Shown here: positions 1 through 64,000 of the stretch, in pieces | Position numbering within the stretch: position 1 is the first letter of the stretch | Layout: every line of letters starts with the position of its first letter | NCBI GenBank assembly: GCA_030612005.1 | Contig: JAUWOU010000003.1 | Location: 2,450-66,449, forward strand | Direction of reading: 5' to 3' | DNA from: Candidatus Thorarchaeota archaeon | Lineage (GTDB): Archaea; Asgardarchaeota; Thorarchaeia; Thorarchaeales; Thorarchaeaceae | Length of the DNA: 64,000 bases | Notes under the pieces: model-generated | What the model was told of the DNA's origin: nothing | The model's input: the letters and a program-made list of their open reading frames with translations, nothing else | Databases searched by the model: none | Made by a program: the position numbers and the translations under genes

Positions 1-3000
1 TGAATTGACGTCCGTATGAGGGGAACCAACAGGATCGAGCACCAATGGTTACCGGATGAGCCACATCGATTCCACCTGCTAAGCTTCCAGATCCTGAATA
101 AAACCAGTCAAAACCCGCAAATGACGAAAGTGAATTCATGATGGCTTCATCATAATCTCCGATTACAATTAGTCCGCCTCCATGCATGACAAATTCCTGT
201 ATCGCAGTAAGCTCAATTGATGAATAGGCTAACCGTGGTTCAACTATAACGAGTATGCTATATTGAGCAAGAACAGAAGCATTAATCTCAGAATTCCAGA
301 ACTCCACAAAAGTGAGTCCAGATAACTGCATCTCTTCGATAAGGAGCGAATAGCCTCCGGGACCATCGTTGTCATGGGCTCGGTCCCAGAGAACATATGT
401 TACATCACCAGCCCAAACGACTTTCACGAGTACGTTATCACATGTTATTTCTTCATCCAGAACAGAAGCAACTACAGCAGTCAAGTTGAAGAATCCTGAA
501 CTTGTAGGTGTCCAAGAACATTGAACCATTGTGGAGGAATTAGTTCCGAGCCAAGCTATAGTAGTTGAATAATGTAGAGTTCCATTAATGAAAAGTTCCA
601 CTACGACGCTTGTTTCATCCGACAATCCTCTGTTGTAGATTGTCATGTTGAGTAATACAGTTTCTTCCATCTGGTTTATTGATGGTGCCTTCAAATCAAT
701 AGAAAGCTGATGCTGAGGAATGGAGTAGTTGGTCCACTCAAGGATATTGTATATCAACTGAACACAAGTAGGGTCTATGCCAGAAGGCATGTATTCCGGC
801 AAATCCGAGCAGTAGACCATTCCCCTGTATGAGAGTATAACTCCAAGGTCGGAGCTAGTTGCGAGAACGACCGCACCATCGAGAATGTTCTGTGTCCACT
901 TAGTGGTACTCGGATAGTACGTATAATCAGTATATGTTCCAAAAGAACTTGGCATTCCATAAAAGATTGGATGGTCAGTACATTGTTGTATAAAATTCTC
1001 TTCCATTGTATCTCCAGAGTATGTCTGAGCTGGTTCAGCTAGACCAAAGAATTCCCACATTCCATCCTGAATGAATATACTGAAAGCGCTTGCATAGAGT
1101 CCATGTCCTTGTTCAACATACTCTCTTATCGCAGTTAACTCATCGGTGGTATATAACGACGAATGATAAGACATTATGAGTACATCTGCACCTGATTGTT
1201 CTAGGTCTAACAGGGTTATCCCTGGAAATGCCAGTGAAGTGTAATCAATGACTAGTCTGACAGTTCCATAATCAGCCCAGTATTCATTCATGTGATCCCA
1301 AGGACCATGTTGAGGAACTGACGTAAGATAACCATTCAATATCGCTACTCTAATGGTCTTCACTACTCTAAGTTTGAAAGTGGCAGTAGTTGTATAATCT
1401 AGTGTATCGTTAACCCACACTTGGATTCCGTATGCACCTTCAGGAAGAATATAATTTGAGGTTATAATTCCCTCTGTATCAATTGAGAAGTGAGTGGTAT
1501 CATTGAGCCACCATGAGCTGATTCCTGAATAGTCCGAGGCATTAAGATTGAAGTAGAAACTATCCCCTGGATCTATGAACTGATTCACCGGCACCTCATC
1601 CCAAGTAGGGGGTACTGTATCGGTGATGGTAATTGTGAATGTGGCATTCAGCTCATTTCCAACAGTGTCGAAAACTTGGATTAAAACAGGATAAGCTCCT
1701 GCAGGAAGTAGCGCAATGTCTGTGATTATGCCATCCTCATCGATTGTGAATCTGGCTGTATCATTAATCAACCACGAGCTGATTCCCGAGATGTCAGTAG
1801 CATTCAAATCATAATATACGGATGTTCCACCGACAAAGATTTGGTTTGTCGGAACCTCTGTCCAGACTGGAGCTTCATAATCATTGACGGTGATAGTTAT
1901 GTCAGCAAAGATTGCCTTTCCAAAAGTGTCATTGACCCAAACTTGGAGACCATACTCGTCACCAATGAGGAACGTGTTATTTGAAATTATTCCAAATGAA
2001 TCAATTGAGAAGTAAGTAGTATCGTTGACCCACCAGCTGTCCACACCAGGATAGCAAGCTGTTGCATTCACGTCTTGATAGAAGCTCTCAGTAACCATGA
2101 GTGCCTGGTCCGACGGTGCGTGTATCCAGCTTGGGGTTGAACCTAGAGGTAGCATTAATGGATGGTAATCAATGAATCCGCCCTCCAATGTTTCGTCGTG
2201 AGGAGTATCTCCAACACCATCCTGATCCTCATCCGTTCCGGAATACGTAAAGTAATAGTTGTAGTCAATCGTCGTGTTGATGCCCCCAAAAACAATGGAA
2301 TCCCCTGAGGGAAGGAATGAATTCCATCTAATGAGGTTATCTTCTGGTGTTTCACCAAATGGGTTCTCAAGAGTCATACCTACTGAACAATCATCAAAGG
2401 TATTGCGTTCTACTGTTGTATTGAAAGCATACTGAATCAAGGCAACACCTATGCCACAGCCTGTGATTAGATTATCAGCGACGTAATTGAACGAACAGTC
2501 AGTGATAAAGATCCCTCGATGATCAGCACCAGTAATTGTGTTATTTGCTATAGTGTTATTGTGTGACCTCACTTCGACTCCCATATACACATCAATGCAA
2601 GTGTTGTTCAAGACATCATTTAATTGACCGTGAATATAGATGCAGGTTTCTTCAGAGCCAGTAACTGTGTTGTTGAACACTAGGTTGGAAGATGAAGCTA
2701 TCGTTATTCCAGGGCTATGATACGATAAGATGTTGTTCAGAACAAAGCTTGATCCATTACCTACAATGTTAATGCCACTGTAGCCAAATTCCGACGGATA
2801 ACTGAAATTGTTATTGGATATCACAATTCCCTCTGATAAGAATGCCTCAATTCCCTCCCTGTTTGCCAGTGACAATATTTCTGTAACGACTCCATTAGTT
2901 GTGTTACTTAGATAGATTCCATGTCCGGTACTTGCTCCATCAAGTGTGCAGTTTTGAATGATAAAGTGTACACGAGTATTCATGATTTCAATGCAATTCC

Positions 3001-3333
3001 CTGCGGCCCCTCCTAGGTCTATCTCGTAATTCTCGATGACGAAGGGATCACTCTCGCTCCCATTCCCGGTCCAACCTTCAGCAAAAGCTGTGCTATTGAA
3101 ATCATCATCTCCGTCAATCAAGATTGGAGTATGAATTTCAGACAGCGAAAACAACGTATTTCCCGACAAATCAGTGTCAAGATTATTCAGTTGAGTTTCT
3201 GGTGTCATTCCCAATGAAACAAAGCTGAGGAGCAGAACCACTCCTAAAGCAACGAGTGCAAATCTTCTCTTTCCACCAATTTCACTTTTTTTCTTCGAAC
3301 CCTTCTCCAAAACGCCATAAGCTTCCTCTATCA
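1..3333 (-). CDS. Large secreted/surface protein, partial (C-terminus beyond the window start). It has an N-terminal signal/anchor, a right-handed parallel beta-helix (NosD/pectate-lyase-like) region, three tandem ~95-aa Ig/cadherin-like repeats and two ThuA/class-I-glutaminase-like modules.
   Basis: The reverse complement from the ATG at 3331-3333 reads M-I-E-E...RRFALVALGVVLLLSFVSLG (signal/TM) and has no stop to position 1. The ORF track omits it because it is unterminated in the window. Beta-helix-type repeats (NNT/NN[IV] motifs, e.g. 'GIFITDCSFNYVADNLITGCGIGVAL') are present. Three repeats share 'EVP.NQ...Y.LNA.D.SGISSW.(L/V)NDT..F(S/T)ID..GII'. N-x-S/T sequons are dense. Confidence 0.7.
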
Positions 3334-3625
3334 TTGAATCTCCCTCAATAACAATTTCCAATGCAGTAACGAGGAGCTCAATCTGATTCTATGATTCTAT
3401 TCAAGGTAAAGTCCACAGATAGAGCGCTATTCCTTGAGTCAAGTGAATGTATGATTTGTCTAACCACTAGTACAATGTTACCGTACATATGCACGGTATC
3501 AATCCTCTCTCCAGTCTTAACTAATGTAGAACTATTTGTAATGAATCTTTCGAGATAGAGAAAAAATTGCATTCACAGATAATAGAAACATAACCAGAGA
3601 GATCTAATCTGAATTTGAGAGATTT

Positions 3626-3662
3626 TGAAAAAAAGAGAGTAGAAGCGGGCACTAGACCCGCT
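3626..3662 (-). terminator. Hairpin (AGCGGG-N8-CCCGCT) followed on the minus strand by a T7-8 tract. This is the second of two tandem intrinsic-terminator-like elements downstream of the 3807..6554 gene.
   Basis: 6-bp perfect stem at 3644-3649/3657-3662 plus an oligo-T run (A-run on the plus strand, 3628-3635). Confidence 0.45.
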
Positions 3663-3742
3663 CCAGATATTCTAATTGCGTTTCTTCATTACAACAACAA
3701 TGACTACTATTAGAAATAAAAACCAAGAAATAGATGGAGGAA

Positions 3743-3786
3743 TCGATTTTTCGAAATAAGAAAGAGGAGCGGGAGTTACCCCGCTC
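3743..3786 (-). terminator. Hairpin (GAGCGGG-N6-CCCGCTC) 21 nt after the stop of the 3807..6554 gene, followed by T-rich sequence.
   Basis: 7-bp perfect inverted repeat at 3767-3773/3780-3786. The sequence is similar to the hairpin at 3644-3662. Confidence 0.45.
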
Positions 3787-3806
3787 TTGTTCGATGAGTT
3801 ATTCTA

Positions 3807-6554
3807 TCAAACCATTCCCATGATGTGATGTGTGACATATGCTTCGACTAGAGCTGCAATAACCAAGAGGAACACAATCAATGCGAATGTCCTCCATGTA
3901 CGCCCATCACTTAGAAGACTCTTGGTCTTTGACGGAATAGAAGCCCAATCTTCAGCTTCAACCGTGGGCCACAAGTCTTTGGCTATTCGAATGGAAGCCG
4001 CTGCAGCAACCAGAAAGACTGGTATCTCTATAAGCGCATGAGGTATTATCGATGCTAGATACAGTACGATATTGCCACCAAAAGGTGGAGGTGCAGTCAT
4101 TCGAATGATTGCAATACCTCCAACAGTCAAAGCAGTTGATAGAACTTCTGCGATTGCCAAAGACATCAAGCTGAACTTGATATAAGTTATCAAGAAATCT
4201 TCACGTTCACTACCATCACCATTCTCCGTCGCTCTTATACTAAGCCGATCTCTAAACAGTAATCTGTAAGCTCCCGCTAAGACAAGAGGAACAATAATCA
4301 ATGCAATCAAAGTGAATTGGTCATCATAAACAAAGTATTCGATTGCGAAGAGCATGAGGATGAGTGGGAACCATGAGATTCCAATTCCGTTACCTCGCAC
4401 TGAATTCACGATAGCTGCTAATACAATAAACAGTACCGGAATTCCAAATACTATGATTGCCCGATATCCAAGATTTGCTGCAAATCCAAGAACGGGATCA
4501 TATGGATTAAAGACTCCATTTATTGCATCAAATTGAGTCCAGACATATGTGATGGCTGCACACACAACTAATAGAACAACACTCCCAATCCCAACAAGCT
4601 TCTCGTTACCTTTCTTCTCAACAGCCACAAACCATAGGACTGCTGACCAAAAGACAGGACCAATGATTAACATCAAGAATATCCTGATTATATTGTGTTC
4701 GGCAAGGAGGATAAATAATCCACCAGGATTAGGTGGATTCGGAATAAGTATAGCTTCAAGCCCATCGGGATCACCTATCATCCGAAGAAGTTGTTCCAGA
4801 GAACCTAGAACAAAACCGGTATTTGATAGAATCATGGTGACCAACCAGACGCCAACAAGAGATACTGCAAGACCACCAAAGAACATCAAGACAGAGTCAG
4901 TAATGTCTCTCTTGTGAGTGTTCAATAATGGTCCTTCTATATCACCGGTCGTCTGCTTCCACTTGGCTCTGAACTGGAAGAAGTATAGAATGAACAAAGC
5001 AGTGAAGACATACATTGGTAGATTGATAATGAACTGCGAAGCTAAACGGTAGACAAGCTCGCTTTCATCAGGTACTACAGGGTATGGAATTATTCTGTTG
5101 TATATATAGCCAGCATAGTCAGTAGATGTAGTATATGCTGCAAGAATGTAATCCATTCCATTAAGATAGAAGTATGTTATCAGCGAAACAGTTGATCCTG
5201 CTAAAAGAGCAAAGGTTTCTATTCCGCCACCAATCCTCTTTCGTGCCATATGACCCCCAATGCCTGTTAGTAGCATGAAGGTAAATGGAATAGCCAACAT
5301 CAGAAGAGTCCATACTACTGGAGGAAATAGAGCATAGTTGCTTCCAGCTCCTGTGATAGCATATTGAACAGAGTTCCCCAGTTGGCGTGGAAAGATGTAC
5401 AAGCCCATTGTATAGTTTAGCGTTGCTGCAATCACGGCACCAATGAAAGCAAGACTGACAAAAACCCCAGTTCCAACTCCTGTCAGAACATTCTCTACAG
5501 TTTTGCGAATGTTGAGAGAACCTATCTTAGATCGAGCTTGTGTAATTGCATCGAATAGTTTCTTGTAAAATACTACAGCAAAGTCCTCGGCTATTGGTAG
5601 GATTAGTATGGCGAAGATGATTGGAGGAGCTGCGTAAAGCAGACCATACAGATAATATTGCATTACATATTCTCCAACACCTACAATGTCCGAACTGAGA
5701 TATGTCCCAATCTGAGTTATAATTGTGTATAGTGACAAGAGGATATTCAGTCTAAAGAACCATCCAAGTACACCTCTCATCATTTCGCTACCAATGTCTC
5801 GATCACCCAGATGTAGTCCAGCACCCTTCGCAATTCTGTTTGAGGCAGGGTATCCGAATCTATAGATCCATGTTAGGAATATTGTAACACCGAGAAGATA
5901 GTTATTGACATCTTGAGGAATGCCAGTATCTAGTGCGGTGATATATGATGGTAAGCTTCCCATGTATACAGCGATTGATGGAATGAGCGTAGCCAATCCT
6001 ATAATTAAGTAATCTTTCCAAGCACCGCGCCAGGCTTTTGCTTGTACCTCAGGATCAAGTGGTTGTGGTTCAACTCCTTCAAAGCGAATGTTGTTCACAC
6101 GGTCTCTAAAACTGATGAATCCGTCACTCACTGGCTCTCTCTTTGTAATCCTACGAATAATGTTCTTGAAGCGCATTTTCATAGGTTCTTGCATAAGGAG
6201 TTTGATAGCCAACACCAGCATCCCGAATAGGACTGCATAGAAGGCAATCATAATCCAAGTAAGAAACTCCTGTAAGGCAAATACAAACTGAAATATCATA
6301 TCAGTAAGCAGTGCCCAAGTAAGTCCTGTTGTATCCACAGTAGGATTCGCCATTACTTGAACAGAGGGTATTATTGCAATAGTGAACAAGAACCATGTAA
6401 CGGTCTTGAGATACATTACTCCGATGAATACTTCAATGAGCTTGCTCTTCCTTTTTCCAAAGAATAGAAGATAGACAAATGTCACAATCAATGGTGGAAG
6501 AAACTCAAATACTAATGTCAAAAGGGTGATATCTTGTAGCGCCATAGGTGTCAC
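3807..6554 (-). CDS. Large (915 aa) polytopic integral membrane protein with a C-terminal DUF95/SpoIIM-like domain.
   Basis: More than 20 predicted hydrophobic helices. The C-terminal segment '...IIPHALIEIPVFLVAAAASIRIA...' resembles the HG(I/F)xEIPA signature of the SpoIIM/DUF95 family. No other recognisable motif. Confidence 0.5.
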   Translation of the reverse strand: MTPMALQDITLLTLVFEFLPPLIVTFVYLLFFGKRKSKLIEVFIGVMYLKTVTWFLFTIAIIPSVQVMANPTVDTTGLTWALLTDMIFQFVFALQEFLTWIMIAFYAVLFGMLVLAIKLLMQEPMKMRFKNIIRRITKREPVSDGFISFRDRVNNIRFEGVEPQPLDPEVQAKAWRGAWKDYLIIGLATLIPSIAVYMGSLPSYITALDTGIPQDVNNYLLGVTIFLTWIYRFGYPASNRIAKGAGLHLGDRDIGSEMMRGVLGWFFRLNILLSLYTIITQIGTYLSSDIVGVGEYVMQYYLYGLLYAAPPIIFAILILPIAEDFAVVFYKKLFDAITQARSKIGSLNIRKTVENVLTGVGTGVFVSLAFIGAVIAATLNYTMGLYIFPRQLGNSVQYAITGAGSNYALFPPVVWTLLMLAIPFTFMLLTGIGGHMARKRIGGGIETFALLAGSTVSLITYFYLNGMDYILAAYTTSTDYAGYIYNRIIPYPVVPDESELVYRLASQFIINLPMYVFTALFILYFFQFRAKWKQTTGDIEGPLLNTHKRDITDSVLMFFGGLAVSLVGVWLVTMILSNTGFVLGSLEQLLRMIGDPDGLEAILIPNPPNPGGLFILLAEHNIIRIFLMLIIGPVFWSAVLWFVAVEKKGNEKLVGIGSVVLLVVCAAITYVWTQFDAINGVFNPYDPVLGFAANLGYRAIIVFGIPVLFIVLAAIVNSVRGNGIGISWFPLILMLFAIEYFVYDDQFTLIALIIVPLVLAGAYRLLFRDRLSIRATENGDGSEREDFLITYIKFSLMSLAIAEVLSTALTVGGIAIIRMTAPPPFGGNIVLYLASIIPHALIEIPVFLVAAAASIRIAKDLWPTVEAEDWASIPSKTKSLLSDGRTWRTFALIVFLLVIAALVEAYVTHHIMGMV

Positions 6555-6736
6555 TCCGGCCTAAATACAAATCAAACACTTCTAAAACCATCAAAAAAAG
6601 GTTCGTTGGACAGACCTTATAGCTCTTTTACTCTCTAAATTACACACTATTCATCGTTGTACCAAAAGTTTAAAGATGAAATAATTAACTATTGTGATGT
6701 ATATCAACAGCGGGAAGACAAATACCGTAAGTTGAG

Positions 6737-7273
6737 GTGCGTAACATGGAAATTTCACAAGAATTAGTAGACGCAATTAATGATCAAATCAATTTTGAAT
6801 TGTACAGTGCTTTCATTTACCTCTCAATGGGTACATGGTTAGAGGAGCAGAACCTGGGTGGAATGGCCCACTGGATGGAAGTTCAATACCAGGAAGAGTT
6901 TGCTCATGCAATGAGACTCTATCGCCACATAACAGAGCGTGGTGCTCGAGTCACTCTGAAGACAATTGAAGGGCCAAAGGCAGAATGGGCTTCAGCTCAC
7001 GACGTCTATGCTGATGCGTATCATCATGAATTACTTGTCACTGAGAGAATCTACAAGATTGGAAACATTGCTGACAAGCTTGGAGATAGGTCTACACAGT
7101 CAATGTTGACTTGGTTCTACAATGAACAAACTGAGGAAGAAGCGAACACGATGGGAATTCGTGACAAATTGAAATTGATTGGGGACTCTATTCCAGCTTT
7201 GTTACAACTTGATGCACAGCTCGGTACTAGACCGCCAGCTCCACCAATCCCAGCTGAATCCACAGATCCATAG
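6737..7273 (+). CDS. ftn: Ferritin (non-haem, Ftn-like)
   Basis: Ferritin-like diiron motifs: 'INFELYSAFIYLSMGTW', 'QEEFAHAMRLYRHI', 'HELLVTERI'. A GAGGTG RBS lies 7 nt upstream. Confidence 0.85.
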   Translation: MRNMEISQELVDAINDQINFELYSAFIYLSMGTWLEEQNLGGMAHWMEVQYQEEFAHAMRLYRHITERGARVTLKTIEGPKAEWASAHDVYADAYHHELLVTERIYKIGNIADKLGDRSTQSMLTWFYNEQTEEEANTMGIRDKLKLIGDSIPALLQLDAQLGTRPPAPPIPAESTDP

Positions 7274-7299
7274 ATTCAATCAAATTTCTTTTTTAGAAA

Positions 7300-7340
7300 T
7301 ACCGGAGGTAGGCTCCTCCGGTACTATTTTTCTTATTTCT
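7300..7340 (+). terminator. Intrinsic-terminator-like hairpin (TACCGGAGG-taggct-CCTCCGGTA) followed by a T-rich tract, immediately after the ferritin stop.
   Basis: 9-bp perfect inverted repeat at 7300-7308/7315-7323, followed by 'ctatttttcttatttct'. Confidence 0.6.
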
Positions 7341-7414
7341 AATCATTTTTGGTGCGATTATGACGTAGTAGTAGGTTACTTATGTCAGAGTTTCACCAGT
7401 CTTTTCTTACGTGA

Positions 7415-9415
7415 GTGGATAAAATGCTACCAGAAGAAATTGTCAAGGTAGTGGCAGATACCGTATCAGGTATTCGAGCCAAAGGATATGTTCAGTCAAT
7501 ATCAACACATCATAGAATTCAGGCAAGTCCAGGATTGCATGATGCGGTGATGTATCTGAAAGAGGAAATCAAGGGACTTGCTGGAGTGGAGGTTAAACTA
7601 CATGAATATCCCGCAGATGGTAAGACAACCATAGGAACATGGGAGGCAGTTCATGGTTGGGAAGCTAAAACAGGAAAGCTCACCCTTGTAGAACCAGAAG
7701 AGAAGTTACTCGCAGACTACACTGCAGAACCGATCTCTCTGATCGCTCATTCTACATCAGTAGATATTGAAACTGAGGTTGTCTTTGTGGGCAAAGGAAT
7801 GAGTCCAGAAGATTACGAGGGAAAGGATGTCAAGGGCAAGATTGTTCTTACAGAAGGAATGGCTAGAATGGTCCACAGGGTTGCATGTGTAAAGATGGGA
7901 GCTGCCGGTTTACTGACATTTGTACCACCATCAGATAGAGATGAGATTGCAGACCTAAGACGCTATGACGCAATTTGGCCTGCTGGAAATGAGAAAGACA
8001 GCATACGTTTTGGTTTCTCATTAACTCAAGCAGATGGCCTCAAACTAAAAGGCTTGCTTGAGGAAGGTAAGACAGTCAAGGTGAAAGCGAAGGTTGATGC
8101 CGCTCTCAAAGTTGGCAAGGTCGAAGTGCTAACAGCAATAATACCTGGTGAGGATAAGTCTAAAGAATTCTGGTTAGCAGCGCATGTTTGCCACCCGAAT
8201 CAAGGTGCAAATGATAATGCATCTGGCAGCGGAGCAATCATGGAAGCACTCAGAGTTATCTCGCAACTTATCGATGAGGGAAAAATACCCAAGCCTTCAT
8301 ACTCTATTCGTTTCATATGGATGCCAGAGTGGTCCGGAACTATCTACTTCATTGACAAGGAGAAGGCAGCTCTCAAGGGCTGTATCGGTATGCTCAACAT
8401 GGATATGGTTGGAGCAGATCCAGCGAAAGCAGGTTCCACTCTTCACCTTTATAGAACACCTTTCTCACTACCAAGTACTTTGAACAATGTTGTCAGATAT
8501 TGGGGAACCAGTGAGGCAATACGAAAGGATGATAGAAGAGAAGGTGGTACCATGGCACCGTTACCCTTCAAGTATGATAGGTACAGTGCTGGTAGTGATC
8601 ACTTCTTACTAACTGACAGTACTGTTGGTGTTCCAGCTGTTATGTTGAATCAGAGTCCAGACAGATTCTATCATACTTCAACTGATACCATCGATAAGAT
8701 TGATACACGACAAATGGCATACGCATCTAGAATCGCAACACTCACAGCGCTCTCGATGGTGTTACCAAAACACGTGTACGAAGAAACTATCATGACCCTT
8801 AGTAGGAATGAGTTTATCGAGCTCATGCAGAGTGTTTCAACACAAGGTGTAACTGAGCTCTCACGCTGTCTAGGCGATCCTGAGAAGATATACCCCAGAG
8901 TACTAAGATGGCTTGGTCTTGCACATGACTTGGGTCAGTCTACTCTGGACAAAGCTGCAGATGAGTGGTCATTGATTGCTGAACAAGAAGCAATTAGAAA
9001 CGCGTTGAAGACAAGTCTGCAAATGGCATATACTACTGAGATGGTAATTGCTCGCAAAGCTTACGAAGGAGCATGTGCGGAGGTAGGTCTTGAGGCGATG
9101 CAAGAAGACGACATTGTTCTCGACCCCAAGAGTTTTGGAATCGAGGTCAAGCGTATTCATGACCATGCTTTGAGTCCAACATTCCTCGTCCTAAAGCTTG
9201 GTGAGAAAGCGCCAAAGTATGAAGAGATGATGAAAAAAGACCCACACTCAGGGGATAGACTCGATGAATTGTTGAACATGTCCAAAGACTGGATATCGCT
9301 AGACTTGATCTGGGATATGCTCTGCTTCCAATTCGGAAATATCGAATCTGGAGACCTATTGAAGATCGTAAAGGATCTGGCGGAAGTAGGGATTATCGAG
9401 TCAAGGAGTGTGTAA
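7415..9415 (+). CDS. M28-peptidase-fold protein with a PA-like domain, possibly a non-catalytic DUF4910-like homologue.
   Basis: 'AAHVCHPNQGANDNASGSGAIMEALRV' resembles the M28 'H.D...GA.D..SG' metal-site block, but with H-P-N instead of H-x-D. It is 666 aa. Confidence 0.5.
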   Translation: MDKMLPEEIVKVVADTVSGIRAKGYVQSISTHHRIQASPGLHDAVMYLKEEIKGLAGVEVKLHEYPADGKTTIGTWEAVHGWEAKTGKLTLVEPEEKLLADYTAEPISLIAHSTSVDIETEVVFVGKGMSPEDYEGKDVKGKIVLTEGMARMVHRVACVKMGAAGLLTFVPPSDRDEIADLRRYDAIWPAGNEKDSIRFGFSLTQADGLKLKGLLEEGKTVKVKAKVDAALKVGKVEVLTAIIPGEDKSKEFWLAAHVCHPNQGANDNASGSGAIMEALRVISQLIDEGKIPKPSYSIRFIWMPEWSGTIYFIDKEKAALKGCIGMLNMDMVGADPAKAGSTLHLYRTPFSLPSTLNNVVRYWGTSEAIRKDDRREGGTMAPLPFKYDRYSAGSDHFLLTDSTVGVPAVMLNQSPDRFYHTSTDTIDKIDTRQMAYASRIATLTALSMVLPKHVYEETIMTLSRNEFIELMQSVSTQGVTELSRCLGDPEKIYPRVLRWLGLAHDLGQSTLDKAADEWSLIAEQEAIRNALKTSLQMAYTTEMVIARKAYEGACAEVGLEAMQEDDIVLDPKSFGIEVKRIHDHALSPTFLVLKLGEKAPKYEEMMKKDPHSGDRLDELLNMSKDWISLDLIWDMLCFQFGNIESGDLLKIVKDLAEVGIIESRSV

Positions 9416-9436
9416 AATCTGGGAGACGACCAGTGG

Positions 9437-9907
9437 TTGTATAACAAGGTCGTCTTCGCAGGTTCCTTCGACCATCTACATGAAGGTCACAAACACATAC
9501 TGCGTAATGCGTTCAAGATTGGAAAGACTGTGGCTATTGGATTGACAACCGATAAGATGCTTCAAAACAAAACAAACAAGCATCTGTTACAATCCTTCGA
9601 AGAGCGTCAAGGAGAAATTGAGAATTTCATAGAAACTGAATGCGATGCTGATAGGTGTTCTATCTTCTCTATTGACACCAGGGAAGGCGGAGCCGATACG
9701 ATGGAAGAACTTGAGGCACTCATTGTATCAGATGAGATTCGTGTTGTCCAGAATGCATTTGATATCAACCAGATGCGAGTTGATAACGGGCTAAAGAGAT
9801 TTCATATCATCATTATCCCCAGAGTAAGAACTCCAGATGGTAAACCACTCTCTTCATCCAGAAAACGGAGTGGAGATATTTTCGATCCAGACACTCTCAT
9901 TTACTAG
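9437..9907 (+). CDS. coaD: Archaeal-type phosphopantetheine adenylyltransferase (cytidylyltransferase-fold)
   Basis: N-terminal 'VVFAGSFDHLHEGHKHIL' nucleotidyltransferase (H/T)xGH motif. The 156-aa size is typical of archaeal PPAT. Confidence 0.65.
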   Translation: MYNKVVFAGSFDHLHEGHKHILRNAFKIGKTVAIGLTTDKMLQNKTNKHLLQSFEERQGEIENFIETECDADRCSIFSIDTREGGADTMEELEALIVSDEIRVVQNAFDINQMRVDNGLKRFHIIIIPRVRTPDGKPLSSSRKRSGDIFDPDTLIY

Positions 9908-11165
9908 GAAATGGAAGGAATTCAAGAAAGAAAGTTCTGAACTCGTCCTCAGCAGAAAGCTCGATGTAGTTCAATTCACTTATTATCTTCTCTACCCTCT
10001 CACGATTCTTCTGAAGGAGTAAAAGACCTGCTCCTTTCACAGCACCATTTCTTACCTGAGTAATCTTTGCCCTGTCAAAAACTGGAAACATTCCAATTCG
10101 ATACACATCCTCAATCTTTAGATCAGAACCAAACACGCCTGTGAGAAGGATTTCAGTGATGTCTTTAGCTGAATAACCAGATCTCTTCAACAGCAATTCG
10201 ATAGCTCCTCTAATGGCAGCTTTGGACTGCTGAAGCATCCGAAGGTCTGTCTGTGCGATGAAAATATCTTTTCCAGTTTCAGTAGTATCTCCAAATGCGA
10301 GTATGTACTTTGCGACGTTGGTATCCAAGGACAACCACTTAGTTTTGATATCGCGGTTAAGAGACCCTCTTGGAAGAAATAAATCGGTATCAAGGAGAGA
10401 AGCCATTGCAGAAACGGCACCAGTACCACAGAGTCCTCTTGGTCTAACATCACCTATTACGGAGAACGTTGGTTGGTATGTAGTGGAATCGATTCGGACT
10501 TCATTTATTGCACCTTTCTCTCCGCCAAGACCACACTCAGTAGCCATACCCTCGAATGCAGGACCAGAAGCTGCAGAGGCAATCCAGATTCCATGAGGTG
10601 TAATTATTGAAATTTCAGTATTCGTACCAACATCAATTGTCATTCGGATTTCATTCATATCCAAGAAGTTACTGGCAATAAGAACAGCCACAGCGTCGGG
10701 ACCTATGAATGACTCAACAACAGGTGGTGAATAGCATGTGGTTTGTGTTAAGAAAAAATCAAGTCCAACTTCGTGTGCAGGAATTGAGATAGCATGCTTA
10801 TTCGTTGCTTTGAATGGAGGTCTCAGTAAGGAATCGAGGGGTAGGTCAAAGAATAGATGATGCATTACGGTATTCCCAACAATCGAAATATCTGAAACCC
10901 TTGGTTTTTCGATCTTACTTTCCTGCAAGACCCCTTTGATTCCATTCTGTATTGCAGCACGTATCATGTCGACGAGTATCTTCTGATTCATAGGATCTAT
11001 GGTCGAGAATCTCATCCGAGAAATAATGTCAGCCCCATACCGAACTTGAGGGTTCCTCATCAGAATCTGGTTGTGCACTGTATGGTCATCCAACTTGATC
11101 AATTGAATTGTGATATTTGTCGTACCAATGTCTACAGCAATTCCATACATGCTCGGTTCTGGCAA
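9897..11165 (-). CDS. ASKHA-fold ATPase-like protein (DUF4445/RACo C-terminal-like)
   Basis: 'GIAVDIGTTNI', 'DVGTNTEISI' and 'ASGPAFEGM' phosphate-binding motifs typical of the DUF4445 ASKHA domain. No ferredoxin domain. Confidence 0.5.
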   Translation of the reverse strand: MPEPSMYGIAVDIGTTNITIQLIKLDDHTVHNQILMRNPQVRYGADIISRMRFSTIDPMNQKILVDMIRAAIQNGIKGVLQESKIEKPRVSDISIVGNTVMHHLFFDLPLDSLLRPPFKATNKHAISIPAHEVGLDFFLTQTTCYSPPVVESFIGPDAVAVLIASNFLDMNEIRMTIDVGTNTEISIITPHGIWIASAASGPAFEGMATECGLGGEKGAINEVRIDSTTYQPTFSVIGDVRPRGLCGTGAVSAMASLLDTDLFLPRGSLNRDIKTKWLSLDTNVAKYILAFGDTTETGKDIFIAQTDLRMLQQSKAAIRGAIELLLKRSGYSAKDITEILLTGVFGSDLKIEDVYRIGMFPVFDRAKITQVRNGAVKGAGLLLLQKNRERVEKIISELNYIELSAEDEFRTFFLEFLPFPSK

Positions 11166-11193
11166 TGCACAACATCTCGATTGTTATTACTCC

Positions 11194-11646
11194 TTATCGA
11201 ACAATCATCACAGGACATGCAGCATGTTTGGAAACCTTGTCACTAATAGAACCAGTGAATAATCGTTTGAGTCCGCTTACACCTCTGGAGCCTATGATGA
11301 TGACATCTGCTTTTCGCTCAGTGGCGACATCGATGATTTGAGCTGCAGGGTCTCCATGAGAGATCATATCAATGACTTCACAACCACACTTGGTGGCTAA
11401 TCGTTTGGCTTTCTCCAGAATATCCTCACCGACCTTCTGAAGAGAGAGAAATGGTTGGTCTGAAACTGTATCATGATAGGGGGTAGCAGAAACTACCATT
11501 GGGACAACATGAAGTAAGACTATCTCTGCGCCTAAAGAAGGACCCATGGCGCATGCGTAACGCACCGCTTTCTCTGAATGTGCTGAGCCATCCACAGCAA
11601 CAAGGATGCTCTTAATTGTGAAGCGTTCGTCGGTTTCACTCATCAA
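11194..11646 (-). CDS. uspA: Universal stress protein (UspA family)
   Basis: 'ILVAVDGSAHSEKA...VLLHVV...VIIIGSRGVSGLKRLFTGSISDKVSKHAACPVMIV'. Confidence 0.9.
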   Translation of the reverse strand: MMSETDERFTIKSILVAVDGSAHSEKAVRYACAMGPSLGAEIVLLHVVPMVVSATPYHDTVSDQPFLSLQKVGEDILEKAKRLATKCGCEVIDMISHGDPAAQIIDVATERKADVIIIGSRGVSGLKRLFTGSISDKVSKHAACPVMIVR

Positions 11647-11771
11647 TCATCCGCTCTAAATCATAGATAGACTACCAGCCTTATCTCTCTTTCCCAATAT
11701 TTACTCGCCTGCTGTGAGTGAAAGAGCCTTATTCAAAATTTGAAAGAATATCAAGCAAGGAGAATCAGTAA

Positions 11772-12131
11772 ATGGATCTCAGCAAAATCAAGACTGAAGA
11801 AGATGTTGTCCGTGCAACCTTAGAAATCAAAGGATATACTGAGTTTGATGGCAGGGTCTATGCTGCGACTTTCAAAATTCCGAAGGGGAGAATCAGCACC
11901 TATGGAAGAGTCGCAAAGATGATTGGTAGTCCTAAAGCATTCAGAGCTGTGGCAAATTCCCTTCACAAGAATCCTCTCTTTCCAGTTGTTGCGTGTCATC
12001 GCGTTGTGAAAGGAGATGGTAGCTTTGGTGGTGATAAGGTCAGAGCAGAAGGAAGATGCAAACATTGTGAAGAAGAGGGAGTTCCCATCGCAAATGGAAA
12101 AGTGAAGATGAGTGAGAGTATCTTATACTAA
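11772..12131 (+). CDS. MGMT-family protein (O6-methylguanine-DNA methyltransferase DNA-binding domain only, COG3695-like)
   Basis: 'YGRVAKMIGSPKAFRAVANSL...VACHRVV' resembles the Ogt C-terminal domain with a (P/A)CHRV motif. Confidence 0.65.
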   Translation: MDLSKIKTEEDVVRATLEIKGYTEFDGRVYAATFKIPKGRISTYGRVAKMIGSPKAFRAVANSLHKNPLFPVVACHRVVKGDGSFGGDKVRAEGRCKHCEEEGVPIANGKVKMSESILY

Positions 12132-12157
12132 CCTCTTATTCTATACATTGATTCATA

Positions 12158-12640
12158 TTACCTTTCCAGTTCCACGCCAGCTTCTTCGTTCTCAGACCTT
12201 GTAAAATGCATATCCTGGGTTTTTGAGAACGCATCCTCTTCAAGCATAGTATGTCTTACTTTATGGAGTTCCCAAGTAAGCAGTGTCAATATGAATAGCA
12301 TAGTAATTGTTATTCCGAATGTAAGATTTGGTGATTCATAACCAGTTAACATTTCGAAAAGAGGTACTACAAGATAGACACCCCAATAGAAACTGACAAT
12401 GAGAAGAGGAAACAGGGATATACTGTCGAATAGAATATCTAGACTTCTTTGATGAGTTCGGTATGTTTCTTCATTATTCGCAGATATGCCAATCCATCTA
12501 AGTATTCGTTTTTGAATAAGAACATAAAAACCTAGTATAGAAACTAAAGAAAGGAATAGAATAGCAACTACCTGAAGTAAATCTAGAATATTAGTGCCCT
12601 CCAATTCTGTATTGCTGAGTAAGTCTTTCCGACTCTTCAA
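12158..12640 (-). CDS. Small integral membrane protein (4 predicted TM helices)
   Basis: Hydrophobic helices. No recognisable motif. Confidence 0.45.
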   Translation of the reverse strand: MKSRKDLLSNTELEGTNILDLLQVVAILFLSLVSILGFYVLIQKRILRWIGISANNEETYRTHQRSLDILFDSISLFPLLIVSFYWGVYLVVPLFEMLTGYESPNLTFGITITMLFILTLLTWELHKVRHTMLEEDAFSKTQDMHFTRSENEEAGVELER

Positions 12641-12681
12641 ATAATTCTATGCTTCATAGGGCCTGGAAACTTAATTGAGTT

Positions 12682-14220
12682 TCATTTACTCGCTTTCATA
12701 AGAGATTCAAATTGGACTGAACCCTTGATAAGAGTCCCTAGAATCTCGACAAGCTCTTTCTTCTGAACCCGCACCTGCTCCATTGAATCGCGGTCTCTAA
12801 TAGTGACAGTTCCATCTTCGATTGTTGTGTAATCGATGGTCACACAGAAGGGAGTACCAACTTCATCCTGTCTTCTATACCGCTTGCCTATAGAACCACC
12901 AACATCAAACTGTGCAACAAAACCTGCATCCATGACTGCTCCGAAAATCTCCTGAGCTGGGACTCTAAGTTCTGGTTTACCCATCAAAGGAAAAACAGCA
13001 ATCTGAATGGGAGCCACTTCAGGTGGAAATCGAAGCCAACTAGTATCACGCTCTTCACTTTCAGGCTGGAATGAATTATCAATCAGGCAGAAAAGAGGTC
13101 TCTCAATGCCGAAGGCGATCTCCAATACATTAGGTACAACTGGCTGCTTGTTTACCTTGACATGCAACTTTTCCTTCGAGAACTCCTGATGGCGTGTGAG
13201 ATCGTAATTTCCACGATCATGAACACCACAGCATTCAACCCATCCAAAACTGTCAGTGTGGATCTCAATGTCCCATGCGTCTTGAGCATAATGAGCTTTC
13301 TCAGTTTCCATGTGCTGACGAAGTCTCATCTTGTCTTCAGAGAAACCCATGTTTCGAAAGATGGAGTAAGCAAGATAGACACACCATGCATAAGCTTGTT
13401 TTTGAAAATGACCTTTCTTGAGTGCATCAGATATCGTCATTTTGACGGGGTCGGTTTTTCCTTTCTCCTGAGCCTGATAGGAAAGAAGAGGAAGTTCTAC
13501 ATCCTTGATAGCCTCAAACTGAGGCCAGTTTTGCTCATCTTCTTCAAGGATGAATATCTGACCCTCTGTCTGTGTGAACTCGCGAAGTCGCAACATACCC
13601 TGACGTGGGGAAATCTCATTGCGGTAAGCCTTACCAATCTGAAAGACAGACATCGGTAGTTTATCCCTGAAGAAGGTTAAGAATCGTCGGAAGAGCAAGT
13701 AAGTTGAAGTTGCTGTTTCAGGTCTCAAGTATGCATCTTGGTCTAGACCAAGTCTTGTCTTCATCATGAGGTTGTAAGAATCTACAGGACCGAGTGGACT
13801 CTTGCATGAAGCACAAACTATGCCTTGTTTTGTAATAATTTCTGTTAGCTCTTCCACAGATTTGCCAGCGATAAGAGTATCAGGGGCCTGCTCCTCAATC
13901 AGATTATCTGCACGAAATATCTGTCCGCATTTTGTGCATTTTGTTACAGGATCAATGAAACCATCAAGGTGACCTGATGCTTTCCAAACAGCAGCGGGTG
14001 AAACAGTTGGGCACTCGACTTCCCAGAAGTTGGCTCTAACAAAAGATGTTCGAATAGCATTCTCTAGACGATTCTTCAAGAGCTTACCGAGAGGTCCAAG
14101 GTCAAAGAATCCTGCGCTACCTCCATATATCTCTGGAGAGGGTCCCCAGAAGAAGCCACGTTTCTTGGCCAAGCCTGCAATGATATCACTAAATTCTCGC
14201 TCTGAACTCATGATGCTCAA
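12682..14220 (-). CDS. glyS: Glycyl-tRNA synthetase (archaeal/eukaryotic alpha2 type)
   Basis: 'KKRGFFWGPSPEIYGGSAGFFDLGPLG' is the GlyRS N-terminal signature. Class II aaRS core motifs are present. Confidence 0.85.
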   Translation of the reverse strand: MSIMSSEREFSDIIAGLAKKRGFFWGPSPEIYGGSAGFFDLGPLGKLLKNRLENAIRTSFVRANFWEVECPTVSPAAVWKASGHLDGFIDPVTKCTKCGQIFRADNLIEEQAPDTLIAGKSVEELTEIITKQGIVCASCKSPLGPVDSYNLMMKTRLGLDQDAYLRPETATSTYLLFRRFLTFFRDKLPMSVFQIGKAYRNEISPRQGMLRLREFTQTEGQIFILEEDEQNWPQFEAIKDVELPLLSYQAQEKGKTDPVKMTISDALKKGHFQKQAYAWCVYLAYSIFRNMGFSEDKMRLRQHMETEKAHYAQDAWDIEIHTDSFGWVECCGVHDRGNYDLTRHQEFSKEKLHVKVNKQPVVPNVLEIAFGIERPLFCLIDNSFQPESEERDTSWLRFPPEVAPIQIAVFPLMGKPELRVPAQEIFGAVMDAGFVAQFDVGGSIGKRYRRQDEVGTPFCVTIDYTTIEDGTVTIRDRDSMEQVRVQKKELVEILGTLIKGSVQFESLMKASK

Positions 14221-14293
14221 CTAGTTTGCATCGTCAGATAGTTGGGAAATAAACCCTATGGTCTTCTACTGAAATGATGTATTTCACAGTAGT

Positions 14294-14776
14294 TTAATCA
14301 TAACTACTGGAGAATCCCATCCGCCCACGACCATAATGGCGTGGTCTCCCTGCAGTATCGCGAACGAATAGATCATCTTCAATATATCCGAAGAGAAATC
14401 CGCTCATCAGATATTTTGTCAGTACTTCCCTGACATATTCTCTATCAAGACCAGTTTCCTGACTTATTTCAGAGATTGTGACTTCTTTTCGAACGGCAGC
14501 TATCTCAATGATGCTTTTTGTTTTGATTGTCTCTCTTCTTACACCTGGTATCATAGCTAAACCGATGATGAGCAGTAATATGCCTCCATATAGACTGACC
14601 CAAGATATTGTTTCAAAAATGGGGTCAAAAGAGGGAATAATGAAGACTAACATTAGCCCAATAACAACAGCCACGAATCCAAACATGATTAACAAACATG
14701 CGCCCGCGCTCCTACCAGAAACAAGTGACATGTTTCTAAATAATAATTGAAACAAGATAAATTGTGTGCGGAACAT
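14294..14776 (-). CDS. Membrane protein with a C-terminal winged-helix-like domain
   Basis: Two N-terminal TM helices, then 'VTISEISQETGLDREYVREVLTKYLMSGFL'. Confidence 0.45.
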   Translation of the reverse strand: MFRTQFILFQLLFRNMSLVSGRSAGACLLIMFGFVAVVIGLMLVFIIPSFDPIFETISWVSLYGGILLLIIGLAMIPGVRRETIKTKSIIEIAAVRKEVTISEISQETGLDREYVREVLTKYLMSGFLFGYIEDDLFVRDTAGRPRHYGRGRMGFSSSYD

Positions 14777-14826
14777 TCTTTTATGGAACCACCGATGTCA
14801 AGTATCAAAGATATCGAGGTTTCATT

Positions 14827-16089
14827 ATGGTCAAAGATTCAAAGGTTTCAGGATTTTACAAGTTATCACGAGAAGAACGTGTGAAGAAGCTGAAGGAAGT
14901 TACCGGTCTTGGTGATGAGGATCTCGGACCACTTATTGACCCTGGTAAAGTCGACATGGAAGTCTTAGACCACATGATTGAGAATGTCGTTGGAGCAATG
15001 ACTCTTCCACTGGGAATTGCGACAAACTTCAAGGTTAACGGTCAGGATTATCTCATTCCCATGGCTATTGAAGAACCATCGGTTGTCGCAGCTGCAAGCA
15101 ATGCTGCACGAATGGCAAGAGACCTCGGTGGATTTACTGCAACAGATACAGGTCCACGAATGATTGCGCAGATACAGACTGTTGAAGTTCCTACACCCTT
15201 CGCAGCAAAGGACAAGATCCTTGAAGTGAAGGAAGAACTTCTGGAATTAGCAAATGAACAGGATCCGATTCTCATCAAATTTGGTGGTGGAGCAAGAGAC
15301 ATCAGAGTGAGAATTATCGATACATCAGTTGGAGTCATGCTCATCTGCGAGTTGATAGTTGATTGTCGTGATGCGATGGGCGCTAACGCAGTCAATACAA
15401 TGGCTGAAGCCCTTGCACCTCGAATTGAGAAGATAACTGGTGGAAGGGTGATTCTGAGGATTCTATCTAACCTCGCTGAATTCAGGCTTGTACGTGTAAG
15501 AGCCACCTTCGACCAGAAACTGCTAGGTGGAGAAGAAGTAGTTAACGACATTATCGCAGCTTGGGCATTTGCTGAAGCAGATCCGTACAGGTGTGCCACA
15601 CACAATAAAGGTATCATGAATGGAATTGATGCGGTTGTGGTAGCAACTGGTAACGACTTCAGAGCAATTGAAGCAGGAGCTCACAGCTATGCTGCAGTTG
15701 ATGGTTATAGCTCACTAACAAAGTATGAGAAGGATCCAGAGGGTAATCTAGTTGGTTCGATTGAAATCCCTATGGCTGTAGGTCTCGTGGGTGGTGCTAC
15801 AAAGGTGCATCCTGTTGCAAGAGCGTGTGTAAAGATTCTTGGAGTGAAGACAGCTCTTGAATTGGCTCATATAATTGCGAGTGTCGGACTTGCACAGAAT
15901 TTAGCTGCACTGAGAGCCTTGGCATCCGAAGGCATTCAGAAAGGACACATGGCACTTCATGCACGTAATGTTGCTGCAACTGCTGGTGCTCGTGGAGAAC
16001 AAGTAGACATTATAGCTGAGAAACTTGTCAAGGAAAAGAATGTCAAAGTTGAACGAGCAAAGGAATTACTTGAGGAATTGGGCAAATAA
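14827..16089 (+). CDS. hmgA: HMG-CoA reductase (class I)
   Basis: Class I HMGR blocks ('DAMGANAVNTM', 'GTVGG', 'HMALHARN'). The start is placed at the internal ATG 14827 (MVKDSK...), preceded by a GAGGT RBS. The upstream extension to 14764 overlaps the neighbouring gene. Confidence 0.88.
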   Translation: MVKDSKVSGFYKLSREERVKKLKEVTGLGDEDLGPLIDPGKVDMEVLDHMIENVVGAMTLPLGIATNFKVNGQDYLIPMAIEEPSVVAAASNAARMARDLGGFTATDTGPRMIAQIQTVEVPTPFAAKDKILEVKEELLELANEQDPILIKFGGGARDIRVRIIDTSVGVMLICELIVDCRDAMGANAVNTMAEALAPRIEKITGGRVILRILSNLAEFRLVRVRATFDQKLLGGEEVVNDIIAAWAFAEADPYRCATHNKGIMNGIDAVVVATGNDFRAIEAGAHSYAAVDGYSSLTKYEKDPEGNLVGSIEIPMAVGLVGGATKVHPVARACVKILGVKTALELAHIIASVGLAQNLAALRALASEGIQKGHMALHARNVAATAGARGEQVDIIAEKLVKEKNVKVERAKELLEELGK

Positions 16090-16216
16090 AATCATCAATA
16101 ATGTCGATATTTTGGAACACCTACGTCGGCACAACATATTTGTATAGCACAGACGAATTAGCACCTACCTACTCGGGTTCAGAGTAGATAATATTCGAGC
16201 TTAGAGGTCGAGACAC

Positions 16217-16951
16217 ATGGAAGACGAATGCGCTCAATGGGAACGTCTTGCGAATGAATTCTTAGAAGCTGAGAATTACTATCAAGCCGCAAACCAATTC
16301 AAACAAGCAGCTGCTTGCCACCTCGACCGTGTACTCGAGATGACAAAGAAAGCCGCGGAATACTACCATATGTATGCAGAAGAAAGCCTAGGGAAGGACG
16401 ACCATAGAGCTGCTGCAACTGCATACCTAGAGGCCGCAACACAGTACCGCCAAATTAGTGATTTTTCAACCGCGGTCACTCTCTATGAGAATGCAGCCAA
16501 AGAGGCTCTTCTAGAGAGGATGACTGAAACCGCAGCTCAGGCATATCTCTGGGCAGCGTATTCTTGCCACAAAACAGGTAATACTGAGTACTTTCTTACA
16601 GCAGCCCAAAATATGGGTAATCTCTACGATAAAGCTGCTGACAAGGCGATTGACAACGGAAATGCTGAGCGAGCAGTAATTGATCTCTCTCTAGCAGCAA
16701 TGGGTTTTGCAACCATTGAGAAAATGGATAAAGCAAAGGAACGAATTGAGAAAGCTAAGAAGATCATTGATAAAACTCGATGGAAATGGCTTCACACTCT
16801 CCTAAATTTCAGTTCAAATCTTGCGGATAATAAGCTCGAAGATGCTGGCGACCTTCTTAAGGCCTTCAATGAAGAAGAGGCAATTCAAGAAGTCATGGGA
16901 GCCTGTTTGAGCATCCGAGAGGATGCAGAAAAAGAGAAGCGGAGAAAGTAG
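16217..16951 (+). CDS. TPR-like all-helical repeat protein
   Basis: Repeated Ala/Tyr-rich helical hairpins ('YYQAANQFKQAAACH', 'AAATAYLEAATQY', 'AAQAYLWAAYSCH'). Confidence 0.5.
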   Translation: MEDECAQWERLANEFLEAENYYQAANQFKQAAACHLDRVLEMTKKAAEYYHMYAEESLGKDDHRAAATAYLEAATQYRQISDFSTAVTLYENAAKEALLERMTETAAQAYLWAAYSCHKTGNTEYFLTAAQNMGNLYDKAADKAIDNGNAERAVIDLSLAAMGFATIEKMDKAKERIEKAKKIIDKTRWKWLHTLLNFSSNLADNKLEDAGDLLKAFNEEEAIQEVMGACLSIREDAEKEKRRK

Positions 16952-16955
16952 AAAT

Positions 16956-18206
16956 CTATCCTACTCTCACCATCGTAGTCTTTACTACTTCCTGACCTGT
17001 TCTTCCATCTACCGCATGAATTGTCACAAGTTCGTCACCCTGACTGATTGCACGTACATAAATTTGGAAACGAATTTTTTCGCCACTTCCTATGAAATTA
17101 ATCAGCTTTTCTTCACTTCCAAGTGATATCTCCAGACCTTCAGATAGTTCAACAGTTACTAAGATTTTATCTGCAGGACCATCTCCACTATTCTTCAATT
17201 CAATCTGAAGTCCTGCGTCATCACCCAAGCTACAAGAAACTCGTTCTGGTAGTATTTGAAGAGCAATATCAGAAGGAGCTCGTGCAATGTTGAATTTGAT
17301 AACATTGCTATGCTTATGTACAAGTACCTGATCGCCCTCTAGAGTGACTGTATATGGACCGATTACTCCATCACCGCTCAAAACAGGTGTAAACTTGATA
17401 AGCCAAGATTCTTCCTTGGATGGAGGATTTCGAAATTCAGGTTCTTTCGCAATTATGACACTATTTGAGAGGGAAACGCGATGGTCAATTATATGGACAT
17501 CAGCAGGACACTTGTATTGGAGTTCAAGCTCAACCGTTGATTTAACTGGAATATCTTCTCGAACCTTGCCCGCCCAATCAAGGGTGACTTCAGTTTCAAG
17601 AGCAAGCCTTACAGAGTTTACAACAAAAGTGAGAAGTGCTTCTTCAGCAGTATTTGGTTTTGCACGACCTGCAACTTTCTCGAAAACCTTCTTCGTTATA
17701 TCAGAACCGTCACATAAAATAGTGACACATAATTTTGCAAGTTCGTAATTAGCATCAGTTTTCTGCGAGGATTCAACAAGTCGCTTCTCAGCTTTCCTCA
17801 TCAGGTTTGTAGCAGTTTCAAAATTCCTAGCACCCAAGTAACCTATAATTGCAATGCCTAGAGACCTATTTGATTCTCTTGCTTTCTTCTCACGGAATAA
17901 ATGATCTGAGGCTTCAGAGTACAAACTAGCTCCTTCATCAAATCGACCGTCAAGAAACAAACATTCTGCAGCTGCGGTTTTCAGCTCCGCACAACGATAG
18001 TGATCGTTACTTTCTAATGAACAAGATGCGGCTTCACGAAAATATTTGACAGCAAATTCAATCTCATCCTGTTCTTGGAACAATCGAGCTGCCTTTTCAT
18101 ATTCAGTACTTGCATAATCAGGATAGCCCTCTTCAATCTCGATTAGAGCTTTCTCAACACGTTTCCTAGCTTTTTTGAGTGGGTCAGACTTCAAGAACTT
18201 GAACAT
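16956..18206 (-). CDS. TPR-like N-terminal domain protein with a C-terminal beta-rich (Ig/CARDB-like) domain
   Basis: N-terminal helical repeats ('YEKAARLFQEQDEIEFAVKYFREAA'). The C-terminus is beta-strand-rich. It is convergent with 16217..16951 (stops 5 nt apart). Confidence 0.5.
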   Translation of the reverse strand: MFKFLKSDPLKKARKRVEKALIEIEEGYPDYASTEYEKAARLFQEQDEIEFAVKYFREAASCSLESNDHYRCAELKTAAAECLFLDGRFDEGASLYSEASDHLFREKKARESNRSLGIAIIGYLGARNFETATNLMRKAEKRLVESSQKTDANYELAKLCVTILCDGSDITKKVFEKVAGRAKPNTAEEALLTFVVNSVRLALETEVTLDWAGKVREDIPVKSTVELELQYKCPADVHIIDHRVSLSNSVIIAKEPEFRNPPSKEESWLIKFTPVLSGDGVIGPYTVTLEGDQVLVHKHSNVIKFNIARAPSDIALQILPERVSCSLGDDAGLQIELKNSGDGPADKILVTVELSEGLEISLGSEEKLINFIGSGEKIRFQIYVRAISQGDELVTIHAVDGRTGQEVVKTTMVRVG

Positions 18207-18336
18207 AGTTGCGTCCTCTCTTATCCTCTAAGCACATTGAGTGTGAAGTGAATGCGCTATATCGGTTTCGGCTGAAGTATTCATCTCTAGAACATTCGAC
18301 CAGATTCAAAAGGAATTCGTTATTCTGATAGAGTGT

Positions 18337-19551
18337 GTGAAGATTATGAGTTCTCAACCATATTACTGGACTGACCCGATGAAGGGAGAATTTGAGGTTG
18401 AAATTGAGTCCATTCTAGAAGCCAATGGTCATTGTTACGTAAGAATCAATGAGCAAGTATCGAAACCAGCTGGTGGAGGACAAGCGGGAGATAAAGGAGT
18501 CCTAATTATAGAAAAGAAAGAGTATGGATTTATCGATACAATACTTCTTGATGAAAACACAGTATTTGTGATGAAGAACTCGCCTTCAAGAAAAGGCAAA
18601 GCGCTCCTAAAACTCGATATGTCCTGGCGAAGAGCAATGATGACTAACCATACAGCGGAGCATATCTTTGTTGGATCTATGAAGAAGAAATATCCAGAAT
18701 TGAAACTTGGTTGGATCTGGGTTGATGGAGTTCACGGAACAGTAGTACTTGAAGGCAAAGTTATTCCACTAGAAGAGATATTGGATACTGAAACTGAGGT
18801 CAATAGATTGATTCACGATGAAATAGGTGTGACAACAATAGTAGTACAGGCCGCAGAAGTTGATGAATCTGTAAGAGCACGAGAAGGGGTCACGTCTAAG
18901 AACGATGCTATCCGGTTAGTGAATGTTGGAAAGTTTGATAGCTCAGCCTGCTCTGGCATTCATGTTACTAATACGAGAGAAATCCGTGCATTCAAAATCA
19001 CCGATGTCAAAGCACAAGAAGGAAACACACACATTGAATTTGTCACAGGAGAGATTGCTGTTGCTAATCTTGTGGAAATCTATAATATTGCATTGACTAG
19101 AAAATATAGCTACCCGTACGAGATTGAACAGCTTGGTGCTATCTTGGATAAGTCAAAAACGCTCCAGCTATCTTATGAAGAAGCGGTTGAGAAAATTCTT
19201 CAATTGATGAAAGAAGGACCTAACAAAGTGCAACTCGATACGGTCACATTCTGGTATGAATATCTGCCAGGATTTGAAATATCAACGCTAAGACACCTAA
19301 TCAAAGAGTTGAAACTCCAAGAACCATCCGTCACCCTATTCTTAACCACTGGGAAAAAGACAAACATTGTCCTGTGGACCAAGGGAATGCCAAAGGATGC
19401 AGCATTCTATATCATAGATATTGTGGAAAACCTTGGAGGGCGTGGTGGAGGAAGTGCTGATGCATATACAGGTGGATTCACCGATGTTGAGAATCCACAA
19501 GAACTGTTTCTTATGATAGTTGAGAGAGTAAGGAAGAAGATATTAGAATAA
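18337..19551 (+). CDS. alaX: AlaX-L type aminoacyl-tRNA editing protein (alanyl-tRNA synthetase editing-domain homologue)
   Basis: Zinc-binding editing motifs 'HTAEHIF' (HxxxH) and 'CSGIHVTNTREI' (CxxxH). Confidence 0.75.
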   Translation: MKIMSSQPYYWTDPMKGEFEVEIESILEANGHCYVRINEQVSKPAGGGQAGDKGVLIIEKKEYGFIDTILLDENTVFVMKNSPSRKGKALLKLDMSWRRAMMTNHTAEHIFVGSMKKKYPELKLGWIWVDGVHGTVVLEGKVIPLEEILDTETEVNRLIHDEIGVTTIVVQAAEVDESVRAREGVTSKNDAIRLVNVGKFDSSACSGIHVTNTREIRAFKITDVKAQEGNTHIEFVTGEIAVANLVEIYNIALTRKYSYPYEIEQLGAILDKSKTLQLSYEEAVEKILQLMKEGPNKVQLDTVTFWYEYLPGFEISTLRHLIKELKLQEPSVTLFLTTGKKTNIVLWTKGMPKDAAFYIIDIVENLGGRGGGSADAYTGGFTDVENPQELFLMIVERVRKKILE

Positions 19552-19568
19552 TCCCTTGTTGTTTCTGG

Positions 19569-20042
19569 TCACTTGAGACCAAACTTTGGTGCTATTTCGG
19601 TCCAGAACTTTTTAACTGCCCACGGTACTGCTAGGAATTCTTCTCTAAATCCATCGAAGTTAAGACCCTGAACCATCATTTCCTGAGATGATCCAATAAA
19701 TCCTTTTGATTTATTGTAATCAAAACAGACCTCTGCATATTTCCGATTGGCTAGGAGTAATTCAAGAAGAACATCAGCTCGCTTTTTATCAGGAATACTT
19801 GCAACTTTGTAAACTTCAGTGTATATCTGAATCCACTTTGAGCCGGGTTTAACGTAGATTGTATACTGGAAAGTATTAGCATCATCTGGTGTTGCAGTCT
19901 TGTTATCTTTCCTCTCACTGAAAACCAACTCGAAAACACTTTCTTTTGCGTTCCAAGTGTGTTTCATATTTAAGAGACCCAAGTAATCTTCAATCTGACT
20001 CTTTACGTCAACCATGAGCAACACTATGTTAGTAAAGACCAA
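19569..20042 (-). CDS. Hypothetical alpha/beta protein
   Basis: ORF only. Confidence 0.4.
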   Translation of the reverse strand: MVFTNIVLLMVDVKSQIEDYLGLLNMKHTWNAKESVFELVFSERKDNKTATPDDANTFQYTIYVKPGSKWIQIYTEVYKVASIPDKKRADVLLELLLANRKYAEVCFDYNKSKGFIGSSQEMMVQGLNFDGFREEFLAVPWAVKKFWTEIAPKFGLK

Positions 20043-20280
20043 GTCCTTGATTTAAGGGTTGTTTGCCGGGATTTCTGTTTTTTCCCAAAATATCTGGTAT
20101 ACTAGCTTCTAGTTACAGAATAATCGATTTTTGTATGTACTTTGTCATCCAAATTTACTTTCGGGTATCTCTCCGACCTTTGCAATTGTTCACTTGAAAG
20201 TATGGACACATGTAACAATGAACTTAGCGTAGAGATCTATCTTAGAAATCAGGTCCACCTTCAGACAGGGGTATGGCTAG

Positions 20281-21444
20281 ATGGCTCTTGACCAAGTTCA
20301 AACAACTCAAATGCAATTTGGACAACCAACCATAAACAGGTCCCTCACAGCTTTTAGTCCACCGGGAATCATTGTTGAGGCTGCCAAATATCCTATTCTA
20401 ATGGCAGGTGTATTAGCTTCCACTGAACCTTCAGAATGGCTTTCAATCCATGATCATCCAGAAGCATGGAGTGGTCTTAATCGAGAGGCAATCTTGAGAA
20501 TGCGAAAGCAACTTTATAGATTCACAATTCCAATTGATGCAAGAGCAATGGAACCAAGGAGTGTTGTTGATACGCTCCAAACAATAGCTCTATCTGTGAG
20601 TCCAGTTGCAATAGAAATCGAAACATCCAGCCTACCATCAAGAAAGCTCTCAGTTCTTGGAGGACAACTACCCGCAAGTCCTTGTGTGAATGTCAAATCA
20701 ATTGATATAATTTCAGAACCTGAGATTAGTCGGGTTGCTAAGAGAATAACTGAACAAGACATTCCAGCTACCGAAGCTGCATGGAAACTTCTTGATTACG
20801 AATATACACTTGATCAAGTAGCTCGGTTAATGTCCGTAGGACTATTGGGTATGATAGATAGTAGGCGGCTAGTTCCAACTAGAGGTGCGTACAAGGCGGT
20901 TATTGATGGTTATGTCAGTCGCAGTCTTATTGAACTGACTGAGAAACCTTTAGCATCTTCATACCGTCTAGGTATGTCTGAATTATTTGGAGAGAACTTC
21001 ACAGTTCTTGCCCAACCTGGTGAGCCACAGGTTGATTATTTGAGAATCGAAAGGACTGCAGATGGATTGGATCATGGTGTAAGCATTCAAGGTGTAAAGA
21101 ATCTAACAACCGATTCCAAGACTTCTGTCTTCTCGGACCATGCAAGATTCTCTGCATATTCAGATTTGGTCAAAAGGAAAGAATCTGCTCACCTGACAAT
21201 TTTCCATTTCTCAAGAAATAGTAACAATAGTATTCTTGGTCCTTGGCTTGTTCGCGCAGGTGTCAAGGCGGCATTAGAATCAAATCAGGTTGAACTTGAT
21301 ACTAGAGAGAATGCATTAATGGTGCTCAAATCATTCCTTGCTCCTGACATCTCAGTCTGGACTCAGGATAATCCCATTCTCGATAATTTTGGAGGAGCCT
21401 TCAAATTAGTAGAAAATAGTTCACCGTTAAATCTGATCAGATAA
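20281..21444 (+). CDS. Hypothetical protein (387 aa)
   Basis: Long ORF with no recognisable motif. Confidence 0.5.
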   Translation: MALDQVQTTQMQFGQPTINRSLTAFSPPGIIVEAAKYPILMAGVLASTEPSEWLSIHDHPEAWSGLNREAILRMRKQLYRFTIPIDARAMEPRSVVDTLQTIALSVSPVAIEIETSSLPSRKLSVLGGQLPASPCVNVKSIDIISEPEISRVAKRITEQDIPATEAAWKLLDYEYTLDQVARLMSVGLLGMIDSRRLVPTRGAYKAVIDGYVSRSLIELTEKPLASSYRLGMSELFGENFTVLAQPGEPQVDYLRIERTADGLDHGVSIQGVKNLTTDSKTSVFSDHARFSAYSDLVKRKESAHLTIFHFSRNSNNSILGPWLVRAGVKAALESNQVELDTRENALMVLKSFLAPDISVWTQDNPILDNFGGAFKLVENSSPLNLIR

Positions 21445-21477
21445 AAAAAGAAAGAGAGGCAGAGCCTAAGCTCTGCA

Positions 21478-22461
21478 CTAAATATTCTCTTTGGCCTCTT
21501 TACGGGAAGCACCCTTGTACATTAGCACTAGACCAATTATAGCAAGTAGCCCACCTGAAATTAGACCGCCTCCTTGAAGCATTGCACCAAATCCAAGTAC
21601 ATCCAAAGCAAGCATAATGAGACCTGCACCGATAAGGAGCATTATTAGTCCAACACCAATTCCGCCGGCTCTGAAAGACATAGAACGCGGATACTTGCTT
21701 TCGATAACATAACCTGTTGGTGCTGAAACCGAAGCTTTGTATTTCCTCTTACCATATCTGTACTCTAGTTCCCAAACGGGCACATGGATAAGGAAGGTTT
21801 CGCCAACATCGATGTTGTCAGTCCTCTGTTCAATTTTATCCACTTCTTTGAGTACGAGTTGAGTCTGTCTATCAGTCGCAATCTGTTTGGCAAGTCCTTT
21901 AGCTTGGTCTTCACCGATGTTACTATGTAACACCTTACCATCGAACTCTTCAGCATGAGCATGGCTAAAGTATTCTTTAGCACGGGTCGGGATTGGATGA
22001 TGACGAACATCTTCATCGATATCCTTGATACCCGCAATATTGATCTCATGACGTCTTTTGAATTCACCAGACTCAGGTTTCCAGAAATACTTGATATGCT
22101 TGTAAGCTCCGCGTCGCTGAGGCCATTCACTATGGAAAGTGGCATCACGACCGAGTCCCTGATATTTTGTGTCTGCATCAACCCGGCTAATCCAGAATGG
22201 ATACCAGATCTGCTCAGACTTCAAGAACCTAGCAGTAGCTGAAAGGTCATCAGGTACTCCAAGTTGCTTTGACACCCAATCAAGAAGAGTTGTCTGCGCT
22301 TCACCTTGATCATAGTGAACGCGAATCATATAGTGATCTGTGAACTTTACACCGTCTATCGTCTGTGCAGTCCCACAATAGGGACAAACTAGAAGAAGGT
22401 CTCCAGTTCCAGCTTCGAAATCTGCATCACAAAAGTTGCATCTTGCCATATCATTTACCAC
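21478..22461 (-). CDS. Zinc-ribbon, C-terminally membrane-anchored protein; paralogue 1 of a tandem pair.
   Basis: N-terminal CxxC...CxxC ribbon ('CNFCDAD...CPYCGT'). Internal repeated 'P(F/V)W...Y.G' beta motifs. Two Gly-rich TM helices at the C-terminus. Confidence 0.6.
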   Translation of the reverse strand: MVNDMARCNFCDADFEAGTGDLLLVCPYCGTAQTIDGVKFTDHYMIRVHYDQGEAQTTLLDWVSKQLGVPDDLSATARFLKSEQIWYPFWISRVDADTKYQGLGRDATFHSEWPQRRGAYKHIKYFWKPESGEFKRRHEINIAGIKDIDEDVRHHPIPTRAKEYFSHAHAEEFDGKVLHSNIGEDQAKGLAKQIATDRQTQLVLKEVDKIEQRTDNIDVGETFLIHVPVWELEYRYGKRKYKASVSAPTGYVIESKYPRSMSFRAGGIGVGLIMLLIGAGLIMLALDVLGFGAMLQGGGLISGGLLAIIGLVLMYKGASRKEAKENI

Positions 22462-23500
22462 CCTTCTTGGTGCGCTGTGTCATAATCAGCACTCTGAACC
22501 CATAGAATGTCATAAGGACACCTACAATCGCCGCAAGAGCCCCAATTCCCATTAGCGTCATGTCTGCATCTGGTGTGACATTGATTCCTGCAAAGAGGAA
22601 TTCCCCACCAACTCCTGCAATTATAATACCTATGAGACCCATGAGAGTCCACATGATTCTCTGGCCCCTAGTAATTGGAATCTCGCCCATGACTACATTT
22701 CCGGAATGACCGTCGACCGCAGCCTTGTACAAGTCACCTTGGAACTTGTAACGAATGAGAGAGAAAGGTGCTTGCATGTATGTAGTTTCCCTAACAGCAG
22801 TTGTTGTTCGACAATCAAAGAGCTCAGTAAGACCACTTCCTGCTTGAGCACGATGATCATCAGCAACGCGTCCGTGAATTGCTTTTTCGAATTCCTCTTG
22901 ACCAATTTCTGCATTCAGCATAACTGGTTCAAGATCTTTGATCTTAGCAAAATCGTAGGGAACTCCCGTCTCGGGTTTAACGTCTTTTAGATAGTCCTCC
23001 AGACCATAGAACCTTGCACCTTTCCTTGCGAGCAGTGGCTCGTGAGTGTCAGTGTGAAGTTCACTCTGAATAGGGACATACCCTTTTTCATAGTCTGTAT
23101 AGGTTTCAGTTCGAGTGTTACCATCTGAATCTCGAACTGTCCTAGTTTTCTGAACCGGTACCTGAACTGTCTTGTAACCTTTGTAGTATGAATCTGCTTT
23201 TACCTTTGCAGTCCATACAGGCACCATGATTAGCTGATTCTCAACAACTTGGCAATCCTTAACCAGAGATTTGTTCATGCCTTTGTTCTTGTCGAGAAAC
23301 TTTTGGAAACCAGCCAGTCGCTCATCAGAATCTACCGCGGTTTGCATCAAGTGGTCGCCAATCGCTTTGCCTTCAATTGTGGTTGTTTGACCACAATATG
23401 TACAAGTAATAACAACATCGTCGGGTCCGGTCTTTACATTTCCATTGCATACGGGACATTTGAACATGTCCGCTGCTGGTGCTTCAGAACCCATAATCAA
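22451..23500 (-). CDS. Zinc-ribbon, C-terminally membrane-anchored protein; paralogue 2 of the tandem pair.
   Basis: 'CPVCNGN...CTYCGQ' ribbon. Alignable with the downstream gene ('VPVWTAKVKADSYYKG' vs 'YPFWISRVDADTKYQG'). Two C-terminal TM helices. Overlaps the next gene by 11 nt. Confidence 0.6.
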   Translation of the reverse strand: MIMGSEAPAADMFKCPVCNGNVKTGPDDVVITCTYCGQTTTIEGKAIGDHLMQTAVDSDERLAGFQKFLDKNKGMNKSLVKDCQVVENQLIMVPVWTAKVKADSYYKGYKTVQVPVQKTRTVRDSDGNTRTETYTDYEKGYVPIQSELHTDTHEPLLARKGARFYGLEDYLKDVKPETGVPYDFAKIKDLEPVMLNAEIGQEEFEKAIHGRVADDHRAQAGSGLTELFDCRTTTAVRETTYMQAPFSLIRYKFQGDLYKAAVDGHSGNVVMGEIPITRGQRIMWTLMGLIGIIIAGVGGEFLFAGINVTPDADMTLMGIGALAAIVGVLMTFYGFRVLIMTQRTKKGGK

Positions 23501-23579
23501 ACTCTCCAGAGTCTGTATCTAAAGCAAAATGTGCTTGAAAGCTATTTAGAGTTTGGGTGAATAAACTACTGGGCCAGAA

Positions 23580-24299
23580 TCAGCTATTTTCAGGTTTTGA
23601 GCGAATTCCTAAGACAAATCCAACAAGGTTAAACTCGATATGGATGATAATAGGAAGAAGTATACTTCCAGATATAGTAAGGGAAATTCCAGCAATCAAA
23701 CCGAGAATGGCTGCAGAGAGAACAAGAACAGGAACTGATGCGCCCATCTGTTTCGCAGGGGCTATGTGAATCATCCCAAAAACGATTGCAGAAACAATTG
23801 CACCACTTGTTATTGAAAACCATCCTAGATCGATTGCAAGCAACAAGGTGTTGTCCAGGATATTCTGTAGGAACCCGCGAAACAGAGTTTCTTCAGCTAT
23901 GCTAGCTAGAAGAACTATGACAATGAAAAATATGATGCGCCCTCTCATGTCGGAAGTCGGGTTCATTTTTTTAGGAGTTGGAGAGATATGCTGACTTACT
24001 ACAACAACAACAATAGCGGCGATTATACCAAATGTACTTAGTAGAACCATCACCTCTAACGTGGGTAATTGAAAACCCCAGAGAGGTAGCATGCCCATGC
24101 TCAGAAGAAAGATGACTAATAGCGATAAGCAAAGAACAACTGGACTTACAATCGCGGATGACACCCACGGATTTGCAAGGGTGATGTTTGCTTCTGATTT
24201 TCTTTTCTTTGCAACGGCAATCATCACTGCAAAAGATACAGAATAGATTACCATTGAAATTACAATACCAATCCCAAGTGCAATTAGCCATTCAATCAC
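23580..24299 (-). CDS. CPBP-family intramembrane metalloprotease (CAAX protease/Abi-like)
   Basis: 'EETLFRGFLQNIL' (EExxxR) and 'FGMIHI' (FxxxH) motifs in a polytopic membrane protein. Confidence 0.8.
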   Translation of the reverse strand: MIEWLIALGIGIVISMVIYSVSFAVMIAVAKKRKSEANITLANPWVSSAIVSPVVLCLSLLVIFLLSMGMLPLWGFQLPTLEVMVLLSTFGIIAAIVVVVVSQHISPTPKKMNPTSDMRGRIIFFIVIVLLASIAEETLFRGFLQNILDNTLLLAIDLGWFSITSGAIVSAIVFGMIHIAPAKQMGASVPVLVLSAAILGLIAGISLTISGSILLPIIIHIEFNLVGFVLGIRSKPENS

Positions 24300-24491
24300 T
24301 GAGAATCACACCTAACTCAGAGGTGCGATGAAACTTACTTACTGATAACTATCTCCTTTCCAGTATTGTCTATCACCTCGAAATTGCGAATAGAGTCTAT
24401 TCAATACAAAACTACGAAATAGTATAAGAATGCTGAAAGACAAAGACCTGTACAAGTACAATCTTCACACTATCAGCATCCTGGTAATAAT

Positions 24492-25694
24492 CTACCTGCG
24501 AATGTCTTCACGAAGGCGAGCTGCTGAGAACTCATGCACTCGGTCTTTAACCTCTTCACGTGCAGCTTGGTGTTTCTCAAGAAACTCCATCATCATTGGT
24601 GCGAGGATCTGTTTGCATTCTCCGCAGAGAATCTCTCCACCTCTACACTTCTGCTCGATATCAGCCAGGTCTTTATCATCAGGCATGAAGATGAAGTTGT
24701 AGTACTTGAACACACTGCAGATGTCTGGATTTGCTCCGAGCTTTCGCTGTTCCTCAACTGTGGTTCTACCACCAGTAAAAGCTGCCATAACTTTCTTCTT
24801 TGCTTGTTTAGGAGTGTCAGTTGTGAAGATTGCAGACATTGGCTCAGATGCTGACATCTTTCCACCCTCCTTTAATCCAGGGACAAAGGAACATTGAATG
24901 CTGGCAGGTTTGTAGTAGCCTAACTTCTCTGCAATATCACGAGTGACCCTCCAGAAGGGGTCTTGATCAATTGCACATGGAATGATGCATGGTGTCTTCT
25001 CACCGTAGATCCACGAATGGAGGAATGCAGGAACTGACTGAATCGCGGGGTGCCAGATAGAGCCTATGTTTGTACTGTTATCAAATCCAAATGTTGCCTT
25101 CACAGTTGAGAAGGTCACCTTTCGAGCCACTTCAACTGCAATCTCGTACAACATATCTATGTGCTCTATATCGTCAATGATGTAAGTATCCTCAGGTTCG
25201 AATCCCAATGCTAGCAAGTCAAGAGTATTCTCATAGGTGTACTTTCTGACATCATCAATACTTAGATGAGAATTGAAGAAGTACTTCTCATCATTTGTCA
25301 TTTGAAAATAGAGGCGGGTCTTAAATCGGTCCTGAAACCATTTTGTGAACATCCAAGGTACTAGATGGCCGATGTGAGTATGACCGCTTGGTCCTCTTCC
25401 TGTGTAGATAACGAATTTATTGCCTTTCTCATATTCGTTGAGAATCCAGTCAAGGTCTCTATGAGAAAAGAATAGATCTCTCTCAAGTAAGACATGCCTA
25501 TCTCCAGCAATCTTGTAAATTCGTTCTTTCAACTCTTCTGTTATCCGTTGGGTTCCAAACTCTTTGATGAGCCGATCGTAATCGATTTTCCCACTGACTT
25601 TGAATGGTGTAACAACCATGTCGTCTTTTTCTTCACTCAATGTGAGTGTCTCCTTGGATGTATTTGCCAACTTATAGTTAGCAAAGTTGAACAT
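24492..25694 (-). CDS. trpS: Tryptophanyl-tRNA synthetase (archaeal/eukaryotic type)
   Basis: 'YTGRGPSGHTHIGHLVPW' (HIGH region) and 'KMSAS' motifs. Confidence 0.85.
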   Translation of the reverse strand: MFNFANYKLANTSKETLTLSEEKDDMVVTPFKVSGKIDYDRLIKEFGTQRITEELKERIYKIAGDRHVLLERDLFFSHRDLDWILNEYEKGNKFVIYTGRGPSGHTHIGHLVPWMFTKWFQDRFKTRLYFQMTNDEKYFFNSHLSIDDVRKYTYENTLDLLALGFEPEDTYIIDDIEHIDMLYEIAVEVARKVTFSTVKATFGFDNSTNIGSIWHPAIQSVPAFLHSWIYGEKTPCIIPCAIDQDPFWRVTRDIAEKLGYYKPASIQCSFVPGLKEGGKMSASEPMSAIFTTDTPKQAKKKVMAAFTGGRTTVEEQRKLGANPDICSVFKYYNFIFMPDDKDLADIEQKCRGGEILCGECKQILAPMMMEFLEKHQAAREEVKDRVHEFSAARLREDIRR

Positions 25695-25815
25695 CTGGTT
25701 ATTCTAATTAAGCCTGATGGTTCAAATATTGAGCATAATTGACCAAAGAGTTACCCTAAAAAGGGAATGTGTAAACAAAGATGATTAATTCTAATAACAA
25801 TTAGGAGTTACCAAT

Positions 25816-26082
25816 ATGCGAATCGAAGACTATGAGTTCGAGCAGGAGATGACTCTGACTAATCTTGCTGACCTCTTGGAAGAGATTGTTGAGCAACTGC
25901 GTAAGGGTGATGACCTAGAGTTACCAATGCCAACTCTCCAAGCAGGTACGATAGTAGTACCAATTGGAGAACCTGTGGAAACAGGACTCGAGGTCAAAAT
26001 CAGAAAGCAATTCGTTCATGTAAACCTTGCACTTTCTTGGAGTCGACCAAGATTGGTAGAGGAGGTAAAATCGGATGAGTGA
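25816..26082 (+). CDS. Small acidic hypothetical protein (88 aa)
   Basis: ORF with an 8-nt overlap to the next gene (likely co-translated). Confidence 0.4.
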   Translation: MRIEDYEFEQEMTLTNLADLLEEIVEQLRKGDDLELPMPTLQAGTIVVPIGEPVETGLEVKIRKQFVHVNLALSWSRPRLVEEVKSDE

Positions 26083-26722
26083 CGATTTTCTTACAAAGGA
26101 TGAAATTCTTAGTGGTTTTCTTAAGATTTTGGATTTACAACAGAAAATTAGTGACTACGTAGATAGAAGGTTATGTGGTCAGTTCTGTAACCAAACAGCA
26201 GAACCAGAAGTGACTCAAGAAGAGTGGACTGAAATGAGGAAGAAGATTTTCACGTATCTTCGTTCTCTAATGGACAAGTACATGTTCACAAAGAAGATAC
26301 CTAGAGATGACTTGGGTATTATGACCCTCGCAGTAATTGAATACTTCATTAGAATTCAACACACTTTAGCTCAAGTATTAGTTATTCTTGATTCACTCCG
26401 AGGCGATTCTTTTGGTGAGATCTATATGGACTCACTCACAACAATCTCGTCTAAGGTGAATGAACAAATTGGCACACTTAAACATATGATTGAAGTTAAT
26501 GTCAGTGATCCAGAAAGTGTCAAAGCAGATTTGGAACAAATCATCAAACTAGAAAGACAAATTGACGAGGATAATATTGTAATCTGCCGTCAAATCTCTG
26601 TCAAAACAGCTGGTGGCGATGAATCAGATTTCTCATGTTATATGATGAGAAAGATTGTTGCAGAGTTGGAACATATTTCGGATTATGTGAAAGAATGCGC
26701 TGAGATTCTTGCGGATATCTGA
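26075..26722 (+). CDS. Hypothetical helical protein, possibly PhoU/DUF47-like
   Basis: Repeated helical segments ending 'IVAELEHISDYVKECAEILADI'. Lies directly upstream of the antiporter gene. Confidence 0.35.
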   Translation: MSDDFLTKDEILSGFLKILDLQQKISDYVDRRLCGQFCNQTAEPEVTQEEWTEMRKKIFTYLRSLMDKYMFTKKIPRDDLGIMTLAVIEYFIRIQHTLAQVLVILDSLRGDSFGEIYMDSLTTISSKVNEQIGTLKHMIEVNVSDPESVKADLEQIIKLERQIDEDNIVICRQISVKTAGGDESDFSCYMMRKIVAELEHISDYVKECAEILADI

Positions 26723-26733
26723 GGTGTGTATTC

Positions 26734-28320
26734 TTGGCTGACGATTTTGGAATCTATCTAGCGGTCATCATTTTAATTGGCGGCGCAGTACTTGCTAAAG
26801 TCGCAGAGAGATTCAAAATTCCGTATCCAATCCCATTAATGGTCGCTGGATTAGGAATCAAGTTGGTCATAGATCCCGCAATATTCGCGGGTATTCCGCT
26901 CTCCCTTATCGCTCAATTAACGCTTGCTTCAGTTCTTTTCTATGCAGGTTTGAATATCAATATGAGAGAACTCAGACTCTCGATCAGATCAATTGCAGTT
27001 CTTGCCACTGTTGGCGTATTTCTTACATCAATTATTGCTGGAGGAACCATTTGGCTTGCAATCCCTGGACAGGTTGGACTAATAGGAGTCGCGTTCATCA
27101 TTGGTGCGATTCTCACACCAACAGACCCTGCAGCACTCTTCTCGGTTCGTGAATCAGGTGGAGTGAGAGTTAAGAGAAAACTATTCTCAATCTTGGAAGG
27201 TGAAGCAGTATTCAATGATGCAACCGCTGTCATTATTGTCATTACAGTTTTCCTCCCTTTCATTGTCCCTGCACTTGCCCAACCTTGGTGGATTGTCGGA
27301 GGCCAGTTTGTCGCAAGTATAGCCTTGGGTGTGATTATTGGTCTCGGAATTGCATGGGGCATGGCAAAGACACTGTTAGCCATAGAAGGAAGTACGAATA
27401 CATCCATAGTTACCGCTGCAACCCCCATCATTGCGTATGGTGTGGGTGAATTATTTGCAGTTTTTGGAATTCATCCAGGAGCTTTAGCAGCAGTTTTTGC
27501 GGGCCTCTTCATGGCAAACTCTAGATCGATTGGTCTTCCTGTACTCCCCCAGAAATCAATGCGCATAACAATGAAGAATGTTTCATTCGTGTTCGAGATA
27601 ATTGTGTTCATCTTCTTGGGGATAAATCTAGACCTGGAAGCAATGACACCAGAAATAATAGCTGTTGGTGGTATTGTTGGTTTACTAGTAATTCTAATTG
27701 CTAGACCAATTTCTGTTTTCGCTGTGACAGCTTTTGATAAGACAATGAGCAATAGAGACCGGTTCTTTGTCAGCTGGGCGGGAGTAAAAGGAGTAGCCAG
27801 CGCAGCTTTAGCAGCAATTGTCGTTGTAGAACTAGAAGCTGGGATAGGCGGAACAATTACTTCGATTGTCTTTATTGTAGTTTTCATGAGCCTCGTCGTG
27901 CAAGGAATAACAGCACCGCGCATCGCTACACTTCTGAATCTCATTGAGGAAGAGGATGCAGCTCAAGAAATCGCAGCAATGCGAGATGCAACTCGTTATG
28001 CTCTTCTCAAACTCGTAGACAAATATACTGAGGGAGAAGTCAGCAGTCAAATCTATTCTAGATTGAAAGCCGAGCTTGAAGAGGAGATATTCAGTCTTGA
28101 AGACGATTTACGAAAATTAGTTTCAGATAAGCGAGCAAGGTTGCGTGAGCTTGAAATCAGAGAAGAAATCTTCCGTGAAAAACTTGCTTTCTTCCAAGCT
28201 GAATATGAGAAGGGTAAAGTTCCAGAATCTCTCTACGAGGACCAGAGGATGGAGCTGCAGGCAGAGATTGACGAGCTTGCCACATTAAGGAGTCCTAAGC
28301 TAGCTGATAATGAGGAATAA
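26734..28320 (+). CDS. Cation:proton antiporter (CPA1/NhaP-type Na+/H+ exchanger) with a C-terminal coiled-coil/regulatory tail
   Basis: About 12 TM helices with 'TPTDPAA' and 'FNDATAVII' CPA1 blocks. The C-terminal ~130 aa are charged. Confidence 0.8.
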   Translation: MADDFGIYLAVIILIGGAVLAKVAERFKIPYPIPLMVAGLGIKLVIDPAIFAGIPLSLIAQLTLASVLFYAGLNINMRELRLSIRSIAVLATVGVFLTSIIAGGTIWLAIPGQVGLIGVAFIIGAILTPTDPAALFSVRESGGVRVKRKLFSILEGEAVFNDATAVIIVITVFLPFIVPALAQPWWIVGGQFVASIALGVIIGLGIAWGMAKTLLAIEGSTNTSIVTAATPIIAYGVGELFAVFGIHPGALAAVFAGLFMANSRSIGLPVLPQKSMRITMKNVSFVFEIIVFIFLGINLDLEAMTPEIIAVGGIVGLLVILIARPISVFAVTAFDKTMSNRDRFFVSWAGVKGVASAALAAIVVVELEAGIGGTITSIVFIVVFMSLVVQGITAPRIATLLNLIEEEDAAQEIAAMRDATRYALLKLVDKYTEGEVSSQIYSRLKAELEEEIFSLEDDLRKLVSDKRARLRELEIREEIFREKLAFFQAEYEKGKVPESLYEDQRMELQAEIDELATLRSPKLADNEE

Positions 28321-28333
28321 TTCAACTATACTT

Positions 28334-29083
28334 TCAGAACTGAACTTTCTTGTAGGCATCAGGCAATCGAATACCAGTCTTGCCTGTGAAAACATCTCTT
28401 AGTAGCTCAATGTGTTCATCGAGGTCTTTGAGTAGTTTATCCCTAGCACTTCCTTCTATGTTAGGTTCAACCATCCATATTGTCAGATAATTGCTGACTA
28501 CGCCTATATCGATAGCACTCTCTTCGAAGTCACGGAAGATTGTGAGTTTAACAAGAAATTCCGACTCGTACATGTTAAGAATATCGCGGACACTTATCAT
28601 AATCAAATCAAGGAATCCAACCAGATCTTCGAGCTCTGGAGATTCTGAGAGGTCTCCACGCATCGTTTCAGTTAGAGTCTGAATACTGGTTGAAGTGTGT
28701 CGGAGGTTTTCAAACATGTGCATCAATTTTGTGAACTCCCTGATGGAAGCCTCTAAAGAAGGCACAAGTCTATCGTACAAATTAACGAGTAGTATCCCTT
28801 TGGAGTTCTCGCGGATATTCTGAAATCCACCTAATTTTCCAAGAGGTCCATCCAAGTGTTCAATCTGCATTATTGTATTGGTAACTGCTTGAATAGCTTT
28901 GGCAGACTTACGCTGAATGTTTGACCATTTTTCTACAAATGTATCAAGCCCCTCACGGAGGTCATCAAGCGTATCGATGTAGTTTGCCAAGGATATATCG
29001 ACTCCGAGTGTTAATTTCATTTCAGACCATATAAGAGATTCTAAGGGACACAAATTTCCAAGATTTGTGATTAACTGAATCAA
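28334..29083 (-). CDS. Hypothetical helical protein (249 aa)
   Basis: ORF only. Convergent with the antiporter gene. Confidence 0.4.
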   Translation of the reverse strand: MIQLITNLGNLCPLESLIWSEMKLTLGVDISLANYIDTLDDLREGLDTFVEKWSNIQRKSAKAIQAVTNTIMQIEHLDGPLGKLGGFQNIRENSKGILLVNLYDRLVPSLEASIREFTKLMHMFENLRHTSTSIQTLTETMRGDLSESPELEDLVGFLDLIMISVRDILNMYESEFLVKLTIFRDFEESAIDIGVVSNYLTIWMVEPNIEGSARDKLLKDLDEHIELLRDVFTGKTGIRLPDAYKKVQF

Positions 29084-29114
29084 GAACCATTATCATGAAA
29101 GTAGCATGTCTGAG

Positions 29115-29645
29115 TTAAGTAAGCTTCAGTAAATCCGATCTAGTGATAATTCCACGGATACGACCCTGCTGGTGCACAAGAATGGCTTGGTATTTTTGAA
29201 AGAGAGGAGCGACAATATCTACAGGCGTGGTTTCATCAATTATGGGTACTCCCTCTGGACTCATCACTGCTTGAACTGATAACTCATGCATGTTATGTCG
29301 GAGGTTCCTAATGATATCGCGCTCAGTGATAATGCCGACCATCTTAGTTCCACGGAGTACAGGAATCTGGGAATAGTTATGTTTCTGCATCAATCTAACA
29401 GCTTGTGCTGCAGGGTCTCTATCATCAATAGTTACTGGATCAATCGTCATGATGTCATAGCATTTTTTGCTCTGGCGATTTGTTAACACTTCGAATATCT
29501 TATTCACAACGGAGAGTTTAGGATCCAGAGTTTTTTTCTCGAGCCTCGCAATATACGACTGAGAGACCCCAACTTCGATAGCCAACTCCGCCTGAGTCAT
29601 ACCAACTTCTCTTCGGAGGTCCAGGAGACTATCAACCGTCATCAT
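29115..29645 (-). CDS. Transcriptional regulator with an XRE-type HTH and tandem CBS domains
   Basis: 'MTQAELAIEVGVSQSYIARLEKK' HTH, followed by a CBS pair. Confidence 0.8.
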   Translation of the reverse strand: MMTVDSLLDLRREVGMTQAELAIEVGVSQSYIARLEKKTLDPKLSVVNKIFEVLTNRQSKKCYDIMTIDPVTIDDRDPAAQAVRLMQKHNYSQIPVLRGTKMVGIITERDIIRNLRHNMHELSVQAVMSPEGVPIIDETTPVDIVAPLFQKYQAILVHQQGRIRGIITRSDLLKLT

Positions 29646-29770
29646 TTGTATTCATTTTCGAATATTCTCCAGAGTAATAAAAAGCTTTGGAATATTACCC
29701 TTGGGAATGACGCATAACAAGTTATTTATGCAGATTTTTGCGCGCCCGATGGAAAGATGAGTTGATTATT

Positions 29771-30970
29771 ATGAATTTGAAAGTCACGCGCGGAGCCGGA
29801 CCATCTGTCGATAAGCTCCAAGTAGAGATAGTCGAGCGGAAAGGCAAAGGGCATCCCGATACTTTGGCAGACAAAGCTGCAGAAGAATTGAGTGTGCGTC
29901 TAAGCGAGTACTACATGGAAACCTTTGGTCAAGTTCAGCATCATAACGTTGACAAGGTCCTGATTGTTGGTGGACAGTCGAACGCTAAATTTGGTGGGGG
30001 AGACGTCATCGAGCCGATTTACATTCTCATGAGTGGTCGTGCCGTTGATGTAGTTGACAGGGATTATTCACGTCAAGTACCAGTTGGAAAATTCGCAGTT
30101 GAGCATACTAGACAATGGCTAAGCAAAGACCTTCCACACCTCGATGTGAACGCTGATGTTATCATCGATTACAAGATTCGCGCAGGGAGCACAGATCTTG
30201 TAGGAAACTTTGACCTTGAAACTGGCATCCCTCGAGCAAACGATACTTCCTTCGGTGTAGGCTATTGTCCTCTGTCACCCCTTGAACAGATTACTCTGCA
30301 GTCTGAAGAACTACTCAACAGTCCCAAGGTGAAGAAACAATGGCCCCAGATTGGAGAAGATATCAAAATCATGGGGACAAGAATTGATGGCAAGATCCAT
30401 ATTCAAGTTGCAGCAGCAATTATCTCCACTGAAACCAAGGACAAAGGCGAGTATGCCAATGTCATGGATGGTATTGTAAACCTAGTCAAAGACCTCGCTG
30501 TGACAATCACAGATATGGATGTAGAAGTCAATGTGAATACCGCAGACAGTCCAGCTGACAATCTATTCTACCTTACAGTTACTGGCACTTCAGCTGAACA
30601 TGGTGACGATGGACAGGTGGGCCGGGGCAATCGCGCAAACGGTCTCATCACACCTTACAGACCAATGACACTTGAAGCAGCAGCTGGAAAGAATCCAGTA
30701 TCACATGTTGGGAAGACTTACAATGTAGCTGCCCGCGAGATCACCGAACGGGTTTACAAGGAGCATCCTGATCTTTCACAAATCTACTGTTATCTCGTAA
30801 GCCAGATAGGTGCACCAATCACTGAGCCATTGGCAATTAACGTAGAGCTCTATGGTGATTGTGATATTGATAATGTGAGAAAATCGGTCGAGTCTATCAC
30901 TGAAGAAGTGATTGGTAAACTACCTCGGGTTTGGGAAGGCTTCGTCAAGAGGCAATACCAGCTCTGGTAA
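29771..30970 (+). CDS. mat: S-adenosylmethionine synthetase, archaeal type (MAT)
   Basis: 'VEIVERKGKGHPDTLADKAAEE' is the archaeal MAT signature. The start is placed at the internal ATG (MNLKV...) rather than 29738. Confidence 0.85.
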   Translation: MNLKVTRGAGPSVDKLQVEIVERKGKGHPDTLADKAAEELSVRLSEYYMETFGQVQHHNVDKVLIVGGQSNAKFGGGDVIEPIYILMSGRAVDVVDRDYSRQVPVGKFAVEHTRQWLSKDLPHLDVNADVIIDYKIRAGSTDLVGNFDLETGIPRANDTSFGVGYCPLSPLEQITLQSEELLNSPKVKKQWPQIGEDIKIMGTRIDGKIHIQVAAAIISTETKDKGEYANVMDGIVNLVKDLAVTITDMDVEVNVNTADSPADNLFYLTVTGTSAEHGDDGQVGRGNRANGLITPYRPMTLEAAAGKNPVSHVGKTYNVAAREITERVYKEHPDLSQIYCYLVSQIGAPITEPLAINVELYGDCDIDNVRKSVESITEEVIGKLPRVWEGFVKRQYQLW

Positions 30971-31038
30971 GAATTTTAAAAACAATAGAAACGAGTAGGG
31001 TACTAACGATTGTACCCTACATCGCTCTTTCTTTTTCT

Positions 31039-33015
31039 TCAGTTATCGATTCCAAGGAATTTCAGAAATGCCTTATTGTTTGATTTACGACCTAGAAAGT
31101 CTTTGACCATTTCATCAGGGTCTCGACTGCCGCCTGGCGCAAGAATCTTCTCACGATATTCAAGACCAATCTTTTCGTCTAGACACCCATTCACTTCGAA
31201 CTTCGTGAAGATGTCCTCAGCATATACTCTGGACCAGAGATAGCCGTAGTAACCAGCTTCGTATCCGCCCATGAGATGACCGAAGTTAGCATCAGGGGTT
31301 GTGTCGGGAGGAATTTCAAACCCAGTAATTTCTAAGAATTTCTTGTACCACTCTGAGGTAGTATTCTCAACTGGTGTAGTATGGAAATACATGTCAATTA
31401 AGGAGTAGAAAATTTGTCTTATTGTAAAGACACCAATATCTAGCAACTTCGCCTTCAACATTCGTTCTAGAAGATCAGCTGGTAGCTTCTTGTCAGTATC
31501 CTCATAATGCCCTGAAAGGAGTGTGAGAACTTCCTCTTTCCATGCCCAGTTTTCGAACATATGGCTCGGCGTTTCAATGAAATCAGGCAAGACACCGTCA
31601 AGTCCTAACGCTGCGTAGTTTGTGGTGTTAGTAATGACATGCATGAGATGTCCGAATTCGTGGAAGAATGTTTCTACTTCAGAGTGAGTTAGTAATGAGG
31701 GCTGACTCTTTGTAGGTTTCTGAAAGTTTGCCACCATTGAAGTAATTGGTAACAAGATCTTTCCATCTTTGAAGCGCCTATCGAGAAAGTTGAACACTGC
31801 ATAATGTTTGAACTTACCTTCTCGGGGATAGAGGTCCAGATAGAATACACCCATTGTATTTCCAGAAATCTTGTCGATTACTTTGAACTCCTGTACTTCT
31901 TCGGACCAGACATTAGGATTCTTGATTTCAATGAATTCAAGATTGAGCACTGTTTGATATACCTCTAGAACTCCATTCACGACTCGCTCCATGGGGAAGT
32001 ATTGCTTCACCTCATTCTGGTCAACTGAATATCTTTCCTTCATAAGCAACTCATGGTAGAAGAAAAGATCCCAAAGCTCAAACTTCACATCATCCAAGGG
32101 AGTACCAGTATCCTTTGCCTTCAACACCTTTAGTACTTCAAGTTCCTTATCTTTGAGTGGAATGAGCTTTTTGTTCAAGTCGTTCATGAAATCGAAAATA
32201 CGATCCGGTGTTTTTGCCATCTTGATACTGATTTCATATTCTGCAAAATTATTAAATTCAGCAAGTTTTGCTAAGCGATCTCGTAAGGTAAGTGCATCAG
32301 ATAGGCGCTCACTGTTCTCTTTCCCACCTCGTTGGTACTGAGCAGTTTGCATTCTCTTCCTTGTTTCTGGATTCTTTGCATAATTCAAAACTGGAACGAG
32401 AATTGGATAATCTAAAGGTAGTGGATAGACATCGCCATCCTTCTCAATATGCTCATACACCTGAGGAGGCACTCCTTCAAGTTCCGCTTCTGTACACGGT
32501 ACAGTTGTAGTAATCTCATTGAGAACCCGACTGTAGTCTGCGCTAAGCACAGTAATGTTGTTTGAAATTTCAAGAAACTCTTTGCGTTCATCATCGGGCA
32601 ATCCTGCACCACGATGTCTAAATTGTTCAAGAGCTTTCTTGAGAAGGGTTTTATCCTCTTCTTCCAAAGTATCAGCAATCGACTCAAGTCTTGCAATTAC
32701 ATCATAGAGGTCCTTTCTGCCCCAGAGTTCATTTGAGAATTTTCGAACTTGTTTCTCAACATCATCACATACATCTCTCTGAGCCTTATCTGTTGACACA
32801 TATTTCAGAAACACAAAGGGACCCAGTAATTCACCTAAGAGTCCTCCGACTTCTTCAAATTCTTGAAGGGTTGCAAGGGTCTCTTTACCAGGTGGAGTCT
32901 TAGCAATCGTATCCAATGTCTTCTTTGCTACTTCAATTGCTTCATCCGCAATGGTCTGAATTTTTGATGGGTCTATTGTCCAATCCATTTTGCAGATTAT
33001 TCCATCGTCTGTCAT
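31039..33015 (-). CDS. M3-family zinc oligoendopeptidase (thimet oligopeptidase/oligopeptidase A-like)
   Basis: 'FFHEFGHLMH' HExxH zinc motif in M3 context. 658 aa. Confidence 0.85.
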   Translation of the reverse strand: MTDDGIICKMDWTIDPSKIQTIADEAIEVAKKTLDTIAKTPPGKETLATLQEFEEVGGLLGELLGPFVFLKYVSTDKAQRDVCDDVEKQVRKFSNELWGRKDLYDVIARLESIADTLEEEDKTLLKKALEQFRHRGAGLPDDERKEFLEISNNITVLSADYSRVLNEITTTVPCTEAELEGVPPQVYEHIEKDGDVYPLPLDYPILVPVLNYAKNPETRKRMQTAQYQRGGKENSERLSDALTLRDRLAKLAEFNNFAEYEISIKMAKTPDRIFDFMNDLNKKLIPLKDKELEVLKVLKAKDTGTPLDDVKFELWDLFFYHELLMKERYSVDQNEVKQYFPMERVVNGVLEVYQTVLNLEFIEIKNPNVWSEEVQEFKVIDKISGNTMGVFYLDLYPREGKFKHYAVFNFLDRRFKDGKILLPITSMVANFQKPTKSQPSLLTHSEVETFFHEFGHLMHVITNTTNYAALGLDGVLPDFIETPSHMFENWAWKEEVLTLLSGHYEDTDKKLPADLLERMLKAKLLDIGVFTIRQIFYSLIDMYFHTTPVENTTSEWYKKFLEITGFEIPPDTTPDANFGHLMGGYEAGYYGYLWSRVYAEDIFTKFEVNGCLDEKIGLEYREKILAPGGSRDPDEMVKDFLGRKSNNKAFLKFLGIDN

Positions 33016-33209
33016 AAGTTGCTTTGGATTGTCATTTTCTATTTAAGGGCAACTTTATCCGCTATTCACTCAAATTTTCACTCTATTTGTAGAGATTGGA
33101 ATGGAGGACTTCCTTGTAATATGTTTTTTAAGCGTTGAAGTACAAATTCCAGTCAAGTCAACCCTAGACGTCATGCCATAGGGTTGTAAATAATCAGGAG
33201 AATTAACAT

Positions 33210-33770
33210 ATGGGCAAAGTCACAGACCCAATTGCTAAGAGAATTAGAAAGAAGGCCGCCAAGGACATCAAAGGAGGTTTCTTTGGCAGGATTACCCACT
33301 ACATCCCAGGATGGCACGGGTATCAAGAGAAGAACGAGCGGCGCGCCGCTGATAAAGTCCTACGTGAGTTCATTGCAGACCAACTTCGTCTTGTAAAGCA
33401 GGACCTAGAGAAGCTACAAATGATGGTCGTCGATTACAATCTCAGCAAGACTTGGGAAACCTTCGACAGGATGCTCAATCTTACAGATAAGATAGAGAGC
33501 GGAATCAGATATGCTGATTACGGTTACGCAGCCTGGGGTTCCAAGGAGAAGATCAATGAGAAAGAACTCGACCAAGTCTACGAGTTTGATGCAACACTCC
33601 TTGAGGATATTGGTGCCATTAACGATGTCGCTGAAGAATTTCAGGAAGAGATGAATCAAGGCAAGTTCGATGAAGCCTGGAATTACACATTCCGTATGTG
33701 GACCGTCATGCAGCGTCTCGAAGAGAAATGGAATCAGAGAGAAGGCTACATGAAAGGTTACCAAGATTAA
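33210..33770 (+). CDS. Hypothetical protein (186 aa) with a basic N-terminus
   Basis: ORF only. Confidence 0.4.
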   Translation: MGKVTDPIAKRIRKKAAKDIKGGFFGRITHYIPGWHGYQEKNERRAADKVLREFIADQLRLVKQDLEKLQMMVVDYNLSKTWETFDRMLNLTDKIESGIRYADYGYAAWGSKEKINEKELDQVYEFDATLLEDIGAINDVAEEFQEEMNQGKFDEAWNYTFRMWTVMQRLEEKWNQREGYMKGYQD

Positions 33771-33867
33771 TCCACTGACATTATTCCGGGGCGTTTGCTC
33801 CGGAATTCTACTTCTTTTCTAATTCGACCACATAGTAAAGTCTAACTTCTAAGAATGAGAATATTCC

Positions 33868-34203
33868 TTGAGAATTGGACTTATGCAAGGAACATTTCTT
33901 ATACTCACTATCGGTATCGAGTTTTTCCTACTAGTGGGCTATATGTTCTACGTTCTATTTCGGACATACACTGCAAGTGATGATAAAGTTTCGATGCTAT
34001 CTTGGTTGACGGGCATTATTGGACTAATTACTGTTGGACTGATTGGTACTGTTGCATTAGTAGCAACAAGGATGACAAACACCGATATTGTCATTGCCAT
34101 GGTATTTCTTACAGTAGACGTTGTAGGGTTATATCTTCTAGTCGATGACATTAGAAGAATATCACGTAGCTTGAAAGTATCACAGCTAGATTCATCATCT
34201 TGA
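33868..34203 (+). CDS. Small membrane protein (3 TM helices)
   Basis: Hydrophobic ORF. Confidence 0.35.
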   Translation: MRIGLMQGTFLILTIGIEFFLLVGYMFYVLFRTYTASDDKVSMLSWLTGIIGLITVGLIGTVALVATRMTNTDIVIAMVFLTVDVVGLYLLVDDIRRISRSLKVSQLDSSS

Positions 34204-34233
34204 GCATCCAGAATGGTGTCAACAACTTTGGTC

Positions 34234-34593
34234 CTAAGTGACTTCGTCCCGCTTGGTGAACCAACCAGGATGTTTTGCAATTACTTCTTCAGCATTAAGT
34301 ATCTTAATCTTCAATTCGGGGGTTTCAACAATTTCTAGCTCCACGGACTTCGCGGCTCGTTCAATCCTGCTAACTCCGAGAATCTTCTCTATCTGCTCAA
34401 TCTTTCGGTCCTCTGTCATAAACTCCATGGGGTCATCAATAAACTCTAGCATATCCCAAATTTCCTCAAGGAGAAAGAAGACAAGTTTGTGTTCGTAAAA
34501 CGGAGTGGAAACTTGCTTTAGGATAGACTCGATTAATCCACGGTCCCATTTCAATGTTAATTTGTCAATGATATCATAAAGGGTTGTTGTCAT
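34234..34593 (-). CDS. Hypothetical protein (119 aa)
   Basis: ORF only. Confidence 0.35.
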   Translation of the reverse strand: MTTTLYDIIDKLTLKWDRGLIESILKQVSTPFYEHKLVFFLLEEIWDMLEFIDDPMEFMTEDRKIEQIEKILGVSRIERAAKSVELEIVETPELKIKILNAEEVIAKHPGWFTKRDEVT

Positions 34594-34655
34594 GCTATCT
34601 AGTAAATTGCTAAGTGAACCTAAAAGAATTCCTCTGGAAATAGAAGAGATGAAGA

Positions 34656-34928
34656 CTACTCAACACCGAGGTCTCTTAGAGCGCGCTGGATCATGGATAT
34701 GTTTAGAAGATTATCACAGGACCCACATGTGAATGAGTCAGGACCCATCCATTCAACACCAGATTCGAAATCTAGAGAACTACCACAACTAGGGCATCTC
34801 ATCTCCTTACTTCTTTTAGAAGATAGGAAATCTCTTGTCACTGATCGAAAGCCAGTTTCTCGTTGAACCACCTTAGAACTTTCAGGGCGAGCAAGATCCC
34901 TCGCTGGTTTCTGTTTGAATTTATCCAT
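34656..34928 (-). CDS. Small zinc-ribbon protein
   Basis: 'CPSCGSS...CGSCD' four-Cys ribbon. Confidence 0.4.
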   Translation of the reverse strand: MDKFKQKPARDLARPESSKVVQRETGFRSVTRDFLSSKRSKEMRCPSCGSSLDFESGVEWMGPDSFTCGSCDNLLNISMIQRALRDLGVE

Positions 34929-35085
34929 TAGCTGGTCTCCAATTAATGGATAGATGAATCTTGAACTATAAGACTGAGCAATACGCGTAAGGAATCAGTT
35001 GCACATCTTCTAACTACCTACAAAGTGAATAAAGAAAGAGAAAGGAAAAGGAGGGTGTCCTCCCTTTCCCAAGATTGTTTTACAA

Positions 35086-35925
35086 TTACTCGAATTTCGA
35101 GGAAATCTTCTTCATTCCATAAAGATACAGAATGATCAAGAGAATCGCTCCAAGGTTAGAATTACCCAAGTTGTACATACCCGCAAAGAATCCAATGGAT
35201 CCGGAGCTCCATGGAAGGGTTGCAGCCCAATAATTCGCAAAATAAGCGAAGTAGGAATATGTAATTACATTGAATGTAATTCCGATTAGGAATGTCAATA
35301 CCATGAGCATGTAGAAGATCTTTGCGAGATCACCGAAGTAGCCGCCAATATTCTCAGGTAAGAACATCTTGAAGATGTTAAAGAGACCGTACGTCATGAG
35401 ACATACTGCAAAGGCAACCATGATACCTCCACCCAAAAAGATGAACTGGGGCATAATATGATTCATGCTGGTATTCCCAATCATACCATCAATACCAAGT
35501 ACTCCAGCATACAAGTAAATAGCAATTACTAGTAGTAAACCTTTCAGGAAGTGAAAGACATTCTTAACTAGGTCCCAATTTCCTACTCGTTCCTCAAGGA
35601 ATGGTCCAATGAAGAACAGAAGACCAACTATAAGGACTAAGACTGCTGGAATTGCCATCAATGGTTCTAAAGCCATCCATATCGCAGAATTCAGGATGAT
35701 GGAAAGACCAAGGCAAAGCCATGCCATTGTTTCCTTTTCGATTGCATAGTACATTGGAAATAGGAGCCCTAAAACCAATGTGAAATAATAGATCCAAGTC
35801 AGTCCGGCATTAGTTAATACTTCCGCGGACAGGTAGGTCCATGGCAAATATATCAGGTAGAAGATTGCTAATGCAATAGCTGACATATATTGGATTATTG
35901 TTTTAAAGTCAAATTCGTCACTCAA
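35086..35925 (-). CDS. Polytopic integral membrane protein (about 8 TM helices)
   Basis: Hydrophobic helices. No motif. Confidence 0.5.
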   Translation of the reverse strand: MSDEFDFKTIIQYMSAIALAIFYLIYLPWTYLSAEVLTNAGLTWIYYFTLVLGLLFPMYYAIEKETMAWLCLGLSIILNSAIWMALEPLMAIPAVLVLIVGLLFFIGPFLEERVGNWDLVKNVFHFLKGLLLVIAIYLYAGVLGIDGMIGNTSMNHIMPQFIFLGGGIMVAFAVCLMTYGLFNIFKMFLPENIGGYFGDLAKIFYMLMVLTFLIGITFNVITYSYFAYFANYWAATLPWSSGSIGFFAGMYNLGNSNLGAILLIILYLYGMKKISSKFE

Positions 35926-36072
35926 TTCAATTTTCTCCTTGGCCCATAGGGCCCACGCTATGATGATAGACCATTACAAAGTAGTATAAATCGGTGTTGT
36001 TTTTGTGAATTTCAGTTCGGTAATTGTCGAATTCTAGGGGGTTTTCGTGACTATCTTTACTCACTTTTGGCG

Positions 36073-36102
36073 CGGTTCAACAAATTGAACCATTTGTTCA
36101 AA
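36073..36102. promoter_or_regulatory. Candidate operator: three GTTCAA/TTGAAC half-sites in alternating orientation (GGTTCAAcaaaTTGAACCatttGTTCAA) in the divergent intergenic region.
   Basis: Perfect 7-bp inverted repeat GGTTCAA/TTGAACC with a 4-bp spacer, plus a third GTTCAA. About 70-90 bp upstream of the vWA gene start. Confidence 0.35.
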
Positions 36103-36166
36103 GATTAGACTCTTGTATTAGTTTATAAATCTAGAATATTTGTCAACTTGTTGAATAATATCCTGC

Positions 36167-38221
36167 TTGTGTATTGAGGAGCACAGGCGGAGGCTTATAC
36201 ATAATTCAACAATGTGGATGTGGGAGTCGAACCATGTGAAAGTGGAGACACGGTATATACTACTTGGTTTCGTAGGTATCATACTTCTAGTTACAGCTAT
36301 GGCGATACCATCATTGATAATTAACGATCAGAGAGATCTTTATGATGGTCCTGCAGCTTCAGTAAAATTAGGGTCAATGTTACCTGATGATGTAACGATT
36401 GAAGGATCAATTATCGACAGTTATGTTGATGTTTTGTATACAATGCGCTTTGATAATAGTGCATCAGTAACCGCATCTGAGATTAACTGGCTATTCGAAC
36501 TCCAGGAGGGAATCAGATTGAGTAATGTTTCAATCGTGATTGGGGAAGTCACATACTGGGGACAAGTAATGCCTGAACAAGCTGCCATAGAGGCGTACAA
36601 TGAAAGCGTTGAAGAAGATGAGAGTGCCTTACTTGTTGTAAAATCCGGAGATGGGTATCTGGTCAGTCTGAATTTGGAGAGCGGAATTGAAGCCATTGTG
36701 GGCGTCAGGGTAGAGGGTCTACTTGCAAGAAAATTAGGTCTCTATTCTCTAGATCTTCCTATCTCAAGGGGAGTTCCAATCCAGACAAATGTCATAATAG
36801 ATCTATCAATTCGTTCAAACTTCGATTCAATAGCAGGCTACTCAATCAAAGGGTTGCCTTCGTTCACAGCTACAGATTTGACAGATGGTATTAATATTGA
36901 TTATTCGAGTCAAAATATGATTCTCATAGAAGAATTAGAAATTAGATATACTTTGAATCGACAAATTGGCGGAAGTCAACTATTAACGTATACTAATGGA
37001 ACTGACAACTTCTTTGTCTATCTTCTAGCACCTTCAATAACCGAAGTATCAGATGGAGCATATCGGCAATATGTCTTCATACTGGATAAATCGGGATCGA
37101 TGGGAGGTACCAAAATTGAACAAGCACGCACAGCTTTCAATTCAATGATTGAAACGCTTCAGTCCAATGATCTATTCAATGTCGTTGCGTTTGATAACGA
37201 AATATCAACACTCTGGGTCGAACCACACTCTGCTTCTGTAACAAGCATCGAAGAAGCACAAACCTGGGTTAGCAATATTCAACCAGGAGGTAGCACGAAT
37301 TTCCATGGAGCTATGATGGCAGGTCTAGAAACGATGACAGCAGGAGAGAATGTGAAAGCTATATTGATGTTGTCAGATGGATTACCTACTGCAGGAGACA
37401 TTCAAACTACTGGAGGAATCCTGACAGCTGTTGAAGAAGCTAATGATCTTGGGGTTTCAATATCGACTGTGGCTTTTGGATCAGATTCCGATGAGAACCT
37501 AATGGCGAATATGGCTGCCCAAAACGATGGTTTCTTTGTCTTCATCCAGCCTACGTCCGATGCATCAGCTGAGCTCGTTGAGTTCTACTATGAATTCGCG
37601 ACACCAATTGCTGAATCGTACTCAATCGAATTTGGAGGAGTCCTAGATATGAGTACTCTGAAGCCTTTGGACGATTCACCTTTCTTTAATGGGAGTGAAA
37701 TTATCGTATGTGGTCGTTACGAGACCTCGATGAGTGTCTACACATCTATTGATTATCCAGATGGAACAGAAACCTATACGAATACTGCGACCACAGCATC
37801 AACTGAAAACGCGCATATTGAAAAAATTTGGGCGCAGCATCGAATCACGTATCTTCTAAGAATTGTTCAACTCGAAGGTGAAACACCATCTATCCGAGAT
37901 GAAATTGTTAATCTTGGAATGCAGTATGGAATCATTGTCGAGGGATATACTGCTCTTCTAATAACAACTGATTATCTGGAAGAAACTACCACTACAACGG
38001 AAACGACTACTACTACCACTACTACAACCACTACTACCACTATATATCCTACAACCACTACTACCACTACAGTAGCTCCTGCCACTACTACTACTACTAC
38101 TACTGCAGGCGGACTCCAGGCATTCGATTCAACGCTTGTAGGAGTTGCAGCAATAACAGGTGCAGTCGGAATCATTCTTGTAGGATTGGTATTATTCGTG
38201 ATCTGGAGAAAACGAACTTAG
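36167..38221 (+). CDS. Cell-surface VIT-vWA (von Willebrand factor A) domain protein with a Thr-rich stalk and C-terminal TM anchor
   Basis: vWA MIDAS motif 'ILDKSGSMGG...GGSTNF...LSDGLPT'. A ~37-residue Thr-rich run follows, then the TM anchor 'VGVAAITGAVGIILVGLVLFVIW' + RKRT. The start could instead be at 36212. Confidence 0.8.
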   Translation: MCIEEHRRRLIHNSTMWMWESNHVKVETRYILLGFVGIILLVTAMAIPSLIINDQRDLYDGPAASVKLGSMLPDDVTIEGSIIDSYVDVLYTMRFDNSASVTASEINWLFELQEGIRLSNVSIVIGEVTYWGQVMPEQAAIEAYNESVEEDESALLVVKSGDGYLVSLNLESGIEAIVGVRVEGLLARKLGLYSLDLPISRGVPIQTNVIIDLSIRSNFDSIAGYSIKGLPSFTATDLTDGINIDYSSQNMILIEELEIRYTLNRQIGGSQLLTYTNGTDNFFVYLLAPSITEVSDGAYRQYVFILDKSGSMGGTKIEQARTAFNSMIETLQSNDLFNVVAFDNEISTLWVEPHSASVTSIEEAQTWVSNIQPGGSTNFHGAMMAGLETMTAGENVKAILMLSDGLPTAGDIQTTGGILTAVEEANDLGVSISTVAFGSDSDENLMANMAAQNDGFFVFIQPTSDASAELVEFYYEFATPIAESYSIEFGGVLDMSTLKPLDDSPFFNGSEIIVCGRYETSMSVYTSIDYPDGTETYTNTATTASTENAHIEKIWAQHRITYLLRIVQLEGETPSIRDEIVNLGMQYGIIVEGYTALLITTDYLEETTTTTETTTTTTTTTTTTTIYPTTTTTTTVAPATTTTTTTAGGLQAFDSTLVGVAAITGAVGIILVGLVLFVIWRKRT
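37986..38103 (+). repeat. Imperfect ACT/ACC/ACA trinucleotide tract encoding the Thr-rich linker.
   Basis: 'actactaccactactacaaccactactaccact...' is a microsatellite-like coding repeat. Confidence 0.7.
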
Positions 38222-38369
38222 AAATTGAATGTAACCCAATCAGAGGACTCTGTAGCTCTAAGCTACACCTCTGATTTTCTTTTTTCTCACTTCTGAGATT
38301 AGTTGTTACTATTTCTAAATTGGTGTCAGTTAAATAGACCTTTGTAGGAAATACAAATGGTGCAAACGA

Positions 38370-38744
38370 GTGTATCAGAGATACTCAAGTTCAAAACCTG
38401 ACGACCAAGAGAATTCAGGGTCTTGCCCGAGCGCACGATTTCTAAATGAAGTCAAGTACATGACTGGCTTGCTCCTTCAAGATGCAAGTAATCAGCTTGA
38501 TAGAGTAGAGATTCTATCGCAACAAAAAATGATGGCAGATGCACTCGATACACTCTGGGGAGAAGTGGAAGATGGAAGTGTTAGGGTGTATTCCATTGCA
38601 GTTCTTCGAGCAGCGAAGATTGTTTCCTGTCCTGAAATAGGAAAGCACCTCAAGGATCCCAGTATAAACCATGCCAAGGTGTTGAGAGACCTTCGCATTC
38701 TCATCAATACGTTTGAATACATCATCAAACCAGAACGCACCTGA
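38370..38744 (+). CDS. Hypothetical small protein; the true start may be internal.
   Basis: ORF only. Confidence 0.3.
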   Translation: MYQRYSSSKPDDQENSGSCPSARFLNEVKYMTGLLLQDASNQLDRVEILSQQKMMADALDTLWGEVEDGSVRVYSIAVLRAAKIVSCPEIGKHLKDPSINHAKVLRDLRILINTFEYIIKPERT

Positions 38745-38797
38745 TACCAGATGGAAAGACTCATTCATGGAATTGTTATTTCTCCAACCTGATTGAT

Positions 38798-39553
38798 ATG
38801 AAGGTTACAATGCTTGGTACAGGAACATCATATCCTGATCCAGATAGAGTTCAATCAGGAATACTAATTGAGATGGCCGATGAGAGTATTCTCTTTGATA
38901 TTGGAGCAGGAGTCTTCCACAGGTTGACTCAGCTTAATGTGGATTTGAGCTCTATATCTTCCATTTTCTTATCGCATTTTCATATCGACCATTGTTCGGA
39001 TTTTCTAATGCTATGTCAGAACCTTTGGTTAAGTGGACACGACAAACCACTGAATATCTATGGACCACCTTCAATCATTGAGTGGTATAGAGGTCTCTTT
39101 GATATAGCGTTTACATACGCTCGTGATAGATTGATTATCAATGTGGCAGTTTTGAAAGAACACGAAGCAGTTCAGGTGGGAGAGGCAACTATCTCAAATG
39201 TACCCACGATTCACGGAAATATGGAAACTCGGGCATTGAAAATTGAATGGAGAAACCGTTCGTTTGTCTATTCATCAGATACAGCACCCTGTCGCGATGT
39301 TATTGGTCTTGCCAAGGGGGTAGATGTTCTTGTTCATGAATGTAACTGGCTCGATGGACCAAATCCAGAGGGGGTTCACACAACACCAAGTGAATTGGTT
39401 CAAATTGTTGAGGAGGCTTCTCCTAAAAAACTAGTTTTATCTCATGTATCACCAGAAGTTGTTGATAAGAAAGACAAAGTCCTAGAGATTATTAGCCGCA
39501 GAGCAAATGCGGAGGTAGTCATGGGAGAAGACCTGATGTCATTTGAGATCTAG
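38798..39553 (+). CDS. MBL-fold metallo-hydrolase (RNase Z-like)
   Basis: 'SHFHIDHCSDF' HxHxDH motif; 'MLGTGTSYPDPDR' N-terminus typical of RNase Z/ElaC-like enzymes. Confidence 0.7.
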   Translation: MKVTMLGTGTSYPDPDRVQSGILIEMADESILFDIGAGVFHRLTQLNVDLSSISSIFLSHFHIDHCSDFLMLCQNLWLSGHDKPLNIYGPPSIIEWYRGLFDIAFTYARDRLIINVAVLKEHEAVQVGEATISNVPTIHGNMETRALKIEWRNRSFVYSSDTAPCRDVIGLAKGVDVLVHECNWLDGPNPEGVHTTPSELVQIVEEASPKKLVLSHVSPEVVDKKDKVLEIISRRANAEVVMGEDLMSFEI

Positions 39554-39999
39554 TAACGAAAAGTCAGCGGACCCCACATTCTCTTTATGTTTGACATTCC
39601 AAGTACTCCACCCATAATGAACATGGGAGTCCATGATGTAAGGTCTAGAAAGTCTGGCATGATTAAAGGGTCAAGTTGTTGCGATAATGCTAGCCCATTG
39701 ATTACTAGGATTACAAAGAAAACCAGTGAATAAATCAAATTGATTATTGCTGCCTGACGTGCAAACTTGTATTCGTACGTTTTGTTAACATGATTAGTAT
39801 CTTGAATCAGCCGAATCACGAAGAACAGCATTATGGCGATAACCGGTGGATATCCTAGTGCCCAATAGAACGCATATGTCACAAGCACGGCAATAGTATA
39901 GAAGAGGTAATTGACCAAGGGATTGAATGCTCTTATTGGAGGACGCTTATTTTCTGGTTCCTCAGTTTTCTCTTCAGGGATTGGGGTTTCTTCGCTCAA
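39550..39999 (-). CDS. Small membrane protein
   Basis: Hydrophobic ORF; overlaps the previous gene's stop. Confidence 0.4.
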   Translation of the reverse strand: MSEETPIPEEKTEEPENKRPPIRAFNPLVNYLFYTIAVLVTYAFYWALGYPPVIAIMLFFVIRLIQDTNHVNKTYEYKFARQAAIINLIYSLVFFVILVINGLALSQQLDPLIMPDFLDLTSWTPMFIMGGVLGMSNIKRMWGPLTFRY

Positions 40000-40205
40000 G
40001 GTTCACACATTCATGTTATCGGATTATATGCTAATAATAGACCGCTTGAAGGCAAGCAATTGGATAATAACCTACTTTCTTGATACTTCGTAGCTGTGGT
40101 TAACGACAGTTTCTTCTCAGAACCCATCGTAGAGCATACCATGTCAATGTTTAAAACCTATGAAAACTGTACTCAATCAGAACTCGATTATTAACGGGTG
40201 TTATT

Positions 40206-41096
40206 ATGGCAGATGCAATTGAATGGACTAATGCCAGTCCTGACCACTTAGTCTGGAGATATCCAGACAACCGAATAAGTTGGGGCTCACAACTAATTGT
40301 AATGGAAAACCAGGCAGCTATCTTCTACAGAGATGGACAGGCTCTGGATACTTTCCTTGCGGGCCGCCACAAACTTACCACCAGTAGCATGCCAAGCCTT
40401 GCTGGATGGTTACAAAAGAAGATCAAGGGCGACGTCTTTGAAGCCACCTGTATCTTCATTTCCAGATCCCAGTTCCAAGGCAAATACGGTGGAAGAGGAC
40501 AAACAAGCGATCTTGCACCACTCATGTTTCATGGCAACTTCTGGTTCCGCGTCAAGGAACCCAAGATCTTCGTGAATGAAGTCGTATCTAATCAGAACGC
40601 TTTCAGCACCAAGAAGGTCAATGACTTCCTTCGCTCATTTATGAATGAGAGAATCATCGACGAATTTGCTCACTTTGACCTACAATCTGTTTTCACACAG
40701 CTTGACGAAACCTCATTGAAGGTCAAGACCAAGGTCAGAATGAACTTCGAAAGAATCGGGCTTGAGCTCGTAGATTTGAAGTTCGAAGGACTTGATACCA
40801 CAGAAAAGTATCGAGAGCGCCTCTTCTGGCTCAAAACTGGAGGAGTTAGCGGACAGCAAATCATGGGCTCTGAAACTATCAAGTCATCAGCTGAATCTCT
40901 TGGAAAGAGTCCCGGTGCCGGCTTCGGTGCAGGCATGGGCTTCATGGGAGCGGCAGCAGGAATGATGGGCGGTGGCGGACAAAAAGGTGGCGGTGGAGGC
41001 GGTTCAGCCCCTGCTGGAGCCAAGTTCTGTCCTAACTGTGGTACTGCAACTAGCGGTGCTAAGTTTTGTTCCAACTGTGGAACAAAAATCGGATAG
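40206..41096 (+). CDS. SPFH/Band-7-like (Band_7_1-type) protein with a Gly-rich linker and C-terminal double zinc ribbon
   Basis: The N-terminal 'LVWRYPDNRISWGSQLIVMENQAAIFYRDGQALDTF' resembles the Band_7_1 family start. C-terminal 'FCPNCGTATSGAKFCSNCGTKIG'. Confidence 0.55.
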   Translation: MADAIEWTNASPDHLVWRYPDNRISWGSQLIVMENQAAIFYRDGQALDTFLAGRHKLTTSSMPSLAGWLQKKIKGDVFEATCIFISRSQFQGKYGGRGQTSDLAPLMFHGNFWFRVKEPKIFVNEVVSNQNAFSTKKVNDFLRSFMNERIIDEFAHFDLQSVFTQLDETSLKVKTKVRMNFERIGLELVDLKFEGLDTTEKYRERLFWLKTGGVSGQQIMGSETIKSSAESLGKSPGAGFGAGMGFMGAAAGMMGGGGQKGGGGGGSAPAGAKFCPNCGTATSGAKFCSNCGTKIG

Positions 41097-41107
41097 TAGA
41101 ATAATAT

Positions 41108-41146
41108 TGGTTGGGTGTTTTTGCCCAACCAGTTTTCGTTTTTTCT
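41108..41146 (+). terminator. Hairpin (TGGTTGGG-tgtttttg-CCCAACCA) plus T-tract after the SPFH gene. Duplicated at 41823-41860.
   Basis: 8-bp stem followed by 'gttttcgttttttc'. Confidence 0.55.
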
Positions 41147-41230
41147 TGAATCATTCATGCGGGTATTGTGTTGACGATAGTTCCACTTTTACTAAAAGTT
41201 TATACAAACTCCTGTCTAAATATTACATGA

Positions 41231-41680
41231 ATGAATCAGTCGAAGAACCAAAGCAAAAGAAGAAGAACCATCATGTCTAAGTTATCAGATTTAGCAATAA
41301 TATTTTGGATTATTGGAACCATTTTGATTAATTTATCATTTCTTCTTGTAATAATTATTTCTCCTATTCATTTGAATAATATTATTATTATGATTTCTGG
41401 TTGGATTGTCTGCTTTATTGCATCAATATTTACAATCAAAACAAGAAATGAATATCGAATAATTAAACTGAAAAATGGTTTTCCTCTAAAAATTGTTCAG
41501 CTAATTATATTCATTTGTGCAATGTCGATGGCAATCACTTTTGGCCTAGTGGTAGATATATTGAGTTACAAGTACACGGGTAAATTTAGCCTTAATTACT
41601 GGACATTTGGTTGGATTCTGTTCGCAACTGTAAGTTTTACCATTGTATCCATAAGAATAAGGAGCTATCATCCAAATTAA
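41231..41680 (+). CDS. Small membrane protein in a very AT-rich segment (copy A of a duplicated unit)
   Basis: About 28% GC. 4 TM helices. Its 5' end is homologous to that of 41952..42188, but in a shifted frame. Confidence 0.4.
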   Translation: MNQSKNQSKRRRTIMSKLSDLAIIFWIIGTILINLSFLLVIIISPIHLNNIIIMISGWIVCFIASIFTIKTRNEYRIIKLKNGFPLKIVQLIIFICAMSMAITFGLVVDILSYKYTGKFSLNYWTFGWILFATVSFTIVSIRIRSYHPN

Positions 41681-41712
41681 TGAATAACGAAAAAACCCTA
41701 ATGTACCTCTGA

Positions 41713-41811
41713 GCCTCCGTTCGTATCCTGCTATTAAAGTTCCACTCAAACTGCGGTACTGCACTTAATGGTGCCAAGTTTTGTCCCAACTGTGGAACAA
41801 AGATCGGATAG
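41713..41811 (+). pseudogene. Remnant of a zinc-ribbon gene 3' end (encodes ...NCGTALNGAKFCPNCGTKIG*), lacking a start codon.
   Basis: About 90% nucleotide identity to 41037-41099 (the 3' end of the 40206..41096 gene), plus the same downstream terminator hairpin. An in-frame TGA lies immediately upstream. Confidence 0.6.
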
Positions 41812-41951
41812 TAGAATAATATTGGTTGGGTGTTTTTGCCCAACCAGTTCTCGTTTTTTCTAGATTGAATTATTCAAGTAATTACCCAGACATTGCACCC
41901 TTTTTTCTCAAACCTTAAATCGACTCGTGCCTAAATATTACGTGAACGGGC

Positions 41952-42188
41952 ATGAATGAAACAATCGAAGAACCAATGATGAAGAAGACACCACTCAGAA
42001 AGCGAGTGGGAAAGGTATTGTTTTGGATAGGTTTCATAATCATATTGGTGTCCTTTGTTATTTCTGCGCTGATTGTGGTTGGAATAGTGCTGGTAATCAT
42101 TGGTCTTATTGCGATTCTTTATCCAAGGGACGGCGCAGGAAACGGAATCTGGGTGTTGATGATGAGCCCATTTGCAGGTAGCAATTAA
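41952..42188 (+). CDS. Small membrane protein (copy B of the duplicated unit), N-terminus 'MNETIEEPMMKK'
   Basis: 2 TM helices. The 5' region is homologous to 41227-41280. Confidence 0.4.
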   Translation: MNETIEEPMMKKTPLRKRVGKVLFWIGFIIILVSFVISALIVVGIVLVIIGLIAILYPRDGAGNGIWVLMMSPFAGSN

Positions 42189-42219
42189 TCCTGAAGAGTT
42201 AGCGTATTTTGATACGACA

Positions 42220-42747
42220 TTAATTTTGTTTAATCCAGTGTGAATGTGAGTAATGATAAGTATAATCGATTTCAACTTCCCATTCAGTTCCACATGTTTT
42301 GCATTTGACTATCAGGATATCCATCTGTGTGTCATCATCATATCTGCGGTCGATTTCTTCAAGATCAATCTGATAGGGTGGTACATTGAATCCCCCATCT
42401 TGGTAAACGTTGCAATTGCATTTCGCTCCGGACTCTGCATTACGAAGATGCTCAATGAGATACTCATACTCACTCAGATACGTGTTCTTCCATGTTCCTT
42501 GAAGAGCTTCCAATTTCATTAAACTAGGAATATCACGAAGATGTGCCAGCTGGTGAAAAGCAGCCTTGATAAAATCAGAATTCATTTCATACTGGTAAGT
42601 GGAAACCACCCATCGGCAGAATTCAATTACCAATTCAGATGGTTCTTTCTTGAGGTTTTCAAAGAACTTGCGGCATTCCATTTTTCCTGAAACAACATCT
42701 GTTTGGAATGCTTGTATTATCTTTGAAATCATACTTGTTTGAGCCAA
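42220..42747 (-). CDS. Hypothetical protein with a C-terminal Cys/His cluster
   Basis: 'CNCN...CKTCG' potential zinc site. Confidence 0.4.
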   Translation of the reverse strand: MAQTSMISKIIQAFQTDVVSGKMECRKFFENLKKEPSELVIEFCRWVVSTYQYEMNSDFIKAAFHQLAHLRDIPSLMKLEALQGTWKNTYLSEYEYLIEHLRNAESGAKCNCNVYQDGGFNVPPYQIDLEEIDRRYDDDTQMDILIVKCKTCGTEWEVEIDYTYHYSHSHWIKQN

Positions 42748-42793
42748 ATTAGAACAGATGAGGATTTCTGCTATGTGTAACGTCTATGAGAGT

Positions 42794-44626
42794 CTAGACA
42801 CTTTGTTCGCGGCGGACAAGATACACTGCCGCTCCAATCAAGACAACAGCTGTAGAAGGAATTACAAGCCACTGAAGGTTTAGAGGTTCTGTTTCTTCTG
42901 CGACTTGAGGGTCCGATCCGCGAAGGTACTCCTCAATATTCGTATACTCATCTTCATCCGGATTTTCATACGCATCATTGACCAATGGATTAAGTCCGTT
43001 TGCCAACTCCCAGGAGTCAATCATGCCATCAAAATCGGAATCGTCGTTGAATGGATTGAGACCTAAATTATATTCCTGAAGATTAGTCAAATTGTCAAGA
43101 TCTGGATCATTGAAAGCGTCAAGAGGGTCCCTTGGGTCAAGTCCGATGTCTAATTCCCAAGCATCCGGCATATCATCATTATCGCTATCTGGGCTATTCA
43201 TATCCAGCCCGAGGATAATTTCCATTGCATCCGAAATCGTATCACTATCTGCATCAGTTTCGAAGAGCTCAGTGTCAAGCCAGTACTCTTCACTATCAAG
43301 TACACCATTCTGGTCTACATCAGAGTCGTACTCGATGTAAATATCGATACCAATACTAATTTCCTCAGGATTGTGAACATGCAATTTGTACAGACCAGGA
43401 ATGGTGACGTCCTGATTCATTACTTGTGTGGGCTCCCAAGGTGAAGCCTCAGTGCGTATTGATGTATTGATAATCGAATCATCAGGACCATACAGGATGA
43501 AATGCGCACGGCCACCAAACCATCTACTGGTGATATTGATGCTTGTAGGAGTAGAAATTGGGATATAGAAATCATATGAACTTTCAGATCGGATATTTCG
43601 GGTATCAGTGAGTAAAGTCTTATGACCATAACCCCTACTCATGGTGAAAGCAAGACTCTCACCTATAAACGCAGTTACTTCCCTACCAAGATAGTAATTG
43701 AATTCTCCGCGACTCCAAACATCATTTTGGGTTCCTGAAACCTCATCATACGTATATCCAGATTCATAGACAAGAAGTACATTCTGGAAACCTCTTTCGA
43801 CAAACTTGTATTGACCAGAACTTGTCCATCGTGTAAAGTCAAAACTGGGAATTAACCTGACAACATTGCCACCATAGAAACAACCCATGGTTTTCGCAAG
43901 GTTTGCCCAGTATTGACCTCCAGGATTGTATGCTAGAATTATTCGTTCGTTGGGATCATCCCAACGATTCTGTATTAGTATTGTGTCAACATTGTACATA
44001 GCTAAAATATCAACGCCATCAAGTGAGTATTGATTAGACATTTCGTTGCTTCCGAGGTGTCCTCCCAAAGCGTGTTCACCATTGAATATCATGAATACAA
44101 TATCTAGTGGCCATTCATACTTTGAAAAGATACGTACAAGTTCAAACATGACTGCAATACCGCTACCATCAGTATTTGCACCAGGACTACCATCAGCTGA
44201 ATCATAATGTGCACTTATGACAAAAATGGGGAGATCATCTCCAGGAAGAAAACCCGGAAGAGTTGCGACGATATTCATGAAGGTACCTTCAATTGAGATA
44301 TCTAATCGACCATTCGACAGTATGGTCATTTCCTGTACCAACCAGTTTCGAGAGTCTTCATTAGTACTTCTTGGAATATCTGCGTAGGTCATGATGTATC
44401 GTGAACCGTTCGCTGTAAACTCCTGTACAATCTCTCTGTACCTTGAATAATTGATATCCGAGTATATTTCCTTAGCAATATTCGTATCGTATATTCGTGG
44501 AAGATGCTCTGCTAGTTGAGCAGTTTCAATAGGTTGAATATCATTTGCTGTGGAACTAATAGCATAACCACTTGGTAAAAGTATGAAGACGATCATTACG
44601 ACTGTAATGAACCACAGCTTTCTCAT
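42794..44626 (-). CDS. Membrane-anchored M28-like peptidase-fold protein with C-terminal Asp-rich calcium-binding-type (thrombospondin type 3-like) repeats and a C-terminal TM helix
   Basis: 'NIVATLPGF...FVISAHYDSADGSPGANTDGSGIAVMFEL' M28-like block. Repeated 'D.D.D...D' motifs ('DTDADSDTISD', 'DSDNDDMPD', 'DDSDFDGMID'). N-terminal signal/anchor. Confidence 0.6.
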   Translation of the reverse strand: MRKLWFITVVMIVFILLPSGYAISSTANDIQPIETAQLAEHLPRIYDTNIAKEIYSDINYSRYREIVQEFTANGSRYIMTYADIPRSTNEDSRNWLVQEMTILSNGRLDISIEGTFMNIVATLPGFLPGDDLPIFVISAHYDSADGSPGANTDGSGIAVMFELVRIFSKYEWPLDIVFMIFNGEHALGGHLGSNEMSNQYSLDGVDILAMYNVDTILIQNRWDDPNERIILAYNPGGQYWANLAKTMGCFYGGNVVRLIPSFDFTRWTSSGQYKFVERGFQNVLLVYESGYTYDEVSGTQNDVWSRGEFNYYLGREVTAFIGESLAFTMSRGYGHKTLLTDTRNIRSESSYDFYIPISTPTSINITSRWFGGRAHFILYGPDDSIINTSIRTEASPWEPTQVMNQDVTIPGLYKLHVHNPEEISIGIDIYIEYDSDVDQNGVLDSEEYWLDTELFETDADSDTISDAMEIILGLDMNSPDSDNDDMPDAWELDIGLDPRDPLDAFNDPDLDNLTNLQEYNLGLNPFNDDSDFDGMIDSWELANGLNPLVNDAYENPDEDEYTNIEEYLRGSDPQVAEETEPLNLQWLVIPSTAVVLIGAAVYLVRREQSV

Positions 44627-44766
44627 GGGCGTTCCCGAACGATTCGCTTTAAAAAAGCACTGCTTATCCGCAAGTGAATGTTGGATGTGACCATTACGCC
44701 GAGTTGGTTATATATATGAAACGCAGACCAAGACAATTGACATAAGAGTCTAGAAATCGCTGGTTA

Positions 44767-46530
44767 ATGGTGGAAATGTTGAACAATAAAACTGGATACT
44801 CAAGGTTTCAACAAAAGAAACTTGGGGCATTCTATACTCCACCTCATCTAACCGCACTCATAACAGATGAATCTCTCAATGCGTGGCTTGATAACCATCA
44901 TTCAGATCCTGAAGAAAATCATCAATTGAAAATAGTTCAGAACATCAAGATTCTAGATCCTTCGGCTGGTGCTGGAGCATTTCTTCTATCAGCAGCGGAA
45001 TGGCTTGAAAAAATAAGACAGGAACTTGGTGAAAGAACAAGCATCACGAAGAGACGGGAAGCAATCGTTAGAAACTCACTCTTTGGTGTTGACCTAATCG
45101 GTGATGCTGTTGACAAATGCCGCTCTGAAATCCTTCAATGGGTTACTCCGATTGAGAAGGAGCAACAAGCAATTATTGATTCTGTGCGTGACAATATCAG
45201 GCAAGGAAACAGCCTGACTTCCTTTGACTGGACTAAAAATTTTTCACCAGTTACAACAAGGAAAAATCCTGGATTTGACGTCATACTTGGAAATCCTCCT
45301 TATGGTAATCTTCTGAGTAACGACGAACGTAAGTTCATCCAATCAAAGTATCCCTTCAATGTGGGAGGGAGTAGAACGGGAACTTGGAATAGCGCCGCAC
45401 ATTTCATCGTCAGAGCAAGCATGCTTCTTCGTCAAGATGGAGAACTTGGATTCCTAATCCCGAACAGCATCCTCAGAGTCAAGCAATTTTTAAAAACAAG
45501 ACAGTTTCTCCTTGAGAATCTAAAACTTTGGAAGATTGTTGATGAGGGTAGCCCATTTGACGGAGTAACACTTGAGATGGTTACATTGTTCTGTAGAGGA
45601 CAGAAACCTGGAACCGACGGAGTCATTAAAGTGGAATCTAGAAGACCTGGATTTGAACAGAATAATTCAGTGCCTTTGAAGTTGTTGAGAGCCAGTAATA
45701 TTTTCCCAATCTATCATGATGCAATATTTGAAGCGATTTTAAAGAAGGGTCAGAAGAACATCTTGATTGCGACTAGAGGCCGAGATATTCCCAAGGAACA
45801 TGTTAAACGTACAATAACAAAACCTTACTCTACGCCATATATCACAAGTGGGCGAAGTGTTCGTCGTTATCATATCGATAAGAAATATCAGACCTACACT
45901 GATGACTGGTTCCTAAGAAACAAGGGCTTGAAAGAATCGTTTGATAATGAACTTCTTGTGGCAACGAAAAACTATAGGTATCCTAGATGCGTAATCAAAC
46001 CGCCGGGTACTATTCACGGTGGTGGAATTGTACAAATTAGGCCTTCCTCAAATAGTGTCAACCTTAGAACTCTAGGATTGATTCTAAACTCGAGACTAAT
46101 CCAATATGTTTGTACTCGTTATCTAACAAATTATTCTCAGCTGACAACATGCTTGAATACTGGCATCTTGGAAGAACTCCCCATTATTCTTCCAATATAT
46201 CCAGACACCTATGCATTACTTTTTGATGTACTCTCCATGTTACATCATGAAAAACAAACTTCTGAACGAGAGAGATGCATCAATACTATTGAAACAATTA
46301 GTGAAGCTCTCGTATATGATTTGTATTTTGGAAAAAATGATAAATTGCAGAGAGAAATGATTCTATTGTTAGGCACTGATGAAACCTTCGAAAATGACAT
46401 AACGATTCTCTGTGAGAAAATGAAGAGCAAGTCAGTAGTATTAGAAGCATCAAAAGTGATGAACTGGCCACAGGTTCAACAGATTGAGAATCATCTGAAT
46501 GATAGTCCTGCAAAGTCTCCCAGATACTGA
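44767..46530 (+). CDS. N6-adenine DNA methyltransferase, gamma class (Eco57I/TaqI-like), with a C-terminal target-recognition region
   Basis: Motif I 'ILDPSAGAGAFLLSA' precedes motif IV 'ILGNPPYG'. A TATA-like 'ttatatatat' lies ~50 nt upstream. Confidence 0.8.
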   Translation: MVEMLNNKTGYSRFQQKKLGAFYTPPHLTALITDESLNAWLDNHHSDPEENHQLKIVQNIKILDPSAGAGAFLLSAAEWLEKIRQELGERTSITKRREAIVRNSLFGVDLIGDAVDKCRSEILQWVTPIEKEQQAIIDSVRDNIRQGNSLTSFDWTKNFSPVTTRKNPGFDVILGNPPYGNLLSNDERKFIQSKYPFNVGGSRTGTWNSAAHFIVRASMLLRQDGELGFLIPNSILRVKQFLKTRQFLLENLKLWKIVDEGSPFDGVTLEMVTLFCRGQKPGTDGVIKVESRRPGFEQNNSVPLKLLRASNIFPIYHDAIFEAILKKGQKNILIATRGRDIPKEHVKRTITKPYSTPYITSGRSVRRYHIDKKYQTYTDDWFLRNKGLKESFDNELLVATKNYRYPRCVIKPPGTIHGGGIVQIRPSSNSVNLRTLGLILNSRLIQYVCTRYLTNYSQLTTCLNTGILEELPIILPIYPDTYALLFDVLSMLHHEKQTSERERCINTIETISEALVYDLYFGKNDKLQREMILLLGTDETFENDITILCEKMKSKSVVLEASKVMNWPQVQQIENHLNDSPAKSPRY

Positions 46531-46569
46531 TGCTTAAATAGAGATACACAGCCAGCATCATGATTCAGA

Positions 46570-47178
46570 ATGAAGAAAGAGAAGGATTCCACCGATATGG
46601 CTGAAGATCTTGTTGATGCTATCGATAATGAAGCAGAACAGGAAGACGTTGATGACGGACTTTCGAAAAGGGAACGCTCCATCGAAATAAGTCGAACAGC
46701 TGAACGTGAGAAAAAGGCCCAGAAGTTGAAGAAGCAGCTTCGCAAACGAAGTCTTGGTATGCTCAACTTCAGATGGCCAATGTATCTATTAGTCATAGGT
46801 GGAGTCATAGCAATCATAACTACTTTTCTACAAATTATGGTTCGAACTGCAGCTGTTCCCCCAGAAATTGGATTCTATAACTTTATCGAGGCATTCACTA
46901 TGACCGGTGGAGCAATCTATCTCTTCCCAATAATTGCGGGAGTAATAATGATTATTCTTGGCTTCTTTGCATACACCACTTCTAAGTACGCTTGGTTGTC
47001 TCTAATTCCTGCGATAATGCTCGGAATGGCTGGAGGAACTGTGTATTTCCTAATTACATTCTCTGTGAATAATCAACCAGAACTCACTGGTGAGATATAT
47101 GCATCAATAATACCATTCGTTATGTTTCTTGCAGCAGGACTCAACTTGGTTGCAATCTCGGTAAAAGAAACAGAGTAA
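46570..47178 (+). CDS. Membrane protein with an acidic N-terminal tail
   Basis: 4 TM helices after an 'EDLVDAIDNEAEQEDVDD' segment. Confidence 0.45.
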   Translation: MKKEKDSTDMAEDLVDAIDNEAEQEDVDDGLSKRERSIEISRTAEREKKAQKLKKQLRKRSLGMLNFRWPMYLLVIGGVIAIITTFLQIMVRTAAVPPEIGFYNFIEAFTMTGGAIYLFPIIAGVIMIILGFFAYTTSKYAWLSLIPAIMLGMAGGTVYFLITFSVNNQPELTGEIYASIIPFVMFLAAGLNLVAISVKETE

Positions 47179-47179
47179 T

Positions 47180-47749
47180 CTACTCACTGAGAAAATCATC
47201 AAGGCGACCCTCTTTTTCAAGGATCGTCATCCAGTCAATTCGGATGGGAGCCGCTTCTTCACTGATAAGTTGTTCAATCTTTGATGCAACATCAGCAGGA
47301 GCCATTTCAGAAGTATCAATCTCAAGAACACGATCTTCACCAAATGAATCAAGAGCATCCATCTGACAGACTCCAAGAACTTCAGCCTCAATATTTTCTT
47401 TGACTTTCTCATCTTTGTAATTACGCTTAGCTAATCTTCCTCTAAGAGTTTCAGGATGAGTTCTCAGAATGAACACCCATTGGACTGCACTGCTGGGTAC
47501 AAGGTCAATGTAGTGACCTTCAATAATGAGTCTTTTACCCTTAGGTTCCACTAATTCCACAAGAGCATCGACAAGGCAATCTTCGTCTATTATTCCAGTA
47601 TCTCTCATTTGATCCTTAGCAGAAATACATCCAGATTCATCAGCTAATTCTCCTAGTGAAACAACATCAACACTGAGTATACTTCCAAGGACTTTGGAAA
47701 CCATCGTCTTTCCTGTTCCTGGGGTTCCACCTATCAAAATCGCAGCCAT
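47180..47749 (-). CDS. Fap7/adenylate kinase 6-type NTPase
   Basis: Walker A 'ILIGGTPGTGKT' near the N-terminus; size and layout as archaeal Fap7. The start is placed at the internal ATG (MAAIL...). Confidence 0.65.
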   Translation of the reverse strand: MAAILIGGTPGTGKTMVSKVLGSILSVDVVSLGELADESGCISAKDQMRDTGIIDEDCLVDALVELVEPKGKRLIIEGHYIDLVPSSAVQWVFILRTHPETLRGRLAKRNYKDEKVKENIEAEVLGVCQMDALDSFGEDRVLEIDTSEMAPADVASKIEQLISEEAAPIRIDWMTILEKEGRLDDFLSE

Positions 47750-47895
47750 GAAATGGTTTGGTTTCATTCCCAAGATAAGCTTTGAGTCTGGTACATGAAA
47801 TTTCACTGAGAAACATTTGGGGAAAGCCTTTTCATAACGGATTTAAGAGAAGCATATTGTCGTCAGAATTAAGAGACTATAGAGTGTAGACCAAA

Positions 47896-48402
47896 ATGAC
47901 TGAGTCCTTTAACATCAGAGAATTCAATCCTGATGACATAAGGCATGTAGTCTATGTCAACAAAGAAACACTCCCCGAGAACTACCCAGACCAATTTTTC
48001 ATTGGACTTCATTACCACGCTCCCAAGGCATTCATGGTAGCTGAAGTGAATAACGAGGTTGTGGGTTACATTATGTGTCGAATTGAACGTGGAATCTCAT
48101 CGTTTGGTCGCTTACCAGTGAAGAAAGGACACATTGTTTCTGTAGCAGTTCTAACCAGTCATCGACACAGGGGAATAGGTACAGCTCTGATCAAAGGAGG
48201 CATGGATGCAATGATCGAGTATGGGGCTAGAGAATTCTTCCTTGAAGTAAGGAAAGGCAATGAAGAAGCTGTTTCTGTATACGAAACATTAGGTTACTCT
48301 GTACGTCGTGTTCTTCGAGGATATTATCGTGATGGAGAAGATGCTTATCTGATGGTGGGCAATTCGAATTCCGCACCTGAGGAAGTGAGCGACACTGAGT
48401 GA
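47896..48402 (+). CDS. GNAT N-acetyltransferase, Ard1/RimI-like (N-terminal protein acetyltransferase)
   Basis: 'VSVAVLTSHRHRGIGTALI' acetyl-CoA-binding motif. 168 aa. Confidence 0.75.
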   Translation: MTESFNIREFNPDDIRHVVYVNKETLPENYPDQFFIGLHYHAPKAFMVAEVNNEVVGYIMCRIERGISSFGRLPVKKGHIVSVAVLTSHRHRGIGTALIKGGMDAMIEYGAREFFLEVRKGNEEAVSVYETLGYSVRRVLRGYYRDGEDAYLMVGNSNSAPEEVSDTE

Positions 48403-48445
48403 GCGAATCGAAGTCCCCCTTATTCTCGACTGTGGTCCTTGCATC

Positions 48446-49312
48446 ATGGACAGTTTGAAGATTCTTGTTCCTCTATTGACTCCCGATGAGAACAAACAAG
48501 CAGAGTATTTTGCACTGGCATTCAGACTTCTTTCTGAGGGATATGAGAATCGAACTGAACCGGCCCCCCTCTCAATTGGAATGTACAGAGAGTTGTACAA
48601 CAAGGCACGCAATCAAGACCCCTATGCAGAGATCAAGAGAATCAGTACTGAGGCAGCTCTTAAGGCATTACCAACGATTGATAAAATAATCGAACCTCTA
48701 GAAGGTTATGCACGTTTCAGAGCGTGTTTAGCGTCAACCATTACAGGAAATGTTATTGATTTCAATACTTCAGGCCACGTACCAAATCTTGAGAATCTTG
48801 TGAAAGTATTCAACAGTATCCAAAATGACGGATTTGCTATTGATGACTCGGAGCAGCTATGGAGGTCTCTTCAGGCGCGAACCGGAAAATTGTTGTTCTT
48901 GGCTGATAATGCTGGTGAACATATACTCGATATCCCATTGCTTCGGCTTCTCAAGGACATGGGTTGGTCTGTGACTTTCATTGTCAAAGGACAAGCTATG
49001 ATTAACGATGTTACAATTGAGGAAGTACGCGGAACTGAGATTGAAAAGTTGACTCAGATAGCAGATACTGGCGCCTGGGCTCATGGTGTGCCGATACAGT
49101 GGGTGAGCCGCGAGTTTTTGCAATTAGTTACTGAGAGTGATCTAGTAATTTCAAAGGGTCAAGCTAACATCGAAACCTTTCCTGAAATTCAACGAGAAAC
49201 CAACATTGAAACTTACTACATAACACGAGCAAAATGTCCGCATATCTCACAAGCTGTGGGTGCAAAAAAGGGAGACAGTGTCATTCTTAGGCGGCCTAAA
49301 AGTAATGTTTAA
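48446..49312 (+). CDS. DUF89-family (ARMT1-like damage-control phosphatase) protein
   Basis: 'LFLADNAGEHILD' and an overall layout reminiscent of DUF89. Confidence 0.5.
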   Translation: MDSLKILVPLLTPDENKQAEYFALAFRLLSEGYENRTEPAPLSIGMYRELYNKARNQDPYAEIKRISTEAALKALPTIDKIIEPLEGYARFRACLASTITGNVIDFNTSGHVPNLENLVKVFNSIQNDGFAIDDSEQLWRSLQARTGKLLFLADNAGEHILDIPLLRLLKDMGWSVTFIVKGQAMINDVTIEEVRGTEIEKLTQIADTGAWAHGVPIQWVSREFLQLVTESDLVISKGQANIETFPEIQRETNIETYYITRAKCPHISQAVGAKKGDSVILRRPKSNV

Positions 49313-49417
49313 AAACACAAAACACCGCGAAGCGCTTGTACAGTTTTATCTGGACTGACCGATTTAGTGCGATTGATTCGTATTATCTATCGAGTCAGGA
49401 AATGGAGGAACTAATTT

Positions 49418-51052
49418 ATGAGTCAACAAGTACCGGTGATTGTTTTAAGAGAAGACACCGAGAGAACGCGTGGCCGTGACGCTCAGAGAAACAATATCAT
49501 GGCTGCAATAGTTATTTCTGACGCTGTCAAGTCATGTCTTGGACCAAAAGGAATGGACAAGATGCTAGTGGACAGTTTTGGAGATGTGACAGTTAGTAAC
49601 GATGGAGCAACAATTTTGAAAGAAATGGATGTACAACATCCTGCAGCTAAAATGGTCATCGAGGTTGCAAAGACCGTGGATGCTGAGGTAGGAGACGGAA
49701 CTACTACCGCTGCTATTCTGACTGGAGACCTCTTGAAGCAGGCAGAAATCCTACTCGATAAGGCAATCCATCCAACTACAATCATCAGTGGTTACAGAAA
49801 AGCTGCAGCTAAGGCTTTGGCAGTAGTTGATGATGTTGCAGAAACAGTTGATCCAGCGGCTGCTGATTACAAGAAGATTCTCATTGATGTGGCGAAGACA
49901 TCTATGTCAAGTAAGTTTGTTTCTGGAAATCGTGATACTCTTTCTAAGACCGTCGTAGACGCAGTACTTGCAATTGCAAAGGATATACCCGAGGGTGAAG
50001 AACTCAATATCGAGAATATCCCCCGTCAAAAGCAGACTGGAATGACTGTCGATAAGACCGAGCTAGTAAAGGGTCTTGTTCTTGACAAAGAAGTTGTACA
50101 CGCAGGAATGCCCAAGAAAATCGTGGGCGCAAAAATTGCACTCCTTGAATCAGCTCTTGAAGTATCCAAAACAGAGTTCGACGCAAAAATCTCAATCACA
50201 GATCCTTCAGCTATGACTAGCTTCCTCGACGAAGAAGATCGCATGCTGAAAGAGATGGTGAGCAAGATTGTCGAGTCTGGTGCAAACGTTGTCATTGCCC
50301 AAAAGGGAATTGATGATGTTATTCAGCACTATTTGGCTAAGGAAGGCATCATGGCAGTTCGACGAATCAAGAAGTCTGATGTGGAGAGAGTTCACAAGAC
50401 AACCGGTGCTGCAATTGTTTCAAAGATAAAGAACTTGACTGCAGCAGACCTAGGCAAAGCAAAGATTATCGAACAGAGGGAAGTTGCTGATGACAAGATG
50501 CTCTTCATTGAGGGCACACCAAAGTCAAGCGTCGTCACACTTCTAGTTCGTGGTGGAACTAGCCACATCGTTGATGAAGTAGACCGTGCACTGAACGATG
50601 CACTCTACGTCGTTAGAGATGTTGTTGTACATCCACAAATCAACTACGGTGGTGGTGCACTCGCTGCTGAGATTTCAAAGCAGCTAAGAGACTATTCATC
50701 AACCCTTGTGGGTCGTGAGCAATACGCAGTCAACTCCTTTGCTGATGCTATTGAGTCACTTCCAAACACACTTGCTGAAAACGCAGGGCTGGATCCCATT
50801 GATATTATTGTTAGTCTGAGGAAAGCACACACAGAGGGCAAGGTTAATCACGGCATCAACTACACAAAAGGAAAGGTTGATGACATGAAGAAAGCCCGAG
50901 TTATCGAGGCAGCTGTTGTCAACAGACAGATCATTATGTCTGCTGCAGAAGCAGCTCAAATGATTCTCAAGATCGACGATGTCATCAGCTCAAAGGGCGG
51001 CGGTATGGGAGGCGCTCCTGGCGGCGGAGATTTCGGCGGCGACGACGAATAG
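49418..51052 (+). CDS. ths: Thermosome subunit (group II chaperonin)
   Basis: '[19 protein letters not shown]' and 'GDGTTTA' motifs. C-terminal '[14 protein letters not shown]' tail. GGAGG RBS. Confidence 0.95.
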
Positions 51053-51078
51053 AAAGAGTCAAACGTAGAACGAATCAG

Positions 51079-51780
51079 GTGAAACTCATGTCAGACGGCT
51101 CTGAAAAGAAGAAAGAGAATGATACTCCAAAGGCAGAAGCAAAAGCGGAAGCAGAAGCACTAACTCCGGAAGAGAGTATCTCTCTTCTTACTAATATACC
51201 AGGCGTAGGACCTAAGACAGCTGAGAAGCTAGCGGAGTCAGGTTATGACACAATCAAAAAAGTGTCAGAGGCTGACAAAGAAGCTCTTGCAGCTGCAGTT
51301 ACTGGGCTAAGCGAAGCTAAAGCTGATGCAGTAATTGGAGAAGCCTTTGATCTTCAGGAGAAGATTGATTCGGGCGAAATTGATTTGAGTGCTAAAGCCA
51401 AATCCAAGAGGAAGAAGGCACCAGAGCCAGAACCCGACAAACATGATCTTCCAGCATTAGAAGAGATTACTCGTGCAGAGGAAAGAAAGAATCTGGTAAC
51501 GGGTTATGACTTAGATAAAGCAGCTATTGGCGTGACCATAGGTCCAAAATGGATGACAAAATACGAGAAAGCCCGTATTATTGGCGCACGTACTCTACAG
51601 ATTGCTATGGGAGCTCCAATCATGATTGATGTGAAAACAGCACCTATGTCTCGTTACGGCTTTGCTGAATTGGAACTTAAATCAGGATTGCTTCCTATGA
51701 CAGTTAGGAGATCCCTACCTACTGGTGAATTTATCGACGTTCCGTTAACGTTGTTGCTCAAGCATTCGAGGTTGGAATAA
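51079..51780 (+). CDS. rpoK: DNA-directed RNA polymerase subunit K (Rpo6/Rpb6) domain with an unusual N-terminal extension carrying an HhH motif and Lys/Ala/Glu-rich linker
   Basis: C-terminal 'MTKYEKARIIGARTLQIAMGAPIMIDVK...LLPMTVRRSLPTGEFIDV' matches the Rpb6/RpoK core. N-terminal 'LTNIPGVGPKTAEKLAESGYDTIKKV' is a helix-hairpin-helix. The reading frame is open throughout. Confidence 0.6.
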   Translation: MKLMSDGSEKKKENDTPKAEAKAEAEALTPEESISLLTNIPGVGPKTAEKLAESGYDTIKKVSEADKEALAAAVTGLSEAKADAVIGEAFDLQEKIDSGEIDLSAKAKSKRKKAPEPEPDKHDLPALEEITRAEERKNLVTGYDLDKAAIGVTIGPKWMTKYEKARIIGARTLQIAMGAPIMIDVKTAPMSRYGFAELELKSGLLPMTVRRSLPTGEFIDVPLTLLLKHSRLE

Positions 51781-51878
51781 TACCAACCTCCATCTTTTCT
51801 TTTTCATTTTATAATGTCATCATAATACGCCTTAAAAGAGAGGCATCATAAACTAATAGGTCCCAGTGGTGACATCAT

Positions 51879-53195
51879 GTGCAGGAATTGCTATTAACCT
51901 CAGACCTAATTGTGAAGGCGCTTCTCGGATTTGTTGTTGGAGCCTTGATTGGTCTTGAGCGGCAGAAGAAGATGGACAATGAAAGGGTAGCAGGAGTGAG
52001 ATCCTTTGGTCTGCACAGTCTTCTTGGTGCAATGTCTGTTTACATATCAGAAATAACTGCAAATCCGGTGATTCTGATTTATGGTGTATCAATTTCCCTT
52101 ATTCTCGTTGCAGCACAAGTCTATTGGAAATTATTTCGACGGATGGGAAAAGGACTGACTACACCTCTTGTGTTCTCGCTCGTCTTTATTCTTGGAGCAC
52201 TTGTCGGTTTTGATACTCCCGCGGATGGTCAGATGTTTGGAACTCTACAGATCTTCGCAATGGCGGTATCTTTCCTTGTATTCCTCGTACTTGGTTTCAA
52301 GGATGAGCTAGCTCATGCAGTAGATGTGATTTCCCGTGAAGAAATGATTAGTGCGGTAGAATTGGGAGTAATCATACTCTTTCTCTGGCCGTTGATACCA
52401 CAGACAATTCAATTAGGTGTAATAGAATTTCCAGCATTCCAGACATATTTCTTGATAGTACTCCTGCTTGTGGTCAGTTTTGGAAACTATCTTCTTGTCA
52501 AAAAATTCAAAGACCGTGGTATCTACTTCTTTGGGCTCTTCGGTGGACTGGCAAATAGTGAAGCAGCAGTATCTAGTCTTACAGATTTCTACGTCAAGGA
52601 AGAAAGAAAGGGAGCAAGTCGAATCGCTCTCTCAATCAATTTTGCAAATGTTGCCATGGTTCTTCGTAATGGGCTTCTACTTCTAATCATAGACAGAACA
52701 CTATTGCTCTTTAGACTCTATTTAATCCCGATTACGATTCTTATAGTCATCAGCATGATTCGAATGATAGTAGAAAGCAAGTCAAATGATATTCCCGAGG
52801 GTCAGCTCTTTAATATCAAGCTTGTTTCCCCATTTGAGTTTGGACCAGCACTCAGATTTGGAGCGATATTTTCAGGGGTTGTATTGATTCAGCTATTCTT
52901 TGCAGAATCTTTGAGTGGAACAGGGCTAATCATCGCAGCACTCATTGGTGGTTTTGTTTCAGCAGGAGCTGTTGTCGCAAGTTCAGCAGCAGTATTCATG
53001 ATTGACCCAACTCTATATCCAGAGGCAGGGATGGCAATAATCATTGCTACAATAATCTCGGTTCTCAACAAGATGATCTACGTCTATATCGCGGATAGGG
53101 AAACAAGGCTTCTGAAAATCGTTGCTCGCGATTCAGTGATCATTGGCTCTGTCATAACACTGTACTTGGTCTTGTTTGCATTGGGTCTTATATAG
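51879..53195 (+). CDS. MgtC/SapB-family membrane protein with a DUF4010-like C-terminal membrane domain
   Basis: 'GFVVGALIGLERQKK...VAGVRSF' MgtC N-terminal signature, followed by about 10 TM helices. Confidence 0.6.
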   Translation: MQELLLTSDLIVKALLGFVVGALIGLERQKKMDNERVAGVRSFGLHSLLGAMSVYISEITANPVILIYGVSISLILVAAQVYWKLFRRMGKGLTTPLVFSLVFILGALVGFDTPADGQMFGTLQIFAMAVSFLVFLVLGFKDELAHAVDVISREEMISAVELGVIILFLWPLIPQTIQLGVIEFPAFQTYFLIVLLLVVSFGNYLLVKKFKDRGIYFFGLFGGLANSEAAVSSLTDFYVKEERKGASRIALSINFANVAMVLRNGLLLLIIDRTLLLFRLYLIPITILIVISMIRMIVESKSNDIPEGQLFNIKLVSPFEFGPALRFGAIFSGVVLIQLFFAESLSGTGLIIAALIGGFVSAGAVVASSAAVFMIDPTLYPEAGMAIIIATIISVLNKMIYVYIADRETRLLKIVARDSVIIGSVITLYLVLFALGLI

Positions 53196-53359
53196 ACTAA
53201 AGGAATCCAGTTAACACAACACTTAAAGTGAAAAAGACAGAATTCGAGTTCGGTGACAAAAGTGAAAGATGGTGGCTTTGTTCATCGGGATTATCGATAG
53301 AACTAGTGGATACTCTGCCGCCCGCATCTGTTACCGGAACGAATTTTGGAGGACTTCCA

Positions 53360-54670
53360 ATGAGTGAAATGAGAACAGTCAGAGGTATGAGAGACCTCTT
53401 TGGACCTGAGATGAGAGCCAAAGATTATCTCGTTGCAACAGCAATTGATGTCTTCCAGAAGTTTGGCTATGAACCACTCGATTCTCCGGTTGTAGAATTG
53501 TGGGAAACGCTCTCAGCAAAAGGTGGAGAGGAAGTAGAAGCAGAAACCTTCAAGTTCACCGACAAAGGTGAGCGAGAGGTTGGGTTAAGATTTGACCTTA
53601 CAGTACCCTTAGCTCGGATTGCAGCCACAAACCCCCATCTACCCAAGCCATTCAAACGCTATGCCGTGGGTAAAGCTTGGCGGTATGATAGGCCCCAAGC
53701 AGGTCGTTATAGAGAATTTGAGCAGGCGGATGTTGATATAATCGGAGCTTCAAGCCCTGCAGCAGACGCTGAGGTAGTGCTTGTTGCACTTGAATTTCTT
53801 AGGCGAATTTTCGGAGATGAGTACCTTATCAAAATCAACAATCGGAAGGTGTTGAAGGGACTCACTGAACGTGCTGGTGTACCTGATGAGCTTGCATTCG
53901 AGTGTTTCAGAGCAATTGACAAATTAGACAAGATTAGTCGCGATGGAGTTCTTGAAGAATTAAAGAATAGAGGCATCAGCAAAGAATCAAGTGATTTTCT
54001 GATTGACGCTATTGGAATCAAAGGGTCGGGTGTTGGTTCTCTAGATGAATTTAGGGAGCTTCTTACAGGCTCAGAAATCGGACTGGAAGGAGTCGAGGAA
54101 CTCGTAATGATGGCAGAAATCTTCGATGGTGCTGGAGTTGGGAACGAAATTGTATTTGATATGTCTCTAGCAAGGGGTCTTGATTATTATACAGGACCAG
54201 TATTCGAAGGCCGATACTTGGGTAAGCCAAAGGTAGGTTCCATTCTTGGTGGTGGTCGTTATGATCATTTAATCGAGAAATTTGGAGGACAATCTACGCC
54301 TGCAACCGGCGTTTCCCTTGGCATAGGTCGAATGATAGAAGTAGTCTTGGCTCGAGGATTACCAGACAATCTCATTCCCAGACTTGATGTTTTCATCGCG
54401 CCCATAAAATCACCAATGGTTCGATACGGTATGACCATCCAGAATGATTTGGTGAAAGCAGGAATCTCTTGTCAAGTAGACCTCATGGATAGGTCTCTCA
54501 AGAAGCTCTTTGCTCAAGCGGATTCAAAGAATGCTTCATTAACAGTAATTATTGGTCAACGAGATATTGAGAAGGGAGAAGTAAGCGTTCGCGATATGAA
54601 GACCAAGGACACTGAACAGGTCAAGCTAGACGCAGTAGTGAAATTCATCAAGAAATCTCTGAAAAAGTAA
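53360..54670 (+). CDS. hisS: Histidyl-tRNA synthetase
   Basis: 'MRTVRGMRDLFG', 'FKRYAVGKAWRYDRPQAGRYREFEQADVDIIG' and class II motifs. The start is at internal ATG 53360 (GGAGG RBS 8 nt upstream), not 53228. Confidence 0.85.
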   Translation: MSEMRTVRGMRDLFGPEMRAKDYLVATAIDVFQKFGYEPLDSPVVELWETLSAKGGEEVEAETFKFTDKGEREVGLRFDLTVPLARIAATNPHLPKPFKRYAVGKAWRYDRPQAGRYREFEQADVDIIGASSPAADAEVVLVALEFLRRIFGDEYLIKINNRKVLKGLTERAGVPDELAFECFRAIDKLDKISRDGVLEELKNRGISKESSDFLIDAIGIKGSGVGSLDEFRELLTGSEIGLEGVEELVMMAEIFDGAGVGNEIVFDMSLARGLDYYTGPVFEGRYLGKPKVGSILGGGRYDHLIEKFGGQSTPATGVSLGIGRMIEVVLARGLPDNLIPRLDVFIAPIKSPMVRYGMTIQNDLVKAGISCQVDLMDRSLKKLFAQADSKNASLTVIIGQRDIEKGEVSVRDMKTKDTEQVKLDAVVKFIKKSLKK

Positions 54671-54731
54671 CTACGAGGTAAGACCAAAGGCTTTTCTCGT
54701 GGAGTGTATACTATACTCAAAGGGAGAATCA

Positions 54732-55571
54732 ATGACAAGAATGCCTGTTGTTGCTGGAAGGTTCTATGAAGGAAAAGAAGACCTTCTCACCAAACGTATA
54801 GAGAATTGTTTCTTGGGAAATCTAGGTCCAGGTAAACTACCTGAAGGAGACCCCGGAACATCTAGGAATTTGAAAGCAGTCATTGCTCCGCACGCGGGAT
54901 ACGTTTACTCTGGAATGCCAGCAGCACATGCCTATCTGAATATCTTTGAAGACGGTAGGCCTGATCATATTGTTGTCCTTGGACCAAATCATACAGGTAT
55001 GGGAGCTAGATTAGCAGTTTGCAATGATGACTGGGAAACACCATTAGGTAAGGCAATATTCGATAGTGGTCTAGGCGCTGCAATCGTAGAAGAGAATGAA
55101 TTTGCAGTCAACGACTGCATAGCCCATAGTAATGAACACTCGATAGAAGTGCAGGTACCCTTTCTACAATACATATTCGGACCTGACGTAAATTTCATTC
55201 CTATATGTATCACCGATCAATCCTACAGCGTTTGTGAATCGATAGGAATGACACTTGCTAAACTCGCAGAGAACGAAGACATACTTGTAATTGCTAGTTC
55301 AGACTTTACACACTTCGAAACGGCAGATAGTGCGAAGAAGAAGGACAATCAGGCTATGGAATACCTTGAATTCTTTGACCCCGAGGGATTCCTCAATTTT
55401 GTTCAAGGACATCGTATTAGCATATGTGGAGCAGGTCCAATAGCAGCTGCAATGGTCTTTGCTAAAGAGCGAGGTGCGGTTCAGTTCAATCTGCTGAAGT
55501 ACACCACATCAGGTGATATCAGTGGAGACAACAAGAGTGTTGTTGCATATGTAGCTGCGACAATTATCTGA
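54732..55571 (+). CDS. Memo1-family protein (AmmeMemoRadiSam system protein B-like)
   Basis: 'MPVVAGRFYEG...AVIAPHAGYVYSG' Memo signature. The start is at the internal ATG with an upstream AGGGAG. Confidence 0.8.
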   Translation: MTRMPVVAGRFYEGKEDLLTKRIENCFLGNLGPGKLPEGDPGTSRNLKAVIAPHAGYVYSGMPAAHAYLNIFEDGRPDHIVVLGPNHTGMGARLAVCNDDWETPLGKAIFDSGLGAAIVEENEFAVNDCIAHSNEHSIEVQVPFLQYIFGPDVNFIPICITDQSYSVCESIGMTLAKLAENEDILVIASSDFTHFETADSAKKKDNQAMEYLEFFDPEGFLNFVQGHRISICGAGPIAAAMVFAKERGAVQFNLLKYTTSGDISGDNKSVVAYVAATII

Positions 55572-55612
55572 TTAGCGTGTGTAGTAATAGAAGAACGAAA
55601 GCCACCTTGATT

Positions 55613-56911
55613 CTACGCACTCTCATCGCCAATTGGAATGTCGAGAGGTGCACTGCCTTCAGAAGCATCTTCTTTCTTTATGTCCGCAGGAAGACCAACT
55701 CCAGCAACCAGACCGCCAATCAGTGAAACACTTCCAGCTATGAGTAGAGAAGAGATAGCGGTGCCATCCAGATCAAAGAGATAACCACTCATTGTAGGAC
55801 TTACAACATAGGCACTATTACTAATGGCACCGAAGAAACCCATGACCCGTCCATAAGAGCCTGGGTCAGTGAGATCTGCAATCATTGCTTGAATCGCTGG
55901 TCCACGCATTGACATTCCTATTGCGAGAACAGCGCCAGCAAAATAGAAACTAGTTGTATCAGTTGCAGTTGCAAACATCAGCATAGAAAATGTCCCGATA
56001 ATAGCTCCAACCACAATCAGCCACTTTCGACCACTTTTATCCGAGAGTTTTCCAAATCCAATATTGCCGATAATCATGATAATGCCAATGACACCAAAGA
56101 ACCCTCCGATTTCAAGGGGTCCTATACCAAATCTAACAACAGCATCAAGCATGAATGCAACTTCAAGAACTCCGATTGCGAACATATTCGCAAACATTGC
56201 AACGCCTAGAGCACCATAAGCAGTACGGGCTCGGGAGAGAACTTCTTTGAGCGGAACCTTGGGAGGTTTCTTCTCTCTAGATTGTATCTTTCGTTTTGGT
56301 TCCTGAACTAAGATTGTGAGTAACAACATAGTGAATAGCGTCACACCAGCTGCGATTATGAAAGGTAAGCGAATGCCAAGGAATTCTGCAAGCACACCTC
56401 CAACAACAGGTCCGACAACAAAACCAACCATATTCCCTGTGCTGAGGTAACCCATTGCGGTACCCCGATTCTCGGGGGTTGTCATATCAGATACAAATGC
56501 ATTAGCAGTAGGAAAGAAACCAGCTGATACAGCACCTTCTACGGCACGTGCTGCAATCATCACCCATGCGTCCTGTGCAAAAGCATAGACAATATTAGAA
56601 ATTGCAAAACCAAGCAGTGAGTACACGAGAATCTTTTTACGACCTACTGTGTCAGAAAGCCCGCCCAGAGGTCCAGCTAGAAAGATACGGGAGGCCGCAA
56701 AAGAGGCTGCTAATACTCCCAGCTCAATACCACCCATTCCAAGTTCTGTGATGTAAACCGGAAACACTGGAACTATAAATCCAAAACCAATCTGTAGGAC
56801 ACATAGCGAAATTGCCAACATCATAACCTGATACATGCCGCTATGTCCGGTTTCCTCTTCGAACTCTGCAAGGATATCATCTGCAGATTGCGGCTCAGGT
56901 GTGGGGTCCAT
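55613..56911 (-). CDS. MFS transporter
   Basis: 12 TM helices; 'GGLSDTVGRKKIL' MFS motif A-like. Confidence 0.85.
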   Translation of the reverse strand: MDPTPEPQSADDILAEFEEETGHSGMYQVMMLAISLCVLQIGFGFIVPVFPVYITELGMGGIELGVLAASFAASRIFLAGPLGGLSDTVGRKKILVYSLLGFAISNIVYAFAQDAWVMIAARAVEGAVSAGFFPTANAFVSDMTTPENRGTAMGYLSTGNMVGFVVGPVVGGVLAEFLGIRLPFIIAAGVTLFTMLLLTILVQEPKRKIQSREKKPPKVPLKEVLSRARTAYGALGVAMFANMFAIGVLEVAFMLDAVVRFGIGPLEIGGFFGVIGIIMIIGNIGFGKLSDKSGRKWLIVVGAIIGTFSMLMFATATDTTSFYFAGAVLAIGMSMRGPAIQAMIADLTDPGSYGRVMGFFGAISNSAYVVSPTMSGYLFDLDGTAISSLLIAGSVSLIGGLVAGVGLPADIKKEDASEGSAPLDIPIGDESA

Positions 56912-56978
56912 TCAAAAAACACTCTACTACTCGGAATAGATTCCCCTTTTCAAGGTTCAGAATATGACATAGACTCCA

Positions 56979-57497
56979 TTATTTATCGATGATAACTTTG
57001 CGAACTCCTCTAATATCAGAGAGATTTTTTATTACACTCCCGGGAAGGGGCTCTTCAGTTATTACCTTAAGACAAGGTTCCTCATAGATTGCCACATCCT
57101 CTGCAAGAACTTGGCGTATAGGAATACCACGTCCTGCAATCATAGAAGTTACTGCAGAAATTATCCCAGGCGAGTCTGGTGACTCAACCATTATCGTAAC
57201 AACACCATATCCAAGAACTCTACGAACGCCTTCAAGTGATGGACCTGCTGGTCTTAGTAATTTAAAGAAGTCACATAGATCGGAATTACTGCAGATATCT
57301 TCAGTAGTTGCACGTACAGTTCTTCTATCTATATTAAGAGCTGTTCCTAATGATTTCAAAGGTATGCGGATGTCGCCACATTTTATCACACCGGGTCCAT
57401 CAACACTGAATCCATGACGAACTATAGCTTGGGCTACTTTGAGTCTCTGAGGACTATCTCTAAAGTGATCAACAATTCTACGCCACATACTATGCAC
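56979..57497 (-). CDS. Putative regulator with N-terminal DNA-binding-like and C-terminal ACT-like domains (COG2150-like)
   Basis: 'GYGVVTIMVESPDSPGIISAVTSMIAGRGIPIRQV' ACT-like fold. Lies between the transporter and the GRE operon. Confidence 0.5.
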   Translation of the reverse strand: MHSMWRRIVDHFRDSPQRLKVAQAIVRHGFSVDGPGVIKCGDIRIPLKSLGTALNIDRRTVRATTEDICSNSDLCDFFKLLRPAGPSLEGVRRVLGYGVVTIMVESPDSPGIISAVTSMIAGRGIPIRQVLAEDVAIYEEPCLKVITEEPLPGSVIKNLSDIRGVRKVIIDK

Positions 57498-57638
57498 CCT
57501 ATTTTTCAGGCCGCTCTTGTTCTTTTCTCATGTGCACACCTTCTATAAAGCTCTTCGTTTAGAATTTTAACCTCCCAAATATAGGAATATTCTCAAAGAT
57601 GAAAGAGTTAGAGAATAATTACTGGAGAAAGTAATTGA

Positions 57639-58229
57639 CTACTTACTAATCTCCTTCTCCATAAGCACTTCATTAACGAAACCATTGGGCATATTGAAGT
57701 GATTCTTTCGTACACCAACAACTCTGTAACCCAGGTCCAGATATAGTGCTTTGGCTACTTTGTTATCCTCAAAGGTGCTTAGGACTATTTTCGTAAAATC
57801 ACGCTCTAGTCCGAGTTCTTCACCAGCTAACATCAGGGACCGACCGACACTGATATTTCGACATTCTTTGATCACGATGATTCCAAGCTTGGCAACGTGT
57901 TGAGATGCATTCCATTCCTCAGGTTGCAATGTTAGATGTCCAGCATATTCGTCATCTAAGAAAGCAATTAGTAAGATATCTCGATTACGATTTGTCTTAT
58001 CTATCCAGTGAACCCAATCTGAGATATGTGAATTTGCAGAGAACGTTGGTAACCAAATTCCCTCATCAACTACACAATGAAATCCCTCATGCAGTTTGGG
58101 AGCGTCTCCGCGTTGAGCAGTTCGAACTAATATGGACCGCCCATCCTTTGCTGTGTACTCCCATTTCTTCAATGCACTGCACCGAAACTTTGTCATTATG
58201 AGCCTACAAAAAAGCTTGCGGTGTGGCAA
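57639..58229 (-). CDS. GNAT-family N-acetyltransferase
   Basis: 'LLIAFLDDEYAGHLTLQ...IKECRNISVGRSLM' GNAT core. The true start may be internal. Confidence 0.7.
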   Translation of the reverse strand: MPHRKLFCRLIMTKFRCSALKKWEYTAKDGRSILVRTAQRGDAPKLHEGFHCVVDEGIWLPTFSANSHISDWVHWIDKTNRNRDILLIAFLDDEYAGHLTLQPEEWNASQHVAKLGIIVIKECRNISVGRSLMLAGEELGLERDFTKIVLSTFEDNKVAKALYLDLGYRVVGVRKNHFNMPNGFVNEVLMEKEISK

Positions 58230-58239
58230 AACTTCGAGG

Positions 58240-59094
58240 TCATTCTACCCGGGTAAGCAAAGGTAGGTCTACACGAATTCCCGGTCTTGGTAGTGAACAG
58301 GCATAAACCCGATCAAACTTGACATACCCTATGTTGTCATTAATCTCATGAAAAGTTCCTTTCATCTGGAATGCAGCAGGGTCTAAGGATACAAGTGAAA
58401 TAGCAACTCGTTGACCATCTCTTAGTGAATATCCACGTCGTTTCTCTTGGTCCCGTTTCATAACCACAGAATTGGATGATACTGGAAGCATACCGAACTC
58501 GGGAAATGCCGCAGGGTAACCATCATCATCAATGAACGCAAGCACCTTGACTGCAGCCATTTTGGAAAAAATCTCATAGACATTATTAGGCATATTTCCC
58601 TCTATTGTTTCTTCAACCGGAACTTTGCCTTTTACCATCTTTGTCTTAATGAAGGATGCAAGGACAGAAGGTTTAGAGATACCGTATTTATCGCTGGATG
58701 AAATTGCCTCGGCAACACCAGCAGATCTTGCATTGGTGTACTGATTATACCTAAATAGCGGAGTCTGTGCTATGAACTCATAGAACTCATCATTCCGGTG
58801 AAAGGAGTCAAAATCAGACTTGATTAACCAACTATCTAATCCCATTGTCAATACAAGGAGAGACATCTGTTTGTTTCCATCATTGAGATTCATACGTGTC
58901 TTTTCGGTTAAGAAGTCACCATAGATCATGGTGTTTCCTTCATAGACTGTCCATGACATCACAAGGCTTGAATTGGGTTCTTCATTCGAATCCTTAGTTA
59001 TCATAAACTTTGGAGTTTCAAATATTTTCATTGCGTCTACAAGTTCGTCATCAAGTATTCTAGTTGGCACAGGGTCGTTCCTCCTGTTCTTCAT
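58240..59094 (-). CDS. Hypothetical protein (284 aa) co-transcribed with the GRE activase (35-nt overlap)
   Basis: ORF overlaps the 59060..60037 gene on the same strand. No recognisable motif. Confidence 0.5.
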   Translation of the reverse strand: MKNRRNDPVPTRILDDELVDAMKIFETPKFMITKDSNEEPNSSLVMSWTVYEGNTMIYGDFLTEKTRMNLNDGNKQMSLLVLTMGLDSWLIKSDFDSFHRNDEFYEFIAQTPLFRYNQYTNARSAGVAEAISSSDKYGISKPSVLASFIKTKMVKGKVPVEETIEGNMPNNVYEIFSKMAAVKVLAFIDDDGYPAAFPEFGMLPVSSNSVVMKRDQEKRRGYSLRDGQRVAISLVSLDPAAFQMKGTFHEINDNIGYVKFDRVYACSLPRPGIRVDLPLLTRVE

Positions 59095-60037
59095 TTGTAA
59101 TTGGTATCGTTGAATTTTTAGTCATTCCAGACCATTCAACATTTTCTACTCCTTCATTTCGAGCGATATCTGCCAAGTGTTCCATAGTTTCTTCAGATAT
59201 CAAATCAGCATCTTTCAATGGATATTCTAAATCAAAGAGCTTGTACTTGTCAGTACACATTCGATTGAAAGCAAGAAGGTCATATCGCACAACATTAGGC
59301 AGGTTCGCCACGATGAACTGTGCAATAGAACGTATGTTTATTTCACTATCAGTATGTTCAGGAATGATTGGAGTTCTAATCCAAACTGGTTTTCCACTCT
59401 CAGCTACAATTTTGGCATTTGCTAATACTCTATCAAGCGGAACACCAGTAAACTCCTCATGTTTTTGAGGGTCCATTATTTTCAGGTCGTAAAGAACCAT
59501 ATCCACATGTTGCAATGTATCCCGCATGATCTTCTCGCTGCAGTATCCACATGTGTCCAAAGCCACATGTACTTCATTAGCTTGAAGCCCAATGGCAATA
59601 TCTATCGCAAAATCAGATTGATAGGTCGCTTCACCACCTGAAAGAGTAACACCACCATTTGATGTAGTGAAGAACACTTTATCGCGGAGCAATTCTTCAA
59701 CAAGACTATCAGAGTCCCATGAATTGCCCATCAATTTCATTGCACCAGTGGGGCATTCGTCCTCACAAGTTCCACAAACCTTGCAAAGATCACGATCAAT
59801 TTTCATCCCATCAGGAGTAAGTTCGATAGCAGATTCGGGGCATGCACGAACGCAGGCTTGGTCACCAATACACTTCACAGCGTACCAGACAATTACTGGA
59901 TTTGCATTAATGGTTTCTATATTGTGACACCAGATACAGCTCATTGGACAACCCTTGAAGAAGACTGTTGTTCTAATACCTGGACCATCCTCGGTAGAGC
60001 ATCTTTGGATGTTGGTCACGAAACCAGTAGTAGTCAT
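59060..60037 (-). CDS. Glycyl-radical enzyme activating protein (radical SAM) with an inserted two-[4Fe-4S] ferredoxin-like domain
   Basis: 'GCPMSCIWCHN' CxxxCxxC radical-SAM motif. 'CIGDQACVRACPESAI' and 'CKVCGTCEDECPTGAM' ferredoxin motifs. 'GGVTLSGGEA'. Confidence 0.9.
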   Translation of the reverse strand: MTTTGFVTNIQRCSTEDGPGIRTTVFFKGCPMSCIWCHNIETINANPVIVWYAVKCIGDQACVRACPESAIELTPDGMKIDRDLCKVCGTCEDECPTGAMKLMGNSWDSDSLVEELLRDKVFFTTSNGGVTLSGGEATYQSDFAIDIAIGLQANEVHVALDTCGYCSEKIMRDTLQHVDMVLYDLKIMDPQKHEEFTGVPLDRVLANAKIVAESGKPVWIRTPIIPEHTDSEINIRSIAQFIVANLPNVVRYDLLAFNRMCTDKYKLFDLEYPLKDADLISEETMEHLADIARNEGVENVEWSGMTKNSTIPITNEEQEERPCAN

Positions 60038-62457
60038 TATAGTAAATGCTCCGTACGTGTGATGATTTCTTCCTGAAGCTCCCTACCTACTTGTGTGAAG
60101 TAAGCATTGTAGCCAGTAATTCGGATCATAAGATTAGAGTAGGCATCAGGATTCTTCTGAGCATCACGTAAGGTCTCTCCATCAATGATATTGATCTGCA
60201 AAGCAGTTCCACCAACTTCATTGTATGCTCGCAAGAGAGCCGCAAGCTTTTCTACATGCTCTTTTGTTTTCACCATTGAAGGACTCAGAGTAATAGTGTG
60301 ACTGGCTCCATTAGGAATGGTTTCCAGTCCAAGCTTACCCACTGACCGTATAGATGCAGTTGGACCTTTCGCGTCCATGCCCTGAACAGCACCAACACCG
60401 CCAGACATGAATTCTCCTCTTCTTCTACCATCAGGTGTTGCAGCAGTAAGAGGTGCAAGTGGAATAAAGTAATTCCAGGAAAGATAACCAGCTCTGAAAC
60501 GACGACCAGTATAGGGATTCTTGTGTTTGAATGCTTCTTCAGCCCAGAACATCGAGAGCTCCCTAGCAATATCATCTACGTAATCATCATCATTACCGAA
60601 CTTTGGAGCCTTTGATCTAAGAAGTTGACGAAGTTCTTCATGTCCTTCATAATTTGCTTCTATCGCCTTAACCAGTTCAGACATTGTGACTTTCTTTTCC
60701 TCGTACACCATCTTCTTGACCGCAGCTACTGAGTCTGCAACTGTTGCGATTCCCATTCCCTCAAGTGTATTGAAATTCCAAACTGTACCACCTTCATTGA
60801 CATCTTTGCCATTCTCAGCACAGTTATCCATGAGAGCGCTAAGGTAAGGTGTAGGTTGATACTTGGCTCGGATTGTATCTGCCATGTTTCCACAAGTTGT
60901 GAGTAAACGAATCAATTCAACTAGCTGAGTTTTTACAGCACCAAGAAATTGCTCATAAGTTGTGAAATTACTTGGATCCCCAGTCTTAATCCCTATCTGT
61001 GCTCCAGTAGCAAGGTCCTTACCATTGTTCATTGTAAGCTCAATAGCTTTAACCAAATTGAAATTAACATCAACAGTATCAGATCTGTCATTTCCTTGCA
61101 TTGTATTTTCCAAGCAACCAACAATACCGTAATCCCAAGCATCTTCGCGAGGTACACCTTGCCAGACAAGACCTTCTATACTGTGCTCATCAAAGTTCAT
61201 GAGGAATGGAGACCCTTGTGCATTAGCAACCATCTCTGAAACTCGAATTAGGAAATCTTGAGGAGTGTTTTTATGAAGTCTGACATTGGGCTTTGGTTCA
61301 AAGAGGTTCATGTCCTCAATGACCTCCAAAGCAAGCCAAGTGAGATCATTTGTCAGGTCCTCACCATTTGGACCACATCCACTCAGGGTCATGAGCTGAC
61401 CAAAGCTTGAGTTGATACCCTGATTCATTCCAAGTTTTCCTTGCCAGTCATATACATAGTTGTGCTTAATCCAGTAGCACTGCATCAATTCTTTTGCTTG
61501 TTCTCTTGTGAGTTCTCCAGATTCAATGTCCTTCCTGTAGAACGGGTACATATACTGGTCCCATCTTCCATGGGAAAGACCAGCACCTGGATATGACTCA
61601 GCGGCCATCACAAGCATGTGAGTAAGCCATAGGGACTGTAAAGCATCCCAGAAGGTGACAGGAGCTTCCCAAGGAACCCTGTCACAGACCTCAGCAATTT
61701 TCTCTAACTCCTCTTTGCGCTTCTGTTCGGTTTCAGATTCAGCAAGCTCTCGTACCTTCATTGCATACCTCTTTCCAACATCTCTAGCAGTTTGGCAACC
61801 CAAAATGAGAGATTCCACAAACTCCCGATGTTCAGAAGTTAAATCACCTTTCAGTAATTCTTCATACTCTTCTGCGATTCCCTTTAGACCAATTTTCATA
61901 ACTCTAGCATAGTTAGGAATCAGGTGACCTGGAACTGAAGTGGCTGTACCCACGCCAATCTCATTCAAACGAGTTGCTTCTTTGAACCATTTTTTCATAT
62001 CTTTGGTCCTACTAGCGGTTTCAGATTTGGTAAGAGACCTTGATAGTGCTGTATTGAAATCAAACCCTACAATCAGTTCTCCATCTATGACCGATGCTGG
62101 CATGTAGTGAGTCATAACCTCATGAAAGAAAATTGCACGACGCATAGGGAGACCGTGCTTCCAGTAATCATCTGGAAGTTCCACCTTAACTGCCATTGAC
62201 TTCAGTACCTCATTAATTGATGGAAAGAAAGGATAGATTGCAGGTTCATTAGCCCAGTCGTGTACTGAATATACCTCATCCCAATCAGTACCAGTAGTGA
62301 AGGATAACACTTCGTTTGTTTCTTCACGCTCATTGAATGAGTAGAAGTGATCTCGTAATTTTTGAACTCTATTAGATAGCTTATCAGAATGAGTCCATAT
62401 TTCAATCAAGGGAGCCTTAGTTTCATCAATGGTCATATCGAGGATTCCACCATGCAA
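60037..62457 (-). CDS. Glycyl radical enzyme of the PFL2/glycerol-dehydratase (eliminase-type) family; substrate unknown
   Basis: C-terminal glycine radical motif 'MIRITGYNAYF'. Active-site 'GCLEN' (Cys-x-Glu) as in GDH/CutC/HypD-type GREs rather than the PFL 'CC'. 806 aa. Confidence 0.88.
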   Translation of the reverse strand: MHGGILDMTIDETKAPLIEIWTHSDKLSNRVQKLRDHFYSFNEREETNEVLSFTTGTDWDEVYSVHDWANEPAIYPFFPSINEVLKSMAVKVELPDDYWKHGLPMRRAIFFHEVMTHYMPASVIDGELIVGFDFNTALSRSLTKSETASRTKDMKKWFKEATRLNEIGVGTATSVPGHLIPNYARVMKIGLKGIAEEYEELLKGDLTSEHREFVESLILGCQTARDVGKRYAMKVRELAESETEQKRKEELEKIAEVCDRVPWEAPVTFWDALQSLWLTHMLVMAAESYPGAGLSHGRWDQYMYPFYRKDIESGELTREQAKELMQCYWIKHNYVYDWQGKLGMNQGINSSFGQLMTLSGCGPNGEDLTNDLTWLALEVIEDMNLFEPKPNVRLHKNTPQDFLIRVSEMVANAQGSPFLMNFDEHSIEGLVWQGVPREDAWDYGIVGCLENTMQGNDRSDTVDVNFNLVKAIELTMNNGKDLATGAQIGIKTGDPSNFTTYEQFLGAVKTQLVELIRLLTTCGNMADTIRAKYQPTPYLSALMDNCAENGKDVNEGGTVWNFNTLEGMGIATVADSVAAVKKMVYEEKKVTMSELVKAIEANYEGHEELRQLLRSKAPKFGNDDDYVDDIARELSMFWAEEAFKHKNPYTGRRFRAGYLSWNYFIPLAPLTAATPDGRRRGEFMSGGVGAVQGMDAKGPTASIRSVGKLGLETIPNGASHTITLSPSMVKTKEHVEKLAALLRAYNEVGGTALQINIIDGETLRDAQKNPDAYSNLMIRITGYNAYFTQVGRELQEEIITRTEHLL

Positions 62458-62534
62458 GTGCTTGAATTGAGGAACTTCGGTTACTTAAAAGAATACATAT
62501 TTTGATAGAAAATTGAAGTTCATTGTCGTCAAGA

Positions 62535-62566
62535 ATATATGCCCCCATGTATATATGCCCCCATGT
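62535..62566. repeat. Perfect 16-bp tandem direct repeat (ATATATGCCCCCATGT x2) upstream of the GRE operon, each copy containing a TATA-like element
   Basis: Direct reading of the sequence. Lies ~80-110 bp upstream of the GRE start (minus strand). Confidence 0.8.
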
Positions 62567-62891
62567 TCATCCAAATTTGAGGAATTTCATTTGTCGGAAA
62601 AACCCAAAGTAATGCATGATGTTGCAATGGAACAAGTAGAGTTCACAGTTGGAGTGGCTCTAATAATCTGGTCGTTCTTTAACATTTTATTCTTAATCTT
62701 CTTTCCACTTGTAGGAGCATATCTAATCATTCGTAGCGTAACCAATATTCTAAGAGCAATTCGAGATGGCGAGTAGTAACTACAACAATCAATCGTACGA
62801 CTCTGTTACTGGCGCTAGGCTTAAAAGCAGTCCAAGTTTTCTGCCGATATCCGCCCGATAAGAGATTACTGGGTATCAGGAAGGCACCAGA

Positions 62892-64000
62892 ATGAGAAAA
62901 ACAAGTAGAATATTGGCACTCATGTTTGTCGCATTCATGATCTTGGGCTCAACCCAAGTACAGACAATTAACTCAAATGTTGATACTAATCAACCCATGG
63001 GCGCTCAGCTAGACATTCTTAGTCCAGCTGCTTACGATTCACCGAACATCACTGCATCACTCATTAGCTTAGCTAACGGGAGTACGGTTTCAGGAAACTT
63101 CGATATCACTTTGAATATGACCTCAGATTTAACTGCTCTTAACCTGACTCTGTTTGTTGATGGTGCTATTTACCCTGCATATAATGAAACTCCAGCCGCT
63201 GTTGCGAGCCCATTTTGGCTCGAAGACATCAGCAACATTGATTCAACAACACTCTCAGAGGGAATGTTGAACTTCACAGTCCTCTTTGAGAACGCAACTG
63301 AGAAAGAATCAGTCTACTTGCTCTATTATGTAGACAATGATGGATTCGATATGGATGTTGCCCTCTATATTCCAGTAAATGAAACTGAAGTCAGTGGAAT
63401 CATTAGCATAGACCTTAACGTAACCGCTGACGTCGATACTCTCAACCTTACAATATATGTTGATGGCGAAATTTACTCAACAGCGTTTATAGGAACTGGC
63501 AATGTCAGTGTCATCGTGGATACAAGCACACTAATTGAAGGATATGATAATTTCACACTATTCTTCCAATATGATGTTCTAGCAACATATTTCGCGCACT
63601 CCATGTATCTGGTTTATCTTGTAGATAACGACGGCTTGCCAATAACTGTCGATCACCTATCTCCAGCGAATCAAACTCAAGTTTCAGGGGTATTCAACCT
63701 CACTCTTGAAATCGGCTCTGAATATGAACCACTCAATTTCACTCTATTCGTGGATGGGGTTATTCATGAATACAACGAGAGTCCATTAGGAATTAAGCAT
63801 CAGATAGTTGCGATAAACACAACAGGACTTGTAGAAGGTTTACGAAATTTCACTCTATTATTCTATTACAATATCACTGGAGAAGATGCACAAGCTGTGT
63901 ATACACTTGTCTTTAATGTGAACAATCATCTTGCACCAACCATTATCATACTAGACCCTACTGAAGATTCAACAGTAACAGGTTTGGTTGATCTTTGGCT
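62892..64000 (+). CDS. Secreted/S-layer-like surface protein, partial (continues beyond the window end), with at least 4 tandem ~100-aa Ig-like repeats rich in N-glycosylation sequons
   Basis: N-terminal signal 'ILALMFVAFMILGSTQVQT'. Repeats share 'L(S/Y)P......VSG.....L.......LN.T(L/I)(F/Y)VDG.IY'. No stop before the window end, so it is absent from the ORF track. Confidence 0.7.
   Translation, partial: MRKTSRILALMFVAFMILGSTQVQTINSNVDTNQPMGAQLDILSPAAYDSPNITASLISLANGSTVSGNFDITLNMTSDLTALNLTLFVDGAIYPAYNETPAAVASPFWLEDISNIDSTTLSEGMLNFTVLFENATEKESVYLLYYVDNDGFDMDVALYIPVNETEVSGIISIDLNVTADVDTLNLTIYVDGEIYSTAFIGTGNVSVIVDTSTLIEGYDNFTLFFQYDVLATYFAHSMYLVYLVDNDGLPITVDHLSPANQTQVSGVFNLTLEIGSEYEPLNFTLFVDGVIHEYNESPLGIKHQIVAINTTGLVEGLRNFTLLFYYNITGEDAQAVYTLVFNVNNHLAPTIIILDPTEDSTVTGLVDLW

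Follow-up and report, generated by a model that had tools for sequence, protein, structure and literature searches.

The window analysed here is a 64-kb stretch of Thorarchaeota DNA, in which the 3′ end of a conserved SPFH/zinc-ribbon gene, encoding a membrane scaffold, and the hairpin behind it occur twice. We consider it rather likely that the second copy is a fragment of the gene displaced by recombination anchored in the conserved SPFH gene, that a paralog was inserted afterwards, and that the locus is a recombination hot spot. The duplication would then exist because the small membrane-protein genes behind the SPFH gene have been swapped or inserted repeatedly by recombination. The scar is real and informative, although of a fairly ordinary kind. 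It would be a concrete and well-resolved case from an uncultured Asgard archaeon in which homologous recombination and illegitimate joining combine with promoter capture and ectopic gene conversion. To our knowledge, the population-level genome dynamics of uncultured Asgard archaea are poorly documented. The features of the locus are listed in Table 1.

Table 1. Features of the SPFH locus and of the variable interval behind it (window coordinates).
Feature	Position	Strand	Basis or remarks
SPFH/Band-7 (PF13421) gene with C-terminal double CxxC zinc ribbon; conserved anchor of the locus	40206-41096	+	Pfam
Repeat copy A, part 1: final 25 SPFH codons (KFCPNCGTATSGAKFCSNCGTKIG and stop)	41022-41096	+	Repeat alignment
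Repeat copy A, part 2: 12-bp GC-rich hairpin (41106-41133), then T-run; intrinsic-terminator shape	41106-41147	+	
Leader/putative promoter of resident small gene; TATA-like TTTATA at 41199-41204, 23 nt before ATG 41227	41148-41226	+	Sequence
Stump of resident small membrane-protein gene (MNESVEEPKQKKK), cut after nt 41266	41227-41266	+	
Low-GC (28%) gene for 135-aa four-helix membrane protein; homology block ~41267-41690	41273-41680	+	Homologs P0001-P0015, AF2
Short spacer, possibly decayed upstream edge of remnant B	41691-41736	+	
Repeat copy B, part 1: non-coding SPFH zinc-ribbon 3′ remnant (KFHSNCGTALNGAKFCPNCGTKIG and stop), without start codon	41737-41811	+	
Repeat copy B, part 2: identical hairpin (41821-41848) and T-run	41821-41862	+	
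Leader/putative promoter of second small gene, divergent leader type; TATA-like TTAAAT at the aligned position	41863-41951	+	
Intact small membrane-protein gene, 78 aa, 2 TM	41952-42188	+	
Accessory gene orf175, 175 aa, no family match	42220-42747	-	In window, L002 and L080; absent from other haplotypes
M28-family peptidase, C-terminal TM anchor	42794-44626	-	Hypervariable, 44-74% aa between close strains
Eco57I-like N6 DNA methyltransferase; conserved right flank of variable interval	44767-46530	+	

Extent and Identity of the Repeat

A repeat search and alignment placed the two copies at 41022-41266 (A) and 41737-41991 (B), offset by 715 nt. Each contains, in order, the SPFH/zinc-ribbon 3′ end, the hairpin with its T-run, a promoter-proximal leader and codons 1-13 of a small gene. 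The recurrence described in the initial annotation is therefore real, with its limits (41037-41280 and 41748-42000) now corrected. The repeat search within the window found three paired blocks at a spacing of 715-725 nt: 41022-41165 with 41737-41880 (144 nt, 85% identity), 41187-41231 with 41902-41946 (76%) and 41226-41263 with 41951-41988 (84%). The 29-nt hairpin occurs exactly twice in the window and was absent from all 100 shuffles.

Identity is distributed unevenly along the repeat. It reaches 83% (62/75) in the zinc-ribbon coding end, 94% (51/54) from the stop codon through the hairpin and T-run, and 77% in codons 1-13 of the small ORF; the leader, at 56%, is barely above unrelated control segments (48-49%). 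The value of ~90% previously given for the whole repeat thus applies to a 113-nt core (92%) only, as the individual segments range from 56 to 94%.

Only the initial ~245 nt of each 715-nt unit can be aligned. The interiors (41267-41736 and 41992-42451) are unrelated, and 41267-41466 compared with 41992-42191 gives 49% identity, the level of the unrelated control. The locus had been described as a tandem-duplication or insertion scar; a recombination or insertion scar remains, but the units lack the whole-length, head-to-tail homology of a simple tandem duplication. An elaborated version, in which a 715-nt unit was doubled in place by unequal crossing-over or slippage, the low-GC gene overwrote the first small gene and other strains lost the second, is unlikely, though it retains some real weight. 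The copies do lie head-to-tail at 715-nt spacing, both with a leader and a small-gene start, and the zinc-ribbon coding DNA contains an internal 39-nt repeat that could promote slippage. The unrelated interiors argue against it, as does the leader of copy B, which differs from that of copy A to the extent given above and is unlike any other allele compared.

SPFH/Zinc-Ribbon Gene, Hairpin and Remnant

The assignment of the anchor gene to the SPFH/Band 7 and zinc-ribbon families is based on Pfam matches above the curated cut-offs: Band_7_1 (3e-21, 76.3 bits, cut-off 24), Band_7 (45.3 bits, cut-off 23.6) and Zn_Ribbon_1 (8e-7, 29.2 bits, cut-off 25). Orthologs share 75-100% of amino acids across about 60 Thorarchaeota loci, and a dN/dS of 0.03-0.11 indicates strong purifying selection throughout. 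The C-terminus is a conserved zinc ribbon, with no toxin domain found in Pfam. Between the window and locus L007, the gene diverges by 1.8% over nt 1-450 and by 13.7% over nt 451-810; this step marks a recombination breakpoint inside the gene.

In the frame of remnant B, a TGA at 41710-12, nine codons upstream of the homologous part, is followed by ASVRILLLKFHSNCGTALNGAKFCPNCGTKIG and a stop codon, with no ATG, GTG or TTG between. The piece is homologous to the last 25 SPFH codons (24 aa and the stop) and carries His in place of the first zinc-ligand Cys. The earlier description of the second zinc-ribbon copy as a start-less remnant is borne out. Truncated and without a start codon, it is, as far as its sequence tells, a non-functional pseudogene fragment and should not be annotated as a gene. 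Translation of the remnant by read-through or frameshifting from the low-GC gene was also considered and rejected, since the frames differ and stops intervene.

A hairpin with a T-run stands behind the SPFH gene in nearly all Thorarchaeota, with differing stem sequences. Under a strict rule, it was found at 32 of 58 loci and at 0 of 58 in an in-gene control, with 41 distinct stem sequences; a structurally conserved hairpin of this kind is a putative terminator in Thorarchaeota. In the window, both copies comprise a GC-rich stem-loop downstream of a stop codon and directly followed by the T-run, and by this shape they are putative terminators. The copy-B hairpin and T-run now appear placed to terminate the low-GC gene. 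Neither Rfam nor a tRNA scan returned a hit in the window; hence, the hairpin belongs to no known RNA family and is not a tRNA serving as an integration target.

Small Membrane-Protein Genes

The leader type of the resident small gene is also present in L071, L073, L076 and L078. The stump matches the 5′ end of an intact 94-aa gene in L080 at 38 of 40 nt; codon 2 (AAT vs ACT) accounts for both differences, which leaves an exact match over the 33 nt that end at the breakpoint. In the frame of 41227, the start of the resident gene ends at a stop at 41280, whereas a 149-aa ORF called from 41231 reads the stump out of frame and then enters the low-GC gene. The two small genes thus have a common 5′ end and different frames, as noted before, and the 149-aa call is a fusion artefact of the gene stump and the 135-aa gene, which should be borne in mind in annotation.

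The intact 78-aa protein belongs to a clade-restricted family of 78-94 aa, always located downstream of the SPFH terminator; a local HMM search found matches only in the window, L001, L002 and L075-L080. Between strains with 95-100% identical SPFH proteins, the small proteins are only 32-57% identical, and the dN/dS of the small 2-TM gene is 0.2-0.7. Neither the low-GC protein nor the 78-aa protein nor orf175 matched a family in Pfam, PHROGs, PADLOC or NCBIfam. Scans of viral contigs with the low-GC protein, the small-protein family and orf175 gave no relatives, and exact look-ups of the 78-aa protein and of the low-GC homolog P0001 returned nothing on record.

Low-GC Gene

The GC-content is 22-35% across 41100-41700 and 28.2% in the low-GC gene, compared with 41.9% for the window; the low-GC island reported earlier (~28% vs ~41%) is confirmed. 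The true start of the gene is at 41273, and copies adjoining FtsZ begin with MSKLSDL. GC at the three codon positions is 0.27/0.32/0.26, against about 0.50/0.37/0.35 in neighbouring genes. Homologs with 53% amino-acid identity are found in Asgard MAG contigs of 27-28% GC, so the gene may have been acquired horizontally. However, much of the deviation can be put down to the amino-acid composition (I, F, L, K, N), and relatives also have the gene at their FtsZ locus. An AF2 model (pLDDT 71) features four TM helices and had no significant match among PDB folds (best E-value 1.8). The idea that the segment is anonymous foreign DNA was rejected: it is a conserved 135-aa membrane-protein gene, near-identical copies of which adjoin FtsZ in relatives, with homology stopping at the ORF ends.

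The junctions of the gene are identical in the window, L071 and L073, which suggests that they derive from one insertion. That the segment is a transposon, MITE or integron-type cassette, with the repeat as a target duplication or attachment site, is highly improbable. The gene does occur at no fewer than two unrelated loci, with homology cut off sharply at the ends of the ORF, and is flanked on both sides by the conserved hairpin. However, neither terminal inverted repeats nor short target-site duplications were found at 41267 and 41690, where no direct repeat extends beyond AAC and no inverted repeat pairs the two ends. There is no integrase, transposase or reverse transcriptase within about 10 kb, and a Pfam search for an integrase in 19 ORFs of at least 78 aa between 31 and 52 kb gave none. 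The hairpin also stands behind the SPFH gene in Thorarchaeota without any insertion; a 245-nt duplication at 56-94% identity is unlike a target duplication made by transposition; and the viral-contig scans revealed no relatives. The block itself is the ORF of a conserved membrane protein, unlike an IS, MITE or transposon, and its boundaries do not coincide with the hairpin as those of an integron cassette would. The variable cassette region suggested initially is strain-variable, with four arrangements in close relatives, but the data do not support a cassette of the integron or transposon type.

Alleles of the low-GC gene are more similar across loci than within one. The copy at the SPFH locus of L071 is 98.5% identical to that at the FtsZ locus of L074, and L073 and L072 are 97.8% identical across loci, while same-locus pairs reach 93.6-95.8%. 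Informative sites group alleles across loci in 15 + 7 cases and by locus in 2. Alleles common to two loci, in a tract limited to the ORF, are the pattern of ectopic gene conversion, assuming that both copies coexist in one genome. As a separate observation, this small membrane protein shows a surplus of amino-acid-changing polymorphism, with 4 synonymous and 37 non-synonymous changes (P about 0.03).

Haplotypes of the Locus in Thorarchaeota

Across about 60 Thorarchaeota loci, the order MBL - TM149 - SPFH/Zn-ribbon ... MTase is conserved, and the variable interval of 0.1-3 kb behind the SPFH terminator differs in almost every lineage. Within the clade with the identical hairpin, four haplotypes were distinguished. 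H0 has no remnant and comprises SPFH-T-small-M28 (L076, L078), SPFH-T-small-MTase (L079) and SPFH-T-small-orf175-M28 (L080), where T is the terminator. H1 is SPFH-T-small94-spacer-B-T-M28 (L001, L075, L077), so that remnant B sits downstream of an intact small gene. H2 reads leader-stump::lowGC-B-T-M28 (L071, L073). H3, found in the window and L002, has leader-small78-orf175 after B and could be ancestral or derived.

Orthologous remnants are present in L001, L071, L073, L075, L077 and L081. All B copies carry CAC TCA and CTTAAT, which indicates a single origin. Judging from these diagnostic substitutions, remnant B predates the low-GC insertion, since it occurs with them in strains without the low-GC gene. 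No relative was found with an intact second zinc-ribbon gene, an arrangement that the initial annotation had named as speaking against its reading.

A chimeric join of two co-occurring strains across the shared repeat is extremely improbable. Metagenomic contigs do tend to break at the SPFH-end repeat, which should be kept in mind when assemblies are compared: the L003 contig stops inside the hairpin, 24 nt beyond the last SPFH codon and 21 nt beyond the stop codon, and the L071 contig starts just past the hairpin. However, the longest exact match between copies A and B is only 47 nt, and L002, an ENA assembly under another sample accession, is identical at the locus, with 14 mismatches in 8891 nt, all outside it. 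In L073, which comes from a different sample and has SNPs of its own, a single contig carries the A terminator, the low-GC gene, B and the M28 gene. The junction between low-GC gene and remnant seen in L073 is also spanned by L071 and L081, again from other samples and each with distinct SNPs, and the H1 strains carry both copies in their own arrangement. L081 has the low-GC gene with its own 33-nt promoter adjoining remnant B. This contig may itself be a chimera, which would speak for joining errors at this locus; a genuine contig would imply a more complicated insertion history than the one proposed below.

Remnant B reads TALNGAKFCPN and resembles the SPFH ends of sister lineages (TALSGAKFCPN), while the unusual A allele TATSGAKFCSN is found in all remnant-bearing genomes with a recovered SPFH 3′ end (window, L002, L001, L075, L077). 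That B is slightly nearer to sister-lineage alleles than to its own A, and that the odd A allele co-occurs with B, count against duplication in place. Over the 75-nt zinc-ribbon part, however, A, B and sister alleles are about equidistant (11-13 differences), and so this alignment does not decide between import and in situ duplication. Duplication in place would also require three independent losses, because L001, L071 and L073 each have a different sequence after the B terminator. Remnant B of L001 directly adjoins a C-terminal TM-anchor fragment on the reverse strand, and gene ends of this kind point towards the small gene in H0 haplotypes; the similarity of the fragment to M28 C-termini is only the generic one to other C-terminal anchors, e.g., that of L007. 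These points against tandem duplication are not decisive, and the two explanations differ only in the origin of remnant B: in situ tandem duplication followed by divergence would leave the same remnant.

Proposed History of the Locus

In the preferred scenario of displacement by recombination, the SPFH/zinc-ribbon gene with its terminator would serve as the left homology arm and the methyltransferase gene as the right arm, and the genes between them (small 2-TM protein, orf175, M28 peptidase) would be exchanged between lineages. First, a segment consisting of the SPFH 3′ part, terminator, leader and small gene would have entered the ancestor shared by the window, L001 and L071/L073 strains; one end would have paired homologously inside the SPFH gene and the other would have been joined illegitimately. 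Unequal or tandem duplication could give the same product. A 5′-truncated zinc-ribbon end with its terminator, remnant B, would thereby have been pushed downstream, in the geometry of C-terminal displacement. We know of no description of the DNA uptake or recombination machinery of Thorarchaeota.

In the second step, of which the junctions are observed, a promoter-less low-GC gene, the other copy of which adjoins FtsZ, may have taken the place of the first small gene beyond codon 13 and of everything up to remnant B. The low-GC gene would now be driven by the resident promoter, with the hairpin and T-run of remnant B behind it; this position is probably why the remnant's terminator is still intact. 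In the third step, the low-GC copies at both loci appear to keep exchanging alleles. We infer this order of events from six or seven metagenomic haplotypes rather than from a rooted phylogeny.

Comparison with Known Systems

YdjI-type SPFH proteins of B. subtilis, which belong to the same Pfam family (Band_7_1, PF13421) as the SPFH protein of the window, are membrane-associated scaffolds with small membrane or zinc-ribbon proteins as neighbours. In the Thorarchaeota locus, by contrast, the zinc ribbon is fused to the SPFH protein, and the small genes would not form an operon with the SPFH gene, because they have their own putative promoter behind the terminator.

The hairpins share with bacterial intrinsic terminators a GC-rich 8-12-bp stem, a 4-nt loop and a T-run directly after it, a position right behind the stop codon, and a structure kept while the sequence changes between species. 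The host differs: in archaea, termination is generally attributed to U-tracts and aCPSF1, and hairpins are regarded as dispensable (PMC8716108, PMC7515710); the role suggested for the hairpin here is read from sequence. The low-GC gene resembles cases of concerted evolution by ectopic gene conversion in its 98% identity across the SPFH and FtsZ loci, against about 94% at the same locus, and in homology confined to the ORF. Both loci were never on one assembled genome, so that their coexistence in one cell is presumed, and repeated re-copying of the gene would give the same pattern.

The first step proposed would resemble homology-facilitated illegitimate recombination, for which the sources cited give experimental proof only from transformable bacteria and from conjugation in E. 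coli (de Vries & Wackernagel 2002; Prudhomme et al. 2002; via PMC5361080, PMC3240628). Common to both are one conserved anchor, here the SPFH gene with its internal breakpoint, and one non-homologous junction, as where the L001 remnant abuts an unrelated reverse-strand gene end.

C-terminal displacement and orphan modules are described for Rhs, CDI and T6SS effector-immunity loci (Jackson et al. 2009; Poole et al. 2011; Kirchberger et al. 2017, PMC5361080). The Thorarchaeota locus has the same geometry: the intact main gene is followed downstream by a 5′-truncated copy of its 3′ end with a small gene of its own (remnant B, then terminator, leader and 78-aa gene), and the content varies between strains. 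The origin proposed for it, in which the conserved upstream part pairs homologously and the downstream end is joined illegitimately, is also shared. It differs in its Asgard host, in the single orphan and in the displaced end, a conserved 25-codon zinc ribbon with a terminator; the immunity function known there has no known counterpart in the Thorarchaeota small gene.

It is very improbable that the SPFH 3′ ends and small membrane proteins are functional polymorphic modules analogous to effector-end/immunity arrays, with displaced modules retained and small proteins under diversifying selection, e.g., in virus or cell-cell interaction. The architecture does match that of orphan-module arrays (PMC5361080), the small proteins diverge strongly beside near-identical SPFH proteins, and the low-GC gene combines excess non-synonymous polymorphism with inter-locus allele exchange. 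However, the displaced piece is a conserved zinc ribbon and not a variable toxin domain, and the SPFH gene, under strong purifying selection, is not a conserved body whose variable C-terminal toxin domain is swapped with a small gene. In addition, PADLOC, PHROG and Pfam gave no hits for the small proteins, only a single orphan and never a longer array is seen, and the dN/dS of the small 2-TM gene is below 1. Somewhat less doubtful, although still improbable, is a broader proposal: the interval behind the SPFH gene may be a dedicated diversification site, where SPFH-end/terminator modules act as recombination anchors for shuffling fast-evolving small membrane proteins, including a positively selected low-GC four-helix protein kept in step between two loci by gene conversion. 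Such a site would be the archaeal counterpart of the polymorphic effector/immunity arrays of bacteria, and viruses or contact between cells might be what drives it.

Structure of the repeated interval

A duplicated unit of gene end, terminator and small ORF had been claimed in the initial annotation. Repeat search and alignment confirmed the repeat as three aligned blocks 715–725 nt apart. Copy A comprises the 3′ end of the SPFH/zinc-ribbon gene, a hairpin with a T-run, a leader and the start of a small gene, and copy B repeats this series downstream. The two copies share 83% identity over the last 25 codons of the SPFH/zinc-ribbon gene, 94% over the stop codon, hairpin and T-run, and 77% over the first 13 codons of the small gene; the leader, at 56%, is barely above unrelated control segments (48–49%). 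The window has exactly two copies of the 29-nt hairpin, whereas none turned up in 100 shuffles. The second zinc-ribbon copy proved to be a remnant, as had been proposed: its translation, ASVRILLLKFHSNCGTALNGAKFCPNCGTKIG followed by a stop, has no start codon after the TGA at 41710–41712. The low-GC island was also found, with 22–35% GC across 41100–41700; the gene inside it, encoding a 135-aa membrane protein (the low-GC gene), has 28% GC vs. 41.9% for the whole window.

Features of the interval and copies of the low-GC gene (window coordinates unless a contig of a relative is named)
Feature	Contig	Position	Remark
SPFH (Band_7_1) gene with C-terminal double CxxC zinc ribbon	window	40206–41096	Pfam
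Repeat block 1	window	41022–41165 and 41737–41880	144 nt, 85%
Repeat block 2	window	41187–41231 and 41902–41946	76%
Repeat block 3	window	41226–41263 and 41951–41988	84%
Hairpin and T-run, copy A	window	41106–41147	after SPFH stop
Hairpin and T-run, copy B	window	41821–41862	after remnant B
Low-GC gene	window	41273–41680	
Low-GC gene	L071	136–531	
Low-GC gene	L072	226–630	
Low-GC gene	L073	172–576	
Low-GC gene	L074	468–863	
Low-GC gene	L081	91–495	
78-aa ORF	window	41952–42188	small gene after copy B leader
orf175, 175 aa	window	42220–42747	minus strand
M28 peptidase	window	42794–44626	minus strand; C-terminal TM anchor, aspartate-rich repeats
Eco57I-like methyltransferase (MTase)	window		right of M28 peptidase

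Within the zinc-ribbon coding end (41022–41096), both CxxC knuckles are encoded by an internal direct repeat of ~27–34 nt with 39-nt spacing (GCNAARTTYTGYNNNAAYTGYGG), which is present in many SPFH orthologs and is a potential slippage substrate. Elsewhere in the window, ACT/ACC-rich imperfect repeats with a period of 9–18 nt (37985–38103), close to the 3′ terminus of the VWA-domain gene, encode a threonine-rich linker, and a 50-nt segment occurs three times at 261-nt spacing and 66–82% identity (1464–2035), probably as repeated domains of a large gene at the window’s left end.

The neighbours at 31–52 kb are housekeeping genes, e.g., a thermosome subunit and an M3 peptidase. A mobile element was rejected, as the 19 ORFs scanned in this region include neither an integrase nor a transposase. 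No family was assigned to the low-GC ORF, the 78-aa ORF or orf175 in Pfam, PHROG, PADLOC or NCBIfam.

SPFH gene and its 3′ hairpin

SPFH orthologs were found on about 60 contigs named Thorarchaeota or Promethearchaeota (75–94% identity), with the conserved order VWA – orf124 – MBL – TM149 (reverse) – SPFH, then a gap, then MTase. The gap varies from 0.1 to ~3 kb, and its content is lineage-specific: it can be empty or hold M28, an M28 remnant or unrelated genes. M28 is missing from many Thorarchaeota, and on contig L017 just its C-terminal remnant is left (6030–6212). The SPFH gene is under strong purifying selection, with 17 synonymous and no non-synonymous differences between the window and contig L001. 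In three Bathyarchaeota homologs (L063, L065 and L066; 34–36% identity), extra in-frame CxxC...CxxC zinc-ribbon repeats lie past the aligned end, so the number of C-terminal zinc ribbons varies in the SPFH family.

Directly 3′ of almost every Thorarchaeota SPFH ortholog (loci L001–L061) lies a GC-rich hairpin with a T-run, the stem sequence being species-specific and the structure kept. By a strict rule, the hairpin and T-run were detected at 32 of 58 loci vs. 0 of 58 in the in-gene control, with 41 distinct stems. In structure, the hairpin is thus conserved at the 3′ end of the SPFH gene. Judged from sequence, it is terminator-like and has the shape of a bacterial-style terminator in an Asgard archaeon. 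To our knowledge, hairpins are not thought necessary for archaeal termination. U-tracts and aCPSF1 are the elements to which the latter is usually ascribed (PMC8716108).

The SPFH gene is mosaic. The window differs from L007/L008 (5001–5891) by 1.8–3.1% over nt 1–450 and by 13.7–14.8% over nt 451–810 (1.8% vs. 13.7% for L007 alone), so that a recombination breakpoint must lie inside the gene.

Haplotypes behind the SPFH gene

Contigs of the clade with an identical hairpin were collected by exact-protein look-ups, homolog look-ups and one metagenome DNA scan, and fall into four arrangements.

Gene arrangements behind the SPFH gene (T, hairpin and T-run)
Haplotype	Contigs	Arrangement
H0, without second copy	L076, L078	SPFH – T – leader – small gene – M28
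H0, without second copy	L079	SPFH – T – leader – small gene – MTase
H0, without second copy	L080	SPFH – T – leader – small gene – orf175 – M28
H1	L001, L075, L077	SPFH – T – leader – intact 94-aa small gene – 275-nt spacer – remnant B – T – M28
H2	L071, L073	leader – 13-codon stump fused to low-GC gene – remnant B – T – M28
H3	window, L002	as H2 up to B terminator, then leader – 78-aa gene – orf175 – M28

The feature is reproducible across several public assemblies, and an assembly artefact was rejected on this recurrence: L002 and the window do not differ within the locus, and all 14 mismatches in 8.9 kb fall outside it. Several contigs (L003, L071) break at the repeat; assemblers break contigs at true repeats.

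The small gene (78–94 aa) occurs only in this clade, always directly after the SPFH terminator. Its two-TM product has conserved ends (MNES..EEP... and ...WIMMMSPFAGNN) and a variable loop that the 78-aa form has lost; dN/dS is 0.2–0.7. The leader of the window and L073 lacks, at 41227, the 10 nt (AATGGGCATG) found in L071 (81–100). The other small-gene leaders (window copy B, L001, L076–L080) also have 10 nt at this position, of different sequence. The deletion is flanked by two CATGAATG repeats and shortens the distance from the TATA-like box to the ATG by 10 nt.

Origin of remnant B

All B copies carry the same diagnostic changes (TGTCCT to CACTCA, plus CTTAAT), hence B has a single origin, before the split of H1, H2 and H3. 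Right after the B T-run, the sequences of L001, L071, L073 and the window are mutually unrelated. M28 is only 44–74% identical between strains with 95–100% SPFH identity (window, L001, L071, L073, L076, L080). Measured against the window, M28 alleles reach no more than 50–74% identity, although SPFH is 100% identical where present and MTase 90% (L001) or ~70% over the recovered N-terminal part (L071). The block right of the terminator has thus been exchanged repeatedly.

Remnant B encodes TALNGAKFCPN, resembling the SPFH ends of sister lineages (TALSGAKFCPN), and the unusual A allele TATSGAKFCSN is present in every remnant-bearing genome with a recovered SPFH 3′ end. In L001, a reverse-strand fragment directly upstream of B (5510–5590, minus) encodes a classic C-terminal TM anchor (...GGIGGVALVVVIIVVMKKRS and ELITLIIIGGIGGVALVVVIIVVMKKRS, each before a stop). 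In single-copy haplotypes, a gene end of this type lies opposite the small gene. The fragment probably derives from the 3′ terminus of a convergent surface-protein gene that has been lost; a donor gene for it was not identified.

These alleles, the anchor fragment, the SPFH breakpoint and the variability behind B all fit a displacement event. Incoming DNA would pair within SPFH and bring along another SPFH 3′ end with terminator, leader and small gene, while its other end would join illegitimately inside the resident zinc-ribbon codons, so that the resident SPFH 3′ end (B) would be displaced downstream. In-situ unequal duplication, which would lead to the same product, is a serious rival as regards the origin of B only; the 75-nt alignment does not separate duplication from displacement, since A, B and the sister alleles differ from one another to about the same extent.

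Insertion and evolution of the low-GC gene

The junctions of the low-GC gene are identical in the window, L071 and L073 (left, ...AAGAAGAA / GAACCAT(C/T)ATG; right, ...TAATGAATAAC / GAAAAAA), which speaks for a single insertion event. Of the 40 nt preceding the left junction, 38 agree with the intact small-gene start of L080, and the final 33 nt are identical; the resident small gene was therefore cut after codon 13. Copies adjacent to FtsZ (L072, L074) start with MSKLSDL, i.e., at the ATG at 41273, so the 149-aa ORF from 41231 is an out-of-frame stump read fused to the 135-aa gene. Flank homology between these copies and the window ends within ~7 nt on the 5′ side of the ORF and ~10 nt on its 3′ side. 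The resident leader, with a TATA-like TTTATA (41199–41204), appears to be the only candidate promoter for the gene. The insertion was probably later than B; it replaced the small-gene body and the spacer, and the B hairpin and T-run became the first terminator-like signal 3′ of the gene. Continued use, gene conversion or both could plausibly explain why the B terminator is still 94% like A while the rest has drifted.

Fifteen homologs of the low-GC protein were found: 11 at 81–88% identity on short contigs, one fragment at 65% and three at 47–55% from other Asgard MAGs, on contigs of just 27–28% GC. GC by codon position is 0.27/0.32/0.26 vs. roughly 0.50/0.37/0.35 in neighbours. The gene is possibly foreign, from a low-GC Asgard lineage; its I/F/L/K/N-rich composition accounts for much of the GC signal. 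The AF2 model (pLDDT 71) predicts four TM helices and a small beta-hairpin loop, and a PDB fold search with it gave no significant match.

Alleles pair across the SPFH and FtsZ loci (L071–L074, 98.5%; L073–L072, 97.8%; ~94% within a locus), and 22 informative sites group across loci vs. two by locus. Between L072 and L074, identity is 99.1% in the FtsZ flank and 93.7% in the gene and its surroundings. The pattern indicates ectopic gene conversion or repeated re-copying from an allele pool. Among six DNA copies, 37 of 41 biallelic sites are non-synonymous and four synonymous, vs. 9.1 synonymous expected for the observed mutation types (P ~0.03); pairwise dN/dS is 1.7–7, except for the near-identical L071–L074 (0.28). 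Indels are in frame, the central loop KTRNEYRIIKLKNGFPLK is invariant and variation lies in the outer helices; hence the sequence is coding, with the outer helices under relaxed or diversifying selection.

A further contig, L081 (1–623; ERZ4220937, 3.7x coverage), joins the 33-nt promoter of the FtsZ locus, a low-GC allele and the remnant-B flank. The allele is mosaic, with a 5′ half resembling L072/L073 and a 3′ half that does not differ from the window; for the first 57 nt of the contig there is no match elsewhere. L081 could represent a fourth haplotype or else an assembly chimera.

Overall interpretation

The best explanation of the feature is a recombination scar within a hypervariable interval of the chromosome, with a displaced or duplicated 3′ gene fragment and its terminator, on top of which a promoter-less paralog was inserted, capturing the resident promoter. 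Of the earlier reading as a tandem-duplication or insertion scar in a variable cassette region, the recombination scar, the variable interval and the insertion stand; a simple tandem duplication and an integron cassette do not. Two loose ends are of most interest: the low-GC gene, with its apparent positive selection and its alleles shared between loci, and the conserved putative hairpin terminators. Displacement of the same geometry has also been put forward for the orphan modules of Rhs, CDI and T6SS loci (PMC5361080). This kind of event is already known from bacteria, and its nucleotide-level resolution in an Asgard archaeon is new without being surprising.

What the first reader, a model, noticed from the sequence alone, without database searches (positions are those of the whole stretch)
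51079..51780. RpoK/Rpb6 core fused to an N-terminal HhH and charged-linker extension, directly downstream of the thermosome
Archaeal RpoK is usually a ~60-110-aa stand-alone protein. Here the conserved Rpb6 core (TKYEKARIIGARTLQIAMGAP...VRRSLPTGEF) sits at the C-terminus of a 233-aa open frame. Its first ~140 residues contain a helix-hairpin-helix (IPGVGPKTAEKLAESGY) and a Lys/Ala/Glu-rich segment. Eukaryotic Rpb6 has an N-terminal charged tail, so this is either a real fusion or extension, or a mis-called start.
Basis: partly seen in the sequence, partly recalled or inferred. Interest (0 to 1): 0.6.

Follow-up and report, generated by a model that had tools for sequence, protein, structure and literature searches.

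The report
Thorarchaeal RNA polymerase subunit Rpo6 with HhH arm
This is a real, conserved gene of Thorarchaeota (Asgard archaea) in which the small RNA polymerase subunit Rpo6/RpoK carries an extra helix-hairpin-helix domain on a flexible linker, probably a built-in DNA-gripping arm; the architecture has been noted once in the literature (2026), but its function has never been tested.

Summary
An ORF at 51079-51780 (+) lies 35 nt downstream of a thermosome gene. It encodes an acidic N-tail, a five-helix (HhH)2 domain, a disordered linker with an invariant SKRKK-x-PEPEP motif, and a C-terminal Rpo6/RpoK/Rpb6 core. The real start is almost certainly ATG 51088 (230 aa), because the GTG at 51079 lies inside the Shine-Dalgarno sequence.

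It is neither a mis-called start nor a two-gene artefact. All 60 complete loci from Thorarchaeota species genomes carry one uninterrupted 216-243 aa ORF in the same gene neighbourhood. dN/dS is about 0.06 for the HhH domain, the linker and the core alike. The internal Met is Leu in 53 of 54 loci.

The thermosome-rpoK adjacency is shared with short RpoK genes of Bathyarchaeia, which suggests this is the ancestral rpoK copy.

A second Asgard lineage, Kariarchaeaceae (Heimdall group), attaches one or two (HhH)2 domains, or an H1-like (PAKKAAKK)n tail, to the opposite (C-terminal) end of Rpo6. That looks like an independent origin.

My best reading is a tethered, non-specific DNA-binding arm on the polymerase, analogous to the bacterial alpha-CTD. 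That function is inferred, not shown.

A 2026 paper (PMC13257274) already mentions the Thorarchaeota extension in one sentence, so the architecture is not new.

The parts
49418..51052 (+). Thermosome (group II chaperonin) gene, immediately upstream and probably co-transcribed with rpoK
   Evidence: Pfam Cpn60_TCP1 E 7e-170. Only 35 nt separate it from the rpoK ATG, and I see no AT-rich box in that spacer. The adjacency is conserved in Thorarchaeota loci, in L063 and in 9 Bathyarchaeia loci.
51077..51082 (+). Shine-Dalgarno AGGTGA, 5 nt upstream of the ATG; it contains the GTG that the mechanical ORF starts from
   Evidence: An SD-like GGTG is present upstream of the aligned start in 59 of 60 loci.
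51088..51780 (+). rpoK/rpo6 coding sequence, 230 aa plus TAA stop (HhH-Rpo6 fusion)
51088..51165 (+). Acidic or charged low-complexity N-tail (about aa 1-26), predicted disordered and fast-evolving
   Evidence: pLDDT below 50 for aa 1-23. Over aa 1-30, dN/dS is 0.42 and pI is 4.5. Length varies among homologues.
51166..51369 (+). (HhH)2 domain, aa 27-94: five helices with two hairpins (IPGVGPKT and TGLSEAK)
   Evidence: HHH_5 E 2.6e-13. AF2 helices at 27-34, 42-50, 56-60, 64-70 and 76-94. Foldseek matches the RadA N-terminal domain (1xu4, 2f1h, 3ntu) at rmsd 1.0-1.1 A and 44-45% identity. G39, V40, G41, P42, K43, T44, K47, G73, L74, S75 and K78 are invariant.
51394..51450 (+). Conserved linear motif in the disordered linker, aa 103-121: KAKSKRKKAPEPEPDKHDL (basic patch followed by PEPEP-x-x-H-x-L)
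   Evidence: S106, K107, R108, K109, K110, E113, P114, P116 and L121 are invariant in 56 sequences. pLDDT is below 50. Linker dN/dS is 0.066. The basic patch (aa 100-112) has pI 11.4.
51460..51522 (+). Helical lead-in (aa 125-145, EITRAEERKNLVTGYDLDKA); its last residues (from about aa 138) begin the alignment with the N-terminal part of Sulfolobus Rpo6
   Evidence: AF2 helices at 125-134 and 139-145. The phmmer alignment to 2y0s_I starts at residue 141 in 233-aa numbering, which is about aa 138 here.
51523..51777 (+). Rpo6/RpoK/Rpb6 core, aa 146-230
   Evidence: NF002207 at 84 bits, above its 71-bit cutoff. Foldseek matches Rpb6/Rpo6 chains at TM(target) 0.7-0.8 and rmsd about 2 A.
51553..51555 (+). 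Internal in-frame ATG (Met156); not a conserved start
   Evidence: Leu in at least 90% of homologues. The codon is CTN, TTG or TTA in 53 of 54 loci.
51793..51810 (+). T-rich run after the stop codon (tcttttctttttcatttt), a putative archaeal oligo-T terminator for the ths-rpoK unit
   Evidence: Read directly from the sequence. The terminator role is inferred.

Best explanation
This is the genuine Rpo6 (RpoK) subunit gene of a Thorarchaeota RNA polymerase, translated from ATG 51088 as a single 230-aa polypeptide. The C-terminal core assembles into the polymerase as in other archaea and eukaryotes.

The N-terminal 145 residues form an appendage. It has a short acidic tail, a RadA-N-terminal-domain-like (HhH)2 domain, and a roughly 50-residue flexible linker carrying an invariant basic SKRKK patch.

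I propose that the HhH domain and the basic patch together act as a tethered, sequence-independent DNA-binding arm. Such an arm would raise the polymerase's hold on duplex DNA near the clamp base during promoter loading and/or elongation. This would be functionally analogous to the linker-tethered HhH-containing alpha-CTD of bacterial RNA polymerase, and to the HhH arrays that give Topo V extra DNA affinity.

Shown here: the fusion is real, conserved across the class, under purifying selection, and has an (HhH)2 fold.
Inferred: incorporation into the polymerase, DNA binding, and which DNA segment is contacted.
For: Reality and conservation:
- More than 100 protein clusters at 90% identity, 57-94% identical, nearly all 219-262 aa, named Thorarchaeota RpoK.
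- 62 species-level loci in the same GNAT-ARMT1-thermosome-rpoK-MgtC/DUF4010-HisRS neighbourhood.
- 60 of 60 complete loci have one ORF.
- dN/dS is 0.058 (HhH), 0.066 (linker) and 0.054 (core).

Orthology:
- NCBIfam equivalog above its cutoff.
- The thermosome-rpoK adjacency is shared with short rpoK genes in L063 and in Bathyarchaeia.

Fold:
- Five-helix (HhH)2 domain with no fixed position relative to the core (pTM 0.34) and a disordered linker.
- Matches to the RadA N-terminal domain and to Rpb6.

Evidence pointing to DNA binding:
- Lysines next to both hairpins (K43, K47, K78) and the SKRKK patch are invariant.
- The nearest non-Rpo6 relatives of the domain are HhH arrays at the N-terminus of Topo VI subunit A, carried by Thorarchaeota themselves (P0125/P0429, seven HHH_5 units), and of ribosomal protein L32e. 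Both show the same 'HhH2 followed by a basic linker' pattern.
- Kariarchaeaceae (Heimdall group) independently carry one or two (HhH)2 domains at the C-terminus of Rpo6. At the same locus, Ca. Kariarchaeum pelagius instead carries a histone-H1-like (PAKKAAKK)n tail.
- Close relatives of this window duplicated the HhH-plus-linker module in tandem (P0001, P0002).
Against: - There is no experimental evidence for DNA binding or for incorporation into the polymerase.
- The HhH domain is net acidic in every family member (net charge -1 to -5, pI 4.6).
- Acidic (HhH)2 domains such as NusA AR1/AR2 bind proteins, by established knowledge. The Kariarchaeaceae tandem domains' top structural match is in chains of bacterial transcription complexes whose length (492-495 aa) fits NusA, by my own identification.
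- Model confidence for the HhH domain is only moderate (pLDDT 70-76).
- The one published AF3 model proposes contacts with Rpo5 and Rpo1 rather than with DNA (PMC13257274).
- I could not scan whole Thorarchaeota genomes for a second, canonical rpoK.
- The position of the Rpo6 N-terminus relative to DNA is taken from general knowledge of Pol II, where Rpb6 sits at the clamp base (PMC8754651). It was not computed here.
Confidence: 0.6

Rival explanations
1. The HhH domain is a protein-protein recruitment platform rather than a DNA binder. It would dock a transcription, repair or chromatin factor onto the polymerase, as the eukaryotic Rpb6 N-terminal tail recruits TFIIH p62 and as the NusA acidic (HhH)2 repeats bind the alpha-CTD or lambda N.
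For: - The domain is consistently net acidic.
- The Kariarchaeaceae tandem HhH2 best matches chains in E. coli transcription complexes whose length (492-495 aa) fits NusA, by my own identification (8y5l_NA, 6tqn_A, 6flq_F).
- Foldseek also lists a RAD51 N-terminal lobe bound to a histone H4 tail (8xbw).
- The eukaryotic Rpb6 tail is a documented recruitment site (PMC8754651).
- PMC13257274 suggests factor binding or intra-polymerase contacts.
Against: - The hairpin-flanking lysines and the adjoining SKRKK patch are invariant.
- The closest relatives of the domain sit on DNA and RNA enzymes and show the same acidic-module-plus-basic-linker pattern.
- In Kariarchaeum the HhH tail is replaced at the same locus by an H1-like basic repeat, which points to nucleic-acid affinity as the selected property.
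Confidence: 0.25
2. The appendage is an autoinhibitory or DNA-mimic element. The acidic tail and acidic HhH domain would occupy the DNA-binding cleft of free polymerase and be displaced on promoter loading.
For: - The N-tail (pI 4.5) and the HhH domain (pI 4.6) are both acidic.
- The tether is flexible.
- From my own recollection, unchecked here, the Rpb6 tail has been seen in the cleft of inactive Pol II.
Against: - The N-tail is the least constrained part (dN/dS 0.42).
- A folded HhH domain with invariant lysines, plus a basic patch, is an odd DNA mimic.
- The tandem duplication of the module and the basic H1-like tail in Kariarchaeum do not fit mimicry.
Confidence: 0.08
3. It is an annotation or assembly artefact. 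Either a separate small HhH gene is fused to rpoK by a missed stop or frameshift, or translation really starts at the internal Met just before the core.
For: - A few database proteins contain only the HhH part (P0124, P0143, P0149).
- An in-frame ATG sits at 51553, with a weak AGGT 11 nt upstream.
Against: - 60 of 60 complete loci from independent assemblies have one continuous ORF.
- The truncated proteins are +1 frame reads of the same DNA.
- The internal Met is Leu elsewhere.
- dN/dS of the extension equals that of the core.
- A conserved Shine-Dalgarno motif sits at the 5' ATG.
Confidence: 0.02
4. It is a paralogue of Rpo6 that is not the polymerase subunit. The real subunit would be a canonical short RpoK elsewhere in the genome, and this protein would use an Rpo6-like fold for another purpose.
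For: I could not scan whole Thorarchaeota genomes. The genome scan used family-specific peptide patterns, so a divergent second copy would have been missed.
Against: - It scores above the NCBIfam equivalog cutoff.
- The core is under strong constraint.
- It occupies the same thermosome-adjacent position as the short RpoK genes of Bathyarchaeia and L063.
- Each of the two complete Thorarchaeota chromosomes yielded one locus (L042, L045).
- The published survey treats it as the Thorarchaeota Rpo6 (PMC13257274).
Confidence: 0.05

Closest known systems
Archaeal Rpo6/RpoK, eukaryotic Rpb6 (RPABC2) and bacterial omega
   Same: The C-terminal 85-90 residues are a bona fide member. They carry the TKYE(K/R)ARIxGARALQ and LPMTVRRxLP motifs, pass the NCBIfam equivalog cutoff, and superpose on Rpb6/Rpo6 in solved polymerases.
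   Different: Characterised archaeal RpoK proteins are 57-95 aa with no extra domain. Most archaeal RpoK and bacterial omega lack an N-terminal tail (PMC8754651). This protein has a 145-residue appendage with a folded domain.
Long Rpo6 form of Thorarchaeota described by Shematorova & Shpakovski 2026 (PMC13257274)
   Same: It is the same protein family. [quoted passage not shown]
   Different: The paper gives one sentence and an AF3 model, and calls the domain helix-loop-helix. It does not report class-wide conservation, selection, the SKRKK-PEPEP motif, the similarity to the RadA N-terminal domain and Topo VI-A HhH arrays, the module duplication, or the reversed Kariarchaeaceae fusions.
Eukaryotic Rpb6 N-terminal tail
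   Same: Both are N-terminal, flexible, acidic extensions of the same subunit. In eukaryotes the tail recruits TFIIH p62 (PMC8754651).
   Different: The eukaryotic tail is fully disordered with no HhH domain, and no sequence homology is evident. The closest non-HhH Asgard relative (P0126/L063) has a more Rpb6-like acidic tail.
Bacterial RNA polymerase alpha C-terminal domain
   Same: It is an HhH-containing, DNA-binding domain tethered to the polymerase core by a flexible linker (established knowledge). The Kariarchaeaceae Rpo6 C-terminal HhH scores above the PF03118 cutoff, at 31.7 against 23.8 bits.
   Different: It sits on a different subunit (alpha, not omega/Rpo6), at a different terminus, with an independent origin. 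The window protein does not hit PF03118 at E <= 1. This is an analogy, not family membership.
RadA/Rad51 N-terminal (HhH)2 domain, and HhH arrays on Topo V, Topo VI-A and L32e
   Same: The best structural match is the RadA N-terminal domain (rmsd 1.0-1.1 A, 44-45% identity). The best sequence matches outside Rpo6 are the HhH arrays of Topo VI-A and L32e. Topo V HhH matches at E 1.6e-6.
   Different: There is no recombinase, topoisomerase or ribosomal moiety. Here the module is grafted onto a polymerase subunit.

Membership tests
Rpo6/RpoK/Rpb6 (RNA polymerase subunit K) | Sequence match to curated family models above their cutoffs | tested here: met
   NCBIfam NF002207 (equivalog) at 84 bits against a 71-bit cutoff, and NF002208 at 67.4 against 57. 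Pfam PF01192 is marginally below its cutoff (24.5 against 26 bits). Most homologues carry a precomputed PF01192 hit.
Rpo6/RpoK/Rpb6 (RNA polymerase subunit K) | Rpb6 fold as seen in solved polymerases | tested here: met
   Foldseek of the AF2 model matches Rpb6/Rpo6 chains at TM(target) 0.65-0.82 and rmsd about 2 A. The query is a predicted model with core pLDDT 73-85.
Rpo6/RpoK/Rpb6 (RNA polymerase subunit K) | It is the organism's orthologous copy (single copy, conserved position) | tested here: inconclusive
   The thermosome-rpoK adjacency is shared with short rpoK genes of L063 and Bathyarchaeia. There was one hit per complete Thorarchaeota chromosome. The scan was pattern-limited, so whole genomes were not searched.
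Rpo6/RpoK/Rpb6 (RNA polymerase subunit K) | Physical incorporation at the Rpo1'/Rpo1'' interface of the polymerase | not testable with these tools
   This needs purification or cryo-EM of Thorarchaeota RNA polymerase.
(HhH)2 domain (Pfam HHH_5) | Two helix-hairpin-helix motifs joined by a connector helix (five helices) | tested here: met
   HHH_5 at 50.7 bits against a 27-bit cutoff. There are five predicted helices, with hairpins at GVG (39-41) and GLS (73-75).
(HhH)2 domain (Pfam HHH_5) | Non-sequence-specific DNA backbone binding | not testable with these tools
   Indirect evidence only: invariant K43, K47, K78 and the SKRKK patch. The domain is net acidic.
RadA/Rad51 recombinase | RecA-type ATPase core following the N-terminal HhH domain | tested here: not met
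   Only the N-terminal-domain region matches (TIGR02236 at 35.7 bits against a 361-bit cutoff). The rest of the protein is Rpo6.
Bacterial RNA polymerase alpha-CTD (PF03118) | Sequence membership in PF03118 | tested here: not met
   The window protein has no PF03118 hit at E <= 1. The Kariarchaeaceae protein P0275 does pass (31.7 against 23.8 bits), but under a stronger HHH_5 hit.
Eukaryotic-type Rpb6 N-terminal tail | Acidic, intrinsically disordered N-terminal tail that binds the TFIIH p62 PH domain | tested here: inconclusive
   Residues 1-30 are acidic (pI 4.5), residues 1-23 are predicted disordered, and the tail evolves fast. Partner binding cannot be tested here, and sequence homology to the eukaryotic tail was not tested.

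The most novel reading that the evidence does not exclude
Asgard archaea have repeatedly turned the clamp-base subunit Rpo6 into a carrier for tethered nucleic-acid-binding modules. Thorarchaeia carry an N-terminal (HhH)2 plus a basic patch, sometimes duplicated. Kariarchaeaceae carry one or two C-terminal (HhH)2 domains. Ca. Kariarchaeum carries a C-terminal H1-like (PAKKAAKK)n tail. On this reading these polymerases have a built-in DNA grip, a convergent counterpart of the bacterial alpha-CTD. It would alter promoter loading or processivity, possibly on histone-bound templates. It would also show that Rpo6/Rpb6 termini were already used as functional platforms in the archaeal relatives of eukaryotes.
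Probability: 0.4. Interest if true: 0.65.

Novelty: already known. Interest (0 to 1): 0.45.

Why it matters
Rpo6/Rpb6/omega is the one small subunit shared by all cellular RNA polymerases, and in archaea it is usually treated as a minimal assembly clamp.

A folded nucleic-acid-binding-type domain hard-wired to it, conserved across a whole Asgard class and invented again at the other terminus in a Heimdall-group family, would mean these polymerases contact DNA or partners in a way no structurally characterised archaeal or eukaryotic enzyme does.

It offers a simple, testable system (wild-type versus truncated Rpo6 in a reconstituted enzyme) for asking how accessory DNA grips affect archaeal transcription. 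It also gives context for why eukaryotic Rpb6 has a functional N-terminal tail.

The gene family is already in databases as RpoK, and the extension was mentioned in a 2026 survey. The value therefore lies in the unresolved function and the convergence, not in discovery of the architecture.

Tried and rejected
- **Internal start or RBS before the core.** Rejected. Met156 is not conserved.
- **Separate upstream gene or frameshift artefact.** Rejected. There is one ORF in 60 of 60 complete loci. The truncated database entries are +1 frame reads.
- **GTG 51079 as the start.** Rejected in favour of ATG 51088. Homologues share that N-terminus, and the GTG lies inside the Shine-Dalgarno motif.
- **RadA fragment or paralogue.** Rejected. 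Only the N-terminal-domain part matches.
- **Other HhH copies in the window as a possible donor.** None found by tblastn.
- **Naming divergent clusters through exact-sequence look-ups.** Few names came back. Neighbouring genes had to be used to place the reversed fusions in Kariarchaeaceae.
- **Sigma-70 promoter scan.** Not run, because the tool does not cover archaeal promoters. Signals were read by eye.
- **Search for a second rpoK in complete Thorarchaeota genomes.** Not possible.
- **AF2 on the shallow Kariarchaeaceae alignment.** It modelled the two HhH2 domains well but not the core.
Full report
**1. What is there**

The window has a mechanical ORF at 51079-51780 on the + strand (233 aa from a GTG). 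It follows a thermosome gene (49418-51052; Pfam Cpn60_TCP1 E 7e-170) after a spacer of about 35 nt with no AT-rich box.

- The N-terminal half matches Pfam HHH_5 (aa 35-88, E 2.6e-13, 50.7 bits against a 27-bit cutoff).
- The C-terminal 85 residues match the NCBIfam RpoK equivalog NF002207 (84 bits against 71).
- By phmmer, the same C-terminal part matches Sulfolobus Rpo6 (E 3e-14) and eukaryotic Rpb6 (about 1e-11) in solved polymerases.
- Pfam's own Rpb6 model is just under its threshold (24.5 against 26 bits).

**2. Start codon**

Homologues begin MSDGSE or MSEGSE. In 59 of 60 related loci a GGTG Shine-Dalgarno element lies a few nt upstream of that ATG.

In the window this element is AGGTGA at 51077-51082, followed by ATG at 51088. 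The GTG at 51079 is therefore part of the ribosome-binding site, and the protein is 230 aa. Residue numbers below use that start.

**3. Real fusion, not an artefact**

- A search of 5.8 billion proteins returned 196 hits. The best 120 are 57-94% identical and nearly all are 219-262 aa; the exceptions are two roughly 320-aa double-module forms and a few shorter or partial entries. Where they carry names, they are called Thorarchaeota RpoK.
- A scan of one genome per GTDB species gave 62 loci with the HhH-RpoK arrangement. They come from MAGs named Thorarchaeota or Promethearchaeota, one named Hermodarchaeota, and several deposited only as 'uncultured archaeon' or 'archaeon'.
- The two closest loci are 92-93% identical to the window protein, so the window is from a Thorarchaeota genome.
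- All 60 complete loci have one uninterrupted ORF of 216-243 aa. They share the same neighbourhood: GNAT acetyltransferase, ARMT1-like phosphatase, thermosome, rpoK, MgtC/DUF4010, HisRS.
- Pairwise Nei-Gojobori dN/dS over 249 locus pairs is 0.42 for the N-tail, 0.058 for the HhH domain, 0.066 for the linker and 0.054 for the core. The extension is translated and is as constrained as the polymerase-binding core.
- The in-frame Met just before the core (Met156, codon 51553-51555) is Leu in at least 90% of 56 aligned homologues. Its codon is CTN, TTG or TTA in 53 of 54 loci.
- The few 'HhH-only' database proteins (P0124, P0143, P0149) end in the +1 frame translation of the same DNA, so they are assembly frameshifts.

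**4. Anatomy**

AlphaFold2 with a 56-sequence alignment gave the following.

| Residues | Feature | Confidence |
|---|---|---|
| 1-23 | disordered tail | pLDDT below 50 |
| 27-94 | five-helix (HhH)2 domain | pLDDT 70-76 |
| 102-120 | disordered stretch | pLDDT below 50 |
| 125-145 | two short helices | intermediate |
| 158-226 | Rpo6 core | pLDDT 73-85 |

The overall pTM is 0.34, which means the model fixes no orientation between the two folded parts.

Foldseek against the PDB matches the core to Rpb6/Rpo6 chains (TM(target) 0.65-0.82, rmsd about 2 A). It matches the HhH domain to the N-terminal domain of RadA recombinase (1xu4, 2f1h, 3ntu) at rmsd 1.0-1.1 A over 57-58 residues and 44-45% identity.

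Invariant residues in the 56-sequence alignment include:
- both hairpins and their flanking lysines (I37, G39, V40, G41, P42, K43, T44, K47; G73, L74, S75, K78);
- a linear motif inside the 'linker', S106-K-R-K-K110 ... E113-P ... P116 ... L121.

More divergent family members keep a basic run followed by PEP(E/D)P and H-x-L-P. One example is RRRRRRAPEPDPDVHELP in L036. The linker is therefore not a mere spacer.

The HhH domain itself is net acidic in all family members (net -1 to -5, pI 4.6). The adjoining patch has pI 11.4.

**5. Evolutionary context**

An exhaustive HMMER search of 1.84 billion cluster representatives at 50% identity found only three other full-length clusters with the N-terminal HhH-RpoK arrangement (P0121, P0122, P0123). 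P0123 additionally has a roughly 70-residue acidic tail.

The closest RpoK without an HhH domain (P0126/L063, 151-153 aa) has an Rpb6-like acidic tail. It sits in the same thermosome-rpoK-MgtC-HisRS context.

Nine Bathyarchaeia loci also have a short rpoK directly downstream of a thermosome gene. The Thorarchaeota gene thus occupies what looks like an ancestral rpoK position. This argues that it is the orthologous subunit and that the HhH module was inserted into a pre-existing tail.

The nearest non-Rpo6 relatives of the module are N-terminal arrays of four to seven HHH_5 units on Topo VI subunit A. The seven-unit form is carried by Thorarchaeota themselves (P0125, cluster member MBS3794305.1). 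Four-unit arrays also occur on ribosomal protein L32e. In both, roughly neutral-to-acidic HhH2 units alternate with basic linkers, which is the same pattern as in Rpo6.

Two strains close to the window (P0001, P0002; different assemblies, same synteny) carry two HhH-plus-linker modules in tandem. The modules are 75-77% identical within each protein.

**6. An independent, reversed fusion**

Six protein clusters (P0161, P0275-P0278, P0157; 183-249 aa) have the Rpo6 core first and one or two (HhH)2 domains at the C-terminus.

- AF2 models both domains at pLDDT 82-88.
- One cluster member is annotated as RpoK of a Kariarchaeaceae archaeon, and the neighbouring genes are those of Ca. Kariarchaeum pelagius, a Heimdall-group lineage.
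- At the same locus (RNB ribonuclease upstream, a 216-aa gene downstream), Ca. Kariarchaeum pelagius itself has an Rpo6 ending in a histone-H1-like (PAKKAAKK)n repeat of variable length.
- The Kariarchaeaceae and Thorarchaeota HhH domains are only about 30% identical and sit at opposite termini, so the fusions are probably independent.

**7. How it most likely works**

Shown:
- one polypeptide;
- a conserved (HhH)2 domain;
- a conserved basic motif;
- a flexible tether;
- a bona fide Rpo6 core.

Inferred:
- The core assembles at the clamp base as Rpb6 does (PMC8754651).
- The appendage is a mobile, sequence-independent DNA-binding arm. This is analogous to the HhH-containing alpha-CTD of bacterial polymerase and to the HhH arrays of Topo V; I know from the literature that those arrays raise DNA affinity and processivity when grafted onto DNA polymerases, and I did not check this here.

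The strongest indirect support is twofold. The same module decorates DNA and RNA enzymes in the same organisms. In Kariarchaeaceae the HhH tail is interchangeable with a classical basic nucleic-acid-binding repeat.

I put the DNA-arm mechanism at about 0.5 and the identity as a genuine extended Rpo6 at more than 0.9.

The main rival, at about 0.25, is a protein-recruitment platform. It is supported by the domain's acidity and by the Kariarchaeaceae tandem domains' top structural match, to chains in E. coli transcription complexes whose length (492-495 aa) fits NusA (my identification). NusA's acidic (HhH)2 repeats bind proteins, by established knowledge. The documented recruitment role of the eukaryotic Rpb6 tail also supports it (PMC8754651).

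Autoinhibition or DNA mimicry, a non-polymerase paralogue, and artefact are less likely (see the rival explanations).

**8. Comparison with what is known, and novelty**

Characterised archaeal RpoK proteins are 57-95 aa, and 'most bacterial omega and archaeal RpoK ... lack NTT' (PMC8754651).

The Thorarchaeota extension has, however, already been noticed. [quoted passage not shown] They model contacts with Rpo5 and Rpo1. NCBI also annotates these proteins as RpoK.

The architecture is therefore already known. As far as two full-text searches show, the following are not in the literature:
- the class-wide conservation and selection data;
- the SKRKK-PEPEP motif;
- the affinities with the RadA N-terminal domain and Topo VI-A HhH arrays;
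- the module duplication;
- the reversed Kariarchaeaceae fusions and the H1-like tail.

The function remains untested.

**9. Verdict**

This is a real, lineage-wide variant of a universal polymerase subunit. It is correctly spotted and correctly interpreted as a possible true fusion. Interest is moderate: a specialist would find the convergent decoration of Rpo6 in two Asgard lineages noteworthy and easy to test, but the core observation is published and annotated.

Noticed in passing
window 49418-51780; loci L001-L063 and Bathyarchaeia loci L064-L068, L071, L073, L078: The thermosome-rpoK adjacency (same strand, short spacer) is conserved across Thorarchaeota, in a related archaeon without the HhH domain (L063), and in 9 of 16 Bathyarchaeia loci. 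This suggests an old chaperonin-rpoK gene pair or operon. In L036 and L044 an unrelated 291-aa gene on the opposite strand is inserted between them.
   Followed up: partly
L083 650-1612 (P0002) and L084 1305-2282 (P0001): Close relatives of the window (87% identity) carry two tandem HhH-plus-linker modules before the Rpo6 core (320-325 aa). The modules are 75-77% identical within each protein, the synteny is the same, and the two assemblies are independent.
   Followed up: yes
L080 5412-6134 (P0275); P0161, P0276-P0278, P0157: Kariarchaeaceae (Heimdall-group Asgard) Rpo6 has the reverse order: the core first, then one or two C-terminal (HhH)2 domains. This appears to be an independent fusion of the same two domain types.
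   Followed up: yes
L082 10001-10462 (P0279); P0258: Ca. Kariarchaeum pelagius Rpo6 ends in a histone-H1-like (PAKKAAKK)n repeat. Cluster members range from 92 to 206 aa, some of them partial entries, so the repeat length appears variable. The gene sits at the same locus as the HhH-tailed orthologues.
   Followed up: partly
P0125 / P0429 (950 aa, Thorarchaeota) and P0129 (746 aa): Topo VI subunit A carries seven or four N-terminal HHH_5 modules separated by basic linkers. These are the closest non-Rpo6 relatives of the Rpo6 HhH domain and a possible donor.
   Followed up: partly
P0127 (444 aa) and P0257 (350 aa): Ribosomal protein L32e carries N-terminal HhH modules followed by basic K-rich linkers: four in P0127 by Pfam, about two in P0257 by eye. 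This resembles the single-module haloarchaeal L32e seen in PDB entries 1s72 and 1jj2. The source lineage was not identified.
   Followed up: no
P0232 (553 aa, Lokiarchaeia, HME52410.1): A protein annotated as nickel-dependent lactate racemase has an Rpo6 core as its last roughly 95 residues, preceded by an in-frame Met-Met. This could be a real LarA-Rpo6 fusion or a missing stop between two genes.
   Followed up: no
P0124, P0143, P0149, P0135: Database 'HhH-only' proteins are frameshifted reads of the fusion gene. P0124 breaks in the stretch encoding KSKRKK; the others break a little further downstream. They could mislead anyone looking for a split version of the gene.
   Followed up: yes
L024, L027-L029, L031-L033: One Thorarchaeota subclade has a degenerate first hairpin (NIQSVGPKN instead of NIPGVGPKT), with the first glycine of the G-h-G motif replaced by serine. 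One of these MAGs is labelled Hermodarchaeota.
   Followed up: no
P0160 (Nitrosocaldus), P0169, P0175: Other archaeal RpoK proteins of 175-188 aa have long lysine-rich, low-complexity N-terminal tails. This is another way of adding a basic tail to the same subunit.
   Followed up: no
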